Shown here piece after piece: positions 1 through 64,000 of a stretch of DNA of 64,000 nt. The translations under genes were made by a program, and so were the position numbers. Numbering within the stretch: the stretch's first letter is position 1; each line of letters begins with the position of its first letter. Location: the IMG/VR virus record IMGVR_UViG_3300020165_002937; one strand, given 5' to 3'. The DNA is from a virus. The notes under the pieces were generated by a model. That model searched no databases and had not been told where the DNA came from. It saw only the letters and a list, made by a program, of their open reading frames with translations.

Positions 1-4
1 TGGC

Positions 5-1201
5 ATGTATACTGGCTCAGCCGACTTCTTAACCGGCGCCGCACTACAGGTAAATTACGTATATAAAAAGTTAGGCGGAGATGTAATAGATATTGAGCTT
101 ACACCAGCAAATGTGTACTCAGCATATGAAGAAGCTGTGCTTGAATATTCGTATATAGTAAATCTTCACCAAAGCAAGAATGTTTTATCTGATTACCTGG
201 GTAATGCTACAGGCACATTTGATCATCTGGGGAATATCAAATCTGGCTCCCTTTCCGCTAGTTTGGGCGGAACCCATGTTGAGTTGAAGACACCAAAAAT
301 GCATTTTTCAATTGCAAAAAGAGTGGGAGACGGCATGGCATCCATCAGTGGAATGGGAGGTAGCCAGAGGCAGTACTCAGCTTCGTTTGCCCCAGTGGAT
401 GATGTACAAGACTATGATCTCCAAACAATTGTAAAAACAGCATCTGACAGCGGTAAGGATGACGCCGGCCGGAATATTGGTTTTTCTGGCAAGGTTGAGA
501 ACAAAAGAATTATCGTAACAAAAGTGTTTTATAAATCACCAAGAGCTATGTGGAGGTTCTACGGATATTACGGAGGAGTCGGAGTTGTAGGAAACGGTTC
601 CACATACGGTCAATTTGCTGATGACTCGACATTTGAAGTAATACCTACGTGGCAAAATAAAATGCAAGCGATTATGTATGAAGATTCGCTTTTCACTAGA
701 ACCTCTCACTATTCATACGAAATTATAGCAAACCGCTTAAGACTGTACCCGTCACCTAGTGACTATTCCTTTGGTCCTGACGACAGGATCTTTTTTAAAT
801 TTTACGTAGAAGAAAATGCGTGGGAAGAGGCCGATTCGTTCGAATCAGGCGTCAACGGCATCAATAACATGAATACGCTGCCTTTCGGTAACATACCGTA
901 TAACAATATTAATTCGATTGGCAAACAATGGATTCGCAAATATGCATTGGCGCTTTGTAAAGAAATGCTAGGCCAAATCCGAGGTAAGTTTACCACAGTG
1001 CCAATCCCAGGAGAAAGTGTAACGTTAAACCACAGCGAATTGTTATCTCAAGCGAAAGAAGAACAGACTGAGCTTAAAGATAAATTAAGAGATATGCTTA
1101 AGGAAATGGAATACCCAGAACTCATGAAGAAGGACCAAGAAAAGGCAGACGCAGCAACCGCTACTCTAAAGAACTCCCCACTGCCAATTTTTGTAGGATA
1201 A
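5..1201 (+). CDS. Neck protein, T4 gp13-like (probably 5'-truncated by the window edge)
   Basis: C-terminal 'WIRKYALALCKEMLGQIRGKF..PG..VTLN...L.QAKEE' is typical of gp13-like neck proteins; lies upstream of the tail genes. Confidence 0.75.
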   Translation: MYTGSADFLTGAALQVNYVYKKLGGDVIDIELTPANVYSAYEEAVLEYSYIVNLHQSKNVLSDYLGNATGTFDHLGNIKSGSLSASLGGTHVELKTPKMHFSIAKRVGDGMASISGMGGSQRQYSASFAPVDDVQDYDLQTIVKTASDSGKDDAGRNIGFSGKVENKRIIVTKVFYKSPRAMWRFYGYYGGVGVVGNGSTYGQFADDSTFEVIPTWQNKMQAIMYEDSLFTRTSHYSYEIIANRLRLYPSPSDYSFGPDDRIFFKFYVEENAWEEADSFESGVNGINNMNTLPFGNIPYNNINSIGKQWIRKYALALCKEMLGQIRGKFTTVPIPGESVTLNHSELLSQAKEEQTELKDKLRDMLKEMEYPELMKKDQEKADAATATLKNSPLPIFVG

Positions 1202-1209
1202 ATTAAACA

Positions 1210-1698
1210 ATGTCGAATGAATGGAAAAAACCTGGCGCACCACCACCACCTTTATTTCTTGGAAAAAAAGAAAGAGACTTTGTAAAACAAATTAACGATG
1301 AGTTAATAGAAAAAGTAATTGGACAACAGATATTATACTATTCTATTGACCTAGCCACTACTAACTTTCATGAGTTATACGGGGAAGCTGTTGAAAAAAC
1401 GTTTTTGCCGCCTATAAGAGTATATGCCCTTGTCGAATATACCGACTTCTCTACCGATTACATGGAAGATGTAGGGATAGACAAGAGCTGGGAGGTTATG
1501 GTCCATTTTCACAAAAGAAGGTTGGAGGAAGATCAAGATCTGTATGTTAGAGAAGGTGATTTTGTTCTTTATAATGATAGTTACTATGAAATAGTCAAGC
1601 TTACCGAGCCTAAATTACTTTTTGGGCAAGCCGGACAAGATTTTGAGATAGCTGCCAGATGCAGAAGAGCGAGAAGAGGACTTTTTAATGCTTCCTGA
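1210..1698 (+). CDS. Neck/head-closure protein, gp14-like
   Basis: 'LYGEA..K.F..P.....VEY' and 'EGDFV' motifs; synteny after the gp13-like gene. Confidence 0.65.
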   Translation: MSNEWKKPGAPPPPLFLGKKERDFVKQINDELIEKVIGQQILYYSIDLATTNFHELYGEAVEKTFLPPIRVYALVEYTDFSTDYMEDVGIDKSWEVMVHFHKRRLEEDQDLYVREGDFVLYNDSYYEIVKLTEPKLLFGQAGQDFEIAARCRRARRGLFNAS

Positions 1699-2602
1699 TA
1701 ATTTTGACTTTGCGTTACTGCCAGTTGACGCATCTAAAGCAACCTTAAAAGAAATTGGAATGCTTTCTTCAACGATAGAGACTATCGACTATGCAATGGT
1801 GTCGTGGTTGAAAGAAGATTTAAAATTGTCGGCCGTAACTAATGAAGGCAACCGAAAAGTACCCGTTTTGTGGCAAACCCCCGAGCGCTCCTTCCAGATA
1901 AAAAACGCTAAAGAGTTGAGAGACGATGACGGCGCCTTAAAATTACCGGTCATTTCGATTCAAAGGACCGCAATGACGAAAGACCCCAATAGAAAAGGTG
2001 GATTTCAAGCGCATTTATATTCTAAAGATCAGAATGGGCGCGCCGGCAGGATAGTGATTGCAAAAAGAATAGTTGAGGACAAAACTAGAAATTTTGCAGT
2101 AGCCGGCAATACCCGAGTTGATCCGGGCGCCGTAGCCCCGAAACCAAGTTTGGCTTCGGGCAAGAAAAAACAAATGTGGTTCCCGAGAAAGAATAACAAA
2201 ATAGTAATACAGTCTTTATCAATCCCAATACCAGTTTATATAAATATAGACTACAAGATTGTGATGAAAACAGAATACCAACAGCAAATGAACGAACTGG
2301 TGGCACCCTTCATTGCGAGAACAGGACAAATAAACTCTTTTGTGTTAAAACGCGATGGCCACCTATACGAAGCGTTCATTGAACAAAATTTTGCACAAAG
2401 CAATAATGTGGCTAATCTAGGTGAGGATACACGCCTTTTCCAAACTGAAATAAATATAAAAGTCTTAGGGTATTTGATCGGCGAAGGAAAAAATGATGAC
2501 AGGCCCATTGTAAGGATAGATGAAAATGTTGTAGAAATCTCCTTTCCGCAAGAAATGGTGGCCCCTCCAGGCGACTGGAACTTCTTCGGCAATGTAAAAT
2601 GA
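1688..2602 (+). CDS. Tail terminator/sheath stabilizer, gp15-like
   Basis: 'VPVLWQTPER', 'LPVISIQRT', 'PVYINIDY'; directly before the sheath gene. Confidence 0.6.
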   Translation: MLPDNFDFALLPVDASKATLKEIGMLSSTIETIDYAMVSWLKEDLKLSAVTNEGNRKVPVLWQTPERSFQIKNAKELRDDDGALKLPVISIQRTAMTKDPNRKGGFQAHLYSKDQNGRAGRIVIAKRIVEDKTRNFAVAGNTRVDPGAVAPKPSLASGKKKQMWFPRKNNKIVIQSLSIPIPVYINIDYKIVMKTEYQQQMNELVAPFIARTGQINSFVLKRDGHLYEAFIEQNFAQSNNVANLGEDTRLFQTEINIKVLGYLIGEGKNDDRPIVRIDENVVEISFPQEMVAPPGDWNFFGNVK

Positions 2603-2666
2603 TGCTTCCCGAGAGGAAAGCTATAACTTTTTATTAGTTCCTGAACAGCCTTTTGAGTTTAAAAAC

Positions 2667-2674
2667 ACTATTTA
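2667..2674 (+). promoter_or_regulatory. Putative late promoter motif ACTATTTA
   Basis: (A/C)CTANTTA recurs upstream of structural genes (also 5824, 7613, 28057, 40288, 48750, 52264, 53085, 54522). Confidence 0.55.
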
Positions 2675-2724
2675 ATGTATGATTGCAGCATCACACATCT
2701 AATTTATTGAGGGGAAGTTAAAAC

Positions 2725-5700
2725 ATGTCAGTCAAAAAATTCAAATTCGTATCTCCTGGAGTGTTTATCAATGAAATTGATAACTCCTTTATACCAAAGT
2801 CCGCGGACTCTATTGGTCCAGTTGTCATTGGTCGCTCTGCACGCGGCTTAGCGATGACCCCAACAAAGGTTGAGTCTTACTCACAATTCATTGAATTGTT
2901 CGGCGATACCGTTCCTGGTAACGGCGGCGGCGATATCTATCGTTACGGCAACCATCAATCACCGATGTATGGTACTTATGCTGCGAAAGCTTTCCTGCGC
3001 GCAAACGTTGCACCGCTTACTTATATTAGGCTTTTAGGTCAGCAGACTTCTGCTGGTTCCGCAGCCGGCGGCGATGCCGCAGCAGGTTATAAGACAACGC
3101 AGAACTTAGGAACTGCCGTGGCCTCCAAGTCTAGCGCAAATGGTGGTGCATATGGTCTTTTTGTGGCCAAGTCAGGATCTTCCATGGACCTTGTCGGAGA
3201 GGCCTCCGGTGCGCTCCACTTGGCAGCAGTTTTCTACGTGAACACTGGCTCGGTCCAACTTCAAGGTACTTTGCGTCAAGGTAATGATGCCGGCGCCGGC
3301 GGTACGTCTTCCGTTGGTCAAGTTGTACAAGCTGCAGGCGCCGTTGTATCGATGGGCTCTGATGGCTTATTCACATTAATTGTTAGTGGCTCAAACAAGG
3401 GCAACCGAAAGATTAAGTTCAACTTTGATGACTCCAGTGACAAATTTATTCGTCGCCGCGTGAACACAAACCCGCAGCTACTCTCAACAGCTGGAACTTT
3501 CTATCCGCAATCAGCGGCCGACGATATTGTTTTGGGCGAATCTTTTGAGCAAGAGCTTCGTGATCGTAGCTTGGCTACATCAACTACTCTTCACGGAGTT
3601 GTTCTTGGTCTCGCTCTGAGCGGTACCGCGGCTACTGGTCCTCATAATCTCGAAGGCCAAGCGTCAACAGAAGCCAGATCCGGCTGGATTATTGGTCAAG
3701 AAATTGATGGAGTCACTACTGACTTTCAACCACAAGCTCAACAAAAGCTTTTCCGTTTTAAAGGCCGTGGCCATGGCGGATGGTTGCATAAGAACATAAA
3801 GATATCCATAACGAATATCAGAAAGTCTAATACAACCACTACAGACTACGGAACGTTTACAATATTGCTTCGCGATATTAACGATACCGATAATAATGTT
3901 ACTGTTATGGAAAGATTCGACAATTGCAGTCTTGATCCCAAATCTCCAAATTATATTGCCCGAGTAATCGGCGACAAATATGTCGAATGGGACGCTAACG
4001 AGCGCAGACTTAAAGAATACGGTAACTATGCCAACCAGTCGAAATATATCTGGGTTGACATGAATGATAAAACTGATCAAGGTGGAACTGAACCTTCACT
4101 CCTCCCATTCGGCTACTTCGGACCTCCCAAGTTTAGAAACTTGCTGAACGCCAAAGATGCCAGTGATTTTGAAAACTCATTTATTATCAACGCACAAGGC
4201 TTGAGCGGTAGCGGTAACGTCGCCGGCTGTACAGCTATGAGTGGCGCTGGCGCTGTTGGCCAGGCGCCCACGGCCCAAGGCCATAGATATGCGATTAACG
4301 TCGGCGGGGGGTCGGTCAAATTGGGCCGTACCGCCACTGACGGCCTTTCCTTCATTCCTATGCAAGCAGCCACAGCCTCGCTGTTCTTCCCTAAAGATCG
4401 CTTGCGGGTGTCAGCCAGTGCTGGCGGACAATCAGATCCAACCGACTCTTACTTTGGTTTCTCAACTACGAGGACAAGTGGGTCCACTCGCGCTGATGCA
4501 AGTGTCCTTGATACTCACAACTTGTTATACGGCGGCTTTCCAGATGATATTACATCGGCCAACGGTACACCAGAGCTAAACCCAACTGCATACCCGGGCA
4601 TTGATGCTTATTCATATGTATTCAGTCTTAATGATGTTGTTCTCGACGTTAACGGCAACTACTACTACGAGTCTGGTTCCCGTGACAATACTGATGGCAC
4701 TAACGCCAATAGAGCCAAAGGCTCCGTGACCTCAGCTTCAATTGATGGATTACTGAACGCAGGATACGGTAATTTCACAACACCACTGTACGGCGGTTTT
4801 GATGGATTTGATATCTTCAAACCAGATCCACTTTATAACAAAGCTATGGGGGCCTCAGCTACCGAAGATACGAGCTACGTGTTTCACACATACCGTAGAG
4901 CGATTGACACGGTTTCTGATCCAGAAGTTACTGATATGAATATCTTGACAATCCCGGGCCTCACAAATAACTCATTGACTGAGCACGCAATCAATGTTTG
5001 CGAAGCTCGTGGAGATGCAATGGCACTCATCGATCTTCCAAGCGTATACGTACCAAATCATGAGGAATACAACGCGGATAAATCGTCAGCAATTCAAACT
5101 ACGCCAGTAAGAGCAGCTGAGGCTCTCAGAACCCGCAGGATTGACTCAAGCTACGGTGCCACATTCTACCCATGGGTGCAGACCCGCGATGATAACACAG
5201 GCGCCAACGTTTGGATTCCGCCTACCGTAGCGATGCTCGGTGTGCTAGCTAGCTCGCAAGCCAAAACAGATGTATGGTTTGCTCCAGCAGGCTTCAACCG
5301 CGGCGGCTTAACTGACGGTGCGGCTGGAATTTCAGTTATCGGAGTAACCGAGAAGCTTACAAGCAAACAACGTGACACGTTATATGATAGCAACATCAAT
5401 CCAATCGCTTCATTCCCATCAACTGGAATTGTAGTGTTCGGCCAAAAGACACTCCAAGAGCGCCAAAGCGCACTTGATAGAATCAACGTCCGTAGATTGG
5501 TAATTTACTTGAAGAAACAAATCTCGATTATATCCTCACAGGTACTTTTTGAGCAAAATGTACAGTCAACTTGGAATCGATTCAAGTCGCTGGTTGAGCC
5601 ATTCCTCGCGAATGTCAAGGTCCAGTTCGGTATCACTGATTACCGTCTGATCCTCGATGAGTCAACTACGACGCCGGACCTCATTGACCAAAATATCCTC

Positions 5701-5793
5701 TATGCGAAGATTATGGTCAAGCCAGCCCGCGCAATCGAATTCATAGCTATCGACTTCGTGATCGCATCCTCTGGTGCATCATTCGATGATTAA
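2725..5793 (+). CDS. Contractile tail sheath protein (gp18-like) with large insertions
   Basis: N-terminal 'FVSPGVFINEID'; C-terminal 'WFAPAGFNRG', 'INPIASFP..GIVVFGQKTL', 'DRINVRRL', 'KPARAIEFI'. Confidence 0.95.
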   Translation: MSVKKFKFVSPGVFINEIDNSFIPKSADSIGPVVIGRSARGLAMTPTKVESYSQFIELFGDTVPGNGGGDIYRYGNHQSPMYGTYAAKAFLRANVAPLTYIRLLGQQTSAGSAAGGDAAAGYKTTQNLGTAVASKSSANGGAYGLFVAKSGSSMDLVGEASGALHLAAVFYVNTGSVQLQGTLRQGNDAGAGGTSSVGQVVQAAGAVVSMGSDGLFTLIVSGSNKGNRKIKFNFDDSSDKFIRRRVNTNPQLLSTAGTFYPQSAADDIVLGESFEQELRDRSLATSTTLHGVVLGLALSGTAATGPHNLEGQASTEARSGWIIGQEIDGVTTDFQPQAQQKLFRFKGRGHGGWLHKNIKISITNIRKSNTTTTDYGTFTILLRDINDTDNNVTVMERFDNCSLDPKSPNYIARVIGDKYVEWDANERRLKEYGNYANQSKYIWVDMNDKTDQGGTEPSLLPFGYFGPPKFRNLLNAKDASDFENSFIINAQGLSGSGNVAGCTAMSGAGAVGQAPTAQGHRYAINVGGGSVKLGRTATDGLSFIPMQAATASLFFPKDRLRVSASAGGQSDPTDSYFGFSTTRTSGSTRADASVLDTHNLLYGGFPDDITSANGTPELNPTAYPGIDAYSYVFSLNDVVLDVNGNYYYESGSRDNTDGTNANRAKGSVTSASIDGLLNAGYGNFTTPLYGGFDGFDIFKPDPLYNKAMGASATEDTSYVFHTYRRAIDTVSDPEVTDMNILTIPGLTNNSLTEHAINVCEARGDAMALIDLPSVYVPNHEEYNADKSSAIQTTPVRAAEALRTRRIDSSYGATFYPWVQTRDDNTGANVWIPPTVAMLGVLASSQAKTDVWFAPAGFNRGGLTDGAAGISVIGVTEKLTSKQRDTLYDSNINPIASFPSTGIVVFGQKTLQERQSALDRINVRRLVIYLKKQISIISSQVLFEQNVQSTWNRFKSLVEPFLANVKVQFGITDYRLILDESTTTPDLIDQNILYAKIMVKPARAIEFIAIDFVIASSGASFDD

Positions 5794-5823
5794 AAAAGTC
5801 GCGGTGGATTTTTCCTCCGCGCA

Positions 5824-5831
5824 ACTACTTA
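5824..5831 (+). promoter_or_regulatory. Putative late promoter motif ACTACTTA
   Basis: Matches the recurrent motif; follows a GC hairpin and precedes the tail tube gene. Confidence 0.55.
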
Positions 5832-5864
5832 AAAATAGGAAATACTAACAGGAGTACCTAAGCC

Positions 5865-6452
5865 ATGCCATTCTGGTCAACAGATTTTAGTCAAGACACA
5901 ACTTTAAAAGATCCGAAAAGAAAATTCAGATTTACAGTCGAATTTCAAGGGATTGACTCACCTATCGGCGGAGCTACCGTTTGGTATGCCAAGACCGTTA
6001 CGAAGCCCTCATTTCAGATCGCCTCTTCGGAGCATAAATTCTTAAATCATACATTTTACTATCCAGGTTCCGTTACTTGGCAAGACGTATCATTAACCCT
6101 TGTTGACCCAGTTGATCCAGATGCGACTGCAACTTTCTCTGATATTATAGTACAATCAGGGTATTCCCCGCCAACCGACACAAACTCTTTAGGCACAATG
6201 TCTAAAGCAAAAGCTGCCGGCGCGCTTGGAACTATTATTATTACTCAAATTGATGCTGAAGGAGCACCGCTTGAAACTTGGACACTCTGGAACTCGTTTA
6301 TTACTGAAATCAAATATGGAGATTTGGCATACGGTGATGACGAATTGGTCGAAATGGGCGTTACAATCAAATATGATTGGGCTCGCGTTGAGACTGCTAG
6401 ACCATCCTCGTCAGTTAATGGAACTCAGGGCAACGAATTCTTTAGAGTATAA
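5865..6452 (+). CDS. Tail tube protein (gp19-like)
   Basis: 'PKRKFRF', 'YYPGSVTWQDVSLTLVDPV', 'ETWTLWNSF', 'YGDLAY', 'IKYDWA'; follows the sheath gene. Confidence 0.9.
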   Translation: MPFWSTDFSQDTTLKDPKRKFRFTVEFQGIDSPIGGATVWYAKTVTKPSFQIASSEHKFLNHTFYYPGSVTWQDVSLTLVDPVDPDATATFSDIIVQSGYSPPTDTNSLGTMSKAKAAGALGTIIITQIDAEGAPLETWTLWNSFITEIKYGDLAYGDDELVEMGVTIKYDWARVETARPSSSVNGTQGNEFFRV

Positions 6453-6485
6453 TAAAACTAGACAAAACAAAACGAGAGGTGTAAA

Positions 6486-7343
6486 TTGTCGAGAAACAAT
6501 AATGATCGCTTAGGCGCTCATCAACAAGATACTAGCCCGGCACCTTCACAAGTTATGCAAAATGATTCCCCAGGGTTTTCATTTGTCGTGCCGAGCGAGT
6601 TTGTGGATTTGCCTACCGGTGGCCGCTACTACCCAGAAGGTCATCCGCTCCACAAGCAAAGTAGTATAGAAATCAAACAGATGACAGCGAAAGAGGAGGA
6701 TATGTTAACTTCCCAGACACTGTTAAGAAAAGGCATCGCGCTTGAGCGAGTGCTCTCTAGCTTGATCATGGATAAGAACATTAGCACCGATACCTTGTAT
6801 GTTGCAGATAAAAATGCAATTATTATAGCAACTAGGATATCAGGTTATGGCAGTGACTATAACACAACGGTGGGTTGCCCTGCATGTGGTGAAAGTCAAA
6901 AGTACTCGTTTGACCTAAGAAATGCTAAAGTATACACTGGCGATGACTGTGATGTTTTGGGCGTTAATAATAACGAAAACGGGACTTTTAATGTTACACT
7001 ACCAAAAACTAAAGTTGACGTGACATTTAGGCTTCTAACTGGTCACGATGAAAAACTTCTGGTAAACGGAATGGAAAAAGACAAAAAGTCCAAATCACAC
7101 GAAAGAAATGTCACGAGACAGATTGCTTTCATGGTATTGGCAGTTAACGGAGATTCATCGACGGAAGCAATTCAATATTTTGTTGAAAACATCCCCGCCA
7201 TTGATGCCAGGCACCTAAGAGCAGCCTATAAAGCCGCATCACCAAATATCGATATGACTCAGAGCTTTGTTTGTGGAGAGTGCGATCACGAACAGGAAAT
7301 GGAGGTGCCGCTTAACGCGGACTTTTTTTGGCCTGACCAATGA
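6486..7343 (+). CDS. gp26-like baseplate hub assembly/tail assembly chaperone
   Basis: 'VDLPTGGRYY', 'MTAKEEDML', two CxxC pairs, ends 'DFFWP'. Confidence 0.75.
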   Translation: MSRNNNDRLGAHQQDTSPAPSQVMQNDSPGFSFVVPSEFVDLPTGGRYYPEGHPLHKQSSIEIKQMTAKEEDMLTSQTLLRKGIALERVLSSLIMDKNISTDTLYVADKNAIIIATRISGYGSDYNTTVGCPACGESQKYSFDLRNAKVYTGDDCDVLGVNNNENGTFNVTLPKTKVDVTFRLLTGHDEKLLVNGMEKDKKSKSHERNVTRQIAFMVLAVNGDSSTEAIQYFVENIPAIDARHLRAAYKAASPNIDMTQSFVCGECDHEQEMEVPLNADFFWPDQ

Positions 7344-7347
7344 ATAC

Positions 7348-7581
7348 ATGGAAAACGTGTATGAGCAGTTCTTCTTTTTAAAATATTCTGGCGGTTGGTC
7401 CTTCTCAGAGGCATATAATTTGCCAGTTGGGCTAAGAAAATGGTTTGTTGAAAGACTGATCAAACAATTGGAAGATGAAAAAGAAGCAATCGAAAAAGCA
7501 CAGAAAGGGGGCGGCCGCGGCTCGCAAGTCTTATCTGAGGCTAACCAGCCACAGTTGCCCTCCCAATTCGAGAATATCTAA
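7348..7581 (+). CDS. gp51-like small chaperone; possibly the frameshift extension of the upstream gene
   Basis: 'EQFFFLKYSGGWSFSEAYNLPVGLRKWFVERL'; the frame stays open upstream through the T7 run at 7323-7329. Confidence 0.65.
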   Translation: MENVYEQFFFLKYSGGWSFSEAYNLPVGLRKWFVERLIKQLEDEKEAIEKAQKGGGRGSQVLSEANQPQLPSQFENI

Positions 7582-7604
7582 AGACGGCCCAAGCCGTCTT
7601 TTTT
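7580..7604 (+). terminator. Intrinsic terminator
   Basis: AAAGACGGC-CCAA-GCCGTCTTT followed by a T run. Confidence 0.8.
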
Positions 7605-7639
7605 CTTGTGTAACTAATTAATCTTAGAGCACGAATATC

Positions 7640-10261
7640 GTGCAGGAGAAATACACCTTGGCTGATGGCGTAAAATACACCAAAGAAGATTTACAGATCC
7701 AAGAAGAGATCATTGAAGGCTTAAGGGAGATACAAAGGCTTCAAAGAGCTAACAAGGATCTCAACGACGAACAAAAAGCTTTACTAGCCGCTGCAGCTCG
7801 CGAACATGGTAACATCAAAGATGCAATATCAGACCAGCGCTCTATAACCCAAGACATGATCCGCCAACGTAGGAATTCAAAAGCTGCGTTGTTTGAAGAA
7901 TTGGAAGTATTAAAACAGCAACTATCAGCTTATCAAAGCATAAATACAAGCGGCAGGTATAGGCAAGAAGTTTTAGATGCACAATTGGCCGTTGAACAGA
8001 AAAAACTACAAATTCTACTTGAAACTAGAGATCTCACAGATGACGAAGTTTTAAAACAAAAAGAAAAAGTTGATCTGCTCAGAAAGCAAAATGAGGCTTA
8101 TAAAGAACAATTAGCCGTTGCAAAAGAAATTGGAAAAACTCTTGGAACAGTATTTGCCGTATATGAAAAGAACAAATTCTTTAATGTCGACAATGCAAAA
8201 AAATTAGCCAAAGCATTCGCCGGCGGTAGAGTTGCATTACAAGGTATGGCCAAAGCATTAGCCGCTAGCGCAATAACATCGTATCTTGATTCAGTGGTCG
8301 GGCTCGTTTTTGAACTTGAAAAAGCAGAAGCAGGGTTTATTAAAACTACTGGTGCATCTAGGGAATTTGCCAAGTCTGTTCGCGGCCAGTACGAAGACCT
8401 GCGAGGACTAGGCGTGCAAATAGCCGAAGTTACCGGTGCGAATGCTGCGCTTTATTCTACATTTACAGATTTTACAACCTTAAGTCCAACCACCAGAGAT
8501 GAGATTGGCAAAATTGGAGCACTGTTAGGGCGCCGTGGTGTCGATTTCCAAGACTTTGCAGCCGGCATACAGCAAACCAACAAGGCCTTCGGTCAAACGG
8601 GCCCAGAAGCCGCTCAGACGGCCATGCAGCTTGAAGCTTTGGCGTCCAAGTTACAGATACCACCCCAAATGATGGCAAAAGAGTTTCAAGCCTCTAGCGG
8701 GGCTTTAGCTAAACTAGGTAAAGACGGCCCAATAGCATTTGCTCGACTTGCCTTTGCCTTTAAGAAAACCGGCCTTGAGATCAACAAGATAATCAAAATA
8801 TCTGAGGCTTTTGACACGTTTGACGGCGCCGCAACCCAGGCAGGCAAGCTGAATGCTGCTTTGGGCGGAAATTTTGTTAATGCTATGGATCTTATGATGG
8901 CAACTGATCCGGTCGAGCGCTTTGAGATGATCAGGGACTCTCTATCGAGCGCTGGTCTTGAGTTCGACACAATGGGCTACTACCAAAGAAAATTTATTGC
9001 TGAATCAGTTGGTCTTGACGGACCTAACGAGCTTGCGATGCTGATGTCAGGCAATTTAGAAGGCCTTGCAGACTCAGCAAAACTAAGTCAAGCTGAAATT
9101 GTAGACTTAGAAAAAAGAGCAGCTGAAGCTACAGCAGTTCAAGAAAAGTTTAACGGCGCTATGCGCAGCATGATTGTGGTGTTAGAGCCGGCCATCGATT
9201 TGCTTCAAAGATTCGGCGACTTTTTGACCGAAAATAAATGGTTTGCATCCGGCTTAGGTTATGTAATTGGTGCCCTCGTCGTAGGCTTCTTGGCTTATAA
9301 AGCAGTAATGCTGTCTTTAATCGTCGTAGAAGCTTTGAAGGCCGTTGGTTCGATTTTCCTTGCCGGCGCCGAAAAAACAAAAAACGAAGTAACCAAAGAA
9401 TCACTGCTTTTGTCGAATGCACAAGCGGTAGCTTTGGCTAAGCTAACGCCGCTCATGCTTGCTTTTGGATTCGCAGTCCTCATGGTTGGCGCCGGCATCG
9501 GACTTGCTGCCGTTGGCTTGGCTGTCTTAGTTGTATCCTTCAAAGATCTGGGTGACGCTGCTTGGCCTGCTGCAGCGGGCATAGTTGGATTTACTTTGGC
9601 ATTTGCGGGCTTGATGGCGTTGTTAGTCGGCTTGACCGCTGGACCGCAGGCAGGCGTCACAGCCCTCGCGGTCGGTGTCTTGCTATCTATTGGCGCCGCG
9701 GCCCTGATGATCGGTAAGGGAATCGAAATGGCAGCAAACGGTTTCGATACATTTAACACAGCGCTCAATAACATAGATACTACGAACATGATAAATCTTT
9801 TAACAGAGTTCGACAAGTTTAGCAATACAATAGGCAACATGGTCAAGATAGCGAACGCTATCGACAATATATCAGACTCTATGGATGACTTGAATACAAG
9901 TAAAACTATAGCTCTAACAAGACTAATTAAGACAGTGCAGGTTGGCTCACCTGAAATGATGGAGACAGCAGCCGGCGTCGAGACCATAGCGACTTCGCGT
10001 GTTGCGGCACAAACTGCCATAGACACTGAGGCAATTGCCGAGATAGCTTCAGCCGCGGCAGTTGTTGCGGTGAATCAAGCGAAGAAAGGCTCAGATGCGA
10101 GCACCGGAGGCTACAGATCAACACCTAATCGTCCCGCCGCAAATATAGTAGTTGAGAATGTTTTCCAAGTTGACGGGAAAGAAATCAAGAGAATCCGCGA
10201 TAAATCTTTAGGCGAACAAATTGCGGCCGCAGTCATGGGTCAGGCACCCCCTGCAGGTTAA
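7640..10261 (+). CDS. Tape measure protein
   Basis: Long Ala/Gly-rich helical protein with hydrophobic segments, located after the tube and chaperone genes. Confidence 0.85.
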   Translation: MQEKYTLADGVKYTKEDLQIQEEIIEGLREIQRLQRANKDLNDEQKALLAAAAREHGNIKDAISDQRSITQDMIRQRRNSKAALFEELEVLKQQLSAYQSINTSGRYRQEVLDAQLAVEQKKLQILLETRDLTDDEVLKQKEKVDLLRKQNEAYKEQLAVAKEIGKTLGTVFAVYEKNKFFNVDNAKKLAKAFAGGRVALQGMAKALAASAITSYLDSVVGLVFELEKAEAGFIKTTGASREFAKSVRGQYEDLRGLGVQIAEVTGANAALYSTFTDFTTLSPTTRDEIGKIGALLGRRGVDFQDFAAGIQQTNKAFGQTGPEAAQTAMQLEALASKLQIPPQMMAKEFQASSGALAKLGKDGPIAFARLAFAFKKTGLEINKIIKISEAFDTFDGAATQAGKLNAALGGNFVNAMDLMMATDPVERFEMIRDSLSSAGLEFDTMGYYQRKFIAESVGLDGPNELAMLMSGNLEGLADSAKLSQAEIVDLEKRAAEATAVQEKFNGAMRSMIVVLEPAIDLLQRFGDFLTENKWFASGLGYVIGALVVGFLAYKAVMLSLIVVEALKAVGSIFLAGAEKTKNEVTKESLLLSNAQAVALAKLTPLMLAFGFAVLMVGAGIGLAAVGLAVLVVSFKDLGDAAWPAAAGIVGFTLAFAGLMALLVGLTAGPQAGVTALAVGVLLSIGAAALMIGKGIEMAANGFDTFNTALNNIDTTNMINLLTEFDKFSNTIGNMVKIANAIDNISDSMDDLNTSKTIALTRLIKTVQVGSPEMMETAAGVETIATSRVAAQTAIDTEAIAEIASAAAVVAVNQAKKGSDASTGGYRSTPNRPAANIVVENVFQVDGKEIKRIRDKSLGEQIAAAVMGQAPPAG

Positions 10262-10316
10262 TATTAGACCAAAAAGTTTTGGAAATGCATACTTACAAGA
10301 AAGGAACATAGAATAA

Positions 10317-11459
10317 ATGGCTAGTGATGATTTCAGCGGAGACATAAGCGTAGCGCATGATTTTTTTAATGCGAATTTCGATAGTAGTCGATATAAAACT
10401 AGTCGAGTAGGCGATCGCCTTCAGAAACCGGTAAGAAACTATGTTGATGGCAGCGATTATCTTGCGAATAGACGTAAGATGATGATCTCTTTCCAACATG
10501 CTCCATCGGGCCGATCTATATTTTTCAAGTCTTTTATAACAGCTTTTAACGAAACGTATAACTCAGATTGGGTCGACGAAAAGGTTTTTGGTCGAGTAGA
10601 TCCAATTATGTTGTTCAAGAATACTTCTCGAAGGATTACTTTAGCCTTTAAGGTACCAGCCGGCACAGAAAGCGAAGCATATGAGAATCTTGTAAAATTA
10701 CAGCACCTAGCTCAATTCTTGTATCCAAACTATAAAGATGTGGGAGATGCATCTACTATCTCTCAATCGCCATTGATAAGGCTAAAGGTTATGAACTTGG
10801 CTCAAAAATCAGGCCCTTCCTCAACTGATACTAGAAACGATATCGGTGGTGCTAACCAGTCACCAGAATTATTATACGAACAGTATCGAAGCAACTATCA
10901 GTCCTCTGGTGGCCTGCTTGGTGCGGTAACAAATGTCACGATTAACCACAACTTAGAAGCCGAAGATGGCGCATTTATGAAAGCGGAGAACACTATACTG
11001 CCTAAATTGTTTGAAGTCAACTTAGAATTCGCCGTGATTCATGAGCAGCCGCTGGGATGGAAGAAGACCAGAAACGGTGCAGAATTCCAAGACAAAAATT
11101 TCCCATACAATGCCAAAGGTAGTGATCCGTTTAAGACTTTTGCTGCGGGCAAGAATGACGTGCAATCTATAATAGATGCAGCAACTCCGCCCCAAGCACG
11201 TATTGACAATGCCAAAGCTAAAAAGAATAAGGCTATTTGGGGGCTGAGTGACAGCGAGAAAGGAGATGTCATGATGCGCCGTGCGCCCCGCAAACTCGCA
11301 CGCGCGAAAAACGCCCACGATGAATCCCGCGCCGTTGACCCGTACGCTGACGCGCTAGATATGTTCACCATTGACTCTGCACCCACGGTATACTACGGGG
11401 GCTCTGAAGAAGGTGGTATGGTAGACCCTCGGTACAACCCACTTTTGCAAGGGGATTAA
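10317..11459 (+). CDS. Baseplate/tail-tube initiator-like protein
   Basis: 'FITAFNETYNSDW...VFGRVDPI..FKNTSRRITLAF', 'YPNY', 'SPLIRLK'; follows the tape measure gene. Confidence 0.6.
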   Translation: MASDDFSGDISVAHDFFNANFDSSRYKTSRVGDRLQKPVRNYVDGSDYLANRRKMMISFQHAPSGRSIFFKSFITAFNETYNSDWVDEKVFGRVDPIMLFKNTSRRITLAFKVPAGTESEAYENLVKLQHLAQFLYPNYKDVGDASTISQSPLIRLKVMNLAQKSGPSSTDTRNDIGGANQSPELLYEQYRSNYQSSGGLLGAVTNVTINHNLEAEDGAFMKAENTILPKLFEVNLEFAVIHEQPLGWKKTRNGAEFQDKNFPYNAKGSDPFKTFAAGKNDVQSIIDAATPPQARIDNAKAKKNKAIWGLSDSEKGDVMMRRAPRKLARAKNAHDESRAVDPYADALDMFTIDSAPTVYYGGSEEGGMVDPRYNPLLQGD

Positions 11460-11474
11460 AGGTTCAAATAAACT

Positions 11475-11804
11475 ATGGCAAGATACACTAAAGATAGGGT
11501 ACTAAATAACAGTAGCGAATACTACGAGTCAATTCGTCGCAACAAAAAAACTCTCAGACATTTTGAAACTCCACGACTGGCTAACCCGGGCGTTGGTGCT
11601 CGCACAGTTATAAACAGCGTAACGCATATATGGACTGTCGGCGATAGATTTTATAAATTAGCAAACACTTACTATGCTGATGTTAGATTCTGGTGGGTTA
11701 TTGCATGGTATAATGGAGTACCTACCGAAGCGCATCTCACTCGCGGGACACCAATTGAAATACCGCTCGACATTGATATGGCCTTGAGGGCCATGGGACA
11801 ATAA
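11475..11804 (+). CDS. Baseplate wedge LysM-like protein (gp53-like)
   Basis: 'GDRFYKLANTYYADVRFWWVIAWYN....G..IEIP'. Confidence 0.8.
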   Translation: MARYTKDRVLNNSSEYYESIRRNKKTLRHFETPRLANPGVGARTVINSVTHIWTVGDRFYKLANTYYADVRFWWVIAWYNGVPTEAHLTRGTPIEIPLDIDMALRAMGQ

Positions 11805-11805
11805 A

Positions 11806-14800
11806 ATGGCAGTATCAAAAGATAGCGAATCGGCGCAAGCAGGCCTAGGGGTCTTTAAAGCAATCGATGAATGTGGTCCGACGATTAAAGAGAACATGGC
11901 TCTTTACGATCAGGTTATGGCCCCACTTGAAGCGGCTTTACTAAGTAACACGATGGACGGCACCCCGCTTACCGGCGAGCCAATATACGATGACATGTCT
12001 TCCGAGCAGAAAGCTAACTACGAACTCATGATGGATCTTTTTTACCCCGGATTCAGCACCGCCGGCCCCCTCAGTTCAGTTGGAGATCTCTCGTCTAGAA
12101 ATTATTCTTCCAGTACTCCCGGATACTTGACTGGCGACGAATTGGAAACAATTAGTAAACTCCTCAACAGGGAGAATACCACCGAAGAGGAAACAGAAGC
12201 TGCCCTCGCAGCAGCAATCATGGGAACCTCTCGAAACGCCAAAGCCGCCGGCTCCGGTAACAACGGCTCAGTTAAAAAGCTGCTTGAACAAATTGAATCG
12301 AACCTAGTTTTGAATTGGGAAGAGAGATCCCATGTCCGCGACAAGATGTACCACGCGAAGACTAATAATCTTTTAGATTATGATGGCTCTAAAGAGTTCA
12401 CTATCGGCAACAACACTAAAGGACTCACCAAGGGTGATGGGCCCAGCCTAACCCCGGCCCAGCAAGCCTACGTAGACTTCGTTAGAGCCGATTATCTCAA
12501 GAATAATACTAGCGGCTTCGGCTCGACCGGCGCCAAAGACGCCAAGAAAGCTTTTGACGAAATGAAAAAATGCGAAAAGAGTATAACGGATGCAGACCAA
12601 AGACTAAAAGACTCGAAGCTGGATAACCGTGCGCTAGCACTGCTTGGGCTGCAAGAAGGAGCCAGCCTCTACGCCCAGGCCGTTGCACTCGCCGGCCAGA
12701 TGGGCCTTGGTGGCCTCAGTGACGAAAACGACGAACAGATTCGAGATGCCTATAACGATGTAAGCGAAACAGCTACCCAATTGGCGCTCACTGCTATGGG
12801 TGTGGACATGAACTATAAGGAGCAATGCTACTTGCTCGCCAAGATATTGCAGCTTTCGCAATACAAAATGAGTATAATTGATCAAGGTTTGGACAGGGGT
12901 TCCCCAGCGAAAAAAACGTTACCGTATGTTAAAGGCGCTGGCAACAGTAGCATACAGGCAATGGGCGACCCTTATGGTTTTGTCAATAAGCTGACACAAT
13001 CCGGTCGTTTTGAAGAATTTTTTAATATAGAAGGCAGGGATCTATCATCGATGCAACCATACATAAGGCTGTACAAGATGACTCGAAAAAAGTTTAACGG
13101 CACAATGGGGGACATAGAGACTCCAATACAATTTGACTCAGTACAGAAACCTGGCGACCTTAAGGAATTTTTTAAGAAAAAAGAGGCTAGAGGGTTTGGG
13201 GTTGGTATAAAAGATTTTACATTTAAATATGAGGGCTCTAACCCTTTTTCGGTCAAGAAAAGTATTAGTGCTAAGCTGACTATCCACGCAAACTCCTTTG
13301 ACGAGTTAATCCAGCCAAGAACCTCAACAAATCCAGGATCAAGCAATTCTTCAAAATATCGATATTTGGATTTATGCCTGAAAACTGGCAATATTACAAA
13401 AAAGAAAGAGCAGGCTTATGATGACTATGTTGGAAAAGCGATACAAAGAATTCAAGATTCAAAAAACTATTCATTAGATTTTAGATTAAAAGCGGTTGTA
13501 GGCTGGTCTACCCCGAGTTCGCATGGGGATAACTCAACAGCCACTGCCACAAAAAGAAGAAAGATGCTGGATGCGGTAGACGACAGCTATATCACATTAA
13601 ATTTGACCCCCACAACACACGAATTTAACATAGGCGACGACGGCCGCGTAGAATTTGTTATAAATTATTTAGCATATGTCGATGAGCTGTTTGATCAGCC
13701 CAACTATAACATATTTTCCACCGGTGCTTTGAACGCCGCGGCTTTTTTGGCAGAGGTAGAAAAGAAAGACGCCCTTGTTAAGTGTGATGAAAAAAAAGGT
13801 GCTACTGCCAAGCAATCTAAAGACGGGGCCCTATCAACGTGGATTGAGGGCCAAAAAGCTTCTAGCCTGCAGAACATAATCCACTCTCTTTCAGATAAAG
13901 GAAGAATTTTTTATGCGCGTATTCCGCGGACTGACTTGGCTCTGTTTACTTCGCAAGGCCCGTTTTACGAGCGCGCCGGCGCCACTTTAGATGTGGCGGC
14001 TTCTGAAAGCCTACGAAAGAGCATGAAAAAGGAGGTTAATGAGATGATTAGGCCGCTTGATGCTGCGTGGGTTGAAACAAAAGATAAAGATGGAAACCCG
14101 GCCGGTGTTGACTCCGAAGGCCTTAGTTTCAAAGAGTGGGACCTTCAAAACAAACGAAATCTGCAGTTTTCGAGTTCAGCTTATAGCTGGGACGAAGAAC
14201 ATATAGCTTTCTTTTTTCTAAGCGATCTCATAGACACTATTTTGAAATCGATCGAGGGGGCACTCAGTGACTTCTCGACAGAGCTAACCAAAATGCAACA
14301 TCCCAATAGCAACTTTCCAAATCCAAAAGTTGCTGTCACAAAAGCGGAAGAAAAGTTAGAAATTGAAAGATTTGAAAGGTTATCGGAGCAATTTGAGAAA
14401 TTTCGTGTAGTGCTCGGCCCAATTGAAATAGTCGACCCAAAAAGCGAACTACATACCCAATTTCTTTCTATGGGCGATCTCCCAATATCGGTAAAATATT
14501 TTGTTGAATGGCTTTCTTCTGAAGTGGTTGGTAAAGCAACTTCGAATTATCCGTTAACTACTTTTTTATCGAGATTGATGAACAACCTATTGCGTGATTT
14601 TATAAATACTGATTCATGTTGGGCCAAAAGAGGATTTCAGAAATTAAGGCTGTTCAATACCACGATAACCGATTATGAATTAGAGGGAACGGGCCTTGAT
14701 TCCCTTACAAACCGAGCCCTCCGCGGAGGCCATCGGTTAGTTGTAGGAGACTTAACTAACAGCGAACAAGGCCATAAGCGACTGTTGAACATCTCAGGAC

Positions 14801-15540
14801 CAAAAAAAGGAACGATCGGTCCTCCCAATTCCGAAAGAAACTATTTAATTTTTCATGCAGGCCGAACCCAACCAGTTCAAAAAATGAATGGCGATCGAGC
14901 TGAAGACCACGGCCGCGGCATATTTCATTATATTCTTGGCCGCGACAAAGGAATAATTAAAAACATAGCACTGACCAGAACTTCTACTGCGGGCCACAAA
15001 GAAGTAAGATTTGAAGGGGAGGGGTATAATGGGCTAGCCCAGTTAAGAGAAGTCTATGACGTTGAAATCGAATCTTTTGCAAACATTTCAGCTTGGCCCG
15101 GTACTTATATTTTCGTCGACCCGCGCGGATTTGCTCCCACTTTAAGCTATGACATGAAGCAAGAAGGGTTTAACTTCGAAGATTTGACTGACTATGGCCT
15201 AGGCGGTTATTACATGATAATTTCCTCAGAACACTCGTTTGGTCCGGGCTATGCCAATACGTCGATAACTGCAAAATGGACTCACCAGATCGATCACAAA
15301 GGAGACCAGCCAGCCTCCGGTCAGGAACTGCACGAAGCTGGTTACCAAGCCGGCGACCAGTCGACTATACCAAATTTACAATCTGGTAAATGTGCCTCTG
15401 TCAAGTCTGGCCGGCGCGATAGACTGGAAGCTGCCGAACTTGGCGTTGTGGACAACGACGGCAACGACTTTATAACGTCTTTGCTTAAAAGTGTGCCTTT
15501 CTTCGGAGATGATGTGTCGAAAAAGCCAGGCCCCAAGTAG
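11806..15540 (+). CDS. Large baseplate hub-like protein
   Basis: C-terminal 'YDVEIESF.N....PGTYIFVDP...GLGGYYMI.S.EH' resembles hub (gp27/GpD-type) C-termini; synteny. Confidence 0.55.
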   Translation: MAVSKDSESAQAGLGVFKAIDECGPTIKENMALYDQVMAPLEAALLSNTMDGTPLTGEPIYDDMSSEQKANYELMMDLFYPGFSTAGPLSSVGDLSSRNYSSSTPGYLTGDELETISKLLNRENTTEEETEAALAAAIMGTSRNAKAAGSGNNGSVKKLLEQIESNLVLNWEERSHVRDKMYHAKTNNLLDYDGSKEFTIGNNTKGLTKGDGPSLTPAQQAYVDFVRADYLKNNTSGFGSTGAKDAKKAFDEMKKCEKSITDADQRLKDSKLDNRALALLGLQEGASLYAQAVALAGQMGLGGLSDENDEQIRDAYNDVSETATQLALTAMGVDMNYKEQCYLLAKILQLSQYKMSIIDQGLDRGSPAKKTLPYVKGAGNSSIQAMGDPYGFVNKLTQSGRFEEFFNIEGRDLSSMQPYIRLYKMTRKKFNGTMGDIETPIQFDSVQKPGDLKEFFKKKEARGFGVGIKDFTFKYEGSNPFSVKKSISAKLTIHANSFDELIQPRTSTNPGSSNSSKYRYLDLCLKTGNITKKKEQAYDDYVGKAIQRIQDSKNYSLDFRLKAVVGWSTPSSHGDNSTATATKRRKMLDAVDDSYITLNLTPTTHEFNIGDDGRVEFVINYLAYVDELFDQPNYNIFSTGALNAAAFLAEVEKKDALVKCDEKKGATAKQSKDGALSTWIEGQKASSLQNIIHSLSDKGRIFYARIPRTDLALFTSQGPFYERAGATLDVAASESLRKSMKKEVNEMIRPLDAAWVETKDKDGNPAGVDSEGLSFKEWDLQNKRNLQFSSSAYSWDEEHIAFFFLSDLIDTILKSIEGALSDFSTELTKMQHPNSNFPNPKVAVTKAEEKLEIERFERLSEQFEKFRVVLGPIEIVDPKSELHTQFLSMGDLPISVKYFVEWLSSEVVGKATSNYPLTTFLSRLMNNLLRDFINTDSCWAKRGFQKLRLFNTTITDYELEGTGLDSLTNRALRGGHRLVVGDLTNSEQGHKRLLNISGPKKGTIGPPNSERNYLIFHAGRTQPVQKMNGDRAEDHGRGIFHYILGRDKGIIKNIALTRTSTAGHKEVRFEGEGYNGLAQLREVYDVEIESFANISAWPGTYIFVDPRGFAPTLSYDMKQEGFNFEDLTDYGLGGYYMIISSEHSFGPGYANTSITAKWTHQIDHKGDQPASGQELHEAGYQAGDQSTIPNLQSGKCASVKSGRRDRLEAAELGVVDNDGNDFITSLLKSVPFFGDDVSKKPGPK

Positions 15541-15583
15541 TTACTTTAGATAGAGCTACAACGTTATAAAGGAGAACAACAGG

Positions 15584-16786
15584 ATGTCAAAACTATTTGT
15601 TAGAAGTGAAAATGATGGCGCCCGAAATTTATTTAAGAAGAGGACCATCTATAGATCAAACATGTACACAATGTCTCAGGCCTACCCAAACATAGTAGAT
15701 TTCAATCTCGGCGAAAAGTTCTTTTATGGTCGAACTAGTCAGTATTTTGAGCCAATTATATACCGTCAACGGTTTTCAAAATTAAGCATAATTAATTCTT
15801 TGGCTGATACTCCGACAAGGAGCCCCAAAGTCATTGATTTTGTTGCGGATGTGTTTAACCAGATGTTTGTACAGTTCAGAAAAGGTCAACTTACGGGTAA
15901 ACTATCTGATGACAAAAGCCCGATAAGCGAGTTTAAGATATATAAAGCTTTTGAAAGCCCCGACATTTTATACCGTGAATATGTCAATGCGCAAATGCAG
16001 ACACTGATCACAGTTGCAGCTAAAGAAAAGATCGTTTTTGAAAATTTTGATCAATTTTTTGAATATTTTATGAAATCGACGAATGCCTATACTCAAAAAA
16101 TTCCTTTCACTCGACCAGCTTTCATTAAAAGCAAGTACTGTCCGATAACGTGTTCTGGACTGGCCATAGAACTTGATGACGGAGAATATACAAACGACGA
16201 AGAAAAATGGAACATGATCGTCAAAAGCCCCAATTGGTTATATTATGTAAATCTTTGTAATACTTACGGATTTATGATCGATATGAGTTACCCTATGCGA
16301 ATAGTAGCCGACATCGACTCTGAAATTATGCAAGAGTCAGCAGCGAAATATGGCCTGGATTCAACCGCGGTTATCTTAGAACAAGCTTATGTCCCGGCTC
16401 ACCAAGGATACCTTGCGCAATTTAAAAATATACTGTATAATACATACGTGCGTGCAACAAGCACAAAACAAGCAATCGAGAAGGATTGCGGAAATTCGTC
16501 AATACCCGCCATCTCAAAGAGTGTTGAATACAAAAAAGAAAGGTTTGACGAAATTTACGGGGATGAATTTTTTCTAAATGCATATTTTAAAATGAGGTTC
16601 CGAGAAGAGGAGTCTCACTTTACTGACGGGCAGAAATTCCGCATAATTGATGATTGTATGGAAAACTATTTGATCAACGGTTTAGATAAGTCAATGGCAG
16701 ATTTTGAAAGAATCTTAAACAAAACATTTGACTATCGTGGCTCAGTCAGCTATATTATGATGCAGCGGCGCATTCAAGACAAGTAG
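15584..16786 (+). CDS. Hypothetical phage protein
   Basis: 400-aa ORF with AAGGAG RBS. Confidence 0.6.
   Translation: MSKLFVRSENDGARNLFKKRTIYRSNMYTMSQAYPNIVDFNLGEKFFYGRTSQYFEPIIYRQRFSKLSIINSLADTPTRSPKVIDFVADVFNQMFVQFRKGQLTGKLSDDKSPISEFKIYKAFESPDILYREYVNAQMQTLITVAAKEKIVFENFDQFFEYFMKSTNAYTQKIPFTRPAFIKSKYCPITCSGLAIELDDGEYTNDEEKWNMIVKSPNWLYYVNLCNTYGFMIDMSYPMRIVADIDSEIMQESAAKYGLDSTAVILEQAYVPAHQGYLAQFKNILYNTYVRATSTKQAIEKDCGNSSIPAISKSVEYKKERFDEIYGDEFFLNAYFKMRFREEESHFTDGQKFRIIDDCMENYLINGLDKSMADFERILNKTFDYRGSVSYIMMQRRIQDK
16728..16756 (+). promoter_or_regulatory. Sigma70-type promoter for the replication module
   Basis: TTGACT-N17-TATATT. Confidence 0.6.
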
Positions 16787-16802
16787 CGCCCCAAGGTGCA
16801 TT

Positions 16803-17993
16803 TTGTATTTTCAAACATTAGACGACAAAAAAGAGTGTGTTGGGGTTTATAGCAACGGCCACCTGAACTTTGATGAAGTCCCGTCAGGGTTGACTAAGAC
16901 ATGGAAATATACTGGTTCTATCGACAAAGACGATATAGAGTACGCATGGCTCTTGTGTGGGGGTAAAGAATTAAGTGAAGTGTGTCCGCGGGATTTATCA
17001 GATCAACTGCTTTCGTCTCAAAAGAAATTTAATGCATTCATGAAAGCTTTTAGGACTGCCAACGTCGATCTGCGCCAAAATTGTATTTTTGATTTAGTGC
17101 CTTATGACTTCTTAAAAGAATTTTGCGAAATTAAGAATAGAATAACCGAACATGTATTTGAAAATTATAGTCAGCCAACAAATTATGAATTTTTAAAGGA
17201 TGCATACAAACTCATACACAAAATAAGATATCAAGACTTAAATGTTGATGTTTCTGGCTGTCGCGATCTTTTCTTAAACAGCCAAGACTCCAGGAAGGTT
17301 AGCTCTATATTGAATGGAAGCAGGTTTATCGATTATAATTTGTTTGGTACCGCAACTGGCCGTTTATCTACCAAGCGCGGCTCATTCCCAATATTGACCA
17401 TGAAAAAGAAATTTAGAAAATTGGTAAAACCTAAGAACGATTGGTTTATCTCCCTAGATTATAATAGTGCTGAAGTTAGAACTCTCCTAGCGCTCTCCGA
17501 AAGACCACAGCCGGAAATCGACATACATGACTGGCACTGTGAAACAGTGTTCAAACACGTGCCCGAACTCACACGCCAAAAAGCCAAAACTATGTTTTTT
17601 GCGTGGCTCTACAACCCTGCTTCTAAAAAAGCTAATATAGATTTCTATGATCGCGAAAAATTATTGAAAGATTACTATAAAGATGGTATAATATCAACTC
17701 CACTTGGGAGGGACATTCGCGTGGTAAAAAATAAGGCTTTTAACTACCTAATTCAAAGCACAACAGCTGATTTAGTTATCGACAGAGCAATTCAGATTGA
17801 CAAGGCATTAGAGGGCAAGCAGTCATTTATATCACACATAATTCATGATGAGATCGTTATTGATTTTAGTGATAAAGAGCGTTATTTGTTGAAAGATATT
17901 AAAAATTTATTTGCCAACAATACACTTGATGAATATGTAGTCAACATTAAGGCTGGTCAAAATTATTATGAGCTTAAGGACATGAATATATGA
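16803..17993 (+). CDS. polA: Compact family A DNA polymerase (polymerase domain only)
   Basis: 'TATGRLS', motif A 'SLDYNSAEVR', motif B 'RQKAKTMFFAWLY', 'NYLIQSTTAD', motif C 'IHDEIV'. Confidence 0.85.
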   Translation: MYFQTLDDKKECVGVYSNGHLNFDEVPSGLTKTWKYTGSIDKDDIEYAWLLCGGKELSEVCPRDLSDQLLSSQKKFNAFMKAFRTANVDLRQNCIFDLVPYDFLKEFCEIKNRITEHVFENYSQPTNYEFLKDAYKLIHKIRYQDLNVDVSGCRDLFLNSQDSRKVSSILNGSRFIDYNLFGTATGRLSTKRGSFPILTMKKKFRKLVKPKNDWFISLDYNSAEVRTLLALSERPQPEIDIHDWHCETVFKHVPELTRQKAKTMFFAWLYNPASKKANIDFYDREKLLKDYYKDGIISTPLGRDIRVVKNKAFNYLIQSTTADLVIDRAIQIDKALEGKQSFISHIIHDEIVIDFSDKERYLLKDIKNLFANNTLDEYVVNIKAGQNYYELKDMNI

Positions 17994-18847
17994 TATCGAT
18001 TGTGGGTATTGGCAACGGCGCCTCAGCCATCGCAGAAAAATTTGCTTCTAACTCAAGTAACTATAATGCGTATTCGTTGAACACCAAAGTGGCGAAAAGG
18101 ACCAAATACAAGTTCAAACTAAAGACCTTCAGTACGCCAGAGGAATATGAAAAAAACATTCCTGATGTTAAAAAATTCTTTAAAGAGATCGATGAGCATG
18201 TGCAGGTGTTCGTGCTTGGGTCTTCGTATAGTTCAAATTACACTCTTGGCATTTTAGAGCAAATAAAGCACAAAAAGCTGGACGTGTTCTATATTCAGCC
18301 TGACATAGAGTTAATTTCGGGCATTCCAAAATTAGTAGAACAAGCTTGTTTTGGTGTATTGCAGGAATATGCGCGCTCCGGGTTGCTAAACTCACTCACT
18401 CTTATATCAAATTGCAAAATGGAAGATGCGTTAGTAAACGTGCCCGTTAAGAGTTACTTTGATGTAATTAATAGCTCCGTGTTCTCTACCGTGCATTACC
18501 TTAATTACTTTAATCACGCTGAACCCGAAATTGGAAATGTGTCTAAGCCAAACAAAATTAATCGGCTCAGAACCATTGGATTATTGAACATGGAGAATTT
18601 TCAAGAAAAGTGGTTATTTGACCTTGACACGCCTCGTGAACTATGTTATTATCTTTGTATAAATAAAGAAAAATTAGAAACAGAAGGCGGGCTTCATAGA
18701 AAAATCGTTGATCTCTTAAAAAAGAAACCAACGAATGCATATTGCAAATTGTCGTATGCGATTTATGAAACTGAACATAAAAGAGACTTTGGGTTTTGCG
18801 TTGCCCACACTAACGTAATTCAATCAAAAAAACCCTTGACAAGCTAG
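17990..18847 (+). CDS. Divergent tubulin/FtsZ-family (PhuZ/TubZ-like) protein
   Basis: N-terminal 'IVGIGNGASAIA' T1 loop, 'YIQPD', 'LISN'; the GGGTG(S/T)G signature is degenerate. Confidence 0.55.
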   Translation: MISIVGIGNGASAIAEKFASNSSNYNAYSLNTKVAKRTKYKFKLKTFSTPEEYEKNIPDVKKFFKEIDEHVQVFVLGSSYSSNYTLGILEQIKHKKLDVFYIQPDIELISGIPKLVEQACFGVLQEYARSGLLNSLTLISNCKMEDALVNVPVKSYFDVINSSVFSTVHYLNYFNHAEPEIGNVSKPNKINRLRTIGLLNMENFQEKWLFDLDTPRELCYYLCINKEKLETEGGLHRKIVDLLKKKPTNAYCKLSYAIYETEHKRDFGFCVAHTNVIQSKKPLTS

Positions 18848-18864
18848 AGCAAGGGTGATACATT
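18836..18864 (+). promoter_or_regulatory. Sigma70-type promoter for SSB
   Basis: TTGACA-N17-TACATT. Confidence 0.55.
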
Positions 18865-18919
18865 AGATGCTGAGGAACGCTCAGTATACTTTACAACAAC
18901 AAAACAAGGAGAAAAACTA

Positions 18920-19696
18920 ATGTCAATCAATATGGAACTAATGCGGCGAAAGCTTGCAACACTACGAGGCGAAGGAGGAGATAACAGAGACTCAATCTGG
19001 TTCAAGCCAGATGAGGGTGATACTGATATCCGCATCGTACCTACATCGGACGGAGATCCGCTGAAGGAAATGTTCTTCCACTATAATGTTGGGGATCACA
19101 AGGGTGGCATCATGTGTCCAAAGAGAAACTTTGGAGAATCGTGTCCGGTATGTGAATTTGCTTCCCAACTATGGCGAGAAGGGGTAGATAACAATGACGA
19201 AGAAAGCAAGAAGCTTGCGAAGTCACTGTTCGTTCGAACCCGCTATTTCTCACCAGTCGTTGTCCGCGGCCGCGAAGACGAAGGAATCAAGGTCTATGGT
19301 TATGGCAAGCAAGCTTATGAGCTGCTTCTTGGCTACATTCTTGACCCTGAGTACGGTGACATCACCGATTCGCTAGAGGGTACCGACATCACGCTTACTT
19401 ACACTAGGCCCACACACCGTGGTGCATTTCCACAAACAAACTTAAAGATGCGTCGTAATACATCTAACTTGCTAGAGGATAAGGAAGCAATCCCCGCCCT
19501 CCTTGAGCGTATGCCAGAATTTGGCTCGCTATTTGAACGCCTTAGCCCCGCGCAAGTAGACGAAATCTTGGATGGCCAGCTTTCCAGCGACAAGACCGCT
19601 GAAAGCCGATCATCCACACTAACTAAGCGCTTTGGTCCCGCTGACGGTAAGAAGAGCGAAGTAGACCGAGCTTTTGATGAACTAGTAGCTGGTTAG
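18920..19696 (+). CDS. Single-stranded DNA-binding protein, gp32-like
   Basis: 'WFKP..G...IRIVP', 'CP......CPVCE', 'YGDITD...G.D', acidic C-terminal 'AFDEL'. Confidence 0.85.
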   Translation: MSINMELMRRKLATLRGEGGDNRDSIWFKPDEGDTDIRIVPTSDGDPLKEMFFHYNVGDHKGGIMCPKRNFGESCPVCEFASQLWREGVDNNDEESKKLAKSLFVRTRYFSPVVVRGREDEGIKVYGYGKQAYELLLGYILDPEYGDITDSLEGTDITLTYTRPTHRGAFPQTNLKMRRNTSNLLEDKEAIPALLERMPEFGSLFERLSPAQVDEILDGQLSSDKTAESRSSTLTKRFGPADGKKSEVDRAFDELVAG

Positions 19697-19711
19697 TGAA
19701 GTTTGTGGCCA

Positions 19712-19742
19712 CCGATAGCAGAGCGGGTTTAAATACTCTGCT
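19712..19742 (+). repeat. Structured intergenic element, copy 1 (pseudoknot-like)
   Basis: CCG-AT-AGCAGAG-CGG-GTTTAAATA-CTCTGCT. Confidence 0.75.
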
Positions 19743-19774
19743 ACCTTTTATAAATATACCAAAGAGGATAAAAT

Positions 19775-20323
19775 ATGGATAAGAAAAGAAGAATATTACT
19801 GTCTACGTTAATAAAGACGCTAGAATTTCACCAAATGGACATCGACGAGATGGGTGAATTTTTTGTAGAATTTGAAGACAGCAAGATGGTTGATCAATTT
19901 TTTGGAAAGTTGAGCGCCAAGAAGACAGAGACAAACGAACACGAACAGAACATAATTGTTGTGCGTCTCAAAGATGCCTGCTCCGTAATTGGTGGCGTTT
20001 CGGGCCTCCACTTACATCGCAACAATGTGCCCGGCATTGAGTGCAATAAAGATGGAAAGGTTACGATCGACATGTCGACCGACTGGATTAAGAAGTTTAA
20101 AATTACAGAAGAAGATTTCCGCAATGGAACTAAGAAGCTACTTCGCACTGGCCCAGCCCAAAAGATTTTAGAGTTATCTTCTAACAGCTTTGTTAGAAAC
20201 AGTTACTTCAAAGAAAGAGCAGTTAAATTTGGAAAGCTCTGGGTAGTGGATGCCGAAGCCGTTCAAGAATATAATGGCAGCAGAGGTCAGCCACACATAG
20301 CTCTAGTGAAAGAAGAATCATAA
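19775..20323 (+). CDS. Hypothetical protein (cassette 1)
   Basis: 182-aa ORF with GAGG RBS, between repeat copies 1 and 2. Confidence 0.65.
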   Translation: MDKKRRILLSTLIKTLEFHQMDIDEMGEFFVEFEDSKMVDQFFGKLSAKKTETNEHEQNIIVVRLKDACSVIGGVSGLHLHRNNVPGIECNKDGKVTIDMSTDWIKKFKITEEDFRNGTKKLLRTGPAQKILELSSNSFVRNSYFKERAVKFGKLWVVDAEAVQEYNGSRGQPHIALVKEES

Positions 20324-20327
20324 AATG

Positions 20328-20354
20328 CCGCTAGCAGGCCGGAAATAGCCTGCT
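20328..20354 (+). repeat. Structured intergenic element, copy 2
   Basis: CCG-CT-AGCAGGC-CGG-AAATA-GCCTGCT. Confidence 0.8.
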
Positions 20355-20382
20355 TTTATTTTAACTAAATAGGAGAATCAAT

Positions 20383-20637
20383 ATGTTAGAATGGATTAAG
20401 TCCGCATGGGCTAAATGGAAAGTGCAAGTTAGTGTCGCCGGCGGAGTTCTGGTTGTCGCAACTGCTTATGGCACTTGTTCGGTTGACCCAGCAGCTGTTT
20501 CAGATGCATCATCGACCACAAATGAGACAGTCGAAATCGGCGATGCCGTACAAGTGTCAGCGACAACAGCTGAGACGGAAACAGCACCCGACAATGTTGA
20601 CGCTACAAATTCAGAAACCAAAACTGAAACTGAGTAG
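20383..20637 (+). CDS. Small membrane-anchored protein with acidic Thr-rich tail (cassette 2)
   Basis: Amphipathic N-terminus, hydrophobic segment, Cys, then a D/E/T-rich tail; AGGAG RBS. Confidence 0.7.
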   Translation: MLEWIKSAWAKWKVQVSVAGGVLVVATAYGTCSVDPAAVSDASSTTNETVEIGDAVQVSATTAETETAPDNVDATNSETKTETE

Positions 20638-20645
20638 CAATATAT

Positions 20646-20674
20646 GCCGCTGGCAGACCGGTAAAAAGTCTGCC
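20646..20674 (+). repeat. Structured intergenic element, copy 3
   Basis: GCCGCTGGCAGACCGGTAAAAAGTCTGCC, identical to copy 4. Confidence 0.9.
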
Positions 20675-20692
20675 CTATTTTAAGGAGAGAAA

Positions 20693-20803
20693 ATGAGACT
20701 CGTTCTACCAGTCCTTGCCGTGACCCTATTGTTGGCTTGCGGGGAAAAGGATGAAGACACAGCGGCAGACACCGCTAGCTCTACTGACACAGCAGCAGAG
20801 TAA
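20693..20803 (+). CDS. 36-aa lipoprotein MRLVLPVLAVTLLLACGEKDEDTAADTASSTDTAAE (cassette 3; not in the ORF track)
   Basis: AAGGAG RBS, signal peptide with lipobox LLAC, three DTA repeats. Confidence 0.8.
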   Translation: MRLVLPVLAVTLLLACGEKDEDTAADTASSTDTAAE

Positions 20804-20808
20804 AAACA

Positions 20809-20837
20809 GCCGCTGGCAGACCGGTAAAAAGTCTGCC
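20809..20837 (+). repeat. Structured intergenic element, copy 4
   Basis: 29-bp exact direct repeat of 20646-20674, just upstream of the recA RBS. Confidence 0.9.
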
Positions 20838-20857
20838 GCCATTTTTATAAGGAGAGC

Positions 20858-22009
20858 ATGATGGCAAAAGCAAAAACAAAATCAACGGCCGGCCGCGTAC
20901 CGATGCAAGATTTAATGAAACTAGTTAACAAGAAGGCCGGCCGCAACGTTGCCCATGACTTGACTGGCGAAAACCCAACCGCGGTCAAAGAATGGATCCC
21001 AACCGGCTCACGCTGGCTTGATTCCATCATATGCAAGGGGCAGCTAGCTGGAATTCCAGTTGGTAAAGTTTCAGAGATCGCAGGTCTTGAGGCCACAGGC
21101 AAATCATATATGGCTGCCCAAGTTGCCGCAAACGCTCAGAAAATGGGCAAGGTTATCGTTTACTTCGATTCTGAGTCAGCTATCGACCCAGTATTCTTAG
21201 CGCAGGCAGGGTGCGACCTAGAGCGATTAATGTATATTCAGGCATCTTCTGTAGAGTTTGTTTTGGAGACTATTGAAGAATTACTCGGCGCAACAGATGA
21301 ACAGCTGGTATTTATTTGGGATTCGCTAGCTTTGACGCCCTCGATATCCGATGTTGAGGGGGACTTTAATCCTCAATCTTCGATGGCAGTGAAAGCACGC
21401 ATTTTGGCCAAAGGCATGTCAAAGCTTGTAATACCAATCGCAGACAGTCAAGCGACACTGATAGTTTTAAATCAGCTTAAGACAAACATTCCCCAGGGGC
21501 CGATGGCAAGACAGATCGCGATGACAACGCCGTATATCACACCTGGCGGAAAAGCAATGCACTATTCTTATTCGTTACGCATCTGGCTGACTGGACGAAA
21601 AGCAAAATCTGCTTTTATTGAAGACGAGAAAGGCTTTCGTATTGGCTCTGAAGTGAAGGTAAAACTAGAGAAATCTCGTTTTGGCACACAAGGCAGATCC
21701 TGCGCCTTCCGCATTCTGTGGGGCAACGAGGTAGGTATCCGAGATGAAGAATCGTGGTTTGACGCGATTAAAGGCTCCTCCTCGCTTACGAGTGCCGGCG
21801 CTTGGTACACACTAAAGACGGAAGATGGTTACGAAAAGAAATTCCAGCCATCGAAATGGACCGATATCATCTCTCAGGACGAAGAATTCAGAAGTAGAGT
21901 GATCCAGATCATGGATGAAGAAATAGTTAGCAAGTTTGATAAACGACAGGGTGACGCAAAGAATTTTTATGAAGACCCAGGGGATTTAACCGTCCCACTT
22001 AATGGCTAA
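20858..22009 (+). CDS. recA: RecA/UvsX recombinase
   Basis: 'IPTGS..LD', Walker A 'GLEATGKS', 'YFDSE', 'IWDSL', 'LNQL', 'TPGGKA'. Confidence 0.92.
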   Translation: MMAKAKTKSTAGRVPMQDLMKLVNKKAGRNVAHDLTGENPTAVKEWIPTGSRWLDSIICKGQLAGIPVGKVSEIAGLEATGKSYMAAQVAANAQKMGKVIVYFDSESAIDPVFLAQAGCDLERLMYIQASSVEFVLETIEELLGATDEQLVFIWDSLALTPSISDVEGDFNPQSSMAVKARILAKGMSKLVIPIADSQATLIVLNQLKTNIPQGPMARQIAMTTPYITPGGKAMHYSYSLRIWLTGRKAKSAFIEDEKGFRIGSEVKVKLEKSRFGTQGRSCAFRILWGNEVGIRDEESWFDAIKGSSSLTSAGAWYTLKTEDGYEKKFQPSKWTDIISQDEEFRSRVIQIMDEEIVSKFDKRQGDAKNFYEDPGDLTVPLNG

Positions 22010-22016
22010 AAAATAG

Positions 22017-22070
22017 TTGACAAGCAAGTCCCCATCCATTATATTATATGCTGGATGGGGATTTTTTATT
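22017..22070 (+). promoter_or_regulatory. Sigma70 promoter interleaved with a terminator-like hairpin
   Basis: TTGACA-N17-TATATT; the -10 box sits in the loop of TCCCCATCCA/TGGATGGGGA, followed by a T run. Confidence 0.6.
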
Positions 22071-22108
22071 GGTGCATACCTGCACCGCCTGTTCGCATAT
22101 AAGGAGTT

Positions 22109-23107
22109 ATGAAAATGAGCAAAACAAAAAGAGTATTAATCGTTGATGCGCTAAACGCGTACTTGAGGGCGTATATCGTAGATCCCTCGATTTCATTAAA
22201 CGGAGATCCAATTGGCGGCCTCAAAGGGTTCATTAAGATCCTGCAGAAATTAGTAAGAGAAAGCAACCCTAACGAAATTGTTGTAGTTTGGGATGGTCCA
22301 AATGGTTCTCGGAAAAGAAAGTCAATCGATAAATCCTACAAAGAAGGCCGCAAGCCCATTAGGCTTAATCGAGCATTCCACAATCTTACTGATGAACAAG
22401 AACTGATCAATAAGATGTGGCAGCAAAGTAGGATCATCGAGTTCTTGAATAACATGCCGGTTATCCAGTTTATGATACCGGAGATTGAAGCTGATGATGT
22501 GATCGCTTATCTGACCATGCTTCCGAAATATGATGGGTGGCAAAAGATTATAGTATCTAATGATAAAGACTTTATGCAAGTTTGCGATGACGAGACAATA
22601 CTTTTGCGTCCCGTAAAGAATGAGATAATGAACAAAGACAGAGTGATAGAGACAACCGGAGTTCATCCTACAAACATGGCTCTAGCCCGCTCAATCATTG
22701 GCGATAGTTCAGATAACTTGCCAGGGATCAAGGGAGTTGGATTTGGGACTGTAGCCAAACGCTTTGCCTTCCTCTCAGAAGAAAAAACGTACACGGTAGA
22801 CGAAATCATCGATCATTGCGAAAAATCCCTAGAAAATAGTAAGTTAAAGATTTATAATAATATAATCGAGGGCAAATCAATTATTGAGCATAACTATAAA
22901 ATGATGCAACTTTACAGTCCAATGATTTCAGTTCAGAGCAAAACCATGATCCGAGAATCTATAAACAATTTTGATTGTGAATTTAATAAAACAGCGATTA
23001 TAAAAATGATGATCGAAGACAACTTTGGTGAATTAAATTGGGAAGATCTGCGTGCTAACTTAAACAGAATTAACAGAGAGTGTGTTGACGGAGCAAACCA
23101 AACTTAA
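22109..23107 (+). CDS. 5'-3' exonuclease/flap endonuclease (Pol I N-terminal, T4 RNase H-like)
   Basis: 'LIVDALN', 'VVWDG', 'YKEGR', 'EADDVIA', 'SNDKDFMQ', 'GDSSDNLPGIKGVG'. Confidence 0.92.
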   Translation: MKMSKTKRVLIVDALNAYLRAYIVDPSISLNGDPIGGLKGFIKILQKLVRESNPNEIVVVWDGPNGSRKRKSIDKSYKEGRKPIRLNRAFHNLTDEQELINKMWQQSRIIEFLNNMPVIQFMIPEIEADDVIAYLTMLPKYDGWQKIIVSNDKDFMQVCDDETILLRPVKNEIMNKDRVIETTGVHPTNMALARSIIGDSSDNLPGIKGVGFGTVAKRFAFLSEEKTYTVDEIIDHCEKSLENSKLKIYNNIIEGKSIIEHNYKMMQLYSPMISVQSKTMIRESINNFDCEFNKTAIIKMMIEDNFGELNWEDLRANLNRINRECVDGANQT

Positions 23108-23170
23108 TGTTTTTTGACTTGACTTTACACGTGAATATGCTATACTTAGTAATACTAAAAGAGGGCGCTG

Positions 23171-24553
23171 ATGCTAGCTGAAAAAGCTAATTTCGGAAAG
23201 TATGGAAAAGCTTTCCAAGAGGGACTCGTACAACTCATTTTCCAAGACCGACCATTTGCAGATCAGATAACTGAGGTGTTAGATGTTGGCTTTCTTGAAC
23301 TTGAATATTTACAGGTTGTGCTTCAAAAGATCTTAGATTACCGAACTCGTTATCAGGTACACCCGTCCGTATCTGCTTTCGACACGATAATTAATACCGA
23401 GATGGATTCAGAAGAACAGATAATCCAAACGCAGGTGAGGGATTATTTCGATAAAATTCATGCCAGTGAACCCACTGATGTCAAATATATCAAAGAGACC
23501 TCTTTGGACTTTTGTAGGAAGCAAAATCTGAAAGAAGCGATGTTAAAGTCCGTAGGGCTGCTGCAGAACTGTAGTTTTGATGAAATCTCGACGGTCATCA
23601 ACGAGGCTCTGAAACTAGGTTCCAATACCGATTTTGGGTATGATTATTTAGCAGATTTTGAAACTCGATTTATACCAAGATTCCGCGGCCCAGTCACCAC
23701 CGGTTGGAACGATATTGATGCGCTTATGGGTGGCGGTTTAGGAAAGAGTGAGCTTGGCGTGGTGGTAGCCCCCACAGGCGCCGGCAAATCAATGGTGTTG
23801 GTCCACTTAGGTGCTGCAGCTATTCAAGAAGGCAAAACCGTAGTCCACTATACCCTTGAGTTGCAAGACACGGTGATCGCTACTCGCTATGATAGTTGTA
23901 TTACCGGCCTCCCACTTTCAGATCTAATAGGCTTCAAAGAAGAGATTTACGAAAAAGTTAAAGAAGTTGAAGGAAAGTTAATAGTTAAAGAATACCCAAC
24001 GAAATCTGCTTCCACGAACACAATAAAAAATCATCTGTCGAGGCTGTTGAAGCGAGGCATCAAGCCCGGCCTTATAATTGTAGATTACGCAGATCTATTA
24101 AAGCCGGTTGTTGTTCGCAAAGAAAAGCGTAACGAGTTAGAGTCGATCTATGAAGAGTTGCGAGGCTTATCAACCGAGTTTGAATGCCCCATCTGGACGG
24201 CTTCGCAGACAAACCGATCTGGCCTGAATGCAGAAGTGATCACGATGGAGCAAATTTCCGAAGCTTTTAATAAATGCTTTGTGGCTGACTTTATTATGTC
24301 AGTATCGAGAACAATTGAAGACAAACAAAAGAACGAAGGTAAAATATTTATTGCCAAAAATAGAAATGGGCCAGATGGAATGGTTCACAATATATTTATG
24401 GATACATCCAATGTGTGTATTAAGATTTTACCCAAGATAAACAATAGTATGACAAACAGCTTAACAATTCCGTTAAATCCGGTTACATTAGAGACTAAGA
24501 CTCAACGAGAATTGTTAAACAACAAATATAAAAATTTTAGAAATAGAAAATAA
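23171..24553 (+). CDS. Replicative DnaB/gp41-like helicase
   Basis: 'APTGAGKS', 'TLEL', 'VKEYPT', 'IVDYADL', 'WTASQTNR', 'KNRNG'. Confidence 0.92.
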   Translation: MLAEKANFGKYGKAFQEGLVQLIFQDRPFADQITEVLDVGFLELEYLQVVLQKILDYRTRYQVHPSVSAFDTIINTEMDSEEQIIQTQVRDYFDKIHASEPTDVKYIKETSLDFCRKQNLKEAMLKSVGLLQNCSFDEISTVINEALKLGSNTDFGYDYLADFETRFIPRFRGPVTTGWNDIDALMGGGLGKSELGVVVAPTGAGKSMVLVHLGAAAIQEGKTVVHYTLELQDTVIATRYDSCITGLPLSDLIGFKEEIYEKVKEVEGKLIVKEYPTKSASTNTIKNHLSRLLKRGIKPGLIIVDYADLLKPVVVRKEKRNELESIYEELRGLSTEFECPIWTASQTNRSGLNAEVITMEQISEAFNKCFVADFIMSVSRTIEDKQKNEGKIFIAKNRNGPDGMVHNIFMDTSNVCIKILPKINNSMTNSLTIPLNPVTLETKTQRELLNNKYKNFRNRK

Positions 24554-24569
24554 AGGAACTTAAATTATT

Positions 24570-26537
24570 ATGAGAACAATTGAAAATATCCGCAGATTTC
24601 GTCTAAGTGACACTTTTATAGATCCGTATAAGGAGAAAGAAGTGCCATGGGGCCCATTGGGCTATGTTACATACAAGAGAACATACTCAAGAAGATTAAG
24701 TGAATTCGATCCTGAATCAGCCGGCTCAGAAGAGTGGTGGCAAACATGTAGGCGTGTTATCGAAGGAATGTTTAACATGCAGAAGCAACATGTCTTCCAG
24801 CTTGGGTTAGAGTGGAACGATAATAAAGCTCAAAAAACTGCAAAAGATGCATATGGCCGACTTTTTGAACTAAAGTGGACTCCCCCTGGCCGCGGCCTGT
24901 GGATGATGGGCACTAAATTCGTAGAAGAGAGGACTGCCGCGGGCCTTTTCAATTGCGCTTTTCGTTCCACCAGGGATTTGGTCAGCAAAGGTGGTTATCT
25001 TTTCGCTTGGATGATGGATGCTTTAATGGTCGGCGTTGGCGTAGGTTTTGACACCGAGGGTGCCGGCACAGTTACCATAAAAGAACCCGAGTATACAAAC
25101 GACACTTTAGTTATAGATGATTCGCGCGAAGGATGGGTTGATTCCGTCCATATGCTTTTAGATGGTTTCTTTTTTGGTGGTAAGGTCCCCAAATTCGATT
25201 ATTCTGCCATTCGGCCCGAAGGTGCGTTAATTAGGGGCTTTGGGGGTACATCATCCGGCCCGGGCCCGCTGATCGAGTTGCATAAAAACCTAACAGAGTT
25301 ATACTCCGATAAGATTGGAGAAACTATCACATCCGTTGACATCGTAGATACCGAAAACCTAATTGGTCGTTGTGTGGTATCGGGTAATGTTCGACGCTCC
25401 GCTGCCTTAGCTATGGGGCGCCATGACGACACCAGATATCTTGAGATGAAGAATGATCAAGAAAAACTCTATCACCATCGATGGGGCTCAAATAATTCTT
25501 TTAACGCTCAAGTTGGGATGGACTACACATGGCACGCAAAACAAAGCCAAAAGAACGGTGAGCCGGGTTATATTTGGTTAGATAACGCCCGAACACGCGG
25601 CCGTTTTAAGGATGGGCCTCGATACGATGATATTAACGTAGCTGGTTTTAATCCCTGCGTTGAACAGCAATTAGAAGATGCAGAATTGTGTTGCCTAGTT
25701 GAAACATACCCAGCAAAACATGAAAACTCTGAAGACTACTTGCGTACTTTAAAGATCGCATATCTTTATGGAAAAACCATTACTCTTTCCAACACGCACT
25801 GGCCGGAGACAAACGCCAAGATGCTCAAAAATCGCAGGATTGGATTATCACAATCTGGGGTTGTGCAGGCGTTTAATAAGTTTGGTAGGAGAGAGGTATA
25901 TCAAATGTGTGATCAGGCGTATGACTACGTTAAGCAACTAGATGAGGAGTATTCAAATTGGTTATGTATTCCAAAGTCGGTACGCATGACCTCTATTAAG
26001 CCATCTGGAACAGTTTCTCTCTTAAACGGCTCAACCCCAGGAATTCACTTTCCTGAAGACGAGTACTATATCCGTAGAATTAGATTTTCTGAGACTTCAG
26101 CTCTCCTAGGCCCATTGAAGGCTGCGGGCTACTATATGGAACCAGATGAGTATACCCCTCATACCACAGTAGTAGAGTTTCCGGTCCATGAGCCATACTT
26201 TACTAAAGGTAAACGAGATGTTAGTATGTGGGAGCAATTAGAAATGGCAGCTCAATATCAGCATTATTGGGCAGATAATTCAGTTTCTATTACAGTTACC
26301 TTTAAGCCAGAAGAGGCTGACCAGATTAAAGAGGCCTTAGAGCTTTATGAGACAAGATTAAAGGCAGTATCATTTCTACGTCACGAAGAAACTGGATATG
26401 TGCAGGCGCCCTACGAACCCATAACAGCAGAGGAGTATGAAACTAAAATGTCAAGCATTACCCCGATCACAAAGTTTGAAACCGATGAGGGTGGAGCTGG
26501 TTCTAAATTTTGTACCAACGATACATGTACTATCTAG
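24570..26537 (+). CDS. nrdJ: Class II (B12-dependent) monomeric ribonucleotide reductase
   Basis: 'PPGRGLW', 'FNCAF', 'GNVRRSA', 'NPCVEQ', 'CCLVE', 'KPSGTVSLL', C-terminal 'CTNDTC'. Confidence 0.92.
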   Translation: MRTIENIRRFRLSDTFIDPYKEKEVPWGPLGYVTYKRTYSRRLSEFDPESAGSEEWWQTCRRVIEGMFNMQKQHVFQLGLEWNDNKAQKTAKDAYGRLFELKWTPPGRGLWMMGTKFVEERTAAGLFNCAFRSTRDLVSKGGYLFAWMMDALMVGVGVGFDTEGAGTVTIKEPEYTNDTLVIDDSREGWVDSVHMLLDGFFFGGKVPKFDYSAIRPEGALIRGFGGTSSGPGPLIELHKNLTELYSDKIGETITSVDIVDTENLIGRCVVSGNVRRSAALAMGRHDDTRYLEMKNDQEKLYHHRWGSNNSFNAQVGMDYTWHAKQSQKNGEPGYIWLDNARTRGRFKDGPRYDDINVAGFNPCVEQQLEDAELCCLVETYPAKHENSEDYLRTLKIAYLYGKTITLSNTHWPETNAKMLKNRRIGLSQSGVVQAFNKFGRREVYQMCDQAYDYVKQLDEEYSNWLCIPKSVRMTSIKPSGTVSLLNGSTPGIHFPEDEYYIRRIRFSETSALLGPLKAAGYYMEPDEYTPHTTVVEFPVHEPYFTKGKRDVSMWEQLEMAAQYQHYWADNSVSITVTFKPEEADQIKEALELYETRLKAVSFLRHEETGYVQAPYEPITAEEYETKMSSITPITKFETDEGGAGSKFCTNDTCTI

Positions 26538-26549
26538 AAAGGAGACGAT

Positions 26550-26810
26550 ATGAATTTTAGCCATCTTTTAAGTGAAAAACGCCGGAGACTAACATGTAGA
26601 AATAAAGCAGTGTCTTCGGAAGAGTGCTATTGGGTACCCACCGGTAATATACGCTCAATGATAGGAGGGCACGTGAATGTTACACTATATTGCAGAAACT
26701 GTGGTAAAATAGAGGATGTTTTCCTGACATCCGATCAATTCAAAAATCAGGAAGAAATATTAACGAAACAAATCAACAAGGAGATAAAACGTGTTCAAGC
26801 CCGTCAATAG
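26550..26810 (+). CDS. Small Cys-containing hypothetical protein
   Basis: AGGAG RBS, CxxC. Confidence 0.55.
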   Translation: MNFSHLLSEKRRRLTCRNKAVSSEECYWVPTGNIRSMIGGHVNVTLYCRNCGKIEDVFLTSDQFKNQEEILTKQINKEIKRVQARQ

Positions 26811-27063
26811 GCATCTTTTGGTAGAGATGCCTCTAGAAAGCGATACCGAGTCATTGGTAATTTTACCAGACAATTACCAACCAAGGGATCATAACCATGC
26901 GGTAGTATCCGTTTTGGATATTGCTGATGATGCGAAACATCAACTAGCAAAAAATACGCAAATAGTGGTAGACAGGTCAATGATCGAAGAAATTTACATT
27001 GGCCACACTACTTACAGTGTCATATTAGAAAACTATATTTTGGGTATTTTAGAAAATAAATAA
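26791..27063 (+). CDS. Divergent GroES-like co-chaperonin
   Basis: 'FKPVNRHLLVE', 'VILPD', C-terminal 'ILENYILGIL'; 90 aa. Confidence 0.65.
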   Translation: MFKPVNRHLLVEMPLESDTESLVILPDNYQPRDHNHAVVSVLDIADDAKHQLAKNTQIVVDRSMIEEIYIGHTTYSVILENYILGILENK

Positions 27064-27096
27064 TTTACCTTTGCATCGGGGGGTGAATAATATAAT

Positions 27097-28035
27097 ATGG
27101 ATAAACATTTTTACAACGAGGCCTCTGCCAAAAAACTTGGGTGGGAACCTAGTTGGTTTGGGGAAAAATATTTTGATGACAAGCTCGTACGAGCTATAAA
27201 AAAGTGGCAACGTTCCCGAGAGATCACGCCCGATGGCCTTTGCGGCCCGATGACGTTCCGCCGGCTGTGGACCGAAAGACAGTCGGAGATAGACCACTTT
27301 AAACCATCCAATCTTCATTACTCAAATTATGTTGTTTATAACGGAGACTTTTTTCCTATTGAGTGGGACAAATTTATCCTATGGTCGGAAAAAGGAGGCC
27401 TAACTGCTAAGCGCGGCCATTATTACGATTATTCCGGTCGTCCCAAGCGAAAGATAAGATATTTTGTAAATCACTGGGATGTCTGTTTATCATCAAATTC
27501 TTGCCAGAATGTGCTAGACAAGAGAGGCATTTCAGTGCATTTTTTAATAGACAACGATGGCACAATTTACCAAACTATGGACATGCAACATGCAGCGTGG
27601 CATGCCGGCTCAGCGCGAACCAATCGGCCATCAATTGGTGTCGAGATCACCAACGCATATTATCTAAAATACCAAGACTGGTATAAACAGAACGGACTTG
27701 GTCAACGCCCAATTGTTGATGATGCCTGGGTTCATGGCACCAAACTGTCGCCGTTCCTGGGTTTTTACCCGACACAAATAAATGCCCTCAAATCGCTTTG
27801 GAAGGCTATAAAAAATGCAACTGACATACCTTACCAAACACCTCAAAATCAGTTCGGAAAGACTTCGACCAAGTACGAACAAGAAGTGGCGTACGGGAAT
27901 TTTACAGGGTTTGTTAGCCACTACCACGTGAGCAAAAGCAAGATAGACTGCGCCGGCTTAGATATAGCCGCGCTTTTAAAAGAAATAGAAGAAGAAGAAA
28001 GGGATAGTTGCCCAATCGACGATTTCCCGCAATAA
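27097..28035 (+). CDS. Endolysin: peptidoglycan-binding domain plus N-acetylmuramoyl-L-alanine amidase
   Basis: 'AIKKWQ....TPDGLCGPMT', 'SVHFLIDNDGTIYQ', 'AWHAG', 'SIGVEI', 'KIDC'. Confidence 0.9.
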   Translation: MDKHFYNEASAKKLGWEPSWFGEKYFDDKLVRAIKKWQRSREITPDGLCGPMTFRRLWTERQSEIDHFKPSNLHYSNYVVYNGDFFPIEWDKFILWSEKGGLTAKRGHYYDYSGRPKRKIRYFVNHWDVCLSSNSCQNVLDKRGISVHFLIDNDGTIYQTMDMQHAAWHAGSARTNRPSIGVEITNAYYLKYQDWYKQNGLGQRPIVDDAWVHGTKLSPFLGFYPTQINALKSLWKAIKNATDIPYQTPQNQFGKTSTKYEQEVAYGNFTGFVSHYHVSKSKIDCAGLDIAALLKEIEEEERDSCPIDDFPQ

Positions 28036-28068
28036 GTTATATAATAAACTTTTATCCCTACTTAAGAC

Positions 28069-28605
28069 ATGGGGATTTTATTTTTTTGGCTAAGCTGCCT
28101 AGGCGCTTTAGCGTCTGAGCCTTTTATGTTGAGGATTAGTAGTCCTCCTGTGTTGGAAGTTTTTGTACTAGGGCTTCCACATCAAAAAGCTGCATGGGAT
28201 GTCACCCCGACTATACGAATATGCCAAAGCTCAGAGGTCGATGTATACAGGGTCTCACATGCGTCGAGATATTGGGAGAAATTGGGGTATAAATTCGATG
28301 GAGTTTATCTCGACAGTTCACCGACATGCATGAATCCGAGATTTGGGGAAATTTTAGTAGCCCTCCCCGAAGGAGACTTTCGTTCGTCTCACATGGCATC
28401 AACAAAAATATACACTCATGTGAAAAATAACACCATAGTAAAAGCTAAAATATATATTACGCCACGAAATTCAAAAAAACAAAGGGTTTTGGAGCATGAA
28501 ATTGGCCACGCTCTTGGATGGAGTCACTACAACCAAAAATTTCATATGATGAATTCAAATTGGTTTTTAGGTGGTTATGACGACCGCGGTCTTCGACAAA
28601 AATAA
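28069..28605 (+). CDS. Secreted matrixin-like zinc metallopeptidase
   Basis: HEIGHALGWSH plus Met-turn; signal peptide. Confidence 0.8.
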   Translation: MGILFFWLSCLGALASEPFMLRISSPPVLEVFVLGLPHQKAAWDVTPTIRICQSSEVDVYRVSHASRYWEKLGYKFDGVYLDSSPTCMNPRFGEILVALPEGDFRSSHMASTKIYTHVKNNTIVKAKIYITPRNSKKQRVLEHEIGHALGWSHYNQKFHMMNSNWFLGGYDDRGLRQK

Positions 28606-28634
28606 TTGACAAACAACGCCAATTAAGTTATAAT
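28606..28634 (+). promoter_or_regulatory. Consensus sigma70 promoter
   Basis: TTGACA-N17-TATAAT. Confidence 0.8.
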
Positions 28635-28659
28635 ATTTTAAACATAAACTAGGAGAAAC

Positions 28660-29850
28660 ATGTTTACAAACTTATTGTTATCGCTATGCCTTATGGGCAC
28701 CGCAAACGCTGAAGCTTTGAGCGACAGCGAGACGTCTTATTCGGGCGCATCTATCTTAGAAGGGGACTGGGACGTATCGTTTGAAACCGCTACCGACATC
28801 GCTGGCAGTGAGGGCCGATTTCCGTACGCCTTTTTTGAGGGGAATACCCTTTACGTGGGGAACTCGGATATTTATGATAACACCGTTGATGCCATTGTGG
28901 AATTTTTCTGGTTTCAATCGTCGATTGATAGGGGTACAGATTTTTATGTTGCCGTCATTAAAACGCGAGTTACCCCAGGGCATGACTGCCACTACGCACC
29001 TTGGGACTGGGCAAGAGGAGCACAATGCAAACTCTGGGCTGATGAATGGAGTGATTGGGGTGAACATCCAGTTTTAAGTGTTGAAGCTATGACTGACGTT
29101 GAGCGCGAGCAAGGAGCTTTCCGCTGGGACTGGTCAGTCCCATTTGAGTCATATGGCATCGATGCTTACGGGCAAGTTACATTCCAGAACGCTTACGGAA
29201 TTGGTTCTGATTCAGAAGGTGCTGTAATGGCGCATGGGGAATATAAGATCGATGAAGAAGGCACCGAAATGCAAGCAGCCGGTAATCTCCAGGTGAAGGG
29301 CTACCACTCGTCGGAGTACTCGGTCCAGACGCAATATGAAGTTACCCTTTATGAGTGGGATTTGTTTGTCGATGGGCGCGCCGATCTAATGGCGTGGGAC
29401 ATGTATCTAAACCTAGGCACCCGTGAAACACAGTCCGCCTATCACGAATACTTTTTGAGTATCCAAGTTGAAGAAGGCATGCCTTTCATGATAGACGAGT
29501 TAAACTTTGTGGGTAACTTCGATACTGGTTGGTATGACCCTTTCCATCATGAGCTTGGCGTAACATTGAGCGATTTAGTAATTTCGCAGCCGTTTTTTAT
29601 TCCTGCTGATGAGGGAGATGAAGAACAGCCAGTCACCGCAGATACCGGTGATGCACCCGAGCAAGAAGATACTGGGTTTGAACATGAGGAGAATTCAGAT
29701 ACCGGTGGCCCGTTTGAGTTTGCTGAAAATACGAGAGGCCCAAGTCCCAAATCTTCTGCAGGGTGTAACAGCGTGTTAACTAGCCGCGGCAGTTTGTACG
29801 TTATCTTTATGGCTGCTTTGGTAGCCGGCTTTAGACGAAAAGAAGATTGA
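28660..29850 (+). CDS. Secreted acidic surface protein with MYXO-CTERM-like sorting signal
   Basis: Signal peptide; DTG linker repeats; C-terminus 'SSAGCNS...YVIFMAALVAGFRRKED'. Confidence 0.7.
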   Translation: MFTNLLLSLCLMGTANAEALSDSETSYSGASILEGDWDVSFETATDIAGSEGRFPYAFFEGNTLYVGNSDIYDNTVDAIVEFFWFQSSIDRGTDFYVAVIKTRVTPGHDCHYAPWDWARGAQCKLWADEWSDWGEHPVLSVEAMTDVEREQGAFRWDWSVPFESYGIDAYGQVTFQNAYGIGSDSEGAVMAHGEYKIDEEGTEMQAAGNLQVKGYHSSEYSVQTQYEVTLYEWDLFVDGRADLMAWDMYLNLGTRETQSAYHEYFLSIQVEEGMPFMIDELNFVGNFDTGWYDPFHHELGVTLSDLVISQPFFIPADEGDEEQPVTADTGDAPEQEDTGFEHEENSDTGGPFEFAENTRGPSPKSSAGCNSVLTSRGSLYVIFMAALVAGFRRKED

Positions 29851-30779
29851 TACTTGAATATGAAAATGTTGTCGTAGGCAGTTCTTTGAGCGCTGTTTTA
29901 TATGCGTTCAATAATCAATACCCCCTTCTGTTTACGAAAGCCTCGCGCCCTTTTAGGTTTGATTATTTAGAACAGGGGGTAGACCTATCCTCTCTAAAAA
30001 TCCCGCGGGAGCTAAATGTCTTAACAACATTTCAAGAAAAAAAAGAAAAGGGAGTTCGCAAAGAGATTCTTTGGGAAAGGCTACTATTTTTATTATCCCT
30101 AGACGGTAATGTCCCGCTTTCTAATTTGTGCCACTCAATGCGGTATGACGGGGAAAAGATTACCTGCTCTAACGAATATTCTAAAATAGCAGAGATCGGC
30201 TTTGATCGGTGCATATATTTTGAGCAAGAGATATCCGGCCTTGATATTAAAAGAAAACTTGCAGACAACAGATATATGTGTTATGATTGGGTAGCTTTCC
30301 ATAAAGGGGGCAAGCATGAGATTGACTATTTTAAAACTGATGACGAGTTTGTGTCCGAAGTTTGGTTTTATCCATCGGATAGGATAGACGGAAATACTAA
30401 AATAAAAGATGCATGTATAAAATCCTTCATAGATAACGACTCCGTGAATGATTTTAATTTTTCAGAAACAATGGCTCGCTTTAAGCTAGTTCACGAAATG
30501 GAGTCGAGAGGGATGAAAGGAAAATTTAATGGATACGGAAAATCAGGAAAAGCAAGATATTACAAACATAGAACGTCTAGCATCTTCCGCCAAACATGTG
30601 GCGTCGAATATGAATACACGTCCGAATCCAGTCGGATTGAGATTGGTGAAAAGAATGAACAAGTTTTGCTGCAGAGCCTACCGGCGTCTTGTGTGGCCTA
30701 CGATAGATTTTTAATGAATTATGAAGAACACACACTTAGCAGGAATAATACCGGTCGCGAATCTAAAGTCGGAATTTGA
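29847..30779 (+). CDS. Hypothetical protein with degenerate Rossmann-like N-terminus
   Basis: 'ENVVVGSSLSAVLYA' resembles a dinucleotide-binding beta-alpha motif. Confidence 0.45.
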   Translation: MILEYENVVVGSSLSAVLYAFNNQYPLLFTKASRPFRFDYLEQGVDLSSLKIPRELNVLTTFQEKKEKGVRKEILWERLLFLLSLDGNVPLSNLCHSMRYDGEKITCSNEYSKIAEIGFDRCIYFEQEISGLDIKRKLADNRYMCYDWVAFHKGGKHEIDYFKTDDEFVSEVWFYPSDRIDGNTKIKDACIKSFIDNDSVNDFNFSETMARFKLVHEMESRGMKGKFNGYGKSGKARYYKHRTSSIFRQTCGVEYEYTSESSRIEIGEKNEQVLLQSLPASCVAYDRFLMNYEEHTLSRNNTGRESKVGI

Positions 30780-31596
30780 ACTTAAGACTCCCGAGATACT
30801 GCTGCCAATAAGTAGCGATTTTACAGCCATTCAAAAATCAGTTTTTGAGTGTGCATTGGCCGGCTGCAATACTATTTGGATTGTAGCTAATGACGATTTA
30901 GCACCGATAGTCAAACAGGTGGTAGGTGATTGGACTTACGATCCGGTGTATTATAACAGAATGTCTAAATTTAAGTCAGAACAAAGAAAAGAAATACCTA
31001 TATATTATGTTCCGATTCATCCAAAAGACCGCGCCCGTCGCGATTCTTATGGATGGTCAGTTTTGTATGGTATCCATTCGGCTTGGCGAGTGGCATATAA
31101 TATCTCTCACTGGTTAATACCCGAGAAATATTTTATATCATTTCCGATGTCCGTTTACAATTTTCATATATTAAGGGAACATCGGCCGGCAATTTCATCC
31201 AAAGAAAGAAACTTCTACCTGTCTTACGAAAACCAGACAGTGCAGGATGGGTTGCCACTACCATTTACTATGACAGGAGAAGATTTTAAAAAATGCCGAA
31301 GAGAAATAAACAAAAAAACCACAAAGGAATTTTTACACCCAGGACCCAACGAGCAATACCCTTCCGAGAGGTTGCCAATAGAAGAGCGCTGGTCGGCGCG
31401 CCATTTCAGCCTAAAAGAAATATTTGGGGAGGTTGATCGTGAAGAAGCTTTTAACGCTAGCCTCGATTGGTATAGTGATATTTCTACTTGGGGTGGATAT
31501 TGCAATTTTCTTGGGTCGACTAATTCCATAGAAACCCCCCAAAAGGCCTTGACGACCCCACACCAGCATGTTATGATACCTTATAAGGAGGATTAA
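30721..31596 (+). CDS. Divergent nucleotidyltransferase (NTP_transferase/GT-A-like)
   Basis: 'AGIIPVA', 'P..LLPI', 'ECALAGCNTIWIV', 'YSDISTW'. Confidence 0.55.
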   Translation: MKNTHLAGIIPVANLKSEFELKTPEILLPISSDFTAIQKSVFECALAGCNTIWIVANDDLAPIVKQVVGDWTYDPVYYNRMSKFKSEQRKEIPIYYVPIHPKDRARRDSYGWSVLYGIHSAWRVAYNISHWLIPEKYFISFPMSVYNFHILREHRPAISSKERNFYLSYENQTVQDGLPLPFTMTGEDFKKCRREINKKTTKEFLHPGPNEQYPSERLPIEERWSARHFSLKEIFGEVDREEAFNASLDWYSDISTWGGYCNFLGSTNSIETPQKALTTPHQHVMIPYKED

Positions 31597-34500
31597 ATGG
31601 ATCGAAATGATTCTAAAATTAAGTTTGTTGGCCTGCATGCACACAGTGTAGCCGGCTCTATTTTTGACGCTATCGGGTACCCCCAAGCTCATATGGACTT
31701 TGCATATAAAAATGGGTGTGATGCTTTGGCACTCACAGATCACGGGAACATGAACGGGTTAGCCTATCAGGTTTTACATGCGAAGAAGATGAAGGAGGCC
31801 GGCCAAGATTTTAAACCAATCTTTGGCTGCGAAGCTTATTTCATCCCGTCTATCGAAGATTGGAAGGAAGAATACACGAGAGCGATGGAAGACAAGAAGC
31901 GCGCCCGTTCAGCGAAGGCCGATACGGCGTCCGGCGCCACTGTCGAAGATGAAGGTGCATCCAAAAAGACTCAGGACATTTTAAGGCGCCGGCGCCACCT
32001 AGTTCTGCTGGCCCAAAATCAGACGGGATTGAACAACTTGTTCAAGCTTGTGTCAGAATCTTATAAAGCTGAAAATTTTTATCGCTATCCACGTATCGAC
32101 TACTCTCTTCTAAAGAAATATGGAGAGGGTATTATCGCCTCTTCTGCATGCCTAGGTGGCGTTTACGCAGGCAACTACTGGGAGAACCGAGATGATGGTG
32201 ATGAAGCCGTCCTAGATGCGATGAGAGAGTCTACACAACAAATGGTTGATATCTTCGGTGATCGCTGGTACGCTGAAGTTCAGTGGAACAATATCAAAGA
32301 ACAACACGAATTAAATCAATATGTTATTCAGGTTGCAGAAGAGTTTGGTGTCTCTGTTCTAACAACAGCCGATAGCCACTATCCCGATCCTGATGCTTGG
32401 AAAGACCGAGAGCTTTACAAGCGATTAGGTTGGCTAGGCAAAGGCCGCCCCTCTTGGGCCGAAGAAGAGTCCCAGCTGCCCGCCGGCGTAGAAGAGATCG
32501 GTTACGAACTGTATCCGAAGAATGGCGATCAAATGTGGGAGAGTTACAAGCAATACTCTAAGGAGCAGGGCTTTGAATATGACGATGAGTTGGTGTTGCA
32601 AAGTATCGAAGAATCTCACCGGATCGCTTTTAATCGTATTGAGTCGTTCTTACCAGATAACACAGTCCGCTTACCTGAATTTGTAGTACCGGCCGGCTTT
32701 ACAGCGACCCAAGCACTAGTGAATTATGCGCTTGAGGGCCTAAAAGATAAGGGGCTGCACACCAACAAGGAATACACAGATCGCTTGAAGCACGAACTTA
32801 ATGTGATTGATGATCGCGGCTTTTCAAAATACTTCTTAACAATGAAATCTATTGTTGATGTCGCAACCGATATGATGCTAACTGGCCCGGGCCGAGGATC
32901 TGCTGCCGGCTCGCTGGTGGCATATGCGTTAAACATCACACAAGTTGATCCCATTAAGTACGATCTACTGTTCTCTCGATTTTTGAGATCAGACGCAGAA
33001 GATTACCCAGACATCGACTATGATGTGTCCGATAGCATGTCGTTGAAAGAGCGGCTTGTTGAAATGTGGGGCGAAGATTGTGTCGCGCCAATCTCAAACT
33101 GGAACACACTACAGTTAAAATCTTTAATAAAAGACATCTCAAAGTTGTATAACATTCCCTTTACAGAGGTCAACACAGTTACCTCAATCATGATTCGTGA
33201 GGCCACCCCTGAAGCAAAACAAAAGCATGGTATCAAGGCCGGAGTGTACGTGCCGACTTGGGAAGAAGTCATGGAGTATTCTCCGGCGTTGCGTTCATAC
33301 TTGAATAAATACCCCGAAGTAAAAACTCATGTCGAGGGTCTGGTTGGACAGGTGAGATCCTGTTCACGTCATGCTGGCGGCGTTGTAATCGCGGAGAACC
33401 TTGACAAGAACATGCCTCTTATTAATTCTGGTGGGGTGCGACAGGCTCCATGGGCGGAAGGCCAGAACGTCCGACATCTTGAACCCATGGGCTTCATTAA
33501 GTTCGATCTTCTTGGTCTGTCGACCCTCAAGATGATGGAGGGGTGTATTGAACATATTCTTCACAGACACCACGGAGTAGAGACACCCACATTTGCGCAA
33601 GTCAGGGCTTACTACGAAAAGTACCTTCACCCCGATCGTCTTGATATGAACAACTCAGAGATATATGAAAATATTTTTCACTCTGGCAAGTGGGCTGGAA
33701 TCTTCCAGTTCACCGAGCAGGGCGCCCAGCAGTTTTGTGTTAGAGCCAAGCCCAACAACATTATTGATGTATCAGCGGTTACATCTATCTTTCGCCCCGG
33801 CCCCCTTTCGGCCGGCGTCGATGCTGACTATGTAGAGGCCAAGGAAAGCCCGCACTATATTAAATATCTTAACGATGACGCGCATGACATTACTCAGGAG
33901 ACCTTTGGTTTCTTGATCTTTCAAGAGCAGATCGCACTACTTGCTCACAAGCTTGGCGGTCTAACACTTGATGAAGGCAATATGCTTCGCAAGGTGCTGA
34001 CTAAGAAGGGTACTGGCAAGGGCTCAGTTAAGGGAAGGTTACATAACAAGTTCATTAGTGGCTGCGTCGAGAAGGGGATTGACAAAGACGAGGCTCAAAG
34101 TCTGTGGGACAAGTTTGAATACTTCTCAGGCTACGGCTTCAACAAGTCACATGCAGTTAGCTATTCGATCATATCTTACCAATGCGCATGGCTGTATAAT
34201 TACTACCCAGCCGAATGGATGGCTGCATTTTTAGACAAGGAACCAGAAAGTCGAAAAGAAAAGGCCATCAACATTGCTAAGCGCTTCGGCTTTAAGATAG
34301 CACCCCTCGACGTTAACAAGTCAGGTACCGTTTGGGAGATAAGCGATGATGGAAAGACTCTTATCCAGCCGCTGACTTCTATCAAGGGCTTAGGAAACGC
34401 TGCGATTGAGCAAGTCTTAAATAATCGGCCCTTCCCCGATATCGAATCTCTTCTTTTCAACGAGGGGATCGTTTATAGCAAGTTAAATAAAAAATCACTA

Positions 34501-35028
34501 GACGCTCTGTGTCGCGGCGGTGCCCTAGACAGTATCGTTGACGACAGGTTCACAGGTCGCAAACACTTCTGGTCCGCTTGCGTGGTCGACCGGCCCAAAA
34601 GTCAGAAAAAGTTTAAAGAAAACCTTGATCTGTATCGACCAGAGGGCGACTTTTCGGAGGAAGAGGTTATTCAATTTAAAGCTGACTTAACTGGCGTATT
34701 CCCGATTAACCTAGTAATTTCGGCAGAGACCGTTCAAAAACTGCAGGATAAATTTATCCCGCCTATTTCTGAATTTGATGAAGAACTGCTTGTTTGCTGG
34801 TTTATTCCACGAAAGATCACCGAACGTAAAACTAAGAACGGAAAGCTATATTGGATAGTTGAAGTGATCGATTCAAATAACCAATCGACTAGGATCAGGT
34901 GTTGGGGAGTAAAACCGGAAAAGGATAGGATTCATGTCAATCGACCCTATATGGCAAAGCTCAATTACGACAAGAACTGGGGCTTTTCAACTTATGCAAT
35001 TGGAAAGACGTTTAGGCTATTAGGATAA
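31597..35028 (+). CDS. dnaE: DNA polymerase III alpha subunit
   Basis: PHP domain 'HAHS', 'ALTDHG', 'GCEAY'; 'GPGRGSAAGSLVAY', 'PDIDYD', 'HAGGVVI', 'KFDLLGL', 'YGFNKSHA'. Confidence 0.96.
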   Translation: MDRNDSKIKFVGLHAHSVAGSIFDAIGYPQAHMDFAYKNGCDALALTDHGNMNGLAYQVLHAKKMKEAGQDFKPIFGCEAYFIPSIEDWKEEYTRAMEDKKRARSAKADTASGATVEDEGASKKTQDILRRRRHLVLLAQNQTGLNNLFKLVSESYKAENFYRYPRIDYSLLKKYGEGIIASSACLGGVYAGNYWENRDDGDEAVLDAMRESTQQMVDIFGDRWYAEVQWNNIKEQHELNQYVIQVAEEFGVSVLTTADSHYPDPDAWKDRELYKRLGWLGKGRPSWAEEESQLPAGVEEIGYELYPKNGDQMWESYKQYSKEQGFEYDDELVLQSIEESHRIAFNRIESFLPDNTVRLPEFVVPAGFTATQALVNYALEGLKDKGLHTNKEYTDRLKHELNVIDDRGFSKYFLTMKSIVDVATDMMLTGPGRGSAAGSLVAYALNITQVDPIKYDLLFSRFLRSDAEDYPDIDYDVSDSMSLKERLVEMWGEDCVAPISNWNTLQLKSLIKDISKLYNIPFTEVNTVTSIMIREATPEAKQKHGIKAGVYVPTWEEVMEYSPALRSYLNKYPEVKTHVEGLVGQVRSCSRHAGGVVIAENLDKNMPLINSGGVRQAPWAEGQNVRHLEPMGFIKFDLLGLSTLKMMEGCIEHILHRHHGVETPTFAQVRAYYEKYLHPDRLDMNNSEIYENIFHSGKWAGIFQFTEQGAQQFCVRAKPNNIIDVSAVTSIFRPGPLSAGVDADYVEAKESPHYIKYLNDDAHDITQETFGFLIFQEQIALLAHKLGGLTLDEGNMLRKVLTKKGTGKGSVKGRLHNKFISGCVEKGIDKDEAQSLWDKFEYFSGYGFNKSHAVSYSIISYQCAWLYNYYPAEWMAAFLDKEPESRKEKAINIAKRFGFKIAPLDVNKSGTVWEISDDGKTLIQPLTSIKGLGNAAIEQVLNNRPFPDIESLLFNEGIVYSKLNKKSLDALCRGGALDSIVDDRFTGRKHFWSACVVDRPKSQKKFKENLDLYRPEGDFSEEEVIQFKADLTGVFPINLVISAETVQKLQDKFIPPISEFDEELLVCWFIPRKITERKTKNGKLYWIVEVIDSNNQSTRIRCWGVKPEKDRIHVNRPYMAKLNYDKNWGFSTYAIGKTFRLLG

Positions 35029-35030
35029 AA

Positions 35031-35444
35031 ATGAAAAGAAAAGATTGGTCAGACAAAGACATATTAAAATCGATACCAAACCCGTCTGCGGAGGCATACG
35101 AGATTAAGCTTAAAGCTCCCGAGATAACTTTTGAAGGTGTCCGCGGCCAGCCTGATTTTGCGTCACTGTATATCACCTTTTACCCCAAAAGCAAGGTAAT
35201 CGAACTAAAATCCATGAAAGAGTATTTTTATCAGTTCCGAAGTAGGATTTATTCTTACGAGAGATTAATTAATGTAGTCTTTGAAGATATGATGAAAGTT
35301 TATGAACCCGAGAGGTTGCGACTTGTTATGGTATGCAACGCCCGTGGGGGAATCAGCTCCAAACTCACTATCGACTCGGACTGGGCAGCCCGCGGCGGAT
35401 CCGAAGATTACAGAGACTGGATTGGTCAACAGGAGGAATGGTAA
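35031..35444 (+). CDS. queF: QueF-like T-fold protein lacking the canonical catalytic Cys
   Basis: 'GQPDFA', QueF motif 'ELKSMKEYF', 'RGGIS'. Confidence 0.75.
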   Translation: MKRKDWSDKDILKSIPNPSAEAYEIKLKAPEITFEGVRGQPDFASLYITFYPKSKVIELKSMKEYFYQFRSRIYSYERLINVVFEDMMKVYEPERLRLVMVCNARGGISSKLTIDSDWAARGGSEDYRDWIGQQEEW

Positions 35445-36049
35445 TGAACATACTTAAAAACTTTAGCCCTTTGTTGAAAGAGGTAAAGCTTATTGATGAT
35501 CTCCCAGTCGTCATTCGGATTAGAAAATTTGATGAAGTTGCGGCTAAAGAGTTTTCCTCCTTAGTATGTAAGGCACAAAATACCGGCCAGCCAATTTTGC
35601 CAGTTATTATAGATAGCTATGGCGGTCAAGTTTATAGCTTGATGTCTATGATTTCAGATATTAAACACAGTCGTATTCCGATTGCCACAATTGTACAAGG
35701 CAAAGCCATGTCGTGCGGCGCTATACTTTTTAGTTTTGGAGCAGAAGGCCACAGGTATATGGATCCGGACGCAACAGTAATGATCCACGACGTGAGTTCT
35801 ATGGAGTTTGGAAAAGTAGAGGAGATTAAGGCGTCTGCAGAAGAGACTGAGCGCCTTAACCAAAAAATATATTCAATGATGGCAGAGAACTGCGGTCACC
35901 ACAAGGACTATTTTTTAGACATTGTACACGAAAAGAGTCATGCCGACTGGTTCTTGGAGGCTGACGAATGCAAAAAGCACAATCTTGCCAACCACTTAAA
36001 AATCCCGGAACTAAAAATTGAGACTAAAGTAACCTTCGACTTTAAATAG
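35444..36049 (+). CDS. clpP: ClpP-like protease 1
   Basis: 'IDSYGGQV', 'GKAMSCG', 'MIHD'; AGGAGG RBS. Confidence 0.85.
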   Translation: MNILKNFSPLLKEVKLIDDLPVVIRIRKFDEVAAKEFSSLVCKAQNTGQPILPVIIDSYGGQVYSLMSMISDIKHSRIPIATIVQGKAMSCGAILFSFGAEGHRYMDPDATVMIHDVSSMEFGKVEEIKASAEETERLNQKIYSMMAENCGHHKDYFLDIVHEKSHADWFLEADECKKHNLANHLKIPELKIETKVTFDFK

Positions 36050-36053
36050 AATC

Positions 36054-36764
36054 ATGGCAGCTTCAACAAAATTAAAATGGCGCAGAGCGATTAACCAGTT
36101 AAAATATTTATATGAAGAGTTTGATTTAATTACGCAGATATGCAAAGAATCCGGCTCTGAATTTGAGGTGTATTACCGAAAGTACTGTGCCAAAAACGGT
36201 GTCGACATAGATGGTCTAAACAGGCAACATAAAGAAAGGCTTGATAGCCTATATAAAAATATAAAAAAGCCGGAGGCTGCAGCACCCCCCGAATTGCCTG
36301 ACGATCTTGAAGTACAAGAAGTACTCCCGGGCTCACTTGTACTAAGCCCGTCAAGAGAGCCAGAAATTCATGATCCTGAGCATTCTGACGAAGACAGGGA
36401 AATGCACGAAATTTTTAGCAAATTATTTAAGAAAATAGCTGTCACCTTACACCCAGACAAGGTTAGCAGTATGGACATCAGCCCCTTCTTAGCGAAAGAG
36501 ATGATTGACGCATTCAAATCAGCAAGAACAGCGTTTGACGAGCGCCGATATTTCGATTTAGTTGAAATAGCTGAAAGATATCGTATCCCGCCACCCAAAA
36601 ACTATGCTCTACAGCATAAGTGGTTTCAGGGAGAGTCAGATAGAGTCAAAGATGTAATTTCTAGACAAAAGAATACTTATAATTATCTTTTTTCCGAATG
36701 CTCATTGGAGTCAGATAAGGAAGAACTGATTAGAGACTTCTTAAGAAGACTTTTTGGAATTTAA
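36054..36764 (+). CDS. J-domain-containing protein
   Basis: 'LFKKIAVTLHPDK....F..AR.A' with HPD motif. Confidence 0.65.
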   Translation: MAASTKLKWRRAINQLKYLYEEFDLITQICKESGSEFEVYYRKYCAKNGVDIDGLNRQHKERLDSLYKNIKKPEAAAPPELPDDLEVQEVLPGSLVLSPSREPEIHDPEHSDEDREMHEIFSKLFKKIAVTLHPDKVSSMDISPFLAKEMIDAFKSARTAFDERRYFDLVEIAERYRIPPPKNYALQHKWFQGESDRVKDVISRQKNTYNYLFSECSLESDKEELIRDFLRRLFGI

Positions 36765-36777
36765 AAGAAAAAACTAG

Positions 36778-36806
36778 TTGACTTATAGTCTTACATAGAT
36801 TATATT
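36778..36806 (+). promoter_or_regulatory. Sigma70 promoter
   Basis: TTGACT-N17-TATATT. Confidence 0.6.
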
Positions 36807-36832
36807 ATTAATGTAACAAAAAGGAGGGCCCC

Positions 36833-37087
36833 ATGGCCACAACAAACGACGAGAAGAAGCAATATGTCAAAGAATACATCCGTTCATTGGCAGCAATTGA
36901 AGAGTGCATCGAACCTTATCAGGAGCAGAAGCGAGAATTGCGCTCTGAGTTCCGAGAGAATGGATGGCTCAACACGGATGAGATTCGCGCTGCAGTAAAG
37001 GCATACCGCCTTTTCAAGCAAAAGTACAACATTGACGAAGTAGTCGAAAACTTTGAAATGATTAGCGGTGGTGAGGAAAATGAATAA
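36833..37087 (+). CDS. Small dsDNA-binding protein (GapR/T4 DsbA-like)
   Basis: Coiled-coil pattern 'KEYIRSLAAIEE.....EQKRELRSEF...G'. Confidence 0.45.
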   Translation: MATTNDEKKQYVKEYIRSLAAIEECIEPYQEQKRELRSEFRENGWLNTDEIRAAVKAYRLFKQKYNIDEVVENFEMISGGEENE

Positions 37088-37553
37088 GAATACACAGCTA
37101 ACAATGTTTTCATCTAAGACGGGAGAGTGGGCCACTCCCAGAGAGTTTTTTGATAAGCTAGACTGGAGATTCGGCCCTTTTGATTTAGACCCGTGTGCTG
37201 GCCCCGCTAACACAAAGTGCGCCAACTTTTTTACGGAGGCCGAGGATGGTCTAAGCAAAGATTGGTCAGGCTTTACTTCCTTTGTCAACCCACCTTATGG
37301 TCGTGGGATCGATAAGTGGATCCAGAAAGGATACCAAGAATCTCGCAAGGAAAACACCCGAGTGGTGATGCTTATTCCCGCAAGAACAGACACGAAGTAT
37401 TGGCACCAATATATTATGAAGGCCGACGAAGTTTATTTTGTGAAAGGCCGGCTAAAGTTTGGAGATAGCGATAATTCAGCGCCCTTCCCGTCTGCGGTAG
37501 TTGTATTCGATGGAAGTAACCGGCAGCAAATTTTTGGAGCCATGAATCGATGA
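37080..37553 (+). CDS. Phage N6-adenine DNA methyltransferase
   Basis: 'EWATP..FF..L', 'FDLDPCA', 'NPPY', 'LIPARTDT', 'GRLKF', 'APFPS'. Confidence 0.9.
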   Translation: MNKNTQLTMFSSKTGEWATPREFFDKLDWRFGPFDLDPCAGPANTKCANFFTEAEDGLSKDWSGFTSFVNPPYGRGIDKWIQKGYQESRKENTRVVMLIPARTDTKYWHQYIMKADEVYFVKGRLKFGDSDNSAPFPSAVVVFDGSNRQQIFGAMNR

Positions 37554-37831
37554 ACAGACAACAACGCAGGCTTCTAGAAAAAAAAATAGGAGCCAAGACG
37601 ACTAAAGACTTGGGAGATCAAATAAGTTTATTCCACAAACTACCCGATTTGTGCTCATCCTGTCAGGAACCATTTGATAAAATGAACGCTGATATGGTCA
37701 AGAGCTGGAATGTTATGGTCAAGCAAGAAGTCGTGCGCCTGTTCTGCCCAGATTGCGTTAGTAAAGCGAACGCAGTTGTTGACGATTTTATAGAAAAAAA
37801 CGGTTTAGGAGATAATAATGGAAAACAATGA
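37550..37831 (+). CDS. Zn-binding hypothetical protein
   Basis: 'MNRQQRR' start, two CxxC. Confidence 0.6.
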   Translation: MNRQQRRLLEKKIGAKTTKDLGDQISLFHKLPDLCSSCQEPFDKMNADMVKSWNVMVKQEVVRLFCPDCVSKANAVVDDFIEKNGLGDNNGKQ

Positions 37832-38237
37832 AAAGCAAAACAATAATAAAGCAGCAGTAGATCGACTGTCCAAGCAAGCATTGCAAAAAATATTGTCTGG
37901 CCAAGTCAAAGAAGACTCGACATGCTTCATAAAGTTCTATTCAAACACGTGTCATATGTGTCATTCGCTGCGACAGCACTATGTTGATGCAGTTTACGAA
38001 GTACAGGATAAACTAAGAAAAGATGGTCGCAAAGACGTACACTTTTTCGCTTTTAATATAGCAGATTACGTAGAGGCTGAGAAAATATTAGGCTTCGAAG
38101 GCGTGCCTACAATAATTATGGTGCGCACCAGCCGAAATCAGCCAAAGATAACGGTCCTACAAGACCCAAAAGAGCCACACAAAGAAATGTGGTATCACCC
38201 AAGAGACATCAAAAGTTTTTTTAACAAGGAGATATAA
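37818..38237 (+). CDS. Thioredoxin-like protein
   Basis: 'KFYSNTCHMC', 'GVPTI'. Confidence 0.75.
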   Translation: MENNEKQNNNKAAVDRLSKQALQKILSGQVKEDSTCFIKFYSNTCHMCHSLRQHYVDAVYEVQDKLRKDGRKDVHFFAFNIADYVEAEKILGFEGVPTIIMVRTSRNQPKITVLQDPKEPHKEMWYHPRDIKSFFNKEI

Positions 38238-38241
38238 ATAA

Positions 38242-38634
38242 ATGAAATACAAAACAATTTTTGAAGCAGCAAGAACAAAGTTAAGAGCGGAGGCCCTAGC
38301 ACACCTAGCAACCATAGAAGTTATGCTTCACAGCCCGGAGTCAGTTGAAGCAGATTTGATCGTCGACAAGATCGTTGAAGCAGCAAAGTTGCTGGCAATG
38401 CATGAGGGCGCCCTTATAACTATTAATCAGTACTTTGAGCCGAAACAGGCACCCCCGGCACCCCCACCAGCCCAGGCAGCTGTTATTCCACGCACCCCAA
38501 CCCCAGATCCTGGCCCACCGATAAGGGTGACAGAAGAGAACTCACCCACATATAAACGCGCAGTCCAGAAAGAAAAGATTAAAGCCGCGGCCAAAAAGCG
38601 CGCCCCCAAAACAACTAAAAAGAAGACCGAGTAG
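38242..38634 (+). CDS. Hypothetical protein with Pro-rich and basic tail
   Basis: ORF with AAGGAG RBS. Confidence 0.55.
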   Translation: MKYKTIFEAARTKLRAEALAHLATIEVMLHSPESVEADLIVDKIVEAAKLLAMHEGALITINQYFEPKQAPPAPPPAQAAVIPRTPTPDPGPPIRVTEENSPTYKRAVQKEKIKAAAKKRAPKTTKKKTE

Positions 38635-38642
38635 GACACAAC

Positions 38643-39674
38643 ATGAAATCAAATGAAGCATTGTCTTATGATGATATACTGCTGTCGCCGCAATATTCAG
38701 ATATCCGTTCGCGCTCAGAAATTGACACTTCGATCGACTTAGGAAATAATTTGGTATTAGAATTGCCTGTTTTTTCTTCACCGATGGACACGGTCTCTGA
38801 GTCTGAGATGGCTATAGCGCTAGCTAACAATGGAGGCGCCGCTGTAATTCACAGGTATAATACCATTCAACAACAGGCAGATGTCGTCGTCACAGCTAAA
38901 ACTGCTAACCCTCAGATGAAGATTGGAGCAGCTGTGGGTGTGACGGGCGACTATCTTAATCGCTCAGCCGTTATGACGGCGCTAGAAGTTGATTTCTTGT
39001 GCGTCGACGTAGCTCATGGCCACCACATCCTCATGAAAGAGGCGTTGGAGCAACTAAGGATAAAATTTGGAAAAGACATTCACATAATGGCGGGCAATGT
39101 AGCCTCACTATCGGCTATTAACGATTTGTCTGATTGGGGTGCTGACTCAGTTCGATGTAACATCGGCGGCGGTTCAATCTGTTCAACGAGGATTCAAACG
39201 GGCCATGGTGTCCCGGGCCTTCAGACAATATTGGACTGTGCTAAAACCGACAGAGATGTTAAAATAATCGCTGACGGCGGCATCAGGAATTCTGGTGATA
39301 TAGTTAAGGCTATCGCTGCCGGTGCAGATGCAGTGATGTGCGGTTCTCTCTTTGCCGGCACCGACGAGTCGCCAGGGAAAGTTATGCAGGACAAAACTGG
39401 TCATCGATGGAAGATCTATAGAGGCATGGCCAGCAAAGAAGCGCAGGTTGAATGGCGCGGCAAGTATTCGTCGCATGAAGGTGTCTCTACCACAATCCCC
39501 TATCAGGGCTCAGTGGAAACAATTTTAGAAGATCTGCGCCGGGGCATTGCATCGGGCTTTTCTTATTCGGGCGCAAGGACGATATCAGAGCTACAGGCAA
39601 AGGCCGAGTTTGTAGTGCAAACAACGTCCGGCTTGAGCGAAAGTCACACTCACATCTTAGGTCGAAAGTGGTAA
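38643..39674 (+). CDS. IMP dehydrogenase/GMP reductase family protein (no CBS domains)
   Basis: 'YDDILL.P', 'SPMDTV', 'DVAHGH', 'GGGSICSTR', 'IADGGIR', 'YRGMAS', 'YSGA'. Confidence 0.92.
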
Positions 39675-39680
39675 AGAAAA

Positions 39681-40013
39681 ATGCCAAATGAAAAAAACCA
39701 AAACTATGGTCGAGCCAACAAAAGGATTATTTTTACTGACACTGACCACCGGCATGCCCAATTAATTTTGCGTCTTAAGCACGATAATATGACACAAGCC
39801 GATTTTTTTCGTCTAATGATATCTGGATATTTGAGTGGTGAACCAGGCCTACAAGCATTCGTTGATGAGCATAAAGATATGTCGAAAACAAGAAAGTCGG
39901 TATCAAGAAAGTTGATAGATAAGGGGGTGAAAGCTTCCAAGCAATTAGGCTTTTCCGATGATGAGGTCACAAACATTTTTGATTTAATTGCAGAGGAGCA
40001 TCCTGAATTATGA
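39681..40013 (+). CDS. Hypothetical protein, possibly DNA-binding
   Basis: ORF translationally coupled to the sigma region 4-like gene. Confidence 0.5.
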   Translation: MPNEKNQNYGRANKRIIFTDTDHRHAQLILRLKHDNMTQADFFRLMISGYLSGEPGLQAFVDEHKDMSKTRKSVSRKLIDKGVKASKQLGFSDDEVTNIFDLIAEEHPEL

Positions 40014-40267
40014 AAGATGGTTTATTACCTTGCTCGCGGGTCTGTCGTCTAAAAGATATAAACTGCCCTAATGACGAATGCCGGCATTGGATTGATTTTG
40101 AAGAAGATCACAACTGTTGTCTAATCGCAATATACGAAAATGGCCCAATGACTCTTAGGAAGATAGCAGATCGAATAGGTCTGTCATTTGCTAGAGTAAA
40201 GCAGATAGAAACTGCAGCGCTCAAGAAGTTAAAAAGTAACCCGCTAGCGAATACTTTTTTATTTTGA
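40010..40267 (+). CDS. Stand-alone sigma70 region 4 HTH protein with Cys-rich N-terminus
   Basis: 'MTLRKIADRIGLSFARVKQIETAALKKL'. Confidence 0.8.
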   Translation: MKDGLLPCSRVCRLKDINCPNDECRHWIDFEEDHNCCLIAIYENGPMTLRKIADRIGLSFARVKQIETAALKKLKSNPLANTFLF

Positions 40268-40325
40268 GGTATTTAAGGAATATCAACACTATTTATTGGT
40301 GAGTTTATTTAAGGAGAAAATTACA

Positions 40326-41090
40326 ATGGCTCGTAAGAATTTATTAACAGAATCAGAGATCCGCTCGTTTATGAAGTTGGCAAACTTGAAACATATCGGC
40401 GCACCTCAACTAGACGAGATGGCGATCCCATCCACAGATATTGAAGAAGAAATGGAAGATGAACTTCCGCCCGAAGTTGACGTCGAACTCGATGACGACG
40501 CCGGAGACCTCGATCCCGATCTTGGCGCCGCTCTTGCTGGCGACGATGACATGGGTGCTGAGAGCGCCGAGGACCTTGTGGTCTCAATTAGCAACGACTT
40601 AGAGAAGCTGGCTGGTATGGCTGGTGTTGACGTCGATGTTGAAGACGAGACTGACGACGATGGCATGGACGCTATGGACGATTCGGAGTTACCGATGGAC
40701 GATGAAGAGCCTATGATGGAAGCTGACGAAGAGAATCTTGAAGAGTTCAACGCCAGACAGCAACGCACCGGTTCACCGAAGAGCGCGTACACCCGGCCAA
40801 AGGCTAGAACATCATCATTTGGCGCCACAGGCCCAAAACTCAAGGGAGACGACAGTGAAGCGCTGCCAGCAACAGATCCAGCTGACGATCCGGATGCCCG
40901 AGACCCTCGTGGCGGCCCTGCTAAAGGTCGTAGACCCGGAAAGCCAGGAAGTCAATTTAGGGGCGTAAATGAAGATGCTATTGTTGCTGAAGTCGCTAAG
41001 CGCGTAGCCGCTAGACTTCAAGATGGCAAGAACAAGCAAGAATTAATCGAAAACTTAACTGAAAAAATATTAAATAGACTCACTAAATAA
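40326..41090 (+). CDS. Acidic prohead core/internal protein-like
   Basis: 'LLTESEIRSFMKLANL', 'VNE', 'LTE'; late motif at 40288; AAGGAG RBS. Confidence 0.5.
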   Translation: MARKNLLTESEIRSFMKLANLKHIGAPQLDEMAIPSTDIEEEMEDELPPEVDVELDDDAGDLDPDLGAALAGDDDMGAESAEDLVVSISNDLEKLAGMAGVDVDVEDETDDDGMDAMDDSELPMDDEEPMMEADEENLEEFNARQQRTGSPKSAYTRPKARTSSFGATGPKLKGDDSEALPATDPADDPDARDPRGGPAKGRRPGKPGSQFRGVNEDAIVAEVAKRVAARLQDGKNKQELIENLTEKILNRLTK

Positions 41091-41093
41091 TCA

Positions 41094-41122
41094 TTGACAA
41101 TATTCTTGCGAGAAGTTATACT
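41094..41122 (+). promoter_or_regulatory. Sigma70 promoter followed by an ATAGCCAC/GTGGCTAT hairpin
   Basis: TTGACA-N17-TATACT. Confidence 0.6.
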
Positions 41123-41172
41123 ATAGCCACTGGTAATTTACTTACTGGTGGCTATTTATTTTAGAGGATTGA

Positions 41173-41580
41173 ATGGATTGGATTTTATATCTACTGGTGT
41201 TTGTGTTTGGCTACGTAACATGCCAAACGTTTTATTTTTTAAAATCATCTAGGCTAAGCTTAGGTGTGGTTAAGTGCGCAGAGATCGTATCACTATTATT
41301 GTTGGCGCGTTCTATCGAAAACTATGAATTCGCCGCCAACCACAAGTTAAAGAAGTTAATCGACACCGGTTTTAGCGATAACAAGATAAAAAACTATCGC
41401 ATAACAACAGAAGCCGAGATAACTATCTATAAAGAAGCTTCTATTGCTGCACTATTGTTGTGTTACAATGATCTGTTCAGAAATTTTTGTAAGTTTGAGA
41501 ATTGGGAAACAGCAATGAACTACTTAGAAGAGAACAAGAACTTTGCATATACATTTTTGCAATCAAAGGAGTCAAAATGA
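41173..41580 (+). CDS. Membrane-anchored hypothetical protein
   Basis: Hydrophobic N-terminus. Confidence 0.55.
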   Translation: MDWILYLLVFVFGYVTCQTFYFLKSSRLSLGVVKCAEIVSLLLLARSIENYEFAANHKLKKLIDTGFSDNKIKNYRITTEAEITIYKEASIAALLLCYNDLFRNFCKFENWETAMNYLEENKNFAYTFLQSKESK

Positions 41581-42236
41581 TTAAAAGATTGAAAGAAGCA
41601 TTAGAGTCGATAATAGAATCAGAAAAGTCCGAGGGCACCGCTCAGAAAATTATTTTGCTAGATCCAGCGTCCCTAGGGGCAGAGGAGCTGTCACAAAGCG
41701 CTGCACCAGAACTTAGAGCGATAGGTTTATTTTCAGATGTCGACGAAGAGAAGGTGGCCGAATTGGTACAGTCGATATTGTACCTAGATCTATCTAATGC
41801 TGATAAAAAAGAAGAAGATAGGGAGCCAATTGATTTTTATGTATCCACTTATGGTGGCTCAGCTGACGACATGTTTGCGCTGTATGATATAATGAGGCAA
41901 GCAAGAGAGACAACTGAGATTCACACGTTTGGTGTTGGAAAGGTCATGTCAGCCGGCGTTCTGATATTGGCAGCAGGGACCAAGGGTAAAAGAAAGATAG
42001 GCAAAAATTGCCGGGTCATGATTCATTCGGTAATCGGAGGCAATCATGGTTCGCTCCACAACTTAGTAAATGAGATGGGAGCAATAGAACAACTACAGGA
42101 CATGTATATCAGGTGTCTCGTCGAAGAAACAAAAATGACCGAGACTACACTGAAAAATATGCTTGAACGCAAAGTTAATGTCTATTTATCAGCAGAAGAA
42201 GCTGTAGAATTAGGCATAGCTGATATAATTATTTGA
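41577..42236 (+). CDS. clpP: ClpP-like protease 2
   Basis: 'STYGGS', 'GKVMSAG', 'MIHS', 'YLSAEEAVELGIAD'. Confidence 0.9.
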   Translation: MIKRLKEALESIIESEKSEGTAQKIILLDPASLGAEELSQSAAPELRAIGLFSDVDEEKVAELVQSILYLDLSNADKKEEDREPIDFYVSTYGGSADDMFALYDIMRQARETTEIHTFGVGKVMSAGVLILAAGTKGKRKIGKNCRVMIHSVIGGNHGSLHNLVNEMGAIEQLQDMYIRCLVEETKMTETTLKNMLERKVNVYLSAEEAVELGIADIII

Positions 42237-42245
42237 GGTTTTTGA

Positions 42246-44138
42246 ATGCATAACTTGCAAAACATTTTAGAAAAAGAGTATAAGAAAAAATCATCGGCTC
42301 AAAATTTTGAGACTTTGGTTGATCTAATTGAAGAGATTTTTGAAATTGATATCAATGAGGCTCCCGCAGTTACCGGCGCGCCCGATGTATCACAGTTAGA
42401 TGACCGAGCTGCACAACAGATGATTCTGAAGATGATCCCGGACATCGCAGTCTCAGAGATTGGATGGTCTGATGTGTCAACTAACGATAAAGGTGACGCA
42501 ATTAGTGGCCCACAAAGACAGCTGCTGGTCCAGTTTTTAAAGAACGTTGATGGCTCAGATTTTGCAGAAAGAATTAAATCAGTATCTAGCTTCTATACGT
42601 CTGGTGCGGATATGTATCAGCAGTCGGGTCTAGATAACGGTGATATGATAGCTAAGACTATTTCTTACTTAGTTTTCTATAAAACGCTCACAAAAATAAT
42701 TACTAACTTTAATGCGTCGTCAGCCGGCTTCAGTTTTGAATCTTTTTTGGCTGCATTGGTCGATGGTGAGCAGATCCCAGCTAATACCGGTACCATTGCC
42801 GATTATATCGACAAAGCAACCGGGACAGACATACCAGTAAGCTTAAAGCTCTATCGAGAAGGTCAACTGGAAGTTGGCGGAAGTTACACGGATCTTGTCA
42901 ACGATCTCGCAAACCCACAGTGGCCAGATTTTGGTAACAGAATGCGTTATGTCATTTGTACTAAAGTTCTCTCAGGGGATGGCTTAGAACAAGAAGGTCA
43001 AATAAAGTTTTGGCAGTTTGACTTTACTTTAGAAAATGTATTAAATATTTTAGCTAATAGCAAAGCAACTTCACAAGAGTGTATCCGGCTATCACGTGGA
43101 GTAGTTGGAACCCTCCAAGCTGGTCAGCGAAGAGACCTTGAAAATATCCTAGGACTTCCCGAAAAAGAAGTTTTCCCGCCAGCCGAAGAATTAGAAAGAG
43201 AATTCTCAGACTTCTTAAGAAACATTATTCGCAGCTATGCTCAAGCAAACCCACAATCCTACTTCAACAGGATAACACCAGAGGCTGAAAACGAATTGAT
43301 CAATGATCTTCAGTGGGCCCAAAATGGCAGCGACCCTCTGTTTTTTCCAATCACAATTAAGGTAAAGGACGATGAGTCTGGCGAAGTCCAGGTCATCGAT
43401 AAGGGAATCATCCGCGGCCAGTCTAAAATGGTAAGCAAAGCTGTTAAAGATTGGCTGGAAAGGAAGTATTCTGTGATCGAAAATGATGAAGAAATGCAGC
43501 AGCTTTTCCAAGTTACTGATGAGGATGGTTTTACAACAAAGGAAAGAAACCAGCTAGCACGTGAGTTCAAAGCTCAACTTGATAAGGCAATCCGCGGCGC
43601 TAACCAACAGTTGGTAGACAAATACAAACCATCTGAAAAGAAAAGCGAAAGAAATAGAATGCTTGACGATTATTTAAAAGAAGGTGAGTTCTTGTCACCT
43701 TCTGAATCGGCACGTATTTACGGACAGCTAAATTCAGATCAACAAAAGATAGCGCTATTGAATTCCCTAGGGTATCTCAGGACTCTGCACTTTTCTCTCA
43801 ATCAAAAACAAGCTACTAACCCAGAAAAGCCAAATTGGCAAAGTAGAGAAGAGCCAAACCCAAATAACCCCAAGAAGCCAAAGACAATAAGCGGCGGTAC
43901 CGGCGCGATATATTTGGGAGAAATAAACGTTGGCACAAAATATGTGGCCATGGCCATTAAGCAAGTCAGGGAGATACTAAACGAAAAGGTTGCCCAAATC
44001 TTCATAAGTCTCAAGACTTTGTCGGAAAGTTTAAACTCGTATTTTGCCGGCGGCCTAAAGAATGACTCCGATGCCGGCGCCGCTGTATCCAATGCAGAAA
44101 ATATTGTCACAAAAACTGAAAAAACACGCAATAAATAA
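42246..44138 (+). CDS. Hypothetical protein, possible PD-(D/E)xK-like nuclease domain
   Basis: 'GFSFESFLAAL...IADY...PVSLKL'. Confidence 0.4.
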   Translation: MHNLQNILEKEYKKKSSAQNFETLVDLIEEIFEIDINEAPAVTGAPDVSQLDDRAAQQMILKMIPDIAVSEIGWSDVSTNDKGDAISGPQRQLLVQFLKNVDGSDFAERIKSVSSFYTSGADMYQQSGLDNGDMIAKTISYLVFYKTLTKIITNFNASSAGFSFESFLAALVDGEQIPANTGTIADYIDKATGTDIPVSLKLYREGQLEVGGSYTDLVNDLANPQWPDFGNRMRYVICTKVLSGDGLEQEGQIKFWQFDFTLENVLNILANSKATSQECIRLSRGVVGTLQAGQRRDLENILGLPEKEVFPPAEELEREFSDFLRNIIRSYAQANPQSYFNRITPEAENELINDLQWAQNGSDPLFFPITIKVKDDESGEVQVIDKGIIRGQSKMVSKAVKDWLERKYSVIENDEEMQQLFQVTDEDGFTTKERNQLAREFKAQLDKAIRGANQQLVDKYKPSEKKSERNRMLDDYLKEGEFLSPSESARIYGQLNSDQQKIALLNSLGYLRTLHFSLNQKQATNPEKPNWQSREEPNPNNPKKPKTISGGTGAIYLGEINVGTKYVAMAIKQVREILNEKVAQIFISLKTLSESLNSYFAGGLKNDSDAGAAVSNAENIVTKTEKTRNK

Positions 44139-44194
44139 TTTGACAAAATTGACAAATGGGAATATAATATATACTATACTTACAAGAGGTTTTA

Positions 44195-45784
44195 ATGAGT
44201 AGAGAGTATGATAACGAGCAAAGTCTTCAAAAAAGAATAATGGCGGGTGCTGATGCAATTGCCGATAACGTTGGTTCCACGTTAGGGCCGAGAGGCCGCA
44301 ATGTGCTTCTAAAAGAAAAAGATGGCACGCCGTTTATTACCAAAGACGGAGTGACAGTGGCTCACTTCGTTGCATTAAGAGACGAGTTTGAGAACGCCGG
44401 CGCCGAAATCATAAGGCAAGCGGCGATTGAAACAAACAACAATGCAGGCGATGGGACAACAACTTCGACTGTGTTAGCGAGAGCAATTCTTCGTGAGTCA
44501 CAAAAATATATAGCTTCGGGAATTTCGCCGATAGAGATTCAACGAGGAGTACTTCTTGCAGTTAAAGAAGTCGCGAGCAACTTGAAGGATATGGCAAAGC
44601 CAGTCCGGACTGTTGAAGAAGTTACGGATGTCGCCTCGATATCCGCAAACAATGACAAGAGCATCGGCCGCCTCATATCAACTGCGGTTGATAAGGTTGG
44701 CCAAGACGGCGCCATAACCATCGAAGAGTCTCGCTCGCTTGAGACTAGCTTAGATATCATGGAAGGCTTTAGACTTAAAGCTGGCTACTGTGCTGGGGCT
44801 TTTGTGACTGATGAGCGCCGGGCTATCATGCAGCATGACGAGCCAATGTTTTTGATTACCGACTATAAAATAACAATGGTCGACCAAATTCTTCCAATTC
44901 TTGAGTTAGCGGCAAGAGAGTCTCGGGCACTTATTATTGTCTGCGAAGAGATAGAAGGGCAAGCATTAGCAGCCATCATTATGAATGCAATGCGGGGTTC
45001 CCTCAAAGTAGCAGCCATAAAGGCTCCGATGTACGGAGAAGAGAGAAGATCCATACTTGAGGACTTAGCTTCATCCACAGGCGCCAATTTCATTACCAGA
45101 ACTAGCGGTACGAAGCTGCAACAGGCAAAGCTAACTGACTTAGGTTCCGCCCAGAGCATTGAAAGTACCAAGCTGTCGACTACTATTATTGGCGGATCGT
45201 GCGATTATGAAGCAATCGAGACAAAGATCGAATCGCTTAAAGAGCAAATGAGAACAACAGACGAGTTAGCCGCGGCCACATCTATTCAAGAAAGAATTGC
45301 TAGGTTGGCTAGCGGAGTGGCGGTAATTCGTGTTGGGGGCGCCACGGCGGTAGAAGTTACGGAGAAGAAGCATCGCATCGAAGACGCACTAGAGGCAGTT
45401 CGTTCTGCGCAAGAGCAGGGTATTATCCCCGGTGGTGGTTGCGCGCTCTTGAGAGCATCCAGGACTATGACTATTAGTACCGTTCATGGAGAAGACCACA
45501 CAGATCAGATAGTCGGAGCAGTCATTGTCAAGAAAGCTTGTCAAGAACCTATTAGGCAGATGGCGTTAAACGCTGGCGAGTCCCCGGACCTTATAGTAGA
45601 TTCAGTCTTAAAAAAGGATACTGAATTTGTGTGGAACTTTAGGGCCGGCGAGCTGAGTGACTGTTACGAGTCTGGGATTATAGATCCCGTTAAGGTTACT
45701 ATTTCCGCATTACAAAATGCAGCTAGCTGTGCCAGCACGCTAATCACTACAAATTTTGGCATCATCCAGACAGAGGATAAGTAA
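44195..45784 (+). CDS. groL: Chaperonin GroEL
   Basis: 'TLGPRGRNV', 'ITKDGVTVA', 'AGDGTTT', 'IIPGGG', 'GIIDPVKVT'. Confidence 0.96.
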   Translation: MSREYDNEQSLQKRIMAGADAIADNVGSTLGPRGRNVLLKEKDGTPFITKDGVTVAHFVALRDEFENAGAEIIRQAAIETNNNAGDGTTTSTVLARAILRESQKYIASGISPIEIQRGVLLAVKEVASNLKDMAKPVRTVEEVTDVASISANNDKSIGRLISTAVDKVGQDGAITIEESRSLETSLDIMEGFRLKAGYCAGAFVTDERRAIMQHDEPMFLITDYKITMVDQILPILELAARESRALIIVCEEIEGQALAAIIMNAMRGSLKVAAIKAPMYGEERRSILEDLASSTGANFITRTSGTKLQQAKLTDLGSAQSIESTKLSTTIIGGSCDYEAIETKIESLKEQMRTTDELAAATSIQERIARLASGVAVIRVGGATAVEVTEKKHRIEDALEAVRSAQEQGIIPGGGCALLRASRTMTISTVHGEDHTDQIVGAVIVKKACQEPIRQMALNAGESPDLIVDSVLKKDTEFVWNFRAGELSDCYESGIIDPVKVTISALQNAASCASTLITTNFGIIQTEDK

Positions 45785-45996
45785 TGCAAGAAGGTGATCT
45801 CGTCCATATTCCACAGGGAACAGAGTTGTGGCTTGAGACTGAAAAAGGAATGAGAATGCGGATATCTGAAAAGCCTATAGCCGGGGTTTACTTGAGCAAG
45901 GCCAGTCAATATATATATCGCGTTTATGCCAATGGCAATTGGAACGTTAAGAGAAAGGACGTGTACCCGATGGGAGAAGATAATGGGGTTAGTTAA
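45784..45996 (+). CDS. Small 'GDLV'-type protein
   Basis: 'MQEGDLVHIP'. Confidence 0.5.
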   Translation: MQEGDLVHIPQGTELWLETEKGMRMRISEKPIAGVYLSKASQYIYRVYANGNWNVKRKDVYPMGEDNGVS

Positions 45997-46276
45997 ACTT
46001 ACGGAAGTGTGTCACAATAGCACGCTAACGACAAAACAGGATTATACATTGAGAGAGGTGTTTGTGAACCCCGAGCACGTAGTGATGATCAGGGAAGAAG
46101 CGCGCATGCAGCAATTAAACGAGCAGGGCCTTTTAGCTGAGGAGCTAGACCCCAGCCACAAGTTCACTAAGCTGACCATCAACAGGGGTCAAACAGGAAC
46201 AGAAATCGTTGTCGTGGGCGCCCCCCACATCATCGAGAACTCACTAAACAGTAGAAAAAGACTAATAAGAGGATAA
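45983..46276 (+). CDS. Hypothetical protein
   Basis: GGAG RBS before the ATG at 45983. Confidence 0.55.
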   Translation: MGLVKLTEVCHNSTLTTKQDYTLREVFVNPEHVVMIREEARMQQLNEQGLLAEELDPSHKFTKLTINRGQTGTEIVVVGAPHIIENSLNSRKRLIRG

Positions 46277-46277
46277 T

Positions 46278-46844
46278 ATGTCACGGATAAGTATACAATA
46301 TTCAATTGAAACCGACGAGCTTGAGAACGAAATGTTTCGGCTTATCGAAAATTCATTAAAGAAGCTAGACAGTGCTACCGAGAGCCTGCATGCTATAACA
46401 AAAAAATTCAAGGGAGATAACGCACTCCTTAGTTCGGAAACTACGGCTCGATTGTCACTTGTGAGGCAAAAGCTAGCAGATGTAGACTTTACTATAGGTG
46501 ACGCTACTAATATAATCGGAGGATATGTGAACTATCAGATTGAATCTCAAATGGCTGCAGCTAATGCGCCTTCTGAGATGTCTGAAAATTATTCACAAGA
46601 GGGCGCCCCGCCTTCCACTCCCACTCCGGAAATGTATGAGCATGAGCTTGAGGATCCGCAACTTAACCCATATACAAAGAACGGCACATCTGAAATGGTA
46701 AAAGATCTGGACGCATTTGAAAATTTAGTAGAAAAAATAACCAGCATGAGTGAAGATGAGTTGCACAAATTCCGCGGATTTTCTCAAGACCAGCTTTTAA
46801 GCAGTTTTATGGATTTAAAAGATTCTGCTGATAATGGGGGCTAG
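46278..46844 (+). CDS. Hypothetical protein
   Basis: 188-aa ORF with GAGG RBS. Confidence 0.55.
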   Translation: MSRISIQYSIETDELENEMFRLIENSLKKLDSATESLHAITKKFKGDNALLSSETTARLSLVRQKLADVDFTIGDATNIIGGYVNYQIESQMAAANAPSEMSENYSQEGAPPSTPTPEMYEHELEDPQLNPYTKNGTSEMVKDLDAFENLVEKITSMSEDELHKFRGFSQDQLLSSFMDLKDSADNGG

Positions 46845-46846
46845 TC

Positions 46847-47635
46847 TTGCGTAGCCCACTAAAAGAATATACTTCTCTTGCAAAAACGCTAACTCAGATC
46901 AAGAATATAATACCGCCTGATTCCTTTATTCACTCGACGGGCTTGTACGCAGCCGAGCTAGAACTTAAGCTGGCAGCCGATCGACGTATGGTCTTTGCTC
47001 ATTCTACAAATTGGCTTATCTATGAATTCTGGAAGGCGGTCATAAATAACCCCCAGACAGTTGCGCAGATCGCACTAGATTTAGCTCCAATCCCGACAGC
47101 ATATATGTTTAAATGTTATCAAGAAGACTGGCCCTGGTATGATGGCACTGAGCAACGCGCTGCTTTGACATTCTTACTAAACAGATATTCTAGCCTAAAT
47201 ATGGCCTCGGCAGGCGAATTAAAAGAAGAGCAGTTCCAATTTCATTATATTACTCAGCTATCCAAGATGCGATTAGAAAAAAGTCCATTTGATGTAGTCT
47301 ATCACCGAGATTCTGATACCAAAGGATTGCTAGAGCAAACAGCGAATGAAGTTCGTAAATATAAAAACGGCTACATGCTTCTTTTGATGAGAAAATATAT
47401 ACATGATTATTACGACGATGTTAGTACACAAGGTTATGATGTAGAACATTTTAGCCACCAGAACACACACAAGTTTCTACTGGAAACCAAAGATATTCGA
47501 TGGGTGGTAGCTTATAAAAATAGCGCCCAAATAAGAAAAATGTATGGAGACTACAACATAACTATGATCGATAAATACGGAAACTCAACAGCCGATAGTT
47601 TACAATGTGAGGAGATGATAATTGCCAACTTTTAA
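46847..47635 (+). CDS. Degenerate Dam (D12-class) methyltransferase-like protein
   Basis: 'LIYEFWKAV' and 'RAALTFLLNRYS' resemble the Dam target-recognition region; no FxGxG or DPPY. Confidence 0.45.
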   Translation: MRSPLKEYTSLAKTLTQIKNIIPPDSFIHSTGLYAAELELKLAADRRMVFAHSTNWLIYEFWKAVINNPQTVAQIALDLAPIPTAYMFKCYQEDWPWYDGTEQRAALTFLLNRYSSLNMASAGELKEEQFQFHYITQLSKMRLEKSPFDVVYHRDSDTKGLLEQTANEVRKYKNGYMLLLMRKYIHDYYDDVSTQGYDVEHFSHQNTHKFLLETKDIRWVVAYKNSAQIRKMYGDYNITMIDKYGNSTADSLQCEEMIIANF

Positions 47636-47975
47636 TATAATTTTTGCTTGTTTCTTGTTCGCTTTGGGGCAAACACTGGGCTGGTTCCAGCTAAACTCTC
47701 AATTTGTTTGGGAATGGTGGAAAGATAAGCCAATACTATCTGCTATTGTTTACTCAGTTCCTACGGGGATATGTTTTTGGTACGGCATTAAGCTGTGTTA
47801 CGAAGAATGGGGAGAAGTTTGGGGGCCTAGGTTTTTAATCTTTTGTATGTCATACTTAACCTTCCCAATTTTAACTTGGCATTTCCTAGGTGAGAGCATG
47901 TTTACTACCAAGACGATGGTATGTGTATTTCTTTCGTTTTTGATAGTTGGCGTCCAACTATTTTGGAGACAGTAG
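47622..47975 (+). CDS. Four-TM membrane protein (SMR/DMT-like)
   Basis: Four hydrophobic helices, 'FLGE', 117 aa. Confidence 0.5.
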   Translation: MPTFNIIFACFLFALGQTLGWFQLNSQFVWEWWKDKPILSAIVYSVPTGICFWYGIKLCYEEWGEVWGPRFLIFCMSYLTFPILTWHFLGESMFTTKTMVCVFLSFLIVGVQLFWRQ

Positions 47976-48734
47976 GTGAGCAAAATATTTCTTTTTGATG
48001 TCGATGGTACACTGACTCCCGCTAAGTCTAGGGTAGATAATAAGTTTTCAAAACAATTTTTAAACTGGATGGCCAATAAAGAAGTTTACATCGTTTCCGG
48101 TGGCTCCTTTGTGAGAATTATTGACCAGCTTGGTCTTGATATTGTAGGTAAAACTTCGGGTGTCTTTGCCTGTATGGGTAATATTTTTTATAGACAGATA
48201 GATAACATCAATCCAACTGGGTTTGATGATTGGCAGATAGTTTACGAAAATAAGTTTAAAGCGCCCCGGGGGTTGTATAAAGACTTGTGCGCTGCGGTAG
48301 AAGAATCAGGGTACTATACCAAAACCGGCAACCACTACGAAGAAAGAGTTGGAATGGTGAATTTTTCTATTGTTGGTCGAAATGCTAACGAAAAAGAACG
48401 CAAAGAATACGCTGATTACGATTCTGAATATAACGAACGTGCCAAGATAGTAGAGAGGCTAAAGCAAAAATATGATCGCCTCGACTTTGTAATTGGTGGG
48501 GCGGTTAGCATCGATATATTTAAAATAGGCTCGGATAAGTCTCAGGTAATCGACAAGTATTTTGAAGAAGCCATACAGTCAAATAAAATAGTTTTTGTTG
48601 GAGATAGAATAGAATTTCCCGGTAACGATTACTCATTGGCAACATCACTGCAGCAGCATCAAAATGGCTCTGTATACGAGGTTGAAAAATGGGAAGACAC
48701 TGCGGAACTATTAAAGACTAAGGCTTTTGCGTAG
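47976..48734 (+). CDS. HAD-IIB phosphomannomutase-like protein (eukaryotic PMM type)
   Basis: 'LFDVDGTLT', 'VSGG', 'EERVGMVNFSIVGRNA', 'IGGAVSIDIF', 'FVGD....GNDY'. Confidence 0.85.
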   Translation: MSKIFLFDVDGTLTPAKSRVDNKFSKQFLNWMANKEVYIVSGGSFVRIIDQLGLDIVGKTSGVFACMGNIFYRQIDNINPTGFDDWQIVYENKFKAPRGLYKDLCAAVEESGYYTKTGNHYEERVGMVNFSIVGRNANEKERKEYADYDSEYNERAKIVERLKQKYDRLDFVIGGAVSIDIFKIGSDKSQVIDKYFEEAIQSNKIVFVGDRIEFPGNDYSLATSLQQHQNGSVYEVEKWEDTAELLKTKAFA

Positions 48735-48776
48735 ATACTGATAAAAACAACTATTTATAGTGATGGAGTTTAATTA

Positions 48777-51700
48777 ATGGATATTTCTACAGGCAGTTGG
48801 TTCGAGTATCTTCGAGAAGAAGTTTTAACAGAGGGGTTGCGAGACATTGGTTTACCTGAACCCATCGTTGACTTTATTGAAGATGGGATGCCAGACGCAC
48901 CTGAAAAGTCGAAGATGTATGTCGGCAATAGGTGGAAAGAGCGTACGTTGACTTATGGGTCACAGAGGATAGCCGCACAATCTTGGGAGAACTTCATTGA
49001 ACGTAATTTTAAAGACCAAGTTCAAATTCAGACGCCCTCGGACGAAAGCGACGAAGAAGCAAGAGCGAACGTAGGCAAAAGCCCGATGATCGCTAGAACA
49101 ATGACTCCGTATTACGTTGGTGGTGTCGACGGCAAGCCTGTTGTACGCAAGATGTATGACGATGAAACGGTCAAACAAAACGAACGCATTGTCCTCGTTG
49201 TTCTTAATGTAAGAAACGCTTTTAGTAAACCAGCTGGTACTTGGCGTAAAGTTTTTATGAAAGCTGCCAAGGCTTTAAGTAAAGCCGGCCTGCCCTCCGA
49301 GAAAGTAGAAGTAGTTAAAAATGAGCTAGCCCGCATCAACATGTACAAGTTCCGGGATTGGTGGAACCAATATGACCTATTATTTGCTTGGCTTAATGAC
49401 GAAGCAACAAACTACGATGTAATCAAAGACGAAGAAGATATTAATACAGCCTTCAACATAGCTAAGGAGGATTTACAAGGTAGCGAAAAGCCTGATCAGA
49501 TTATTCACCAGTTTGAGGAGGGATTTTACTGGTATAACCTCAAAAAATCCAATTGCTCTGTTGAAGGTGAGCGTATGAACCACTGCGGTACCGATGGCCG
49601 GGGAACACTCGTATCGCTTCGCAAGGCTATGACCCCAGAAGAAGAAGCCGAGCTTTCTGTCTCAGACCGGCGACGTCTGGGAACATCCAATTCTTTCATT
49701 ACGATGACGGTGGAAGGCTCCACGCTTTACCAGATCAAAGGCTATGGAAACAACGCACCCGAATCGGATTTTTGGAAATACCTCGACTGGTTTATCGATG
49801 ATCAGAACATAGAATATGTTGGAGAGACCGGGGAACATTCGAGCGATGTCCGCGGTTTTCAAGAAATGAACGAATATCTTCAATCGGAACACCCAGATGT
49901 TGAGTTTGCAGGTGTTTTAAATATTGAAGAGATGCAAGAGGCCGTTGACAGGGCTGTTAATAATCACGAGGGAGAATACACATCAATCGAAGTCGAAATC
50001 CAAGATCCAGGGGACTACGGGCATGATGGTGCTGACGGCACCAATGCTTACGTTAATTTTAACTTTGATCTTGAAATTAACCTAAGTTGGCCAGGCATAG
50101 TCCACGAAGGTAACCTGCTGTACCCTGCAGTTGAAAGAGGTTCAGACATAGCCGATGATTTGCATGATGGCATACCTGCAGACTCCAGTGGTCCATATGC
50201 CACAGACTTCGAAGAAGAGATCGGGCTAGATGATATTGCATACAAGATGCCCGGGGATGATTATCACATTAGTTTTGAGGTCGAGATGAGGCGCGCCGTC
50301 AAGCCCGGTTGGGAATTGGGTGATCCAGAACCACCAAAAACCGCACACCTCCTTGTCAACATTAGAACAACTGATATAATCAGCGCCTACAACCCTGATC
50401 AGATCTACGACGAAGTTGTCGACTTATCTTCCGCCCTTAAAAAAGAATTTGAAAACAATTGGTTGGAATATACCGAAAAAGTCAGAAGCGAAATGGTCGA
50501 CGCACAATACGTCGTCAAAAATGCATATGATAGAACCCTCGCAAGCCTGCTTGGTAAGAAATTTAACCACTGGATTGGGGTTCAAGATAGCAGCGCGCTA
50601 GAATTTGCTTGGTCTGGTCTAGGTTCTGCCAGCAAAAATGTCATCAACGATGGCGGTCAAATGCCGATGATTGTTCAAATGTATGGGTTAGCGTTTGATC
50701 GAAATATAGGTGAAACATACTCCAAAACTTTTGGTTCTCCACTAGCAGGAAATCCACCAAGATTAGAAAACCCTGACTTAAATCGCAATATGGCGAGAAA
50801 TTTAGAAAAACTTTACAGCGCAAAGGCATCGAATCCAAACCAACAACAGCTAAACTTTGGTCCCGAGTACAAAGGCAGATCGCCCATGATTTTGTTGGCT
50901 GAGGATTCTCACTTTATCATTCAAGGCACTAACAGTGTCGTACGCCAAGGCGGCCGCTACGCAGCGCAACCGATCGAATGGCTTTATAAAATTCAGATGA
51001 ATTCACGAACTACACCAGATGAAATAGAAGTAACTCAAGAGATTTTAGACTACTTCGATGAGAATCCTGAGATGGTACAGCAAGCAGCGATACAAACAAT
51101 TAAAGATGCAGTATCAGGCACCGTATCATATGCCGAAGCTGTCAAAGACGACATCATAACAGGCAAGATGCCCAACGCGATGATTAGGAGGCTTGATAGT
51201 ATGTACGGTGCTAGAGCCGCTGAAGACCCGCTTACGAACTGGATGGCAAACAAGATTATGTACATTGCTCGCTGGATCGATCAAAACTTTGATTCTATGG
51301 ATGAGATTTCCAAATATGTAGCCTACTTCCAGTTTTTGCGACCTCTGGTTGACCAAGTCTCTGGAGCCGGCCGCGAAGAAATTGAAGTCGAGGGAGACGA
51401 TGCCGGTAAGCCACTTATGTTTGACAAGATGGTGCGAGATCAGCTTATAAGAATGGGCGCCCCCGCAAACACGGTCCAAGCTCGCAAGCAGGATCAGGGG
51501 CGCCTTCCAGAGAGCCTGGAAGAGCAGATTATCAGAATAGATAATCTCGTAAATGAAGCAGTTGACGTAAGAAGGTATGTCATGGAGATTGACTTGCTGC
51601 TGGACACAACAACCAAATCCACCATTGAAGACTATAAAGATTCTATCCGAGCATGTGAAGGGGTGACGACACTAGGCACAATCGCGACTCGCGCTGGCGT

Positions 51701-52268
51701 CGAAGGCACAACCGCGCTTTTTAGGTTGAAATTTGCGCTCCAAGGTCAGGCTTCCCGAAAACTATATCTGCAGAATATATTAATTCCATATATTCGTGGA
51801 ATTAGTGGCATGAAAATCGGAAGGGGTGGTTATAGCGCCCCGGCTGAGGTAGGCTCCTTGAGGGAATCCGATGGCCTAGGCGGAAAAGTATATAATATGG
51901 CAGCTCTCAGAGGCAAACAAGAGCCGATGGTCACGCCCCGCGCATCCCTTGATGATGTTAGAGATGAGTGGATGCATGGCGGCGTAAGAGCTTACGACAC
52001 CGTCATGACAACAAACTCCATGGGGTACCATGTCATGATGCCCACAGAGGAGCTGTGGCCCTTCTGCTCACGAGAATTCAGGGCTCCCAAAAACAATTTT
52101 GATGGAAGATATCAGGATTTTATTAAAAATGGAGCAACCGAGCCGGTATATGTGACGATTGATCGAAGGGGCAATATTTCTTTGAAAAATGAAGATGTGG
52201 TCTGGTTTGCTCACAAATCTGGACTTGAAGAAATACCAGTCCTATATAATTTTGCGATGCAAGCCTAG
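48777..52268 (+). CDS. Large multidomain protein, probably virion-internal, with a PcfJ-like domain
   Basis: 'EGERMNHC....LYQIKGYGNNAP'; L-x-E linkers; late motif at 48750. Confidence 0.5.
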   Translation: MDISTGSWFEYLREEVLTEGLRDIGLPEPIVDFIEDGMPDAPEKSKMYVGNRWKERTLTYGSQRIAAQSWENFIERNFKDQVQIQTPSDESDEEARANVGKSPMIARTMTPYYVGGVDGKPVVRKMYDDETVKQNERIVLVVLNVRNAFSKPAGTWRKVFMKAAKALSKAGLPSEKVEVVKNELARINMYKFRDWWNQYDLLFAWLNDEATNYDVIKDEEDINTAFNIAKEDLQGSEKPDQIIHQFEEGFYWYNLKKSNCSVEGERMNHCGTDGRGTLVSLRKAMTPEEEAELSVSDRRRLGTSNSFITMTVEGSTLYQIKGYGNNAPESDFWKYLDWFIDDQNIEYVGETGEHSSDVRGFQEMNEYLQSEHPDVEFAGVLNIEEMQEAVDRAVNNHEGEYTSIEVEIQDPGDYGHDGADGTNAYVNFNFDLEINLSWPGIVHEGNLLYPAVERGSDIADDLHDGIPADSSGPYATDFEEEIGLDDIAYKMPGDDYHISFEVEMRRAVKPGWELGDPEPPKTAHLLVNIRTTDIISAYNPDQIYDEVVDLSSALKKEFENNWLEYTEKVRSEMVDAQYVVKNAYDRTLASLLGKKFNHWIGVQDSSALEFAWSGLGSASKNVINDGGQMPMIVQMYGLAFDRNIGETYSKTFGSPLAGNPPRLENPDLNRNMARNLEKLYSAKASNPNQQQLNFGPEYKGRSPMILLAEDSHFIIQGTNSVVRQGGRYAAQPIEWLYKIQMNSRTTPDEIEVTQEILDYFDENPEMVQQAAIQTIKDAVSGTVSYAEAVKDDIITGKMPNAMIRRLDSMYGARAAEDPLTNWMANKIMYIARWIDQNFDSMDEISKYVAYFQFLRPLVDQVSGAGREEIEVEGDDAGKPLMFDKMVRDQLIRMGAPANTVQARKQDQGRLPESLEEQIIRIDNLVNEAVDVRRYVMEIDLLLDTTTKSTIEDYKDSIRACEGVTTLGTIATRAGVEGTTALFRLKFALQGQASRKLYLQNILIPYIRGISGMKIGRGGYSAPAEVGSLRESDGLGGKVYNMAALRGKQEPMVTPRASLDDVRDEWMHGGVRAYDTVMTTNSMGYHVMMPTEELWPFCSREFRAPKNNFDGRYQDFIKNGATEPVYVTIDRRGNISLKNEDVVWFAHKSGLEEIPVLYNFAMQA

Positions 52269-52286
52269 TTACTAGGGGATGGCATC

Positions 52287-53057
52287 TTGATTAAATTTTT
52301 AAAATATTTAAAAATTGTAATACCAGTCACTCTTTTTGTGCTGCTAATCTCTGTATTGTGTGTTTACGGGGCTTACGTATCTTATCAGGCGCCGACCTAT
52401 AAAGAGTTGTCTGCGATTGAGAACATTAGTAAAGGTTTACAAGTTAGTGAGAGACAGATTGTAAAAAAATCGAGACAGAGTACGGTGCGTGTCTTATCTG
52501 TCAACCCAGAAACTGGAAACATCGCCAGCTCTACCGGAACGTATATAACGGCTTTCAGAAAATACTATGTCCTAACTGTTATGCATGGAATTATAAGTGA
52601 CTGTGAAAATACAAAAATATTAATAGAAGGAGACTTTATTGACTGCCTTCGTTTTGTGGCGCTGGATGTACCCAACGACTACGCTATTATTGAATTAGAG
52701 GATGAAATAGAAAATCGAAAACCAATAAGAGTTTTAAGAGATATCCCACGCGGACAGCAATGGAAAAAGAACTTGTCGGTTATGACGGGGATATACTATA
52801 CTGGATTTCCAAACACCGCCGGCCCACTAACTTTTTCAGGTAAAGTTTCAGGCGTGACGTCAGATGAATATATTTATATAGACTCTTATGCTTGGTCGGG
52901 AGCTTCAGGGTCCGGTATATTCTCAGAAAATGGCAAGCTAATAGGCTATATAGTGGCAATAGATGTAGGCGCCACCGAATTTGGAGCGCAAGTTTTAGAG
53001 AACATCATATTTGTGGTTCCGACTTATCGTGTTGACTGGGCTTTTCTTTTTAGATAG
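52287..53057 (+). CDS. Membrane-anchored trypsin-like serine protease
   Basis: N-terminal TM; 'LTVMH', 'DYAII', 'GASGSGIF...GKLIG'. Confidence 0.85.
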   Translation: MIKFLKYLKIVIPVTLFVLLISVLCVYGAYVSYQAPTYKELSAIENISKGLQVSERQIVKKSRQSTVRVLSVNPETGNIASSTGTYITAFRKYYVLTVMHGIISDCENTKILIEGDFIDCLRFVALDVPNDYAIIELEDEIENRKPIRVLRDIPRGQQWKKNLSVMTGIYYTGFPNTAGPLTFSGKVSGVTSDEYIYIDSYAWSGASGSGIFSENGKLIGYIVAIDVGATEFGAQVLENIIFVVPTYRVDWAFLFR

Positions 53058-53116
53058 GACTTCATACGTATGAGGCTTTTGCATACTAATTAAATAAATT
53101 AGGTAGACTTTACTAA

Positions 53117-53335
53117 ATGAGCTTTAAGAAACCATACAAAGAGTGTTATAATGATATAACCCACAAGATCAAGACAATCGAAAACAAATTGACAGAGATG
53201 CGACTCAAAATCGAAGAAATAAAAACAAACTTACAACAAAATGAAAACTTCGAAGTAGCATCTGATATCGAGAATGTCCAGACTGACATTTCCGATTTGT
53301 TAATGTTTACAACTCAAGGAGAAATTAATGAGTAA
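53117..53335 (+). CDS. Small coiled-coil protein
   Basis: ORF downstream of the late motif at 53085. Confidence 0.45.
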   Translation: MSFKKPYKECYNDITHKIKTIENKLTEMRLKIEEIKTNLQQNENFEVASDIENVQTDISDLLMFTTQGEINE

Positions 53336-53666
53336 CGATGAAATTGCAGAACTGGTCCCAGCCGAGGATTCAGAAGATTTAAAACCGAAGCCCCCACCGC
53401 GCCTAGCACCCCGGGGTATTAGGACTTTTACTGTATGCCGGCAAGTAGATGAGACTGGCGTAAGTGGCGAAGGTGTTGTGATTGAGGGCGTTGAATTAGC
53501 GTCAGGTCACTGTATAGTCCACTGGCTTTACCCACCGCCTCGCGGCGGCATCGCTATTTTTGACTCTCTAGAAGATTTTTTAAAAGTTCATGTAAAACCT
53601 CACCCCTCAAACAAAACCATAATTACGTTTGAAGATGGTGAACAAACTATTTACGACGGAGGATAG
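53328..53666 (+). CDS. Hypothetical phage protein
   Basis: 'DETGVSGEGVVIEGV'; AAGGAG RBS. Confidence 0.6.
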   Translation: MSNDEIAELVPAEDSEDLKPKPPPRLAPRGIRTFTVCRQVDETGVSGEGVVIEGVELASGHCIVHWLYPPPRGGIAIFDSLEDFLKVHVKPHPSNKTIITFEDGEQTIYDGG

Positions 53667-53671
53667 AACAA

Positions 53672-54502
53672 ATGGCATATAAATATTCAGTTGGAAGAAG
53701 AGACTTCGGAGACATCGACTACGAGGGTGACGACAACACACAGATAGATTTTGATATTGATTATATTGGGCTTGTGACAAATGGAGTTCGCATTCTTTCG
53801 GTTTCTGGATCAAGAGTGGGAATTGGAACAGACGCGGCATCTGGTGAACTGCTTAATATAAATGCCGCTTCTGATGGCGATGAATGCTTTATACAATTTC
53901 AAGAAGGTGGTGCTGACAGAGCGAAAGTCGGCATAAATACATCTAACAACTTGGTATTACATAATCAATTTACAAATAAGCACATTGTTTTTAAAGTAAA
54001 TGACGAGGGCAACACCCGAGAGGGATTGCGAATAAATGGAGCCGTCCCAGAAGTGGTGGTCAATGAGGGGTCGGATTCTTTGGTGGATTTCAGGGTAGAG
54101 GGTGACGGACAAACACACCTATTCTTTACAGACGGAGCCAATGATCGAGTCGGCATCAGCACTGGTACCCCGCACAGTGGACTGCAAATTGACAACTCAG
54201 TAGCCTTTGCAGCGCGCACAATCACACAGAATCATACGGCGACAGCCGGCGACCACACCATCTTTGCTAACGCATCCAGTACGAACATAACCGTGGCCCT
54301 TCCCACTGCTGCTAATATCATAGGGCGCCAATACATAATTAAGCGCGTCGATTCCAGCGTAAATAGCGTGACAATAGATCCAAATGGCTCCGAGACAATT
54401 GAAGGAGCCTCGACAATGGCACTTCCCGATCAGCGTTCTGTTGTTATACAATCTGACAATAACAACTGGTGGATAGTGGCAGAGTATATCTCACCTCCGT
54501 GA
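53672..54502 (+). CDS. Fiber/spike-like structural protein
   Basis: 'RVGIGT' and 'DFRVEGD' repeats; C-terminal 'TVALP.A....GRQYIIK....TIEG.....W'. Confidence 0.65.
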   Translation: MAYKYSVGRRDFGDIDYEGDDNTQIDFDIDYIGLVTNGVRILSVSGSRVGIGTDAASGELLNINAASDGDECFIQFQEGGADRAKVGINTSNNLVLHNQFTNKHIVFKVNDEGNTREGLRINGAVPEVVVNEGSDSLVDFRVEGDGQTHLFFTDGANDRVGISTGTPHSGLQIDNSVAFAARTITQNHTATAGDHTIFANASSTNITVALPTAANIIGRQYIIKRVDSSVNSVTIDPNGSETIEGASTMALPDQRSVVIQSDNNNWWIVAEYISPP

Positions 54503-54534
54503 TGCATATAGACAATTAGGAACTAATTACTATT

Positions 54535-55488
54535 ATGAACAAATGGTTAAAATATCTTGATGAGGCAAGAAGGAGCCGACCAATCAGGAATAATAGGCAG
54601 GTATCAAACGAGCCATATCAGCAGGCAGTTAAAAAAGGTTACGTCAAAGACAGGAATAAGTATTTGAAGGGTGGTCCCGTTTCTACGAGCGCAGGCGGTT
54701 CAGGATACACGCAGAAGCCGGCAAATAGTCGCTCCCTTAACGCCCCACCTATCGGCGAAGACGTCGAACCTGAGAGCTTTGAGAAGAATTCTACGCTTGA
54801 GCCTGTAATATGGAGTGAAAACAAGATAAATGAGCAAGTACGAAACAAGATGCTCAAGATCGCCGAAGACTTTATGGAAGGGCTAGATATATCAGCCAAG
54901 GTGGAAGATATTAGGTTAACTGGCTCATTGGCAAACTATAACTGGTCTAAGTATTCTGATGTTGACTTACACATAGTCGTTGACTTTTCATTACTTGACG
55001 ACGATTTAGAGTTAGTTAAGGCGTATTTTGATGAGGCTAGGATGCGATGGAACGACAACCACAGCATAAAAATTGAGGGCTATGATGTTGAAATATATGT
55101 GGAAGATAAGCTAGAGAAACATGAATCTTCTGGGATCTACTCAGTGTTGAACAATGAGTGGGTGGTAACACCCGACCCATCCAGCGTCAGTATTGATTTT
55201 GACACAGCCAGAAAAAAGAGCAACAGCATAGCTACAAAAATAAATTTAGTCTCACACATAGTAGATAATAAGAGTTATGACGCAGCCCTTCGCGCAATAG
55301 ATACGATTAAAAAAGAAATACGCAGGCTACGACGCGCGGGACTCCATAGCCCAGCCCGAGAGTTTTCGGCTGAGAATATCGCATTTAAAATACTTAGAAG
55401 AGAAGAATCTCTGAAAAAGCTTAACGATTTGAAAAAATTGGCGTATGATAAGATGATGTCCATTGAACCAAATGAGAGTGATATATGA
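54535..55488 (+). CDS. Pol-beta superfamily nucleotidyltransferase
   Basis: 'LTGSLANYNWSKYSDVDLHI', 'DVEIYVED'. Confidence 0.8.
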   Translation: MNKWLKYLDEARRSRPIRNNRQVSNEPYQQAVKKGYVKDRNKYLKGGPVSTSAGGSGYTQKPANSRSLNAPPIGEDVEPESFEKNSTLEPVIWSENKINEQVRNKMLKIAEDFMEGLDISAKVEDIRLTGSLANYNWSKYSDVDLHIVVDFSLLDDDLELVKAYFDEARMRWNDNHSIKIEGYDVEIYVEDKLEKHESSGIYSVLNNEWVVTPDPSSVSIDFDTARKKSNSIATKINLVSHIVDNKSYDAALRAIDTIKKEIRRLRRAGLHSPAREFSAENIAFKILRREESLKKLNDLKKLAYDKMMSIEPNESDI

Positions 55489-55721
55489 AATACACCGCCA
55501 TAGAAGAAAGCGAACGCGTTTCTCCCGGTGAGTATTTGTTTCATGAACCCACGCAGGAGGTAGTTTTGTGTGGCTCCGTGATTTACGATAACAAAATTAT
55601 AAAAGCTTTGGGAAGTAAAGGAATGTTATCCGACAAATTTGAAAACTATAAAAAGATAAGATTAACAAAACAAGAGAAGATTGCTACGCACCAAACGCAG
55701 TGCAAAGGGTGTGGCGGGTGA
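55485..55721 (+). CDS. Hypothetical protein
   Basis: Coupled ORF with C-terminal CxxC. Confidence 0.5.
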   Translation: MKYTAIEESERVSPGEYLFHEPTQEVVLCGSVIYDNKIIKALGSKGMLSDKFENYKKIRLTKQEKIATHQTQCKGCGG

Positions 55722-55906
55722 AGGATATCGCCAGCTCCATGCTCGATTTTTGTATAATACAAACTCAGGTCTTAAAAGATCGAGAGCAGGATTTGAGAAA
55801 GCAAATACTAAATTGTAAACTCCAAAGGGAATATCTAGAGTCCATGATCCGTGACATAGGAACAGTCCCCAATAAGGAAAAAGAACTTATAATGGCAAAG
55901 GAATAG
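55700..55906 (+). CDS. Hypothetical protein (start possibly GTG at 55718)
   Basis: Fills the gap in the operon. Confidence 0.45.
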   Translation: MQRVWRVKDIASSMLDFCIIQTQVLKDREQDLRKQILNCKLQREYLESMIRDIGTVPNKEKELIMAKE

Positions 55907-55910
55907 CTTT

Positions 55911-56174
55911 ATGGCCCGAAACAGAAAAGAACTTGACGTAGGCATTTTTGCTCAAACACTTAACAACATCGAAGAATTCGCCAACAACATTTATATGGCT
56001 CAGTATTTACAAGAAGTCGTAGAGGGTCATATGAGGTTAGAGCAAGAATACCACCAAGCAATTTTAGCTGACGACCCTGACGCCATCGCCGTTAAAGAGG
56101 CCGAGATGGAAGTATACAGCAACTCGTTCGCCTTAACTTATCATCTTTTTGACGGCGCCGAAATCCTACAATGA
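55911..56174 (+). CDS. Hypothetical protein
   Basis: ORF with RBS. Confidence 0.55.
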   Translation: MARNRKELDVGIFAQTLNNIEEFANNIYMAQYLQEVVEGHMRLEQEYHQAILADDPDAIAVKEAEMEVYSNSFALTYHLFDGAEILQ

Positions 56175-56434
56175 CTAAAATATACACTTATTGTCTTTTT
56201 GACAACAAAGAAGTTTTCTACGGTGTTTATTCTTCTTTGAAAGCGGTACACCGCGATGCTATAAAGATATGCAACAGGGGTACGACAAGGGTATTGATGG
56301 AGTATAACAAAGAAATGCGCCCAGCTAATTTAACAGAGTTGCGCAACGTGCTAAAAGGCGAGTGTGATGTTTACGTGCTGTATAAATCTGATGCAGCATA
56401 CGCTAAAATTCTAAAAACGAAGCTGAGAGAGTAA
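56171..56434 (+). CDS. Hypothetical protein
   Basis: ATGA-coupled ORF. Confidence 0.55.
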   Translation: MTKIYTYCLFDNKEVFYGVYSSLKAVHRDAIKICNRGTTRVLMEYNKEMRPANLTELRNVLKGECDVYVLYKSDAAYAKILKTKLRE

Positions 56435-56695
56435 ATGAGCGAGATATATATAGTCTATGGTATAACAGACTGCCCCGCGTGTCTCAGAGCATGCGCGGAT
56501 TTAATGGAGCTTGACAGACAATACGTGTTTGTTGAGATGGACTTCTCCTCGGAATACAGAAACCTAATCAAAGAGAAGTATAATTGGGGTACTTTTCCAA
56601 TCATAGTAACTCTTTCAAACACGGCCGAAAATGTGATCGGGGGCTATAGCGAGTTGTCCGCTTTGGGCGCCCCAAAACAAAAATCAGCCGATTAG
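56435..56695 (+). CDS. Glutaredoxin
   Basis: 'CPAC', 'TFPII', 'IGGYSEL'. Confidence 0.85.
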   Translation: MSEIYIVYGITDCPACLRACADLMELDRQYVFVEMDFSSEYRNLIKEKYNWGTFPIIVTLSNTAENVIGGYSELSALGAPKQKSAD

Positions 56696-56749
56696 AGCTT
56701 TAAAAAAACACCGAGCAGGTGCTTAAAATAGTTGCTTTATATTTACTGT

Positions 56750-56998
56750 ATGGTCCTTAAACGCGGTGATTTGATTCGGTGGGTAGCTGATCACGACATA
56801 TATGAAGCCTCCGGTGACGTTTTAATCGGTCTGAAACCTAATTATAGGCATGGGATCATCATAGAAGTTTCCGTAAAAGATACTGATGCTGTGATGGTTT
56901 ATTGTTATGACTGCAAAAAAAGAAGGGAGGGCAATTGGATGATACTTGACACAAAGCACGACGGCATTAAACTTTTGAGTGGAAGGTCTAATGGCTAA
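56750..56998 (+). CDS. Small 'GDL'-type SH3-like protein
   Basis: 'LKRGDLIRW...GIIIEV'. Confidence 0.5.
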   Translation: MVLKRGDLIRWVADHDIYEASGDVLIGLKPNYRHGIIIEVSVKDTDAVMVYCYDCKKRREGNWMILDTKHDGIKLLSGRSNG

Positions 56999-57296
56999 CA
57001 TTTTCTTTAACGGCGAAAAACTATCCAAGCAAGAAGCAATCAACACCCTAACTGTTGAAATATCAAATTACTTTGATGGCAGATATGAAGTGAGGGCCAA
57101 TTCGGATGACGGAGGTTCTGTCTTAGAGGTCTTTGTCGAAGTCCCGATTGTTAATACCCCGATTTTAGAACAACACCCGGATTTTCCGCTTTTTGAGGTT
57201 ATTCCGAAATGGGCCGGCTGGCGATGCCAGATAGTAAAATGCCCAGTTGGATATATCGACGCAATTTTATTAGCACCGGAAGTTGATGACTACTGA
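56991..57296 (+). CDS. Hypothetical protein
   Basis: ORF with GAAGG upstream. Confidence 0.5.
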   Translation: MANIFFNGEKLSKQEAINTLTVEISNYFDGRYEVRANSDDGGSVLEVFVEVPIVNTPILEQHPDFPLFEVIPKWAGWRCQIVKCPVGYIDAILLAPEVDDY

Positions 57297-57345
57297 CAAG
57301 CTCCTTACAAAATTAAGTTGACTTATCTCGGTAGGCTGCTATATT
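57294..57345 (+). promoter_or_regulatory. Early promoter with upstream TGACA-N6-TTACA direct repeat
   Basis: TTGACT-N16-TATATT. Confidence 0.65.
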
Positions 57346-57367
57346 GTAAAGATAGAAAGGAAAATAT

Positions 57368-58018
57368 ATGAGTTCCCGAGTAAAAATAGAAGAAGCCTTG
57401 TCCCGCTCTGTTTGCGGAGGCTGGGATCGTGAGTTTCTTGAGTCGATACTGTCGCAACTCTCCAAGAATAAAAAACTTTCAGCCAAGCAAGGACTGACGA
57501 TAGGAAAAGTTCTGGCCCGCAACAACGCAGAAGCAGAGAAAGTACATGGTAGTTGGTCCACGGTGTACGAAGAAAAATATGCCAAAGATGCTCAAGTGTT
57601 GGCTAAATACCACAAACAGCAGCCCTACTACCGTAGCATGGCAGAAGATATTTTACGTAACCGTGTTCCCGAGCGTAATAAGTTTCTTCGCATGTACGAA
57701 AATAAATACTCAAAGAAAGTGTTGTCACAGCATCGTGCGGAGCCGAAATATAATGTTGGAGACTACGTGGTGGCGCGCGCTGGTCTTGATTCTTACAAGC
57801 ATGTCGAGTTTCAAGGCGCCCAGATGACGTGGGTTGTGCAGAATCGAATCACCGCCAACTTTAAGAAGCGCGGGGGTTTTGTGCTAGAAATCTGTGAAGA
57901 CATCAGAAATGCGGCCAAGGGTGCCAAGAGGTATAAACTCCTAACGATTGGAGAAAGAGAATCTATCATAATCGAAGAAAGGCACATCAAACACTCACGT
58001 AAAATACAACGAAAATAG
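57368..58018 (+). CDS. Hypothetical protein with C-terminal SH3-like motif
   Basis: 'WDREFLESI..Q......LSAKQ', 'PKYNVGDYV'. Confidence 0.6.
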   Translation: MSSRVKIEEALSRSVCGGWDREFLESILSQLSKNKKLSAKQGLTIGKVLARNNAEAEKVHGSWSTVYEEKYAKDAQVLAKYHKQQPYYRSMAEDILRNRVPERNKFLRMYENKYSKKVLSQHRAEPKYNVGDYVVARAGLDSYKHVEFQGAQMTWVVQNRITANFKKRGGFVLEICEDIRNAAKGAKRYKLLTIGERESIIIEERHIKHSRKIQRK

Positions 58019-58021
58019 TCC

Positions 58022-58050
58022 TTGACTCAGGCTACGAAACGGGCTATAAT
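58022..58050 (+). promoter_or_regulatory. Promoter of tRNA cluster 1
   Basis: TTGACT-N17-TATAAT. Confidence 0.75.
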
Positions 58051-58059
58051 GTATTATAT

Positions 58060-58145
58060 GGCTGATTGGTGGAATGGTATACACAGGAGACTTAAAATCT
58101 CCCGCCCGTTTGGGCTTGCGGGTTCGAGTCCCGCATCAGCTACCA
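58060..58145 (+). tRNA. tRNA-Leu(TAA)
   Basis: GGAGA-CTTAAAA-TCTCC anticodon arm, long variable arm, GGTTCGAGTCC, encoded CCA. Confidence 0.93.
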
Positions 58146-58150
58146 TTTAT

Positions 58151-58226
58151 GGGTTGTTAGCTCAGTTGGCAGAGCATCGGACTTTTAATCCGTAGGCCGT
58201 GGGTTCAAATCCCACACAACCCACCA
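58151..58226 (+). tRNA. tRNA-Lys(TTT)
   Basis: CGGA-CTTTTAA-TCCG anticodon arm, cloverleaf, CCA. Confidence 0.93.
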
Positions 58227-58234
58227 TTTTACAT

Positions 58235-58311
58235 AGGCTCTTAGCTCAGTTGGTCAGAGCGTCCCGCTCATAACGGGGTGGTCCTCGGTTCAAGCCCGAG
58301 AGAGCCTACCA
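58235..58311 (+). tRNA. tRNA with CAT anticodon (probably Ile2, possibly elongator Met)
   Basis: CCCG-CTCATAA-CGGG; acceptor stem AGGCTCT with C4-G69 as in tRNA-Ile. Confidence 0.85.
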
Positions 58312-58327
58312 TTTAATAGGAGAAAAA

Positions 58328-58531
58328 ATGACATACACAGTTATTTATGAAGAACAAACCACCGGAAACATGGGTACATTTACATTCGTATCAAGACGAC
58401 ATGATAAAAGCTATGCATGGGCAGAGTTTGAGAAAGAGTATGCACAAGAGGGGCAGACACCCATTATGATCATGCCGGGAAACCATCTTGTGTATTTTGC
58501 GTCTGACATTTCTTTTACAAATGTCGCTTGA
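58328..58531 (+). CDS. Hypothetical protein inside the tRNA cluster
   Basis: AGGAG RBS. Confidence 0.6.
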   Translation: MTYTVIYEEQTTGNMGTFTFVSRRHDKSYAWAEFEKEYAQEGQTPIMIMPGNHLVYFASDISFTNVA

Positions 58532-58556
58532 CTTAAACAGTAATTTAAGTTATATT
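58504..58556 (+). promoter_or_regulatory. Promoter of tRNA cluster 2 with TGACA-N6-TTACA repeat
   Basis: TTGACT-N17-TATATT. Confidence 0.65.
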
Positions 58557-58564
58557 ACTAACAT

Positions 58565-58641
58565 GCACCCTTAGCTCAGCTGGATAGAGCATCGGCCTTC
58601 TAAGCCGAGGGCCGTTGGTTCAAGTCCAACAGGGTGTACCA
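58565..58641 (+). tRNA. tRNA-Arg(TCT)
   Basis: TCGGC-CTTCTAA-GCCGA anticodon arm, A in the D loop, CCA. Confidence 0.93.
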
Positions 58642-58642
58642 T

Positions 58643-58718
58643 ACGGGTGTAGCTCAGAGGTAAGAGCAGTCGTCTTATATGCGATTGGTCGCAGGTTCAA
58701 ATCCTGCCTCCCGTACCA
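58643..58718 (+). tRNA. tRNA with TAT anticodon (Ile-type)
   Basis: GTCGT-CTTATAT-GCGAT anticodon arm, GGTTCAAATCC, CCA; one T-T mismatch in the acceptor stem. Confidence 0.8.
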
Positions 58719-58750
58719 AAAATCGACAACAAACAAAGGAACAAGACAAA

Positions 58751-58939
58751 ATGGGATACCACGATAGACCGCCGGACTATATGAAAACTGGAATGGCAGT
58801 AGTTAATCCTCTGATTAGAATAGAAAAAAAGCTCAAGGAAGTACAGGAAGTTCTCGATAATATCAGCGACTATTCGATCCTTTCAGCGACTGACTTGAAG
58901 GCCAAGATTCAAAAAGTTCTCGATGGCGAGGCAGAGTGA
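58751..58939 (+). CDS. Hypothetical protein
   Basis: ATG downstream of AAGGA; the longer ORF call overlaps the tRNA. Confidence 0.5.
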   Translation: MGYHDRPPDYMKTGMAVVNPLIRIEKKLKEVQEVLDNISDYSILSATDLKAKIQKVLDGEAE

Positions 58940-59283
58940 ACGATTTTTATCTTAGCAAGGGTACGATCCCCCGAGAATGTAAACAAGCGGAAGATTTGAG
59001 GTCTTCGCTGCGTGAATACGCAAGAAAGAGGCTCCTTCACGTATCGGATATATGCCTTGAACACCCTAGCGACAATTTTAGAAGGGAATTCGGCTTGCTT
59101 CATCTGCGTTATGCAAATATGGTTTTTGTTGTAACTGAGGCGGTACAAGATGTTGATTATCTCATTCGCTCGGTAATTACTTGGATTCAGCATGATTTTG
59201 ATAACGCTATGACCGGCGCGCAGAAGGAGGCAGCGGGCCTATGTGGCGCGGAACTTACGAAAATAGTGGCCCTGCACAACTAA
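58936..59283 (+). CDS. Hypothetical protein
   Basis: GTGA-coupled, GAGG RBS. Confidence 0.55.
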   Translation: MNDFYLSKGTIPRECKQAEDLRSSLREYARKRLLHVSDICLEHPSDNFRREFGLLHLRYANMVFVVTEAVQDVDYLIRSVITWIQHDFDNAMTGAQKEAAGLCGAELTKIVALHN

Positions 59284-59288
59284 CTTAA

Positions 59289-59510
59289 ATGAAAACTGGC
59301 GACCTTGTAAAATATATCCCGACTGCATCTACCACATTTAAGTGGGAGACATACATAAATACAGAAAGCAGAAATCCAGGTATTATTATAAAAGAGGTTG
59401 ACCGCGGCGCTATTGCGACACGTCGCTTTCTGGTTCGCTGGCACAATGGAAAGGTCACCGAAGAGTGGGCAAGCTACTTAGAGCCTCTTAACAACTCCTT
59501 GACAGCATAA
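59289..59510 (+). CDS. MKxGDLV-family microprotein
   Basis: 'MKTGDLVKY...GIII...VRW...LEPL'. Confidence 0.65.
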   Translation: MKTGDLVKYIPTASTTFKWETYINTESRNPGIIIKEVDRGAIATRRFLVRWHNGKVTEEWASYLEPLNNSLTA

Positions 59511-59542
59511 ACCTTGACCACCAGCACATTCGGTGCTATATT
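59489..59542 (+). promoter_or_regulatory. Early promoter with direct repeat
   Basis: TAACA-N6-TGACA; TTGACC-N17-TATATT. Confidence 0.65.
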
Positions 59543-59567
59543 ATATGTGTAGAAAGGAGAAAAGTCT

Positions 59568-59723
59568 ATGATCGAAGTTGGATGTTTAGTAACAAATCGC
59601 TGGTTCCCTATGCAAAAGGTATATGTGGTTATTGATGAAATCGGCGAACACGCTCTCGTTGCGTGTCAAGAGAACATGCAAACGGCATGGGCCGAAAAGA
59701 AAGCATTGAAGGTGATCGGATGA
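59568..59723 (+). CDS. 51-aa MKxGDLV-related microprotein (not in the ORF track)
   Basis: AAGGAG RBS; 'MIEVGCLV...LKVIG'. Confidence 0.6.
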   Translation: MIEVGCLVTNRWFPMQKVYVVIDEIGEHALVACQENMQTAWAEKKALKVIG

Positions 59724-59923
59724 GTTGGCCACACTGTTTTGACTGCGGTGAAGAGTTCAACCCCAAGCGTAGAGCCTTGGGGTATGAGCATTGTTTGGAG
59801 TGCGGCGAGCAGTACGCACAAGAAACCGCCGAGCATAGGAAGAAATGTACAGCACCGCTTTATAACAAGGGTGCATATCAGTATGTGAGTAGCATGCAAG
59901 ACGCACGAAATGCGGGCAGGTAG
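59720..59923 (+). CDS. DksA/TraR-type C4 zinc-finger protein
   Basis: 'CFDCGEEFNPKRRALGYEHCLEC'. Confidence 0.6.
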   Translation: MSWPHCFDCGEEFNPKRRALGYEHCLECGEQYAQETAEHRKKCTAPLYNKGAYQYVSSMQDARNAGR

Positions 59924-59924
59924 T

Positions 59925-59968
59925 TGACATTCTCTTGACTTGACGGTGAGGGGTATCGGTGCTATATT
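59925..59968 (+). promoter_or_regulatory. Early promoter with direct repeat
   Basis: TGACA-N6-TGACT; TTGACG-N17-TATATT. Confidence 0.65.
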
Positions 59969-59987
59969 ATATGTATAAGGAGAAGAA

Positions 59988-60320
59988 ATGAAAGTTTGGG
60001 TTATGCAAGGAAGTTACGAAGGTGAGATGTTTAGCAGTGTCCACATGACACAGAAAGGTTGTGCGCTGGCGTGTATTGCTGATATAACAGAGTTTCATGG
60101 TATCGACGATGACGAAACCGCGTTGAGTGTGATGAATAATACATATCACGGCGAGACTGAAGAATACAAAGAGCCTATTGAGTGGGATCAGGAGAAGCTG
60201 AAAGAAATGACCAGCGAACAGCTTTGGAAGATTTTTGCTGACTGGTGTGAAATGAGTTGGGATCGAATGGCAGATCGTAGCTATAACCTTGACGCAAATG
60301 CTGTGGAGATCCAAGCATGA
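59988..60320 (+). CDS. Acidic hypothetical protein (paralog A)
   Basis: 'KVWVMQ...SSVHMTQKGC...SEQL..I..DW'. Confidence 0.65.
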   Translation: MKVWVMQGSYEGEMFSSVHMTQKGCALACIADITEFHGIDDDETALSVMNNTYHGETEEYKEPIEWDQEKLKEMTSEQLWKIFADWCEMSWDRMADRSYNLDANAVEIQA

Positions 60321-60622
60321 TGAACATTTGGGTAGTACGACAGACTTGCCTGTATGACAATGAAAGCTATGTGTCATCGCACTTGACGGAGAAGGGTGCT
60401 TTGATCACAGCAATCAAAACAGTGCGTTCAGATATGTGTGACGGCATTGACGAGGATGAGATGGAAGATATGCGTCCCGGCTTGCCTCACAACCCCGAGG
60501 AGGATTTAATGCAATACAGCAGCGAGCAGCTTCGCGGTATTGTTGAGGACTGGTGGGAGTATTCGTGGGACATTAACGAACAGGCGCAGTATCAGATTTA
60601 TGAAACACAGGTGGAAGGATGA
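60317..60622 (+). CDS. Acidic hypothetical protein (paralog B)
   Basis: 'NIWVVR...SSHLTEKGA...SEQL..I..DW'. Confidence 0.65.
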   Translation: MMNIWVVRQTCLYDNESYVSSHLTEKGALITAIKTVRSDMCDGIDEDEMEDMRPGLPHNPEEDLMQYSSEQLRGIVEDWWEYSWDINEQAQYQIYETQVEG

Positions 60623-60876
60623 AAGTTTTAACTACATTTATTTTAGTGGGAATGGTTGACTCTCACGATGCTCATTTCGCGACCGTGGAACTAAATACTA
60701 CACCAGCATCTAATGGTGGACCCGCGACAGCGGTGATGCCAGTGGCCGCTTTCCCGTGTGAGATTTACGAAGGTAAAGTTTTCTATGTGGTAAAGCTGCA
60801 CGACGAACAAGATGCGGTCATCGTATGCCAAAAGGAGCCAGAAGATGAAGAACCCCGACGAGGAAAGACTGATTGA
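60619..60876 (+). CDS. Hypothetical protein
   Basis: ATGA-coupled ORF. Confidence 0.55.
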   Translation: MKVLTTFILVGMVDSHDAHFATVELNTTPASNGGPATAVMPVAAFPCEIYEGKVFYVVKLHDEQDAVIVCQKEPEDEEPRRGKTD

Positions 60877-61033
60877 CGAGTGCATCGAGTCATATCGGAG
60901 AATGATAATGATGCATCGACAGAGTATTATTCGGCTGACGCGCCAGAAACTTATAGAGCGTGAGCCTTGCAAAGAATGTTTTGATTATGAGATTATAAAT
61001 GAAAGTGGGCGATCTGGTGAGGATGATAAATGA
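60845..61033 (+). CDS. Hypothetical protein
   Basis: AAGGAG RBS, CxxC. Confidence 0.45.
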   Translation: MKNPDEERLIDECIESYRRMIMMHRQSIIRLTRQKLIEREPCKECFDYEIINESGRSGEDDK

Positions 61034-61190
61034 TCCGACTACGTGGTTGGGGCATGGGATAGTTTTGGAGATCGGCAACACTACCCCTCACCTTCATCGA
61101 GCGAGGGTTCGATGGTTTGATGACTGGGACGATGAGTTGATAGAGTGGGTTCGTATAAGAACAATGGAGGTTCTAAGTGAAAGTATGTAG
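60999..61190 (+). CDS. MKVGDLV microprotein
   Basis: Family N-terminus; C-terminal 'MEVLSES'. Confidence 0.7.
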   Translation: MKVGDLVRMINDPTTWLGHGIVLEIGNTTPHLHRARVRWFDDWDDELIEWVRIRTMEVLSESM

Positions 61191-61278
61191 GTTTATAACC
61201 AGAACTTTCTTTGATGCTCTGTTTATCTATTGTAGCTATTATATCTTTTCGTCTATTTTCTGGATGGCGTTACAATGA
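61177..61278 (+). CDS. 33-aa hydrophobic peptide (not in the ORF track)
   Basis: GGAGG RBS, GTG start, ATGA coupling to the next gene. Confidence 0.4.
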   Translation: MKVCRFITRTFFDALFIYCSYYIFSSIFWMALQ

Positions 61279-61469
61279 AAGTAGGTGACTTGGTAAGGTT
61301 TGAGAGCGCGCTTAACGATAGCATGGATCATTACACCGTGGAACACGGTTTGGTGACTCAAATATCAAAGACTGGACACGACACCATATCAGCCCAAGTT
61401 TTATTCAACGATGGGGAGACTTGGTGGGTTGATTCTGGAAGGCTGGAGGTGATAAGTGAAGCCGGGTGA
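61275..61469 (+). CDS. MKVGDLV microprotein
   Basis: Ends 'LEVISEAG'. Confidence 0.7.
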   Translation: MKVGDLVRFESALNDSMDHYTVEHGLVTQISKTGHDTISAQVLFNDGETWWVDSGRLEVISEAG

Positions 61470-61632
61470 CAAAGTAAAAATGTCTCCGATGTGGAAGTAT
61501 GAAGAAGCCATGGGCGAGATCGAGAAAATAACAGAAAGTTATGTTATTGTCAAGTGGGTTGATATTCCCGGTCAATGGCATTATACTAAAGAACAAGCAC
61601 AAAGATTGGAGATCATAAATGAAGATAGGTGA
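61456..61632 (+). CDS. 58-aa MKPGDKV microprotein (not in the ORF track)
   Basis: GGAGG RBS; ends 'LEIINEDR'. Confidence 0.7.
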   Translation: MKPGDKVKMSPMWKYEEAMGEIEKITESYVIVKWVDIPGQWHYTKEQAQRLEIINEDR

Positions 61633-61846
61633 CTTAGTTAAACTTAAATCAATGCATCGTCGGCAAGCCCCGCGTGCAGGTTTGATCGTTGATTTGATAG
61701 AAAAGAAGTGTTGGCGTACAGGCGAGCTTGGCAATAAGGTAGACTGGAATAAAGTTGACCCCGAGCCACACGCAGTCGTTTTAGTCAATGGCAAAAAGTT
61801 GACCTTGCCTATGGTGGATTTAGAGGCTGTTAATGAGGGTCGGTAA
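61619..61846 (+). CDS. MKIGDLV microprotein
   Basis: Ends 'LEAVNEGR'. Confidence 0.7.
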   Translation: MKIGDLVKLKSMHRRQAPRAGLIVDLIEKKCWRTGELGNKVDWNKVDPEPHAVVLVNGKKLTLPMVDLEAVNEGR

Positions 61847-62015
61847 CTTAGTTAAGAGAAGGGATGATCACGTACACCACGGTATTGTTGTGGAGGTTGG
61901 TCCCCAAGAGACAGCGACTGATCACGGTTCTACTGTGGCTAAAGTTCAATGGAACGATGGCGATTTGACTTGTGAGTTTATAAAGATGCTTGAGGTTCTG
62001 AGTGAAGGTCGGTGA
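61833..62015 (+). CDS. MRVGNLV microprotein
   Basis: Ends 'LEVLSEGR'. Confidence 0.7.
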   Translation: MRVGNLVKRRDDHVHHGIVVEVGPQETATDHGSTVAKVQWNDGDLTCEFIKMLEVLSEGR

Positions 62016-62187
62016 TCTCATATCGTTCAAGCCGATTGACTTTGGTTTAGAAGACTGGTCAAACCCGTGCATTGTTATGAGCGAGTATGAAAGCCCCAAC
62101 GAGGGGCTGTGGTCTGTTTGGTGCGATGGGGTCTTTTGCGTCATAGATGACACCAACTATGAAATACTGCACTTGACAGGTTCTTGA
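62002..62187 (+). CDS. MKVGDLI microprotein
   Basis: Family N-terminus. Confidence 0.7.
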   Translation: MKVGDLISFKPIDFGLEDWSNPCIVMSEYESPNEGLWSVWCDGVFCVIDDTNYEILHLTGS

Positions 62188-62217
62188 CTTGACGCGGGAG
62201 CAAATGGGTGCTATATT
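62174..62217 (+). promoter_or_regulatory. Early promoter with direct repeat
   Basis: TGACA-N6-TGACT; TTGACG-N17-TATATT. Confidence 0.65.
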
Positions 62218-62236
62218 ATAAGAATAAGGAGAGAAA

Positions 62237-62413
62237 ATGAAAGTAGGTGATTTGGTGAAAGTCCGATCAAAGTTTGGAGGCTATAAAAACGGCATCGTTT
62301 TAGAAGTCAAGCAGGACGACTATAACTTTGTGACGATTGTGCAGCCGTCCGATGGTTCGCGTCAGCTTTACGCTCACCCTACCGACTTGGAGGTATTAAA
62401 TGAAAGTAGGTGA
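62237..62413 (+). CDS. 58-aa MKVGDLV microprotein (not in the ORF track)
   Basis: AAGGAG RBS; ends 'LEVLNESR'. Confidence 0.7.
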   Translation: MKVGDLVKVRSKFGGYKNGIVLEVKQDDYNFVTIVQPSDGSRQLYAHPTDLEVLNESR

Positions 62414-62681
62414 TTTGGTAACATTGTCAACGTATGCACTGTGTTCTGAGCCGATGTGGCGATGGAAACGAAAGATATGGAATGAAAAACATTCTCTTGT
62501 GGGTCTGGTTGTGAAGATTGAAGCAAACCCCAACATCCAGTCGTGGACATCCAAGAATGAAAGCACGTATTATTATATTAACTGGATGCAGAAAGATGGC
62601 CCACCGAGTCGCTGGAACAATACGGCCATTGGCAGGTTGCAGGGATATTTCCTGCGTAAAGATTTGAAGTTTGTGAAGTGA
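62400..62681 (+). CDS. MKVGDLV microprotein
   Basis: Family N-terminus; 'GLVVKI', 'INW'. Confidence 0.7.
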   Translation: MKVGDLVTLSTYALCSEPMWRWKRKIWNEKHSLVGLVVKIEANPNIQSWTSKNESTYYYINWMQKDGPPSRWNNTAIGRLQGYFLRKDLKFVK

Positions 62682-63043
62682 AACAAAGGAAAACAAGAAT
62701 GATGACAAACGAGTTTTTTAATACAGCAGGATCCGACCGCAACCGAGAGGTTGTGTGTGCCGATGGTTTTAAGATGAGCGTGCAAGCTCATGCCGGTGCA
62801 TATTGCCTACCTCGTATGAGTGGCGCACCCGTCTATCGAGAGGTAGAAGTAGGTTTTCCGAGCAAACGCGAAGAAATGCTAATGAAATACGCAGAAGCGC
62901 CAGATGACCCAACCGGAACGGTTTATGCGTATGTGCCGGTCCAAGTTGTGACGAACGTGATAGCAAAGCACGGCGGTATTGTTGACGGCGAGATCCCAAG
63001 AGGTGTTGCACCTATCGGTGTGCATTTCGTCGTTGACGATTAG
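62678..63043 (+). CDS. Hypothetical phage protein
   Basis: 'CADGFKMSVQA...YC.PR...EVEVGFPS'. Confidence 0.65.
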   Translation: MKQRKTRMMTNEFFNTAGSDRNREVVCADGFKMSVQAHAGAYCLPRMSGAPVYREVEVGFPSKREEMLMKYAEAPDDPTGTVYAYVPVQVVTNVIAKHGGIVDGEIPRGVAPIGVHFVVDD

Positions 63044-63087
63044 CTGACAACTCAGACGTTGACAGCAGCGCGCAAATCCACTATATT
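63034..63087 (+). promoter_or_regulatory. Early promoter with direct repeat
   Basis: TGACG-N6-TGACA; TTGACA-N17-TATATT. Confidence 0.7.
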
Positions 63088-63112
63088 ATAAGTATAGAAA
63101 GGAGAAATACAT

Positions 63113-63487
63113 ATGGGTTATCGTTCAGAAGTTATCTTGGCAGTCGGTCCAGAGGTTATGCCTCAGTTTATGGTCACAATGGCAAAGTCACCAGAGGCTC
63201 GTGAGTTGTGTTGGGCAGATCACGATGAAATGGTTAAGGATTATTGCGACATCAAGGGCGCGTTCCTGTTCCGTTGGGGCGGCATCAAGTGGTATGATAG
63301 TTACGAGTGCGTGCAAGCCCTTGTAGACTTTATGGATTGGTGTGAGGGCGAGCGCATTGAAGTCGAGGGCAAGGAAGTTGATGCTTCCGAGTATTATCGC
63401 TTCGTTCGTATCGGAGAGGAAATGGACGACAACGAGGTTCAAGGTTGGGGATTTGACATCCACATCGAGCGCAGCGCCACGTATTAG
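63113..63487 (+). CDS. Hypothetical phage protein
   Basis: 'MGYRSEV', 'IKWY', 'FVRIGEE'. Confidence 0.65.
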   Translation: MGYRSEVILAVGPEVMPQFMVTMAKSPEARELCWADHDEMVKDYCDIKGAFLFRWGGIKWYDSYECVQALVDFMDWCEGERIEVEGKEVDASEYYRFVRIGEEMDDNEVQGWGFDIHIERSATY

Positions 63488-63530
63488 TACCAGCCCGATC
63501 GCGCGATTTTTCTTCGCCAAAATTTTCCTT

Positions 63531-63583
63531 TTACAAACGCCTGACAAGCGCAACTTGACAATACCCCCGCACTCCGTTATAAT
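63531..63583 (+). promoter_or_regulatory. Early promoter with direct repeat, probably giving a leaderless transcript
   Basis: TTACA-N6-TGACA; TTGACA-N17-TATAAT; ATG 6 nt downstream. Confidence 0.7.
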
Positions 63584-63589
63584 ATAAGT

Positions 63590-63868
63590 ATGAAAATGAC
63601 AATAGTAATAGACTCTGATGATACACAAGGCATCGACGCAGCACTAAAGATTGCGCGCTTGATGCATGTAAAGTACGTAGGCACGGCAGCGGCACACAAA
63701 GAATCATTCGGGAAGATTGAGTTTATCAAGATGCTCCGCAAGTTTACGAAAGAATCCATTGAGCACCTTAATGATCCCGACTCCAATCAAGTCAAAGACA
63801 TTGGCGACATGGGCAACCTTCGCAACGCAAAGCGTTTCGCTGATCGCATCTTTAGAGGTGAGCGATGA
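63590..63868 (+). CDS. Hypothetical protein with L7/L12 C-terminal-domain-like motif
   Basis: 'KIEFIKMLR....GNLRNAKRFAD'. Confidence 0.45.
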   Translation: MKMTIVIDSDDTQGIDAALKIARLMHVKYVGTAAAHKESFGKIEFIKMLRKFTKESIEHLNDPDSNQVKDIGDMGNLRNAKRFADRIFRGER

Positions 63869-64000
63869 GAAGCCGACCAAGAGTAGGCGATCTGGTGAGG
63901 ATGCACACACATGACACGGGACTTGTCGGCATAGTTATCGACAGGCACCCAAAAGCAATATCCACAACGCCCGCACAAGTCGGTATTATGTGGGCTGGAG
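63865..64000 (+). CDS. GDLV-family microprotein (truncated by the window edge)
   Basis: GAGG RBS; 'MRSRPRVGDLVRM...GIVID'. Confidence 0.55.
   Translation, partial: MRSRPRVGDLVRMHTHDTGLVGIVIDRHPKAISTTPAQVGIMWAG

Follow-up and report, generated by a model that had tools for sequence, protein, structure and literature searches.

The 64-kb stretch of viral DNA analyzed here, referred to as the window, contains a transcription unit that starts with an SSB gene, identified as gp32-like in the preliminary description and confirmed here, continues with three small ORFs and ends with a gene for a UvsX/RecA-like recombinase (Table 1). A promoter upstream of the SSB gene is the sole strong promoter-like site 5′ of the repeats described below, and no promoter-like sites with at least 10/12 matches were found between positions 18865 and 22016. 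The unit is closed by a hairpin followed by a T-run, which is an example of an ordinary terminator in this phage and is overlapped by a TTGACA-17-TATATT promoter. We found no similarity of the window DNA to GenBank phages, and among cultured relatives the best match of UvsX was only 32 % identical.

Every intergenic gap of the unit contains one copy of a short repeated element, situated 5–16 nt 3′ of a stop codon and 18–32 nt 5′ of the next start. Homologs of the gp32-like SSB precede 96 instances of this element, and the family of the 84-aa ORF lies 5′ of 66 instances and 3′ of 41.

Table 1. Features of the SSB-uvsX transcription unit, with the parts of the repeats (S1 and S2, stems 1 and 2; L1 and L3, loops 1 and 3) and their scores with covariance model R1.
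Feature	Coordinates	Strand	Description
Promoter, sigma-70-like	18836..18864	+	TTGACA-17-TACATT; 10/12 matches, extended TG; 5′ of SSB gene
SSB gene, gp32-like	18920..19696	+	258 aa; PHROG 1192, E 5e-23
Copy 1	19712-19742	+	CCG AT AGCAGAG CGG GTTTAAATA CTCTGCT; starts 16 nt past SSB stop; S1 19712-14/19724-26; L1 19715-16 (AU); S2 19717-23/19736-42; L3 19727-35 (GUUUAAAUA); 42.1 bits
ORF	19775..20323	+	182 aa; without family match
Copy 2	20328-20354	+	CCG CT AGCAGGC CGG AAATA GCCTGCT; S1 20328-30/20340-42; L1 CU; S2 20333-39/20348-54 (AGCAGGC/GCCUGCU); L3 AAAUA; 40.6 bits
ORF	20383..20637	+	84 aa; family between elements in most related phages
Copy 3	20647-20674	+	CCG CT GGCAGAC CGG TAAAAA GTCTGCC; S2 GGCAGAC/GUCUGCC; L3 (U)AAAAA; 46.8 bits
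ORF	20693..20803	+	36 aa
Copy 4	20810-20837	+	Core same as copy 3; 51.8 bits, best of the window
UvsX/RecA-like recombinase gene	20858..22009	+	PHROG 97, E 1e-58; last gene of unit
Unit end	22017..22075	+	GC-rich hairpin CCCCATCC...GGATGGGG and immediate T-run

Structure and covariation of the repeats

The sequences of the four copies, which start at 19712, 20328, 20647 and 20810, are exactly those given in the preliminary description, and the compensatory changes in their arms were also verified, with positions 1, 6 and 7 differing among the copies while pairing is kept. Pattern CCGMTRGCAGNNCGG has four exact matches in the window and nine with up to two mismatches, a number reached by 0/100 shuffles. 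With all filters off, model R1 retrieved just the four copies from the 64 kb, the next best match scoring 10 bits. Copy 3 has the consensus form of the family, and a fourth stem 1 pair is possible both in this copy (G20646-U20662) and in copy 4 (G20809-U20825). Copy 2 is directly followed by a U-run, and the 3′ side of copy 4 is GCCAUUUUU, followed by the RBS of uvsX.

The four repeats are very probably members of a widespread RNA family, whose compact H-type pseudoknots measure ca. 30–40 nt. Stem 1 of this family, (N)NCG paired with CGN(N), is rich in G-C and 3–4 bp long (6 bp at most), and loop 1 has 2 nt, mostly CU. Stem 2 has 7 bp, mostly GGCAGAC/GUCUGCC, and is stacked directly on stem 1, without a loop 2; loop 3 is A-rich and ends in AAUA or AAAA. 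This is the topology proposed beforehand for the repeats, with CCG/CGG as stem 1, and it is supported by the covariation of stem 1 in sequences where its pairing was not imposed. To retrieve these, we used stem 2 alone as bait in IMG/VR. The 116 unique matches comprised 69 with CCG/CGG and 47 with other triplets; stem 1 was fully paired in 26 of the latter, in nine combinations (p 2.5e-21), and a control stem 2 bait gave pairing at chance level (3/71). The triplet combinations were CCG/CGG, GCG/CGC, ACG/CGT, TCG/CGA, GCC/GGC and CTG/CAG, besides G-U variants. Covariation of CCG/CGG in homologs, whose absence the preliminary description had named as a refutation, is present in the IMG/VR relatives. 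Loci L093 (GCG/CGC) and L097 (GCC/GGC), for instance, have the same loop 3 and are one compensatory swap apart.

A fourth stem 1 pair, formed by position −1 and the first base of loop 3, was never imposed, and it is both enriched and covarying: it occurs in 77–100 % of true copies (e.g., 77/95 and 30/30), against a background of ca. 33–35 %. It was also found in 65 % of alignment A1, versus 44 % for shuffles, none of which reached as high a value (0/500). Since A1 was selected for pairing, its 100 % pairing arises by construction and is not in itself a proof; a random control from unrelated columns was 27.8 % paired. The spacing CCG-N9-CGG was constant in 165/165 copies. The conserved bases fall in helices, where the GGCA/UGCC and CG/CG pairs hardly vary from phylum to phylum, and the three junction-side pairs of stem 2 vary freely. 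The stem 2 hairpin, which is the minimum-energy fold of copy 1 (−10.1 kcal/mol), is modest on its own (−10 to −13 kcal/mol, with a loop of 8–12 nt), so the addition of stem 1 plausibly matters. Position 1 of stem 1 covaries with the loop and not with the 3′ flank, and an extended hairpin was accordingly rejected as the main cause of the CCG triplet.

Genomic contexts and novelty

The element occurs in hundreds of other phages, 3′ of SSB, capsid and small-RNA genes; its carriers, which come from several bacterial phyla and have one to a few copies each, are phages, mobile elements and prophages. Natural copies are present in Sphingomonas sp. PB2P12 and Victivallis vadensis DSM 14823. The element lies 6–22 nt 3′ of SSB, major-capsid and tail-tube genes, and its orientation is always that of the genes on either side. 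Among 100 distinct upstream ORFs, ca. 27–29 code for SSBs from five PHROG families (1192/224, 112, 7011, 9002, and 44), ca. 16–21 for major head proteins (PHROG 3437/267, 283, 544, and 212) and three for tail-tube proteins, to which Pfam adds the bacterial and Enc34-type SSBs. Copies also follow small ORFs, and a drum sRNA (72 bits) takes the upstream place in loci L093 and L137. In at least three unrelated contexts, a gene for tRNA-Met, tRNA-Trp or tRNA-Glu starts 6–9 nt 3′ of the element. Phages of 115–194 kb carry it in the SSB region only, and not at the capsid gene. The downstream genes are heterogeneous and non-metabolic; the neighbors involved in DNA metabolism are SSB, UvsX, Prim-Pol, ArdC and methyltransferase genes. 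What these contexts share is the upstream RNA. There is a real link with SSB genes, one that involves the gene upstream of the element and not the RBS downstream.

The pseudoknot family is new to Rfam, in agreement with the initial impression that it was not a described family: Rfam 15 gave no match on the element in the window, either at the gathering score or at E values up to 10, and among 33 other loci its matches were tRNAs and drum, beside the element. The preQ1, SAM-II/V, guanidine-III, pistol and ToxI families were among those without a match. A BLAST search with the 33-nt core returned chance-level matches only. The element was absent from HTVC010P and from a podovirus of Manatee Spring, two phages with 44 % identity to the podovirus group in the capsid protein, and we found no cultured phage containing it. 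We also found no description of the element in the literature on drum, STAXI, terminators and pseudoknots, or in the main text of the phage csRNA catalog (PMC10690425).

Flanking sequences

The gap between the upstream stop codon and the element has a sharp lower limit of 6 nt and a main cluster at 6–10 nt. There is no conserved extended frame past the stop, the TAG of the SSB gene being followed by a TGA and 11 capsid loci lacking any conserved extension; this led us to reject a recoding pseudoknot, either for read-through or for frameshifting.

Positions −1 and +1 are a conserved U and a conserved G, the latter paired to C. In the 3′ flank, the first position is a purine in 68–82 % of copies, the second is C in 48–70 %, and the third and fourth are not CA; the flank is GC in 46 % of the CU-type copies, and loop 1 does not covary with it. 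An R-C-N spacer precedes an enrichment of T at +4 to +8, and the U-run begins ca. 3–4 nt 3′ of the stem. At least five T in +3 to +10 were present in ca. two thirds of the copies from loci with less than 48 % G+C and in 2/19 from loci with more than 62 %, and U-runs were enriched downstream over upstream in every G+C class. The stem is G+C-rich, and its loop of 8–15 nt departs from the short-loop hairpin of a canonical intrinsic terminator. The preliminary view that the repeats are more than a plain terminator was supported. A generic genome-wide terminator was rejected, given that phages of 115–194 kb have 1–3 copies and 40-kb podoviruses one each, and that the bacterial genomes scored as candidates gave a single match apiece.

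Possible function of the element

Judging by its position, the element may well be a compact pseudoknotted 3′-end cap, a barrier against exonucleases that often doubles as a leaky attenuator, raising the yield of the upstream RNA and letting transcription continue; this is our best explanation, and we advance it tentatively. The element would act in cis on the RNA located 5′ of it, from a site just beyond the stretch that a ribosome covers when it stands at the stop codon. Further downstream, RNase P acting on an adjacent tRNA or an endonuclease would cut the transcript, or partial termination in the U-run would end it, and the pseudoknot would then stall 3′-to-5′ exonucleases. As a result, the upstream message (SSB, capsid, tube protein, or drum sRNA) would accumulate above the downstream cistrons, themselves made by read-through; for the window, this predicts a stepwise fall in expression from SSB through the three small ORFs to UvsX. 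Read-through is required because of the co-oriented tRNAs and because four copies lie in series 5′ of uvsX with no internal promoter. The element would be neither aimed at the downstream RBS nor a strong terminator.

Against a 3′-end cap, a simple barrier would not obviously need base pairs that are near-invariant across phyla (GGCA/UGCC and CG/CG), and conservation this strong may point to a tertiary fold or a specific partner. The phages of 115–194 kb, with the element at the SSB region and not at the capsid gene, indicate that a role with any highly expressed gene is too simple. Additionally, the downstream-enriched U-run fits the role of a terminator equally well, and copies are also found 3′ of small ORFs.

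It is conceivable, if rather unlikely, that the pseudoknot represents a new functional RNA class, being a sequence-specific ligand of a universally conserved machine or of a small molecule; phages and mobile elements of several bacterial phyla would have spread this RNA and would use it to control how much their SSB, capsid and sRNA genes yield. Candidate machines would include an exoribonuclease that it traps, RNase P, for which it would be a tRNA-like punctuation signal, and the ribosome or RNA polymerase, to which it would bind. What deserves attention in any case is that an RNA of 30–40 nt, with fixed geometry and near-invariant sequence, recurs 3′ of the most abundantly needed genes in unrelated phages, prophages and mobile elements. 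A true exonuclease-resistant 3′ cap would be a pseudoknotted mRNA stabilizer and a compact, portable part for tuning the gene ratios of operons, and a specific partner would point to an unrecognized step in phage gene expression. The element is also of use for annotation, as a practical marker by which SSB and capsid genes that lack annotation can be located in viral dark matter.

It is unlikely that the element is a pseudoknot-modulated intrinsic terminator or attenuator that serves mainly to stop part of the RNA polymerases. In such a device the hairpin could grow by 2 bp (GC with GC, leaving one U bulged), so that its stem meets the U-run, and stem 1 would be the competitor of this extension. 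RNAfold does lengthen the hairpin of copy 4 in this way, adding a G-C and a C-G pair and bulging a U, copies 2 and 4 also scored terminator-like, and both the GC flank of CU-type copies and the enrichment of U-runs downstream in all G+C classes are consistent with this possibility. However, the U-run is offset by 3–4 nt, and at least five T in +3 to +10 are absent from ca. one third of the copies at less than 48 % G+C and from 17/19 at more than 62 %; moreover, stem 1 covaries but loop 1 does not do so with the 3′ flank, and the read-through needed by co-oriented tRNAs and by four copies in series argues against termination.

Among other options, the preliminary description had proposed an SSB-responsive operator before each RBS, which found no support in that form. 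The pseudoknot would nucleate cooperative binding of SSB over the A/U-rich stretch and the RBS, so that the level of SSB tunes the synthesis of UvsX, polymerase or primase. The layout of a pseudoknot, 18–32 nt of A/U-rich sequence and an RBS does parallel the T4 operator (PMC3014915), the element adjoins SSB genes of at least five unrelated families, and in large phages it is confined to the SSB region. Nevertheless, an unstructured A/U-rich region overlapping the RBS follows the pseudoknot for the downstream cistrons and not for the SSB gene: the element lies 3′ of this gene, never 5′, and model R1 finds no copy in the SSB leader (upstream of 18920). The same element follows capsid and tail-tube genes and the drum sRNA, and lies only 6–9 nt 5′ of tRNA genes, which have no RBS to control. 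Selection of a single RNA sequence by SSBs of unrelated folds would also be unexpected. We regard an operator of this kind as distinctly unlikely.

A tRNA-like punctuation signal is improbable as well. Here stem 2 would imitate an acceptor stem of 7 bp, with stem 1 in the role of the T-stem stacked on it, and the cistrons would be separated where RNase P, or a different enzyme acting on tRNA ends, binds or cleaves the element. The fixed 7-bp stem 2 stacked on stem 1, the conserved U at −1 and paired G at +1, the purine and C at the first two positions of the 3′ flank, the conservation of the sequence across several bacterial phyla and the presence of the element inside tRNA arrays, at a fixed 6–9 nt from real tRNAs, would all suit such a signal. 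Conversely, there is no mimic of the T-loop, the stacked helix has 10–11 bp and not 12, the next two positions of the flank are not CA, and neither ARAGORN nor the Rfam tRNA model recognizes the element. Cleavage at −1/+1 would also detach the 5′ strand of stem 1, leaving the upstream RNA unprotected.

We consider it highly improbable that the element is an aptamer for a small molecule or ion, a minimal riboswitch of the size class of preQ1-I, SAM-II or guanidine-III that controls the U-run or RBS following it, because its size, its H-type fold with an A-rich loop 3 and its strong conservation across phyla are countered by conserved bases that lie in helices, freely varying junction-side pairs in stem 2, the absence of a loop 2, the heterogeneous, non-metabolic genes downstream and the lack of matches to Rfam riboswitch families. 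A structure in ssDNA for replication, priming or cassette recombination (attC-like or ssi-like) deserves equally little credence: an A-rich loop 3 across the minor groove is a feature of RNA, the orientation of the element always agrees with that of its flanking genes, and its neighbors include capsid genes and an sRNA on the 5′ side and tRNAs on the 3′ side. The G-U pairs in stem 1, with no A-C mismatch of this stem among the IMG/VR matches listed, weigh weakly in the same direction, as G-U was allowed by the filters; A-C mismatches do occur at the first pair of stem 2 in a few covariance-model matches. On the other side stand the DNA-metabolism neighbors (SSB, UvsX, Prim-Pol, ArdC, and methyltransferase) and the repeated pattern of an ORF followed by an element, which resembles gene cassettes, and comparative analysis cannot strictly tell ssDNA from RNA structures (PMC5737381).

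Comparison with known systems

The operator of gene 32 in phages T4 and T2 is likewise an H-type phage pseudoknot whose stems are coaxial; it is associated with an SSB gene, and the sequence 3′ of it is unstructured, A/U-rich and contains the RBS (PMC3014915). The T4 pseudoknot is in the 5′ leader, 67 nt 5′ of the start codon of gene 32, which it represses, whereas the present copies follow the SSB and other genes, with none 5′ of SSB, show no sequence likeness to it and belong to a family also found with capsid genes, sRNAs and tRNAs. STAXI (Weinberg et al., 2010; PMC2864571) is a repeated pseudoknot of mobile elements, located close to genes for Ssb, antirestriction and other DNA-handling functions, for which the same question of RNA versus ssDNA arises. 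Unlike the present element, whose copies are separated by ORFs and lack a tetraloop, STAXI occurs in tandem (two or three in a row) and has UUCG tetraloops (PMC2864571); on the assumption that the Rfam library includes it, STAXI gave no match to the element.

The preQ1-I riboswitch has a 5-bp P1, a loop 2 with the ligand-pairing C and a P2 of 3–4 bp, in contrast to a stem 1 of 3–4 bp, no loop 2 and a stem 2 of 7 bp here. ToxI-like type III antitoxins are tandem pseudoknot repeats of 34–45 nt next to a toxN-like gene, whereas ORFs separate the copies described here, and neither an Rfam match to ToxI nor a toxin gene was seen in the window. The frameshift signals of BWYV and SRV-1 and the read-through signal of MuLV are compact viral H-type pseudoknots with a loop 1 of 1–2 nt and an A-rich loop 3. 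The element shares their topology and dimensions, and a similar distance to the ribosome, starting at least 6 nt past the stop, but it has no slippery site and no conserved extended frame. With respect to drum, in L093 and L137 the element takes the place of the terminator that normally ends this RNA; it is a 3′ module, distinct from the drum fold, and it mostly occurs without drum.

T-phi after gene 10 of phage T7, the positive retroregulator of B. thuringiensis cry, REP sequences and intercistronic hairpins are 3′ stem-loops that act as stabilizers or leaky terminators, and we know of no pseudoknotted 3′-end stabilizer described for mRNAs of bacteria or phages. Like them, the element is directly 3′ of the stop codons of genes for abundant proteins, is co-oriented, often has a U-run and allows read-through into the genes downstream. 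Those are plain hairpins with a small loop and little sequence conservation between lineages; the present element, in contrast, is a pseudoknot of fixed geometry (CCG-N9-CGG) whose U-run is offset or absent and whose sequence is kept across unrelated phages and phyla.

Four pseudoknots in the SSB-uvsX region

The window carries four copies of a ca. 30-nt element exactly where the preliminary description had placed them (see table). In each, CCG is joined by two nucleotides (AU or CU) to a 7-nt arm, after which come CGG, 5–9 A-rich nucleotides and the complement of the arm, and the compensatory changes claimed among them, at arm positions 1, 6 and 7, were confirmed. A covariance model of the element, run with filters off on the 64 kb, retrieved these four copies only (40.6–51.8 bits), the next best match scoring 10 bits. 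The only two strong promoter-like sites of the region lie before the SSB gene and after uvsX, which suggests that the five genes from SSB through uvsX form a single transcription unit, each of its intergenic gaps holding an element. The UvsX-like gene is followed by genes for an exonuclease and a DnaB-like helicase.

Main features of the window and of related loci (L numbers are IMG/VR loci)
Feature	Coordinates	Sequence	Remarks
Strong promoter-like site	18836-18864	window	5′ of SSB gene
gp32-like SSB gene	18920-19696	window	first gene of the putative unit
Element, copies 1–4	start at 19712, 20328, 20647, 20810	window	
Three small ORFs (182, 84, 36 aa)		window	between SSB gene and uvsX
UvsX-like recombinase gene	20858-22009	window	
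Strong promoter-like site	22017-22045	window	3′ of uvsX; TTGACA-17-TATATT, near-consensus
Terminator	22017-22075	window	end of the unit, 3′ of uvsX
Four-tRNA gene cluster	58060-58715	window	Rfam tRNA model, 56–77 bits
tRNA-Met(CAT)	414-490; 2019-2095; 4902-4978; 3146-3222; others	L078; L080; L071; L033	part of marine UvsX family; between last pseudoknot and uvsX, always 8–9 nt after stem 2
tRNA-Trp		L093, L137	3′ of element
tRNA-Glu		L097	3′ of element
drum sRNA (RF02958)	3449-3554; 230-335	L093; L137	upstream of element; 72 bits (gathering score 43)

In the SSB leader (18865–18919), an inverted repeat of 5 bp (CTGAG gaacg CTCAG) precedes A-rich, unstructured sequence that extends to the ribosome binding site; this region may serve as operator of the SSB gene itself. 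Copy 1 is followed by TTTTATAAATA (19747–19758), containing the T4 late-promoter word TATAAATA, and first-type copies in relatives by a conserved TTCTATAA(A); a phage-specific promoter here, 3′ of the first copy, may allow transcription to start again behind the SSB gene. Judged by eye from the DNA, the 84- and 36-aa ORFs (20383–20803) look small, acidic and membrane-anchored or lipoprotein-type; the family of the 84-aa ORF adjoins the element and is conserved in 58 loci.

Covariation of stem 1

UvsX proteins 82–95 % identical to that of the window are encoded by 80 IMG/VR loci, which contain another 137 copies. These lie without exception on the strand of the genes and have invariant CCG/CGG and the stem 2 variants GGCAGAC, GGCAGAG, GGCACCC, GGCACAC, GGCGCCC, GGTGCCC, GGCATCC and AGCAGGC. 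Because this invariance makes stem 1 untestable with that set, IMG/VR was searched with stem 2 alone (CTGGCAGAC, 8–15 nt, GTCTGCC), with no constraint on the flanking triplets. Among the matches listed, 69 of 116 unique ones had CCG/CGG, and 26 of the other 47 had fully complementary triplets (chance 5 %, p = 2.5e-21): GCG/CGC (14), ACG/CGT (3), TCG/CGA (2), GCC/GGC (2), CTG/CAG (1) and G-U variants (4). Those that are not paired seem to be fortuitous matches within coding sequence. A control bait, GGCACCC/GGGTGCC, returned 27 true CCG/CGG copies among the matches listed, and 3 of the 71 others were paired, which is the chance level. Samples baited in this way are a lower bound, the family being larger than the copies counted, and a one-sequence bait biases apparent sequence conservation. 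The control search also met by chance an unrelated repeat family, consisting of three dispersed hairpins (ACA CT GGCACCC CAA ... GGGTGCC ATACTTAACAAG) ca. 250–270 nt apart on the minus strand of locus L334 (ca. 2579, 2853 and 3100).

A fourth stem 1 pair, between the base before CCG and the first base after CGG, which formed part of no search, occurred in 77 of 95 and 30 of 30 true copies over a background of 33–35 %, with all six pair types represented among the matches listed. In an alignment of copies selected for pairing, whose 100 % pairing is circular because of that selection and was excluded as proof, the fourth pair reached 65 % versus 44 % in shuffles (0 of 500 as high), and the signal fell clearly on sliding the partner column. 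The first base of stem 1 covaried with the loop and not with the 3′ flank, the CCG-N9-CGG spacing was constant in 165 of 165 copies, and L093 and L097, with identical loop 3, differ by a single compensatory swap, GCG/CGC versus GCC/GGC. Together, these sequence data argue strongly for the H-type topology originally claimed, the triplet covariation, the fourth pair and the invariant spacing bearing it out. In the predicted fold, 3–4 (up to 6) pairs make up stem 1, loop 1 has 2 nt, the 7 bp of stem 2 stack on stem 1 with no loop 2 between them, and loop 3 ends in AAUA or AAAA. In pseudoknots generally, 1–2 nt can span the deep groove of 6–7 bp, and stem 1 holds an A-rich loop 3 in its minor groove.

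Distribution and genetic context

Copies were few and localised. Phage records of 115–194 kb contained one to three each, always within the SSB region, and a single one, 3′ of the capsid gene, was present in a complete podovirus of 40.3 kb. In each of five bacterial genomes there was one match among the 150 candidates scored, out of ca. 800–3000 from the first pass. A core with 22 specified bases was found in 38 GTDB genome contigs, against an estimate of ca. 0.5 chance matches based on the given size of the collection. The contigs belong to Lentisphaerae/Victivallales, Verrucomicrobia, Alpha- and Betaproteobacteria, Nitrospira, Myxococcales, Saccharibacteria and others, many being MAG contigs of uncertain host assignment and some 0.4–2 Mb long.

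In loci of the UvsX family, an element comes first behind the SSB stop codon; further ones lie 3′ of the 84-aa ORF family and of other small ORFs, and the final one lies 5′ of uvsX. Outside this family, 100 distinct upstream ORFs included SSB families (PHROG 1192, 16 ORFs; 224, 10; 112, 5; 7011, 2; 9002, 3; 44, 3), major head families (PHROG 3437/267, 11; 283, 5; 544, 3; 212, 2) and a tube family (PHROG 290, 3). In two Sphingomonas genomes a bacterial-type SSB lies upstream, followed by a Prim-Pol/D5 primase (Pfam); further Pfam contexts are an Enc34-type ssDNA-binding protein and one copy directly before ArdC. Downstream genes are mixed (UvsX, methyltransferase, tail tubular protein, DNA polymerase, primase), the common denominator of the contexts being the upstream RNA.

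At least three unrelated settings have a co-oriented tRNA gene whose start is 6–9 nt past stem 2; there is thus no ribosome binding site to regulate there, and transcription must continue. In L093 and L137, drum lies within a phage tRNA array, in the order drum, pseudoknot, tRNA-Trp and two tRNA-Thr genes. Drum ends 30 nt before the element in both, and neither a stop codon nor a ribosome is involved. This fixed neighbourhood may help the study of drum, for which we know of no function. Drum RNAs ordinarily end in a terminator (PMC5737381).

Possible role of the element

All functional statements have position and conservation as their basis. We tentatively favour a role as a 3′-end cap for the upstream RNA, because this RNA is common to the contexts and the element is consistent with transcription past it and kept where ribosome binding site and stop codon are lacking. 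RNA 3′ of the element would end by an RNase P cut at the neighbouring tRNA, an endonuclease cut or partial termination in the U-run; the pseudoknot would stall 3′-to-5′ exonucleases, and the upstream RNA would outlast the downstream part, which in the window would give graded expression, falling from SSB to UvsX. The gap between stop codon and element has a sharp minimum of 6 nt and a main cluster at 6–10 nt, at which the structure would stay folded with a ribosome on the stop codon, leaving little naked RNA between; rpsO and gene 32 are precedents for nuclease sites between stop codon and 3′ hairpin (PMC3014915). There was no conserved frame past the stop codons of the window SSB gene and of 11 capsid loci. 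The weak point of the cap is the conserved sequence (GGCA/UGCC, CG/CG and the U before stem 2), which is either demanded by the tertiary fold or reflects a specific partner; the boldest reading is that a universal machine recognises the element as a specific ligand.

An attenuating terminator is unlikely: T-runs are enriched downstream versus upstream of the element in all G+C classes, as it would predict, but the tRNA genes 3′ of the element require continued transcription. The T-run begins 3–4 nt past the stem, after an R-C-N spacer, and among copies from loci below 48 % G+C about two thirds have at least five T in +3..+10, against 2 of 19 where G+C exceeds 62 %. The phage's own terminator at the end of the unit, 3′ of uvsX, is a canonical G+C-rich hairpin of 8 bp (CCCCATCC...GGATGGGG), directly abutted by a T-run. 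Its loop contains the −10 box of the post-uvsX promoter, terminator and promoter thus overlapping, and relatives keep this overlap with different stems (e.g., L001 at 6170 and L028 at 3313).

The SSB-responsive element before each ribosome binding site that was first proposed is quite unlikely and was not supported in that form, since copies also follow major head and tube genes and drum, and precede tRNA genes lacking such a site. A tRNA-like or RNase P signal is improbable, and an aptamer or an ssDNA element very improbable.

Comparison with known elements

There was no Rfam 15 match on the element in the window and 33 other loci, in agreement with the initial view that it belongs to no described family, and we found no description of it in the literature; it may be present, unnamed, among the approximately 10,000 candidate viral RNAs catalogued in 2023. 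As a class, structured 3′-end or intercistronic elements are already known. The T4 gene 32 operator has the fold type and the link to SSB in common with the element, but differs in position, sequence and gene range. STAXI (PMC2864571) is, like the element, a repeated pseudoknot near ssb, although with a different architecture.

Follow-up and report, generated by a model that had tools for sequence, protein, structure and literature searches.

A two-frame joint shared by tiny barrel genes of an uncultured marine phage, and its possible role in module exchange

Results

The window that we analysed, 64,000 nt of DNA from an uncultured large marine phage (IMGVR_UViG_3300020165_002937), contains at 60999-62681 eight paralogous genes for Tudor/SH3-like barrels of 58-93 residues each. 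Neighbouring genes of this family are most often linked by the same short joint, read in two frames, in which the upstream gene ends 14 nt inside the downstream one. With modest confidence, we favour the view that this joint is plug-compatible, keeps the translation signals intact and serves as a site of module exchange by recombination within an early barrel-gene array.

A sequence-only reading of this DNA had listed six starts (61177, 61456, 61619, 61833, 62002 and 62400) as sharing a constant overlap, and at each of them the overlap with the upstream ORF is indeed exactly 14 nt. The upstream proteins end in MEVLSESM, LEVISEAG, LEIINEDR, LEAVNEGR, LEVLSEGR and LEVLNESR, and the family proteins downstream begin with MKPGD, MKIGD, MRVGN, MKVGD and MKVGD. 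The dual coding that it described is present: read one base earlier, the downstream M-K-V-G-D codons encode (N/S)E(S/G)R-stop, the tail of the upstream protein. Some details needed correction. The junction consensus that it quoted is exact at 62400 but at none of the other five starts; the start at 61177 has the 14-nt overlap but opens a non-family hydrophobic ORF, and the upstream stop there is TAG; and three family starts (60999, 61275 and 62237) were absent from the list. At the 61833 junction the stop is TAA, because residue 5 is Asn.

The standard joint is about 33 nt long, roughly TTGGAGGTnATnA(A/G)TGAAAGT(C/A)GGTGATTTnGTn, with a junction logo conserved from -13 to +19. The ribosome-binding site GGAGGT, at -11..-6 and 5 nt before the next start, is carried in the last strand of the upstream protein (L-E-V-I/L), and the upstream TGA stop, at +12..+14, is supplied by the downstream Gly4-Asp5 codons GGT-GAY. 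Of 151 non-redundant junctions between family genes, drawn from 36 sources, 114 (75%) show the -14 overlap and 23 a 4-nt overlap. Three exact copies of the 14-mer lie inside 1.2 kb, and a version with 23 specified bases has 17 exact matches in IMG/VR. The junction pattern is not due to chance, and the 14-nt junction is a family-wide standard.

All the features located here are on the + strand. An outlying and solitary family member, Z (59289..59510, 73 aa, MKTGDLV...), has orthologues in the related contigs L019, L023 and L025. At 59940..59968, a consensus scan indicated a sigma-70-like promoter, TTGACG-17-TATATT, which is the probable start of a transcription unit n1-n2-n3-n4-A-X-B-C-D-E-F. 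The non-family gene n4 (60845..61033, about 62 aa, predicted helical) has a tail, ...YEIINESGRSGEDDK, that reads through the start of module A (60999..61190, 63 aa), and its orthologues in L018, L021 and L025 bear the same tail. This overlap is 35 nt long since Gly4 of A is GGC, so that no TGA forms. The hydrophobic non-family ORF X (61177..61278, 33 aa, MKVCRF...) shares 14 nt with A, its 5' end resembling a junction (GTGAAAGTA-TGT-AGG), and is conserved in L022 (88%), L012 and L025. It overlaps module B (61275..61469, 64 aa) by the 4-nt ATGA. Modules C (61456..61632, 58 aa; junction 61456-61469), D (61619..61846, 75 aa; junction 61619-61632), E (61833..62015, 60 aa, MRVGN; junction 61833-61846, with the TAA stop) and F (62002..62187, 61 aa; junction 62002-62015) follow by 14-nt junctions. 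F closes its transcription unit, and its final codons (Y-L-T-G-S) include TTGACA, upstream of the next sigma-70-like promoter (TTGACG-17-TATATT, 62189..62217), which accompanies F in relatives. The first gene past this promoter is module G (62237..62413, 58 aa), joined by the canonical junction 62387-62419 to module H (62400..62681, 93 aa). H has a long insert, overlaps the next gene by 4 nt and is the conserved right-hand anchor of the array. A further family member (63865..64000), of which only the start is present as the window end cuts the ORF, has an extended N-terminus, MRSRPRVGDLV..., and does not cluster with o7, the family orthogroup that follows n7 at the same position in relatives.

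The AlphaFold2 model of module G is a five-strand Tudor/SH3-like barrel (pLDDT 89), and Foldseek matched it to Tudor domains, KOW domains and R67 DHFR with TM 0.74-0.80; profile matches to the NusG KOW and SETDB1 Tudor were weak (PDB profiles, E>=0.03). Pfam gave no match for 10 proteins even at E<=1, save sub-threshold noise, PHROG gave sub-threshold matches only, and no named homologue was among those found. Such blanks would suit a non-coding DNA repeat whose ORFs are not real genes. This is hardly credible, since the barrel model is confident, 462 homologues were found at E<=0.001 in many metagenomes, the core pattern G-I-V-V ... V-x-W ... W is kept, and codon changes between F orthologues are 12 synonymous and 3 non-synonymous. 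The proteins resemble small barrels of the Tudor (PHF1, SMN), KOW (NusG/Spt5), R67 DHFR and DsrB kinds in the five-strand model, and KOW domains in beginning with K-x-G-D-x-V. They differ in that no Pfam family reaches threshold, there is no evidence of an aromatic cage, and they are stand-alone proteins of 55-75 aa. ESM Atlas gave nameless clusters and a weak lead to DsrB (PF10781).

When the region was compared as DNA with 50,697 phage records, no match was returned, and tblastn with two family members against phage isolates gave nothing meaningful and no cultured relative with detectable similarity. In 596 Gb of prokaryote genomes, the junction pattern occurred only on 4 MAG contigs from four unrelated phyla, and this search gave no host signal. 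Three of the four hold arrays of five or six members, and the MAG contigs with arrays are therefore probably mis-binned phage DNA. Literature searches on MKVGDLV, such arrays, Tudor domains and overlapping starts found nothing relevant. The family is abundant in marine viromes, and no published description was found.

Part of the protein motif is a nucleotide-level constraint, as had been supposed from the sequence, and both codon tests and an orthologue comparison revealed constraint on the synonymous sites of the joint. GAG encodes the Glu of LEV in 87 of 91 cases (96%) as against 42% in gene interiors (p about 1e-25), and a distance of 8 residues between the L of LEV and the protein end is invariant (91/91). 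The x-E-V-x motif is present in 91 of the 115 members preceding a 14-nt junction and in 11 of 40 without a downstream gene, and the (N/S)E(S/G)R tail is mostly absent where no family gene lies downstream. With an open upstream frame, Gly4 is GGT in 142 of 152 starts (93%); the share is 68 of 113 in the remaining starts and 28% in interiors, with p about 1e-11 for either contrast. At junctions of the 14-nt frame, 53% of starts are GTG, as against 9% elsewhere, which may hint, indirectly, at upstream-dependent translation. Among orthologues, excess synonymous identity was seen at Gly4 (0.70 vs 0.29), at the Glu of LEV (0.88 vs 0.53), at Asp5 and at the Ser holding the GTG start, and was absent at Lys2, Val3, Leu6, Val7 and the L/V/I of LEVI. 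Extra constraint is thus limited to positions of the ribosome-binding site, start and stop, so that no DNA-level recombination signal is required there. No RNA structure was detected when 114 junctions were folded from -45 to +35 (mean z 0.04, 3% below -2); as a strong ribosome-binding site is present at each joint, independent initiation is possible.

These last results agree with a plainer view, in which the genes are an ordinary array of paralogues produced by tandem duplication, the shared ends reflect descent, fold constraint and routine signals, reordering comes from illegitimate recombination and selection, and neither recombination nor coupling depends on the joint in any special way. 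The fold constraints it names are the KOW-like K-x-G-D-x-V start and the hydrophobic last strand, and indeed MKxGDLV and the last strand have a structural place in the fold as well. First-in-unit genes without an upstream partner keep MKxGDLV, as a protein motif would. We nevertheless regard this view as rather unlikely. Where no upstream gene overlaps, Gly4 is still GGT in 54-64% and Val3 still avoids GTT (7% vs 39% in interiors), both far from interior usage. The dominant -14 spacing departs from the prokaryotic norm of -4, -1 or -8 (PMC12548453). Moreover, the base at the third position of Val3 differs by genome (p about 0.0005), which is not so for interior Val codons. This codon pattern fits homogenisation or recent relocation of joints; alternatively, which Val3 codon a genome uses could depend on whether AGG or CGG is preferred as the last sense codon before the stop.

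This last sense codon, which is AGG or CGG in most junctions and stands right before TGA, together with a downstream frame that is +1 relative to the upstream one, could suggest that ribosomes shift +1 at AGG-TGA, a rare codon and then a stop, to make polyprotein chains of barrels. Such frameshifting is very improbable and was discarded because of the sequence. With GGT after AGG or CGG, no re-pairing is open to the P-site tRNA, and the ribosome-binding site is 14 nt or more upstream of the shift site, a placement unlike that of the prfB frameshift arrangement. In addition, no module lacks a ribosome-binding site and start of its own, the modules at the head of a unit begin with the same MKVGD, and the family also uses 4-nt ATGA junctions and gaps.

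Module order was then compared on 8 contigs, i.e. the window and seven related contigs. Colinear invariant arrays, which the sequence-only reading had set against its idea of a connector for swapped modules, were not seen; relatives were not colinear, and motif-bounded genes are gained, lost or replaced among related genomes. Since single-linkage clustering at 40% identity fused the modules into one group, best-hit labelling was used instead. Modules recur with changed partners while retaining the 14-nt overlap: A is joined to F or B, B to C, D or o3, and E to F or H. Across the eight contigs, six kinds of left-hand context were found for F, four being different genes (E, A, o7 and unique members) and the other two a gap or a non-family gene. 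The DNA of F is 91% identical to its copy in L024, a 203-kb contig, whereas other genes shared with it have 34-80% protein identity. The two copies are 29% identical at -60..-16 and at least 93% identical from the start codon on, so that the homology begins at the junction. In L022, F is a chimera whose promoter-bearing end is replaced by KEVLNESR and a 14-nt junction to H. A homology block starting at the joint, a module far closer between two lineages than its neighbours and the acquisition of a joint-type tail all speak against simple tandem duplication. In its favour, non-family genes of the region (the n1-n2 block and q1) also relocate without such joints; generic turnover of a hyperplastic region could thus explain much of the shuffling, and breakpoints at gene borders are expected after selection in any case.

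Discussion

From the geometry of the joint and the comparison of relatives, we infer both translational coupling and recombination at the joint, which probably serves as a homologous-recombination site. According to the exchange model that we favour, paralogous early genes for small Tudor/SH3/KOW-like beta-barrels are chained by a standard joint, and ribosomes finishing one module would restart on the next, in units of up to 11 genes. Homologous recombination between joints would add, delete or swap whole modules, leaving frames and translation signals unbroken because every module bears the same ends. Genes for a RecA/UvsX-like recombinase and a gp32-like single-strand-binding protein are present in this phage. 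Ends that bear a promoter, as in F, may be a second type of exchange point. The barrels themselves probably form a set of binders used in host takeover or counter-defence.

A bolder version makes the 33-nt joint a self-propagating adaptor of a homology-driven cassette system, integron-like but without integrase, holding a rapidly reshuffled library of Tudor-like binders directed at host or defence proteins, with the Glu of LEV and the NESR tail existing only for their DNA/RNA function. Any module with standard ends, even the unrelated 33-aa membrane ORF, could then be inserted, removed or reordered by the phage recombinase with translation kept. We consider this version possible, and hold it only tentatively.

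Arrays of integron cassettes are similar in having small promoterless cassettes, unrelated in detail, behind a promoter, with a repeated site bounding each cassette and an order and content that vary among relatives. In contrast, the joints have no attC-like folded site, the cassettes here are paralogues, no integrase was seen in the part of the window's ORFs that was scanned, and exchange here would be by general homologous recombination. Translationally coupled overlapping genes, for which a review gives NTGA -4, -1 and -8 as the enriched spacings (PMC12548453), share with the joints the co-directional stop/start overlap and the ribosome-binding site inside the upstream gene, and restart by the terminating ribosome would be the expected consequence of this arrangement. 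The -14 spacing is outside the three classes of that review, is stereotyped family-wide and fixes both protein ends.

The closest analogue is the shuffling mediated by PeSLs, the promoter-early stem-loop cassettes of hyperplastic regions in T4-type phages (Arbiol et al. 2010, PMC2839356; Comeau et al. 2014, PMC4122927). These are non-coding promoter-plus-terminator hairpins, and the mechanism proposed for them is homologous recombination between motif copies (PMC2839356, PMC4122927). In both cases, copies of a short conserved motif stand between small, functionally uncharacterised early genes, and relatives differ by whole-gene insertion, deletion or replacement at the motif. However, the joint described here encodes protein in two frames and does not fold into a hairpin (z about 0). 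It contains the signals for ribosome binding, start and stop but no promoter; the promoters lie apart from it (59940 and 62189 among others). The genes that it joins are paralogues of one fold, and this phage differs from the T4-type phages with PeSLs in its DnaE-type polymerase and its lack of a close cultured relative.

The array shows how a phage can keep a large and fast-changing set of tiny genes expressed, every gene being interchangeable because the two-frame ends are identical. It is also a clean natural case of apparent protein motifs, the Glu in LEV and the NESR tail, dictated by nucleic-acid signals. As no Pfam family, PHROG family or published description was found, annotation pipelines will place starts wrongly or overlook members. 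Should the joint be a recombination site, it would extend the PeSL idea to a coding element and point to a library of small binders that likely act in host takeover or counter-defence. The promoter accompanying module F itself behaves in a PeSL-like manner.

Geometry of the array

Eight genes of one family of small proteins, modules A to H, lie between 60999 and 62681 on the + strand, with starts at 60999, 61275, 61456, 61619, 61833, 62002, 62237, and 62400; additional members were found at 59289 and 63865 (+). The sequence-only reading had placed six junctions with a constant 14-nt overlap at the starts 61177, 61456, 61619, 61833, 62002, and 62400, and every one was indeed an exact 14-nt overlap. 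In this joint, ATG-AAA-GTA-GGT-GA read one base earlier becomes (A)AT-GAA-AGT-AGG-TGA, so that the downstream M-K-V-G-D dictates the upstream N-E-S-R-stop. The variants of the upstream tail follow from the same two-frame logic. Ser replaces Asn when the start is GTG, Gly replaces Ser when Lys2 is AAG, Gly replaces Arg when Val3 is GTG, and TAA replaces the TGA stop when residue 5 is Asn (AAC), as at 61833.

The start at 61177 kept its 14-nt overlap but not its place in the family. It opens X (61177-61278, +), a hydrophobic 33-aa ORF (MKVCRFITRTFF...) between modules A and B, whose 5' end is joint-like with a 3-nt insertion. X is likely a real small membrane protein, since it is conserved in three other contigs, L022 (88%), L012, and L025. 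Module B (61275) starts in a 4-nt ATGA overlap with X, and module G (62237) starts after a promoter. The start of module A (60999) is overlapped by 35 nt by the upstream gene because its Gly4 is GGC and no TGA is formed. This upstream gene, n4 (60845-61033), is helical and does not belong to the family, and its tail, ...YEIINES, resembles the end of a family member; it then runs on for 7 extra residues owing to the same GGC. The extended tail was also seen in L018 and L021, and a shorter variant in L025.

A version of the junction with 23 specified bases matched 17 IMG/VR contigs exactly, and 18 further loci were added through orthologues of module H. The window and these 35 loci gave 390 members, or 305 once sequences at least 90% identical were removed. 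Among 151 family-to-family junctions, 114 were 14-nt overlaps and 23 were 4-nt overlaps (ATGA), the remainder being gaps or odd cases; conservation in the junction logo spans -13 to +19. Since a recent review lists -4, -1, and -8 as the spacings enriched in prokaryotes (PMC12548453), the dominance of -14 is a peculiarity of the family. The closest analogue is the PeSL-mediated modular shuffling of T4-type phages (PMC2839356, PMC4122927). However, the joint lacks both hairpin and promoter and codes in two frames, and is therefore not a PeSL. The likeness to integron arrays is one of outcome only. Among overlapping and probably coupled genes, the joint is an unusual case with a stereotyped spacing of -14; our literature search found no paper on the family or the joint.

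Codon constraint at the joint

Where the upstream frame is open across the start, Gly4 was GGT in 142 of 152 cases, compared with 68 of 113 at other starts; in interiors, 28% of Gly codons were GGT (p about 1e-11 for either contrast). In LEV, the last-strand motif that carries the ribosome-binding site, the Glu codon was GAG in 87 of 91 cases, and in interiors 42% of Glu codons were (p about 1e-25). The L of the motif stands eight residues from the protein end in 91/91, which fixes the distance from ribosome-binding site to start. GTG starts made up 53% at 14-nt-type junctions and 9% elsewhere (p about 5e-15). Val3 was GTC or GTA, and GTT was shunned (2.5% vs 39% in interiors), being still rare when there was no overlap (7%, p about 3e-8).

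The motif also depended on the neighbour. The x-E-V-x pattern was kept in 91/115 members with a 14-nt junction downstream versus 11/40 without a downstream gene, those lacking it among the latter ending in L-Q/R/K-V-V-type strands. Likewise, NESR-type tails predominated with a family gene downstream; without one, tails were varied and NESR-type endings were a small minority. This contrast shows that the LEV Glu and the tail are signal-driven, and supports the proposal that part of the apparent protein motif may be a nucleotide-level constraint. The E of x-E-V-x is here mainly a ribosome-binding-site requirement.

Among orthologues, we measured how often the codon was identical where the amino acid was identical. 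This rate was raised at Gly4 (0.70 vs 0.29 in interiors), Asp5 (0.84 vs 0.59), the LEV Glu (0.88 vs 0.53), and the Ser holding the GTG start (1.00 vs 0.34); orthologue pairs being phylogenetically dependent, no p-values are given. It was not above interiors at Lys2, Val3, Leu6, Val7, or the L/V/I of LEVI. Synonymous-site conservation was thus found at the ribosome-binding site, start, and stop and not at the other joint positions, so that the nucleotide-level constraint is real but punctate rather than an extended signal in the DNA.

Which third base Val3 carries depended on the genome: one contig used GTA throughout, and several others used GTC almost without exception (mutual information 0.38 vs 0.24 in shuffles, p about 0.0005). 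No such dependence was found for interior Val codons or the other joint positions tested. This fits gene conversion among joints; it could also arise if AGG or CGG is favoured ahead of the stop in a host-specific way.

Module order and exchange

We compared the order of modules in related viral contigs, written here with = for a 14-nt overlap, - for a 4-nt overlap, / for a short gap, and ~ for a longer gap; o1, o3, and o7 are family orthogroups not in the window, u is a unique family member, n and q are non-family genes, and the rows are trimmed, with flanks and most non-family genes left out. The window reads n1-n2-n3-n4-A-X-B=C=D=E=F / G=H-n5. Its relatives read n3 u / n4 A=F / o1=B C=D ~ n1 n2 E=H-n5 (L018); n1 n2 n3 B=D ~ (nine others)=F / u-u=u-H-n5 (L019); n3 n4 A=B=o3 / q1 ~ D=E=G'=u=u / F ~ n1 H n5 (L021); n3 n4 A / B=o3 ... 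n1 E u=F=H n5 (L022); n3 / n4 / F / o7=B=u ... H-C=A (L023); n3 n4 / u=u=A=B C ... H / n5 / n6 ... o7=F / u=u=... (L024); and n3 n4 A ~ F / B ... n1 E / H n5 (L025). The anchors, n3-n4 on the left and H-n5-n6 on the right, are mostly retained, and between them the family modules change order, with some missing and others added. A given module meets different partners with the same joint in front. Colinear, invariant arrays, which would have spoken against swappable modules, were not what the relatives contained.

One exchange, that of module F, could be resolved. Its DNA is 91% identical between the window and L024, a 203-kb contig, with 12 synonymous and 3 non-synonymous codon differences; the remaining shared genes have protein identities of 34-80%. 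Counted from the F start codon, DNA identity is 29% at -60 to -16 and 60% across the joint consensus at -15 to -1; beginning with the start codon itself, it is at least 93%. On the right, similarity crosses the stop into the -35 region of the promoter that follows and returns at its -10 region. The F C-terminus, Y-L-T-(G/S/T)-(S/P)-stop, is encoded by TAC-TTGACA-nnn-TCT-TGA followed by cTTGAC; in the window (62170-62217) it is Y-L-T-G-S-stop, TAC-TTGACA-GGT-TCT-TGA, then cTTGACg. As this coding sequence contains TTGACA, the last codons of F overlap TTGAC repeats just upstream of, and inside, the -35 element of the 62189-62217 promoter. The TTGACA-containing end is retained in 7/9 orthologues at least 45% identical and is altered in L023. 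In L022, it is swapped for K-E-V-L-N-E-S-R and a 14-nt junction to H, and this F is a chimera with a joint-type tail grafted on the F body.

We lean, with some reserve, towards a plug-compatible joint; of its elements, the two-frame geometry, the codon constraints, the reordering with the joint kept, and the phage's recombinase are shown directly. Ribosomes would restart at the joint. No RNA structure was found there, so coupling, if any, would mean that the ribosome-binding site close by captures the ribosome again as it terminates, and the excess of GTG starts fits a lesser reliance on de novo initiation. Exchange would proceed by homologous recombination between joints and also between promoter-bearing ends. 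Three points weigh against a special recombination role of the joint: the punctate constraint among orthologues, the movement of non-family genes as well, and selection, which would place surviving breakpoints at gene borders anyway. An ordinary array of paralogues is a less probable account that we still take seriously, and frameshift and artefact readings, even taken jointly, are very improbable; a remainder of the probability goes to none of these readings.

The protein family and its phage

The family alignment follows the pattern MKVGDLV-x(n)-G(I/V)(I/V)V-...-V-x-W-...-W-...-LEV(I/L). The AlphaFold2 model of module G has five strands (pLDDT 89), and Foldseek matched it to Tudor domains (PHF1, PHF19, SMN, LBR), KOW domains, and R67 DHFR with TM 0.74-0.80; a search of predicted viral structures (BFVD) gave many small, mostly unnamed viral proteins. 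A profile search of PDB sequences gave weak matches alone, to NusG KOW and SETDB1 Tudor, and Pfam and PHROGs gave nothing significant. Among 5.8 billion proteins, a profile search yielded 462 homologues, none of which has a name or a Pfam domain. Fold, size, hypervariable loops, and early-promoter context suggest a putative repertoire of early-expressed binders.

The window comes from a large, uncultured, myovirus-like phage. Its genes are all on the + strand (GC 43%), and the phage encodes a tail sheath, DnaB-type helicase, class II ribonucleotide reductase, DnaE-type polymerase, and GroEL. A gp32-like single-strand-binding protein (18920-19696, +, Pfam E 4e-16) and a RecA/UvsX-like recombinase (20858-22009, +, Pfam E 5e-35) co-occur with the DnaE-type polymerase in one phage. 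The closest protein matches in cultured phages are just 28-44% identical, and the array region had no DNA match in 50,697 phage records; the module G protein is present on contigs up to 186 kb. In 596 Gb of prokaryote genomes, the junction pattern was matched in just four MAG contigs. Their bins, Deltaproteobacteria, Flavobacteriales, Legionellales, and Methanocellales, belong to four unrelated phyla. These contigs are probably mis-binned phage DNA, since 3/4 carry five- or six-member arrays.

Five tRNA genes (58060-58718) encode Leu(UAA), Lys(UUU), Met(CAU), Arg(UCU), and Ile(UAU), and the joint consensus contains all the codons that they read (TTA/TTG, AAA, ATG, AGA/AGG, ATA), which may be a coincidence of A/T-ending codons. 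Finally, at least five good sigma-70-like putative promoters, TTGAC(A/G/C)-17-TATA(T/A)T, were seen in 59514-63583; by this consensus pattern, they lie at 59514, 59940, 62189, 63059, and 63555 (+), each ahead of a gene unit.
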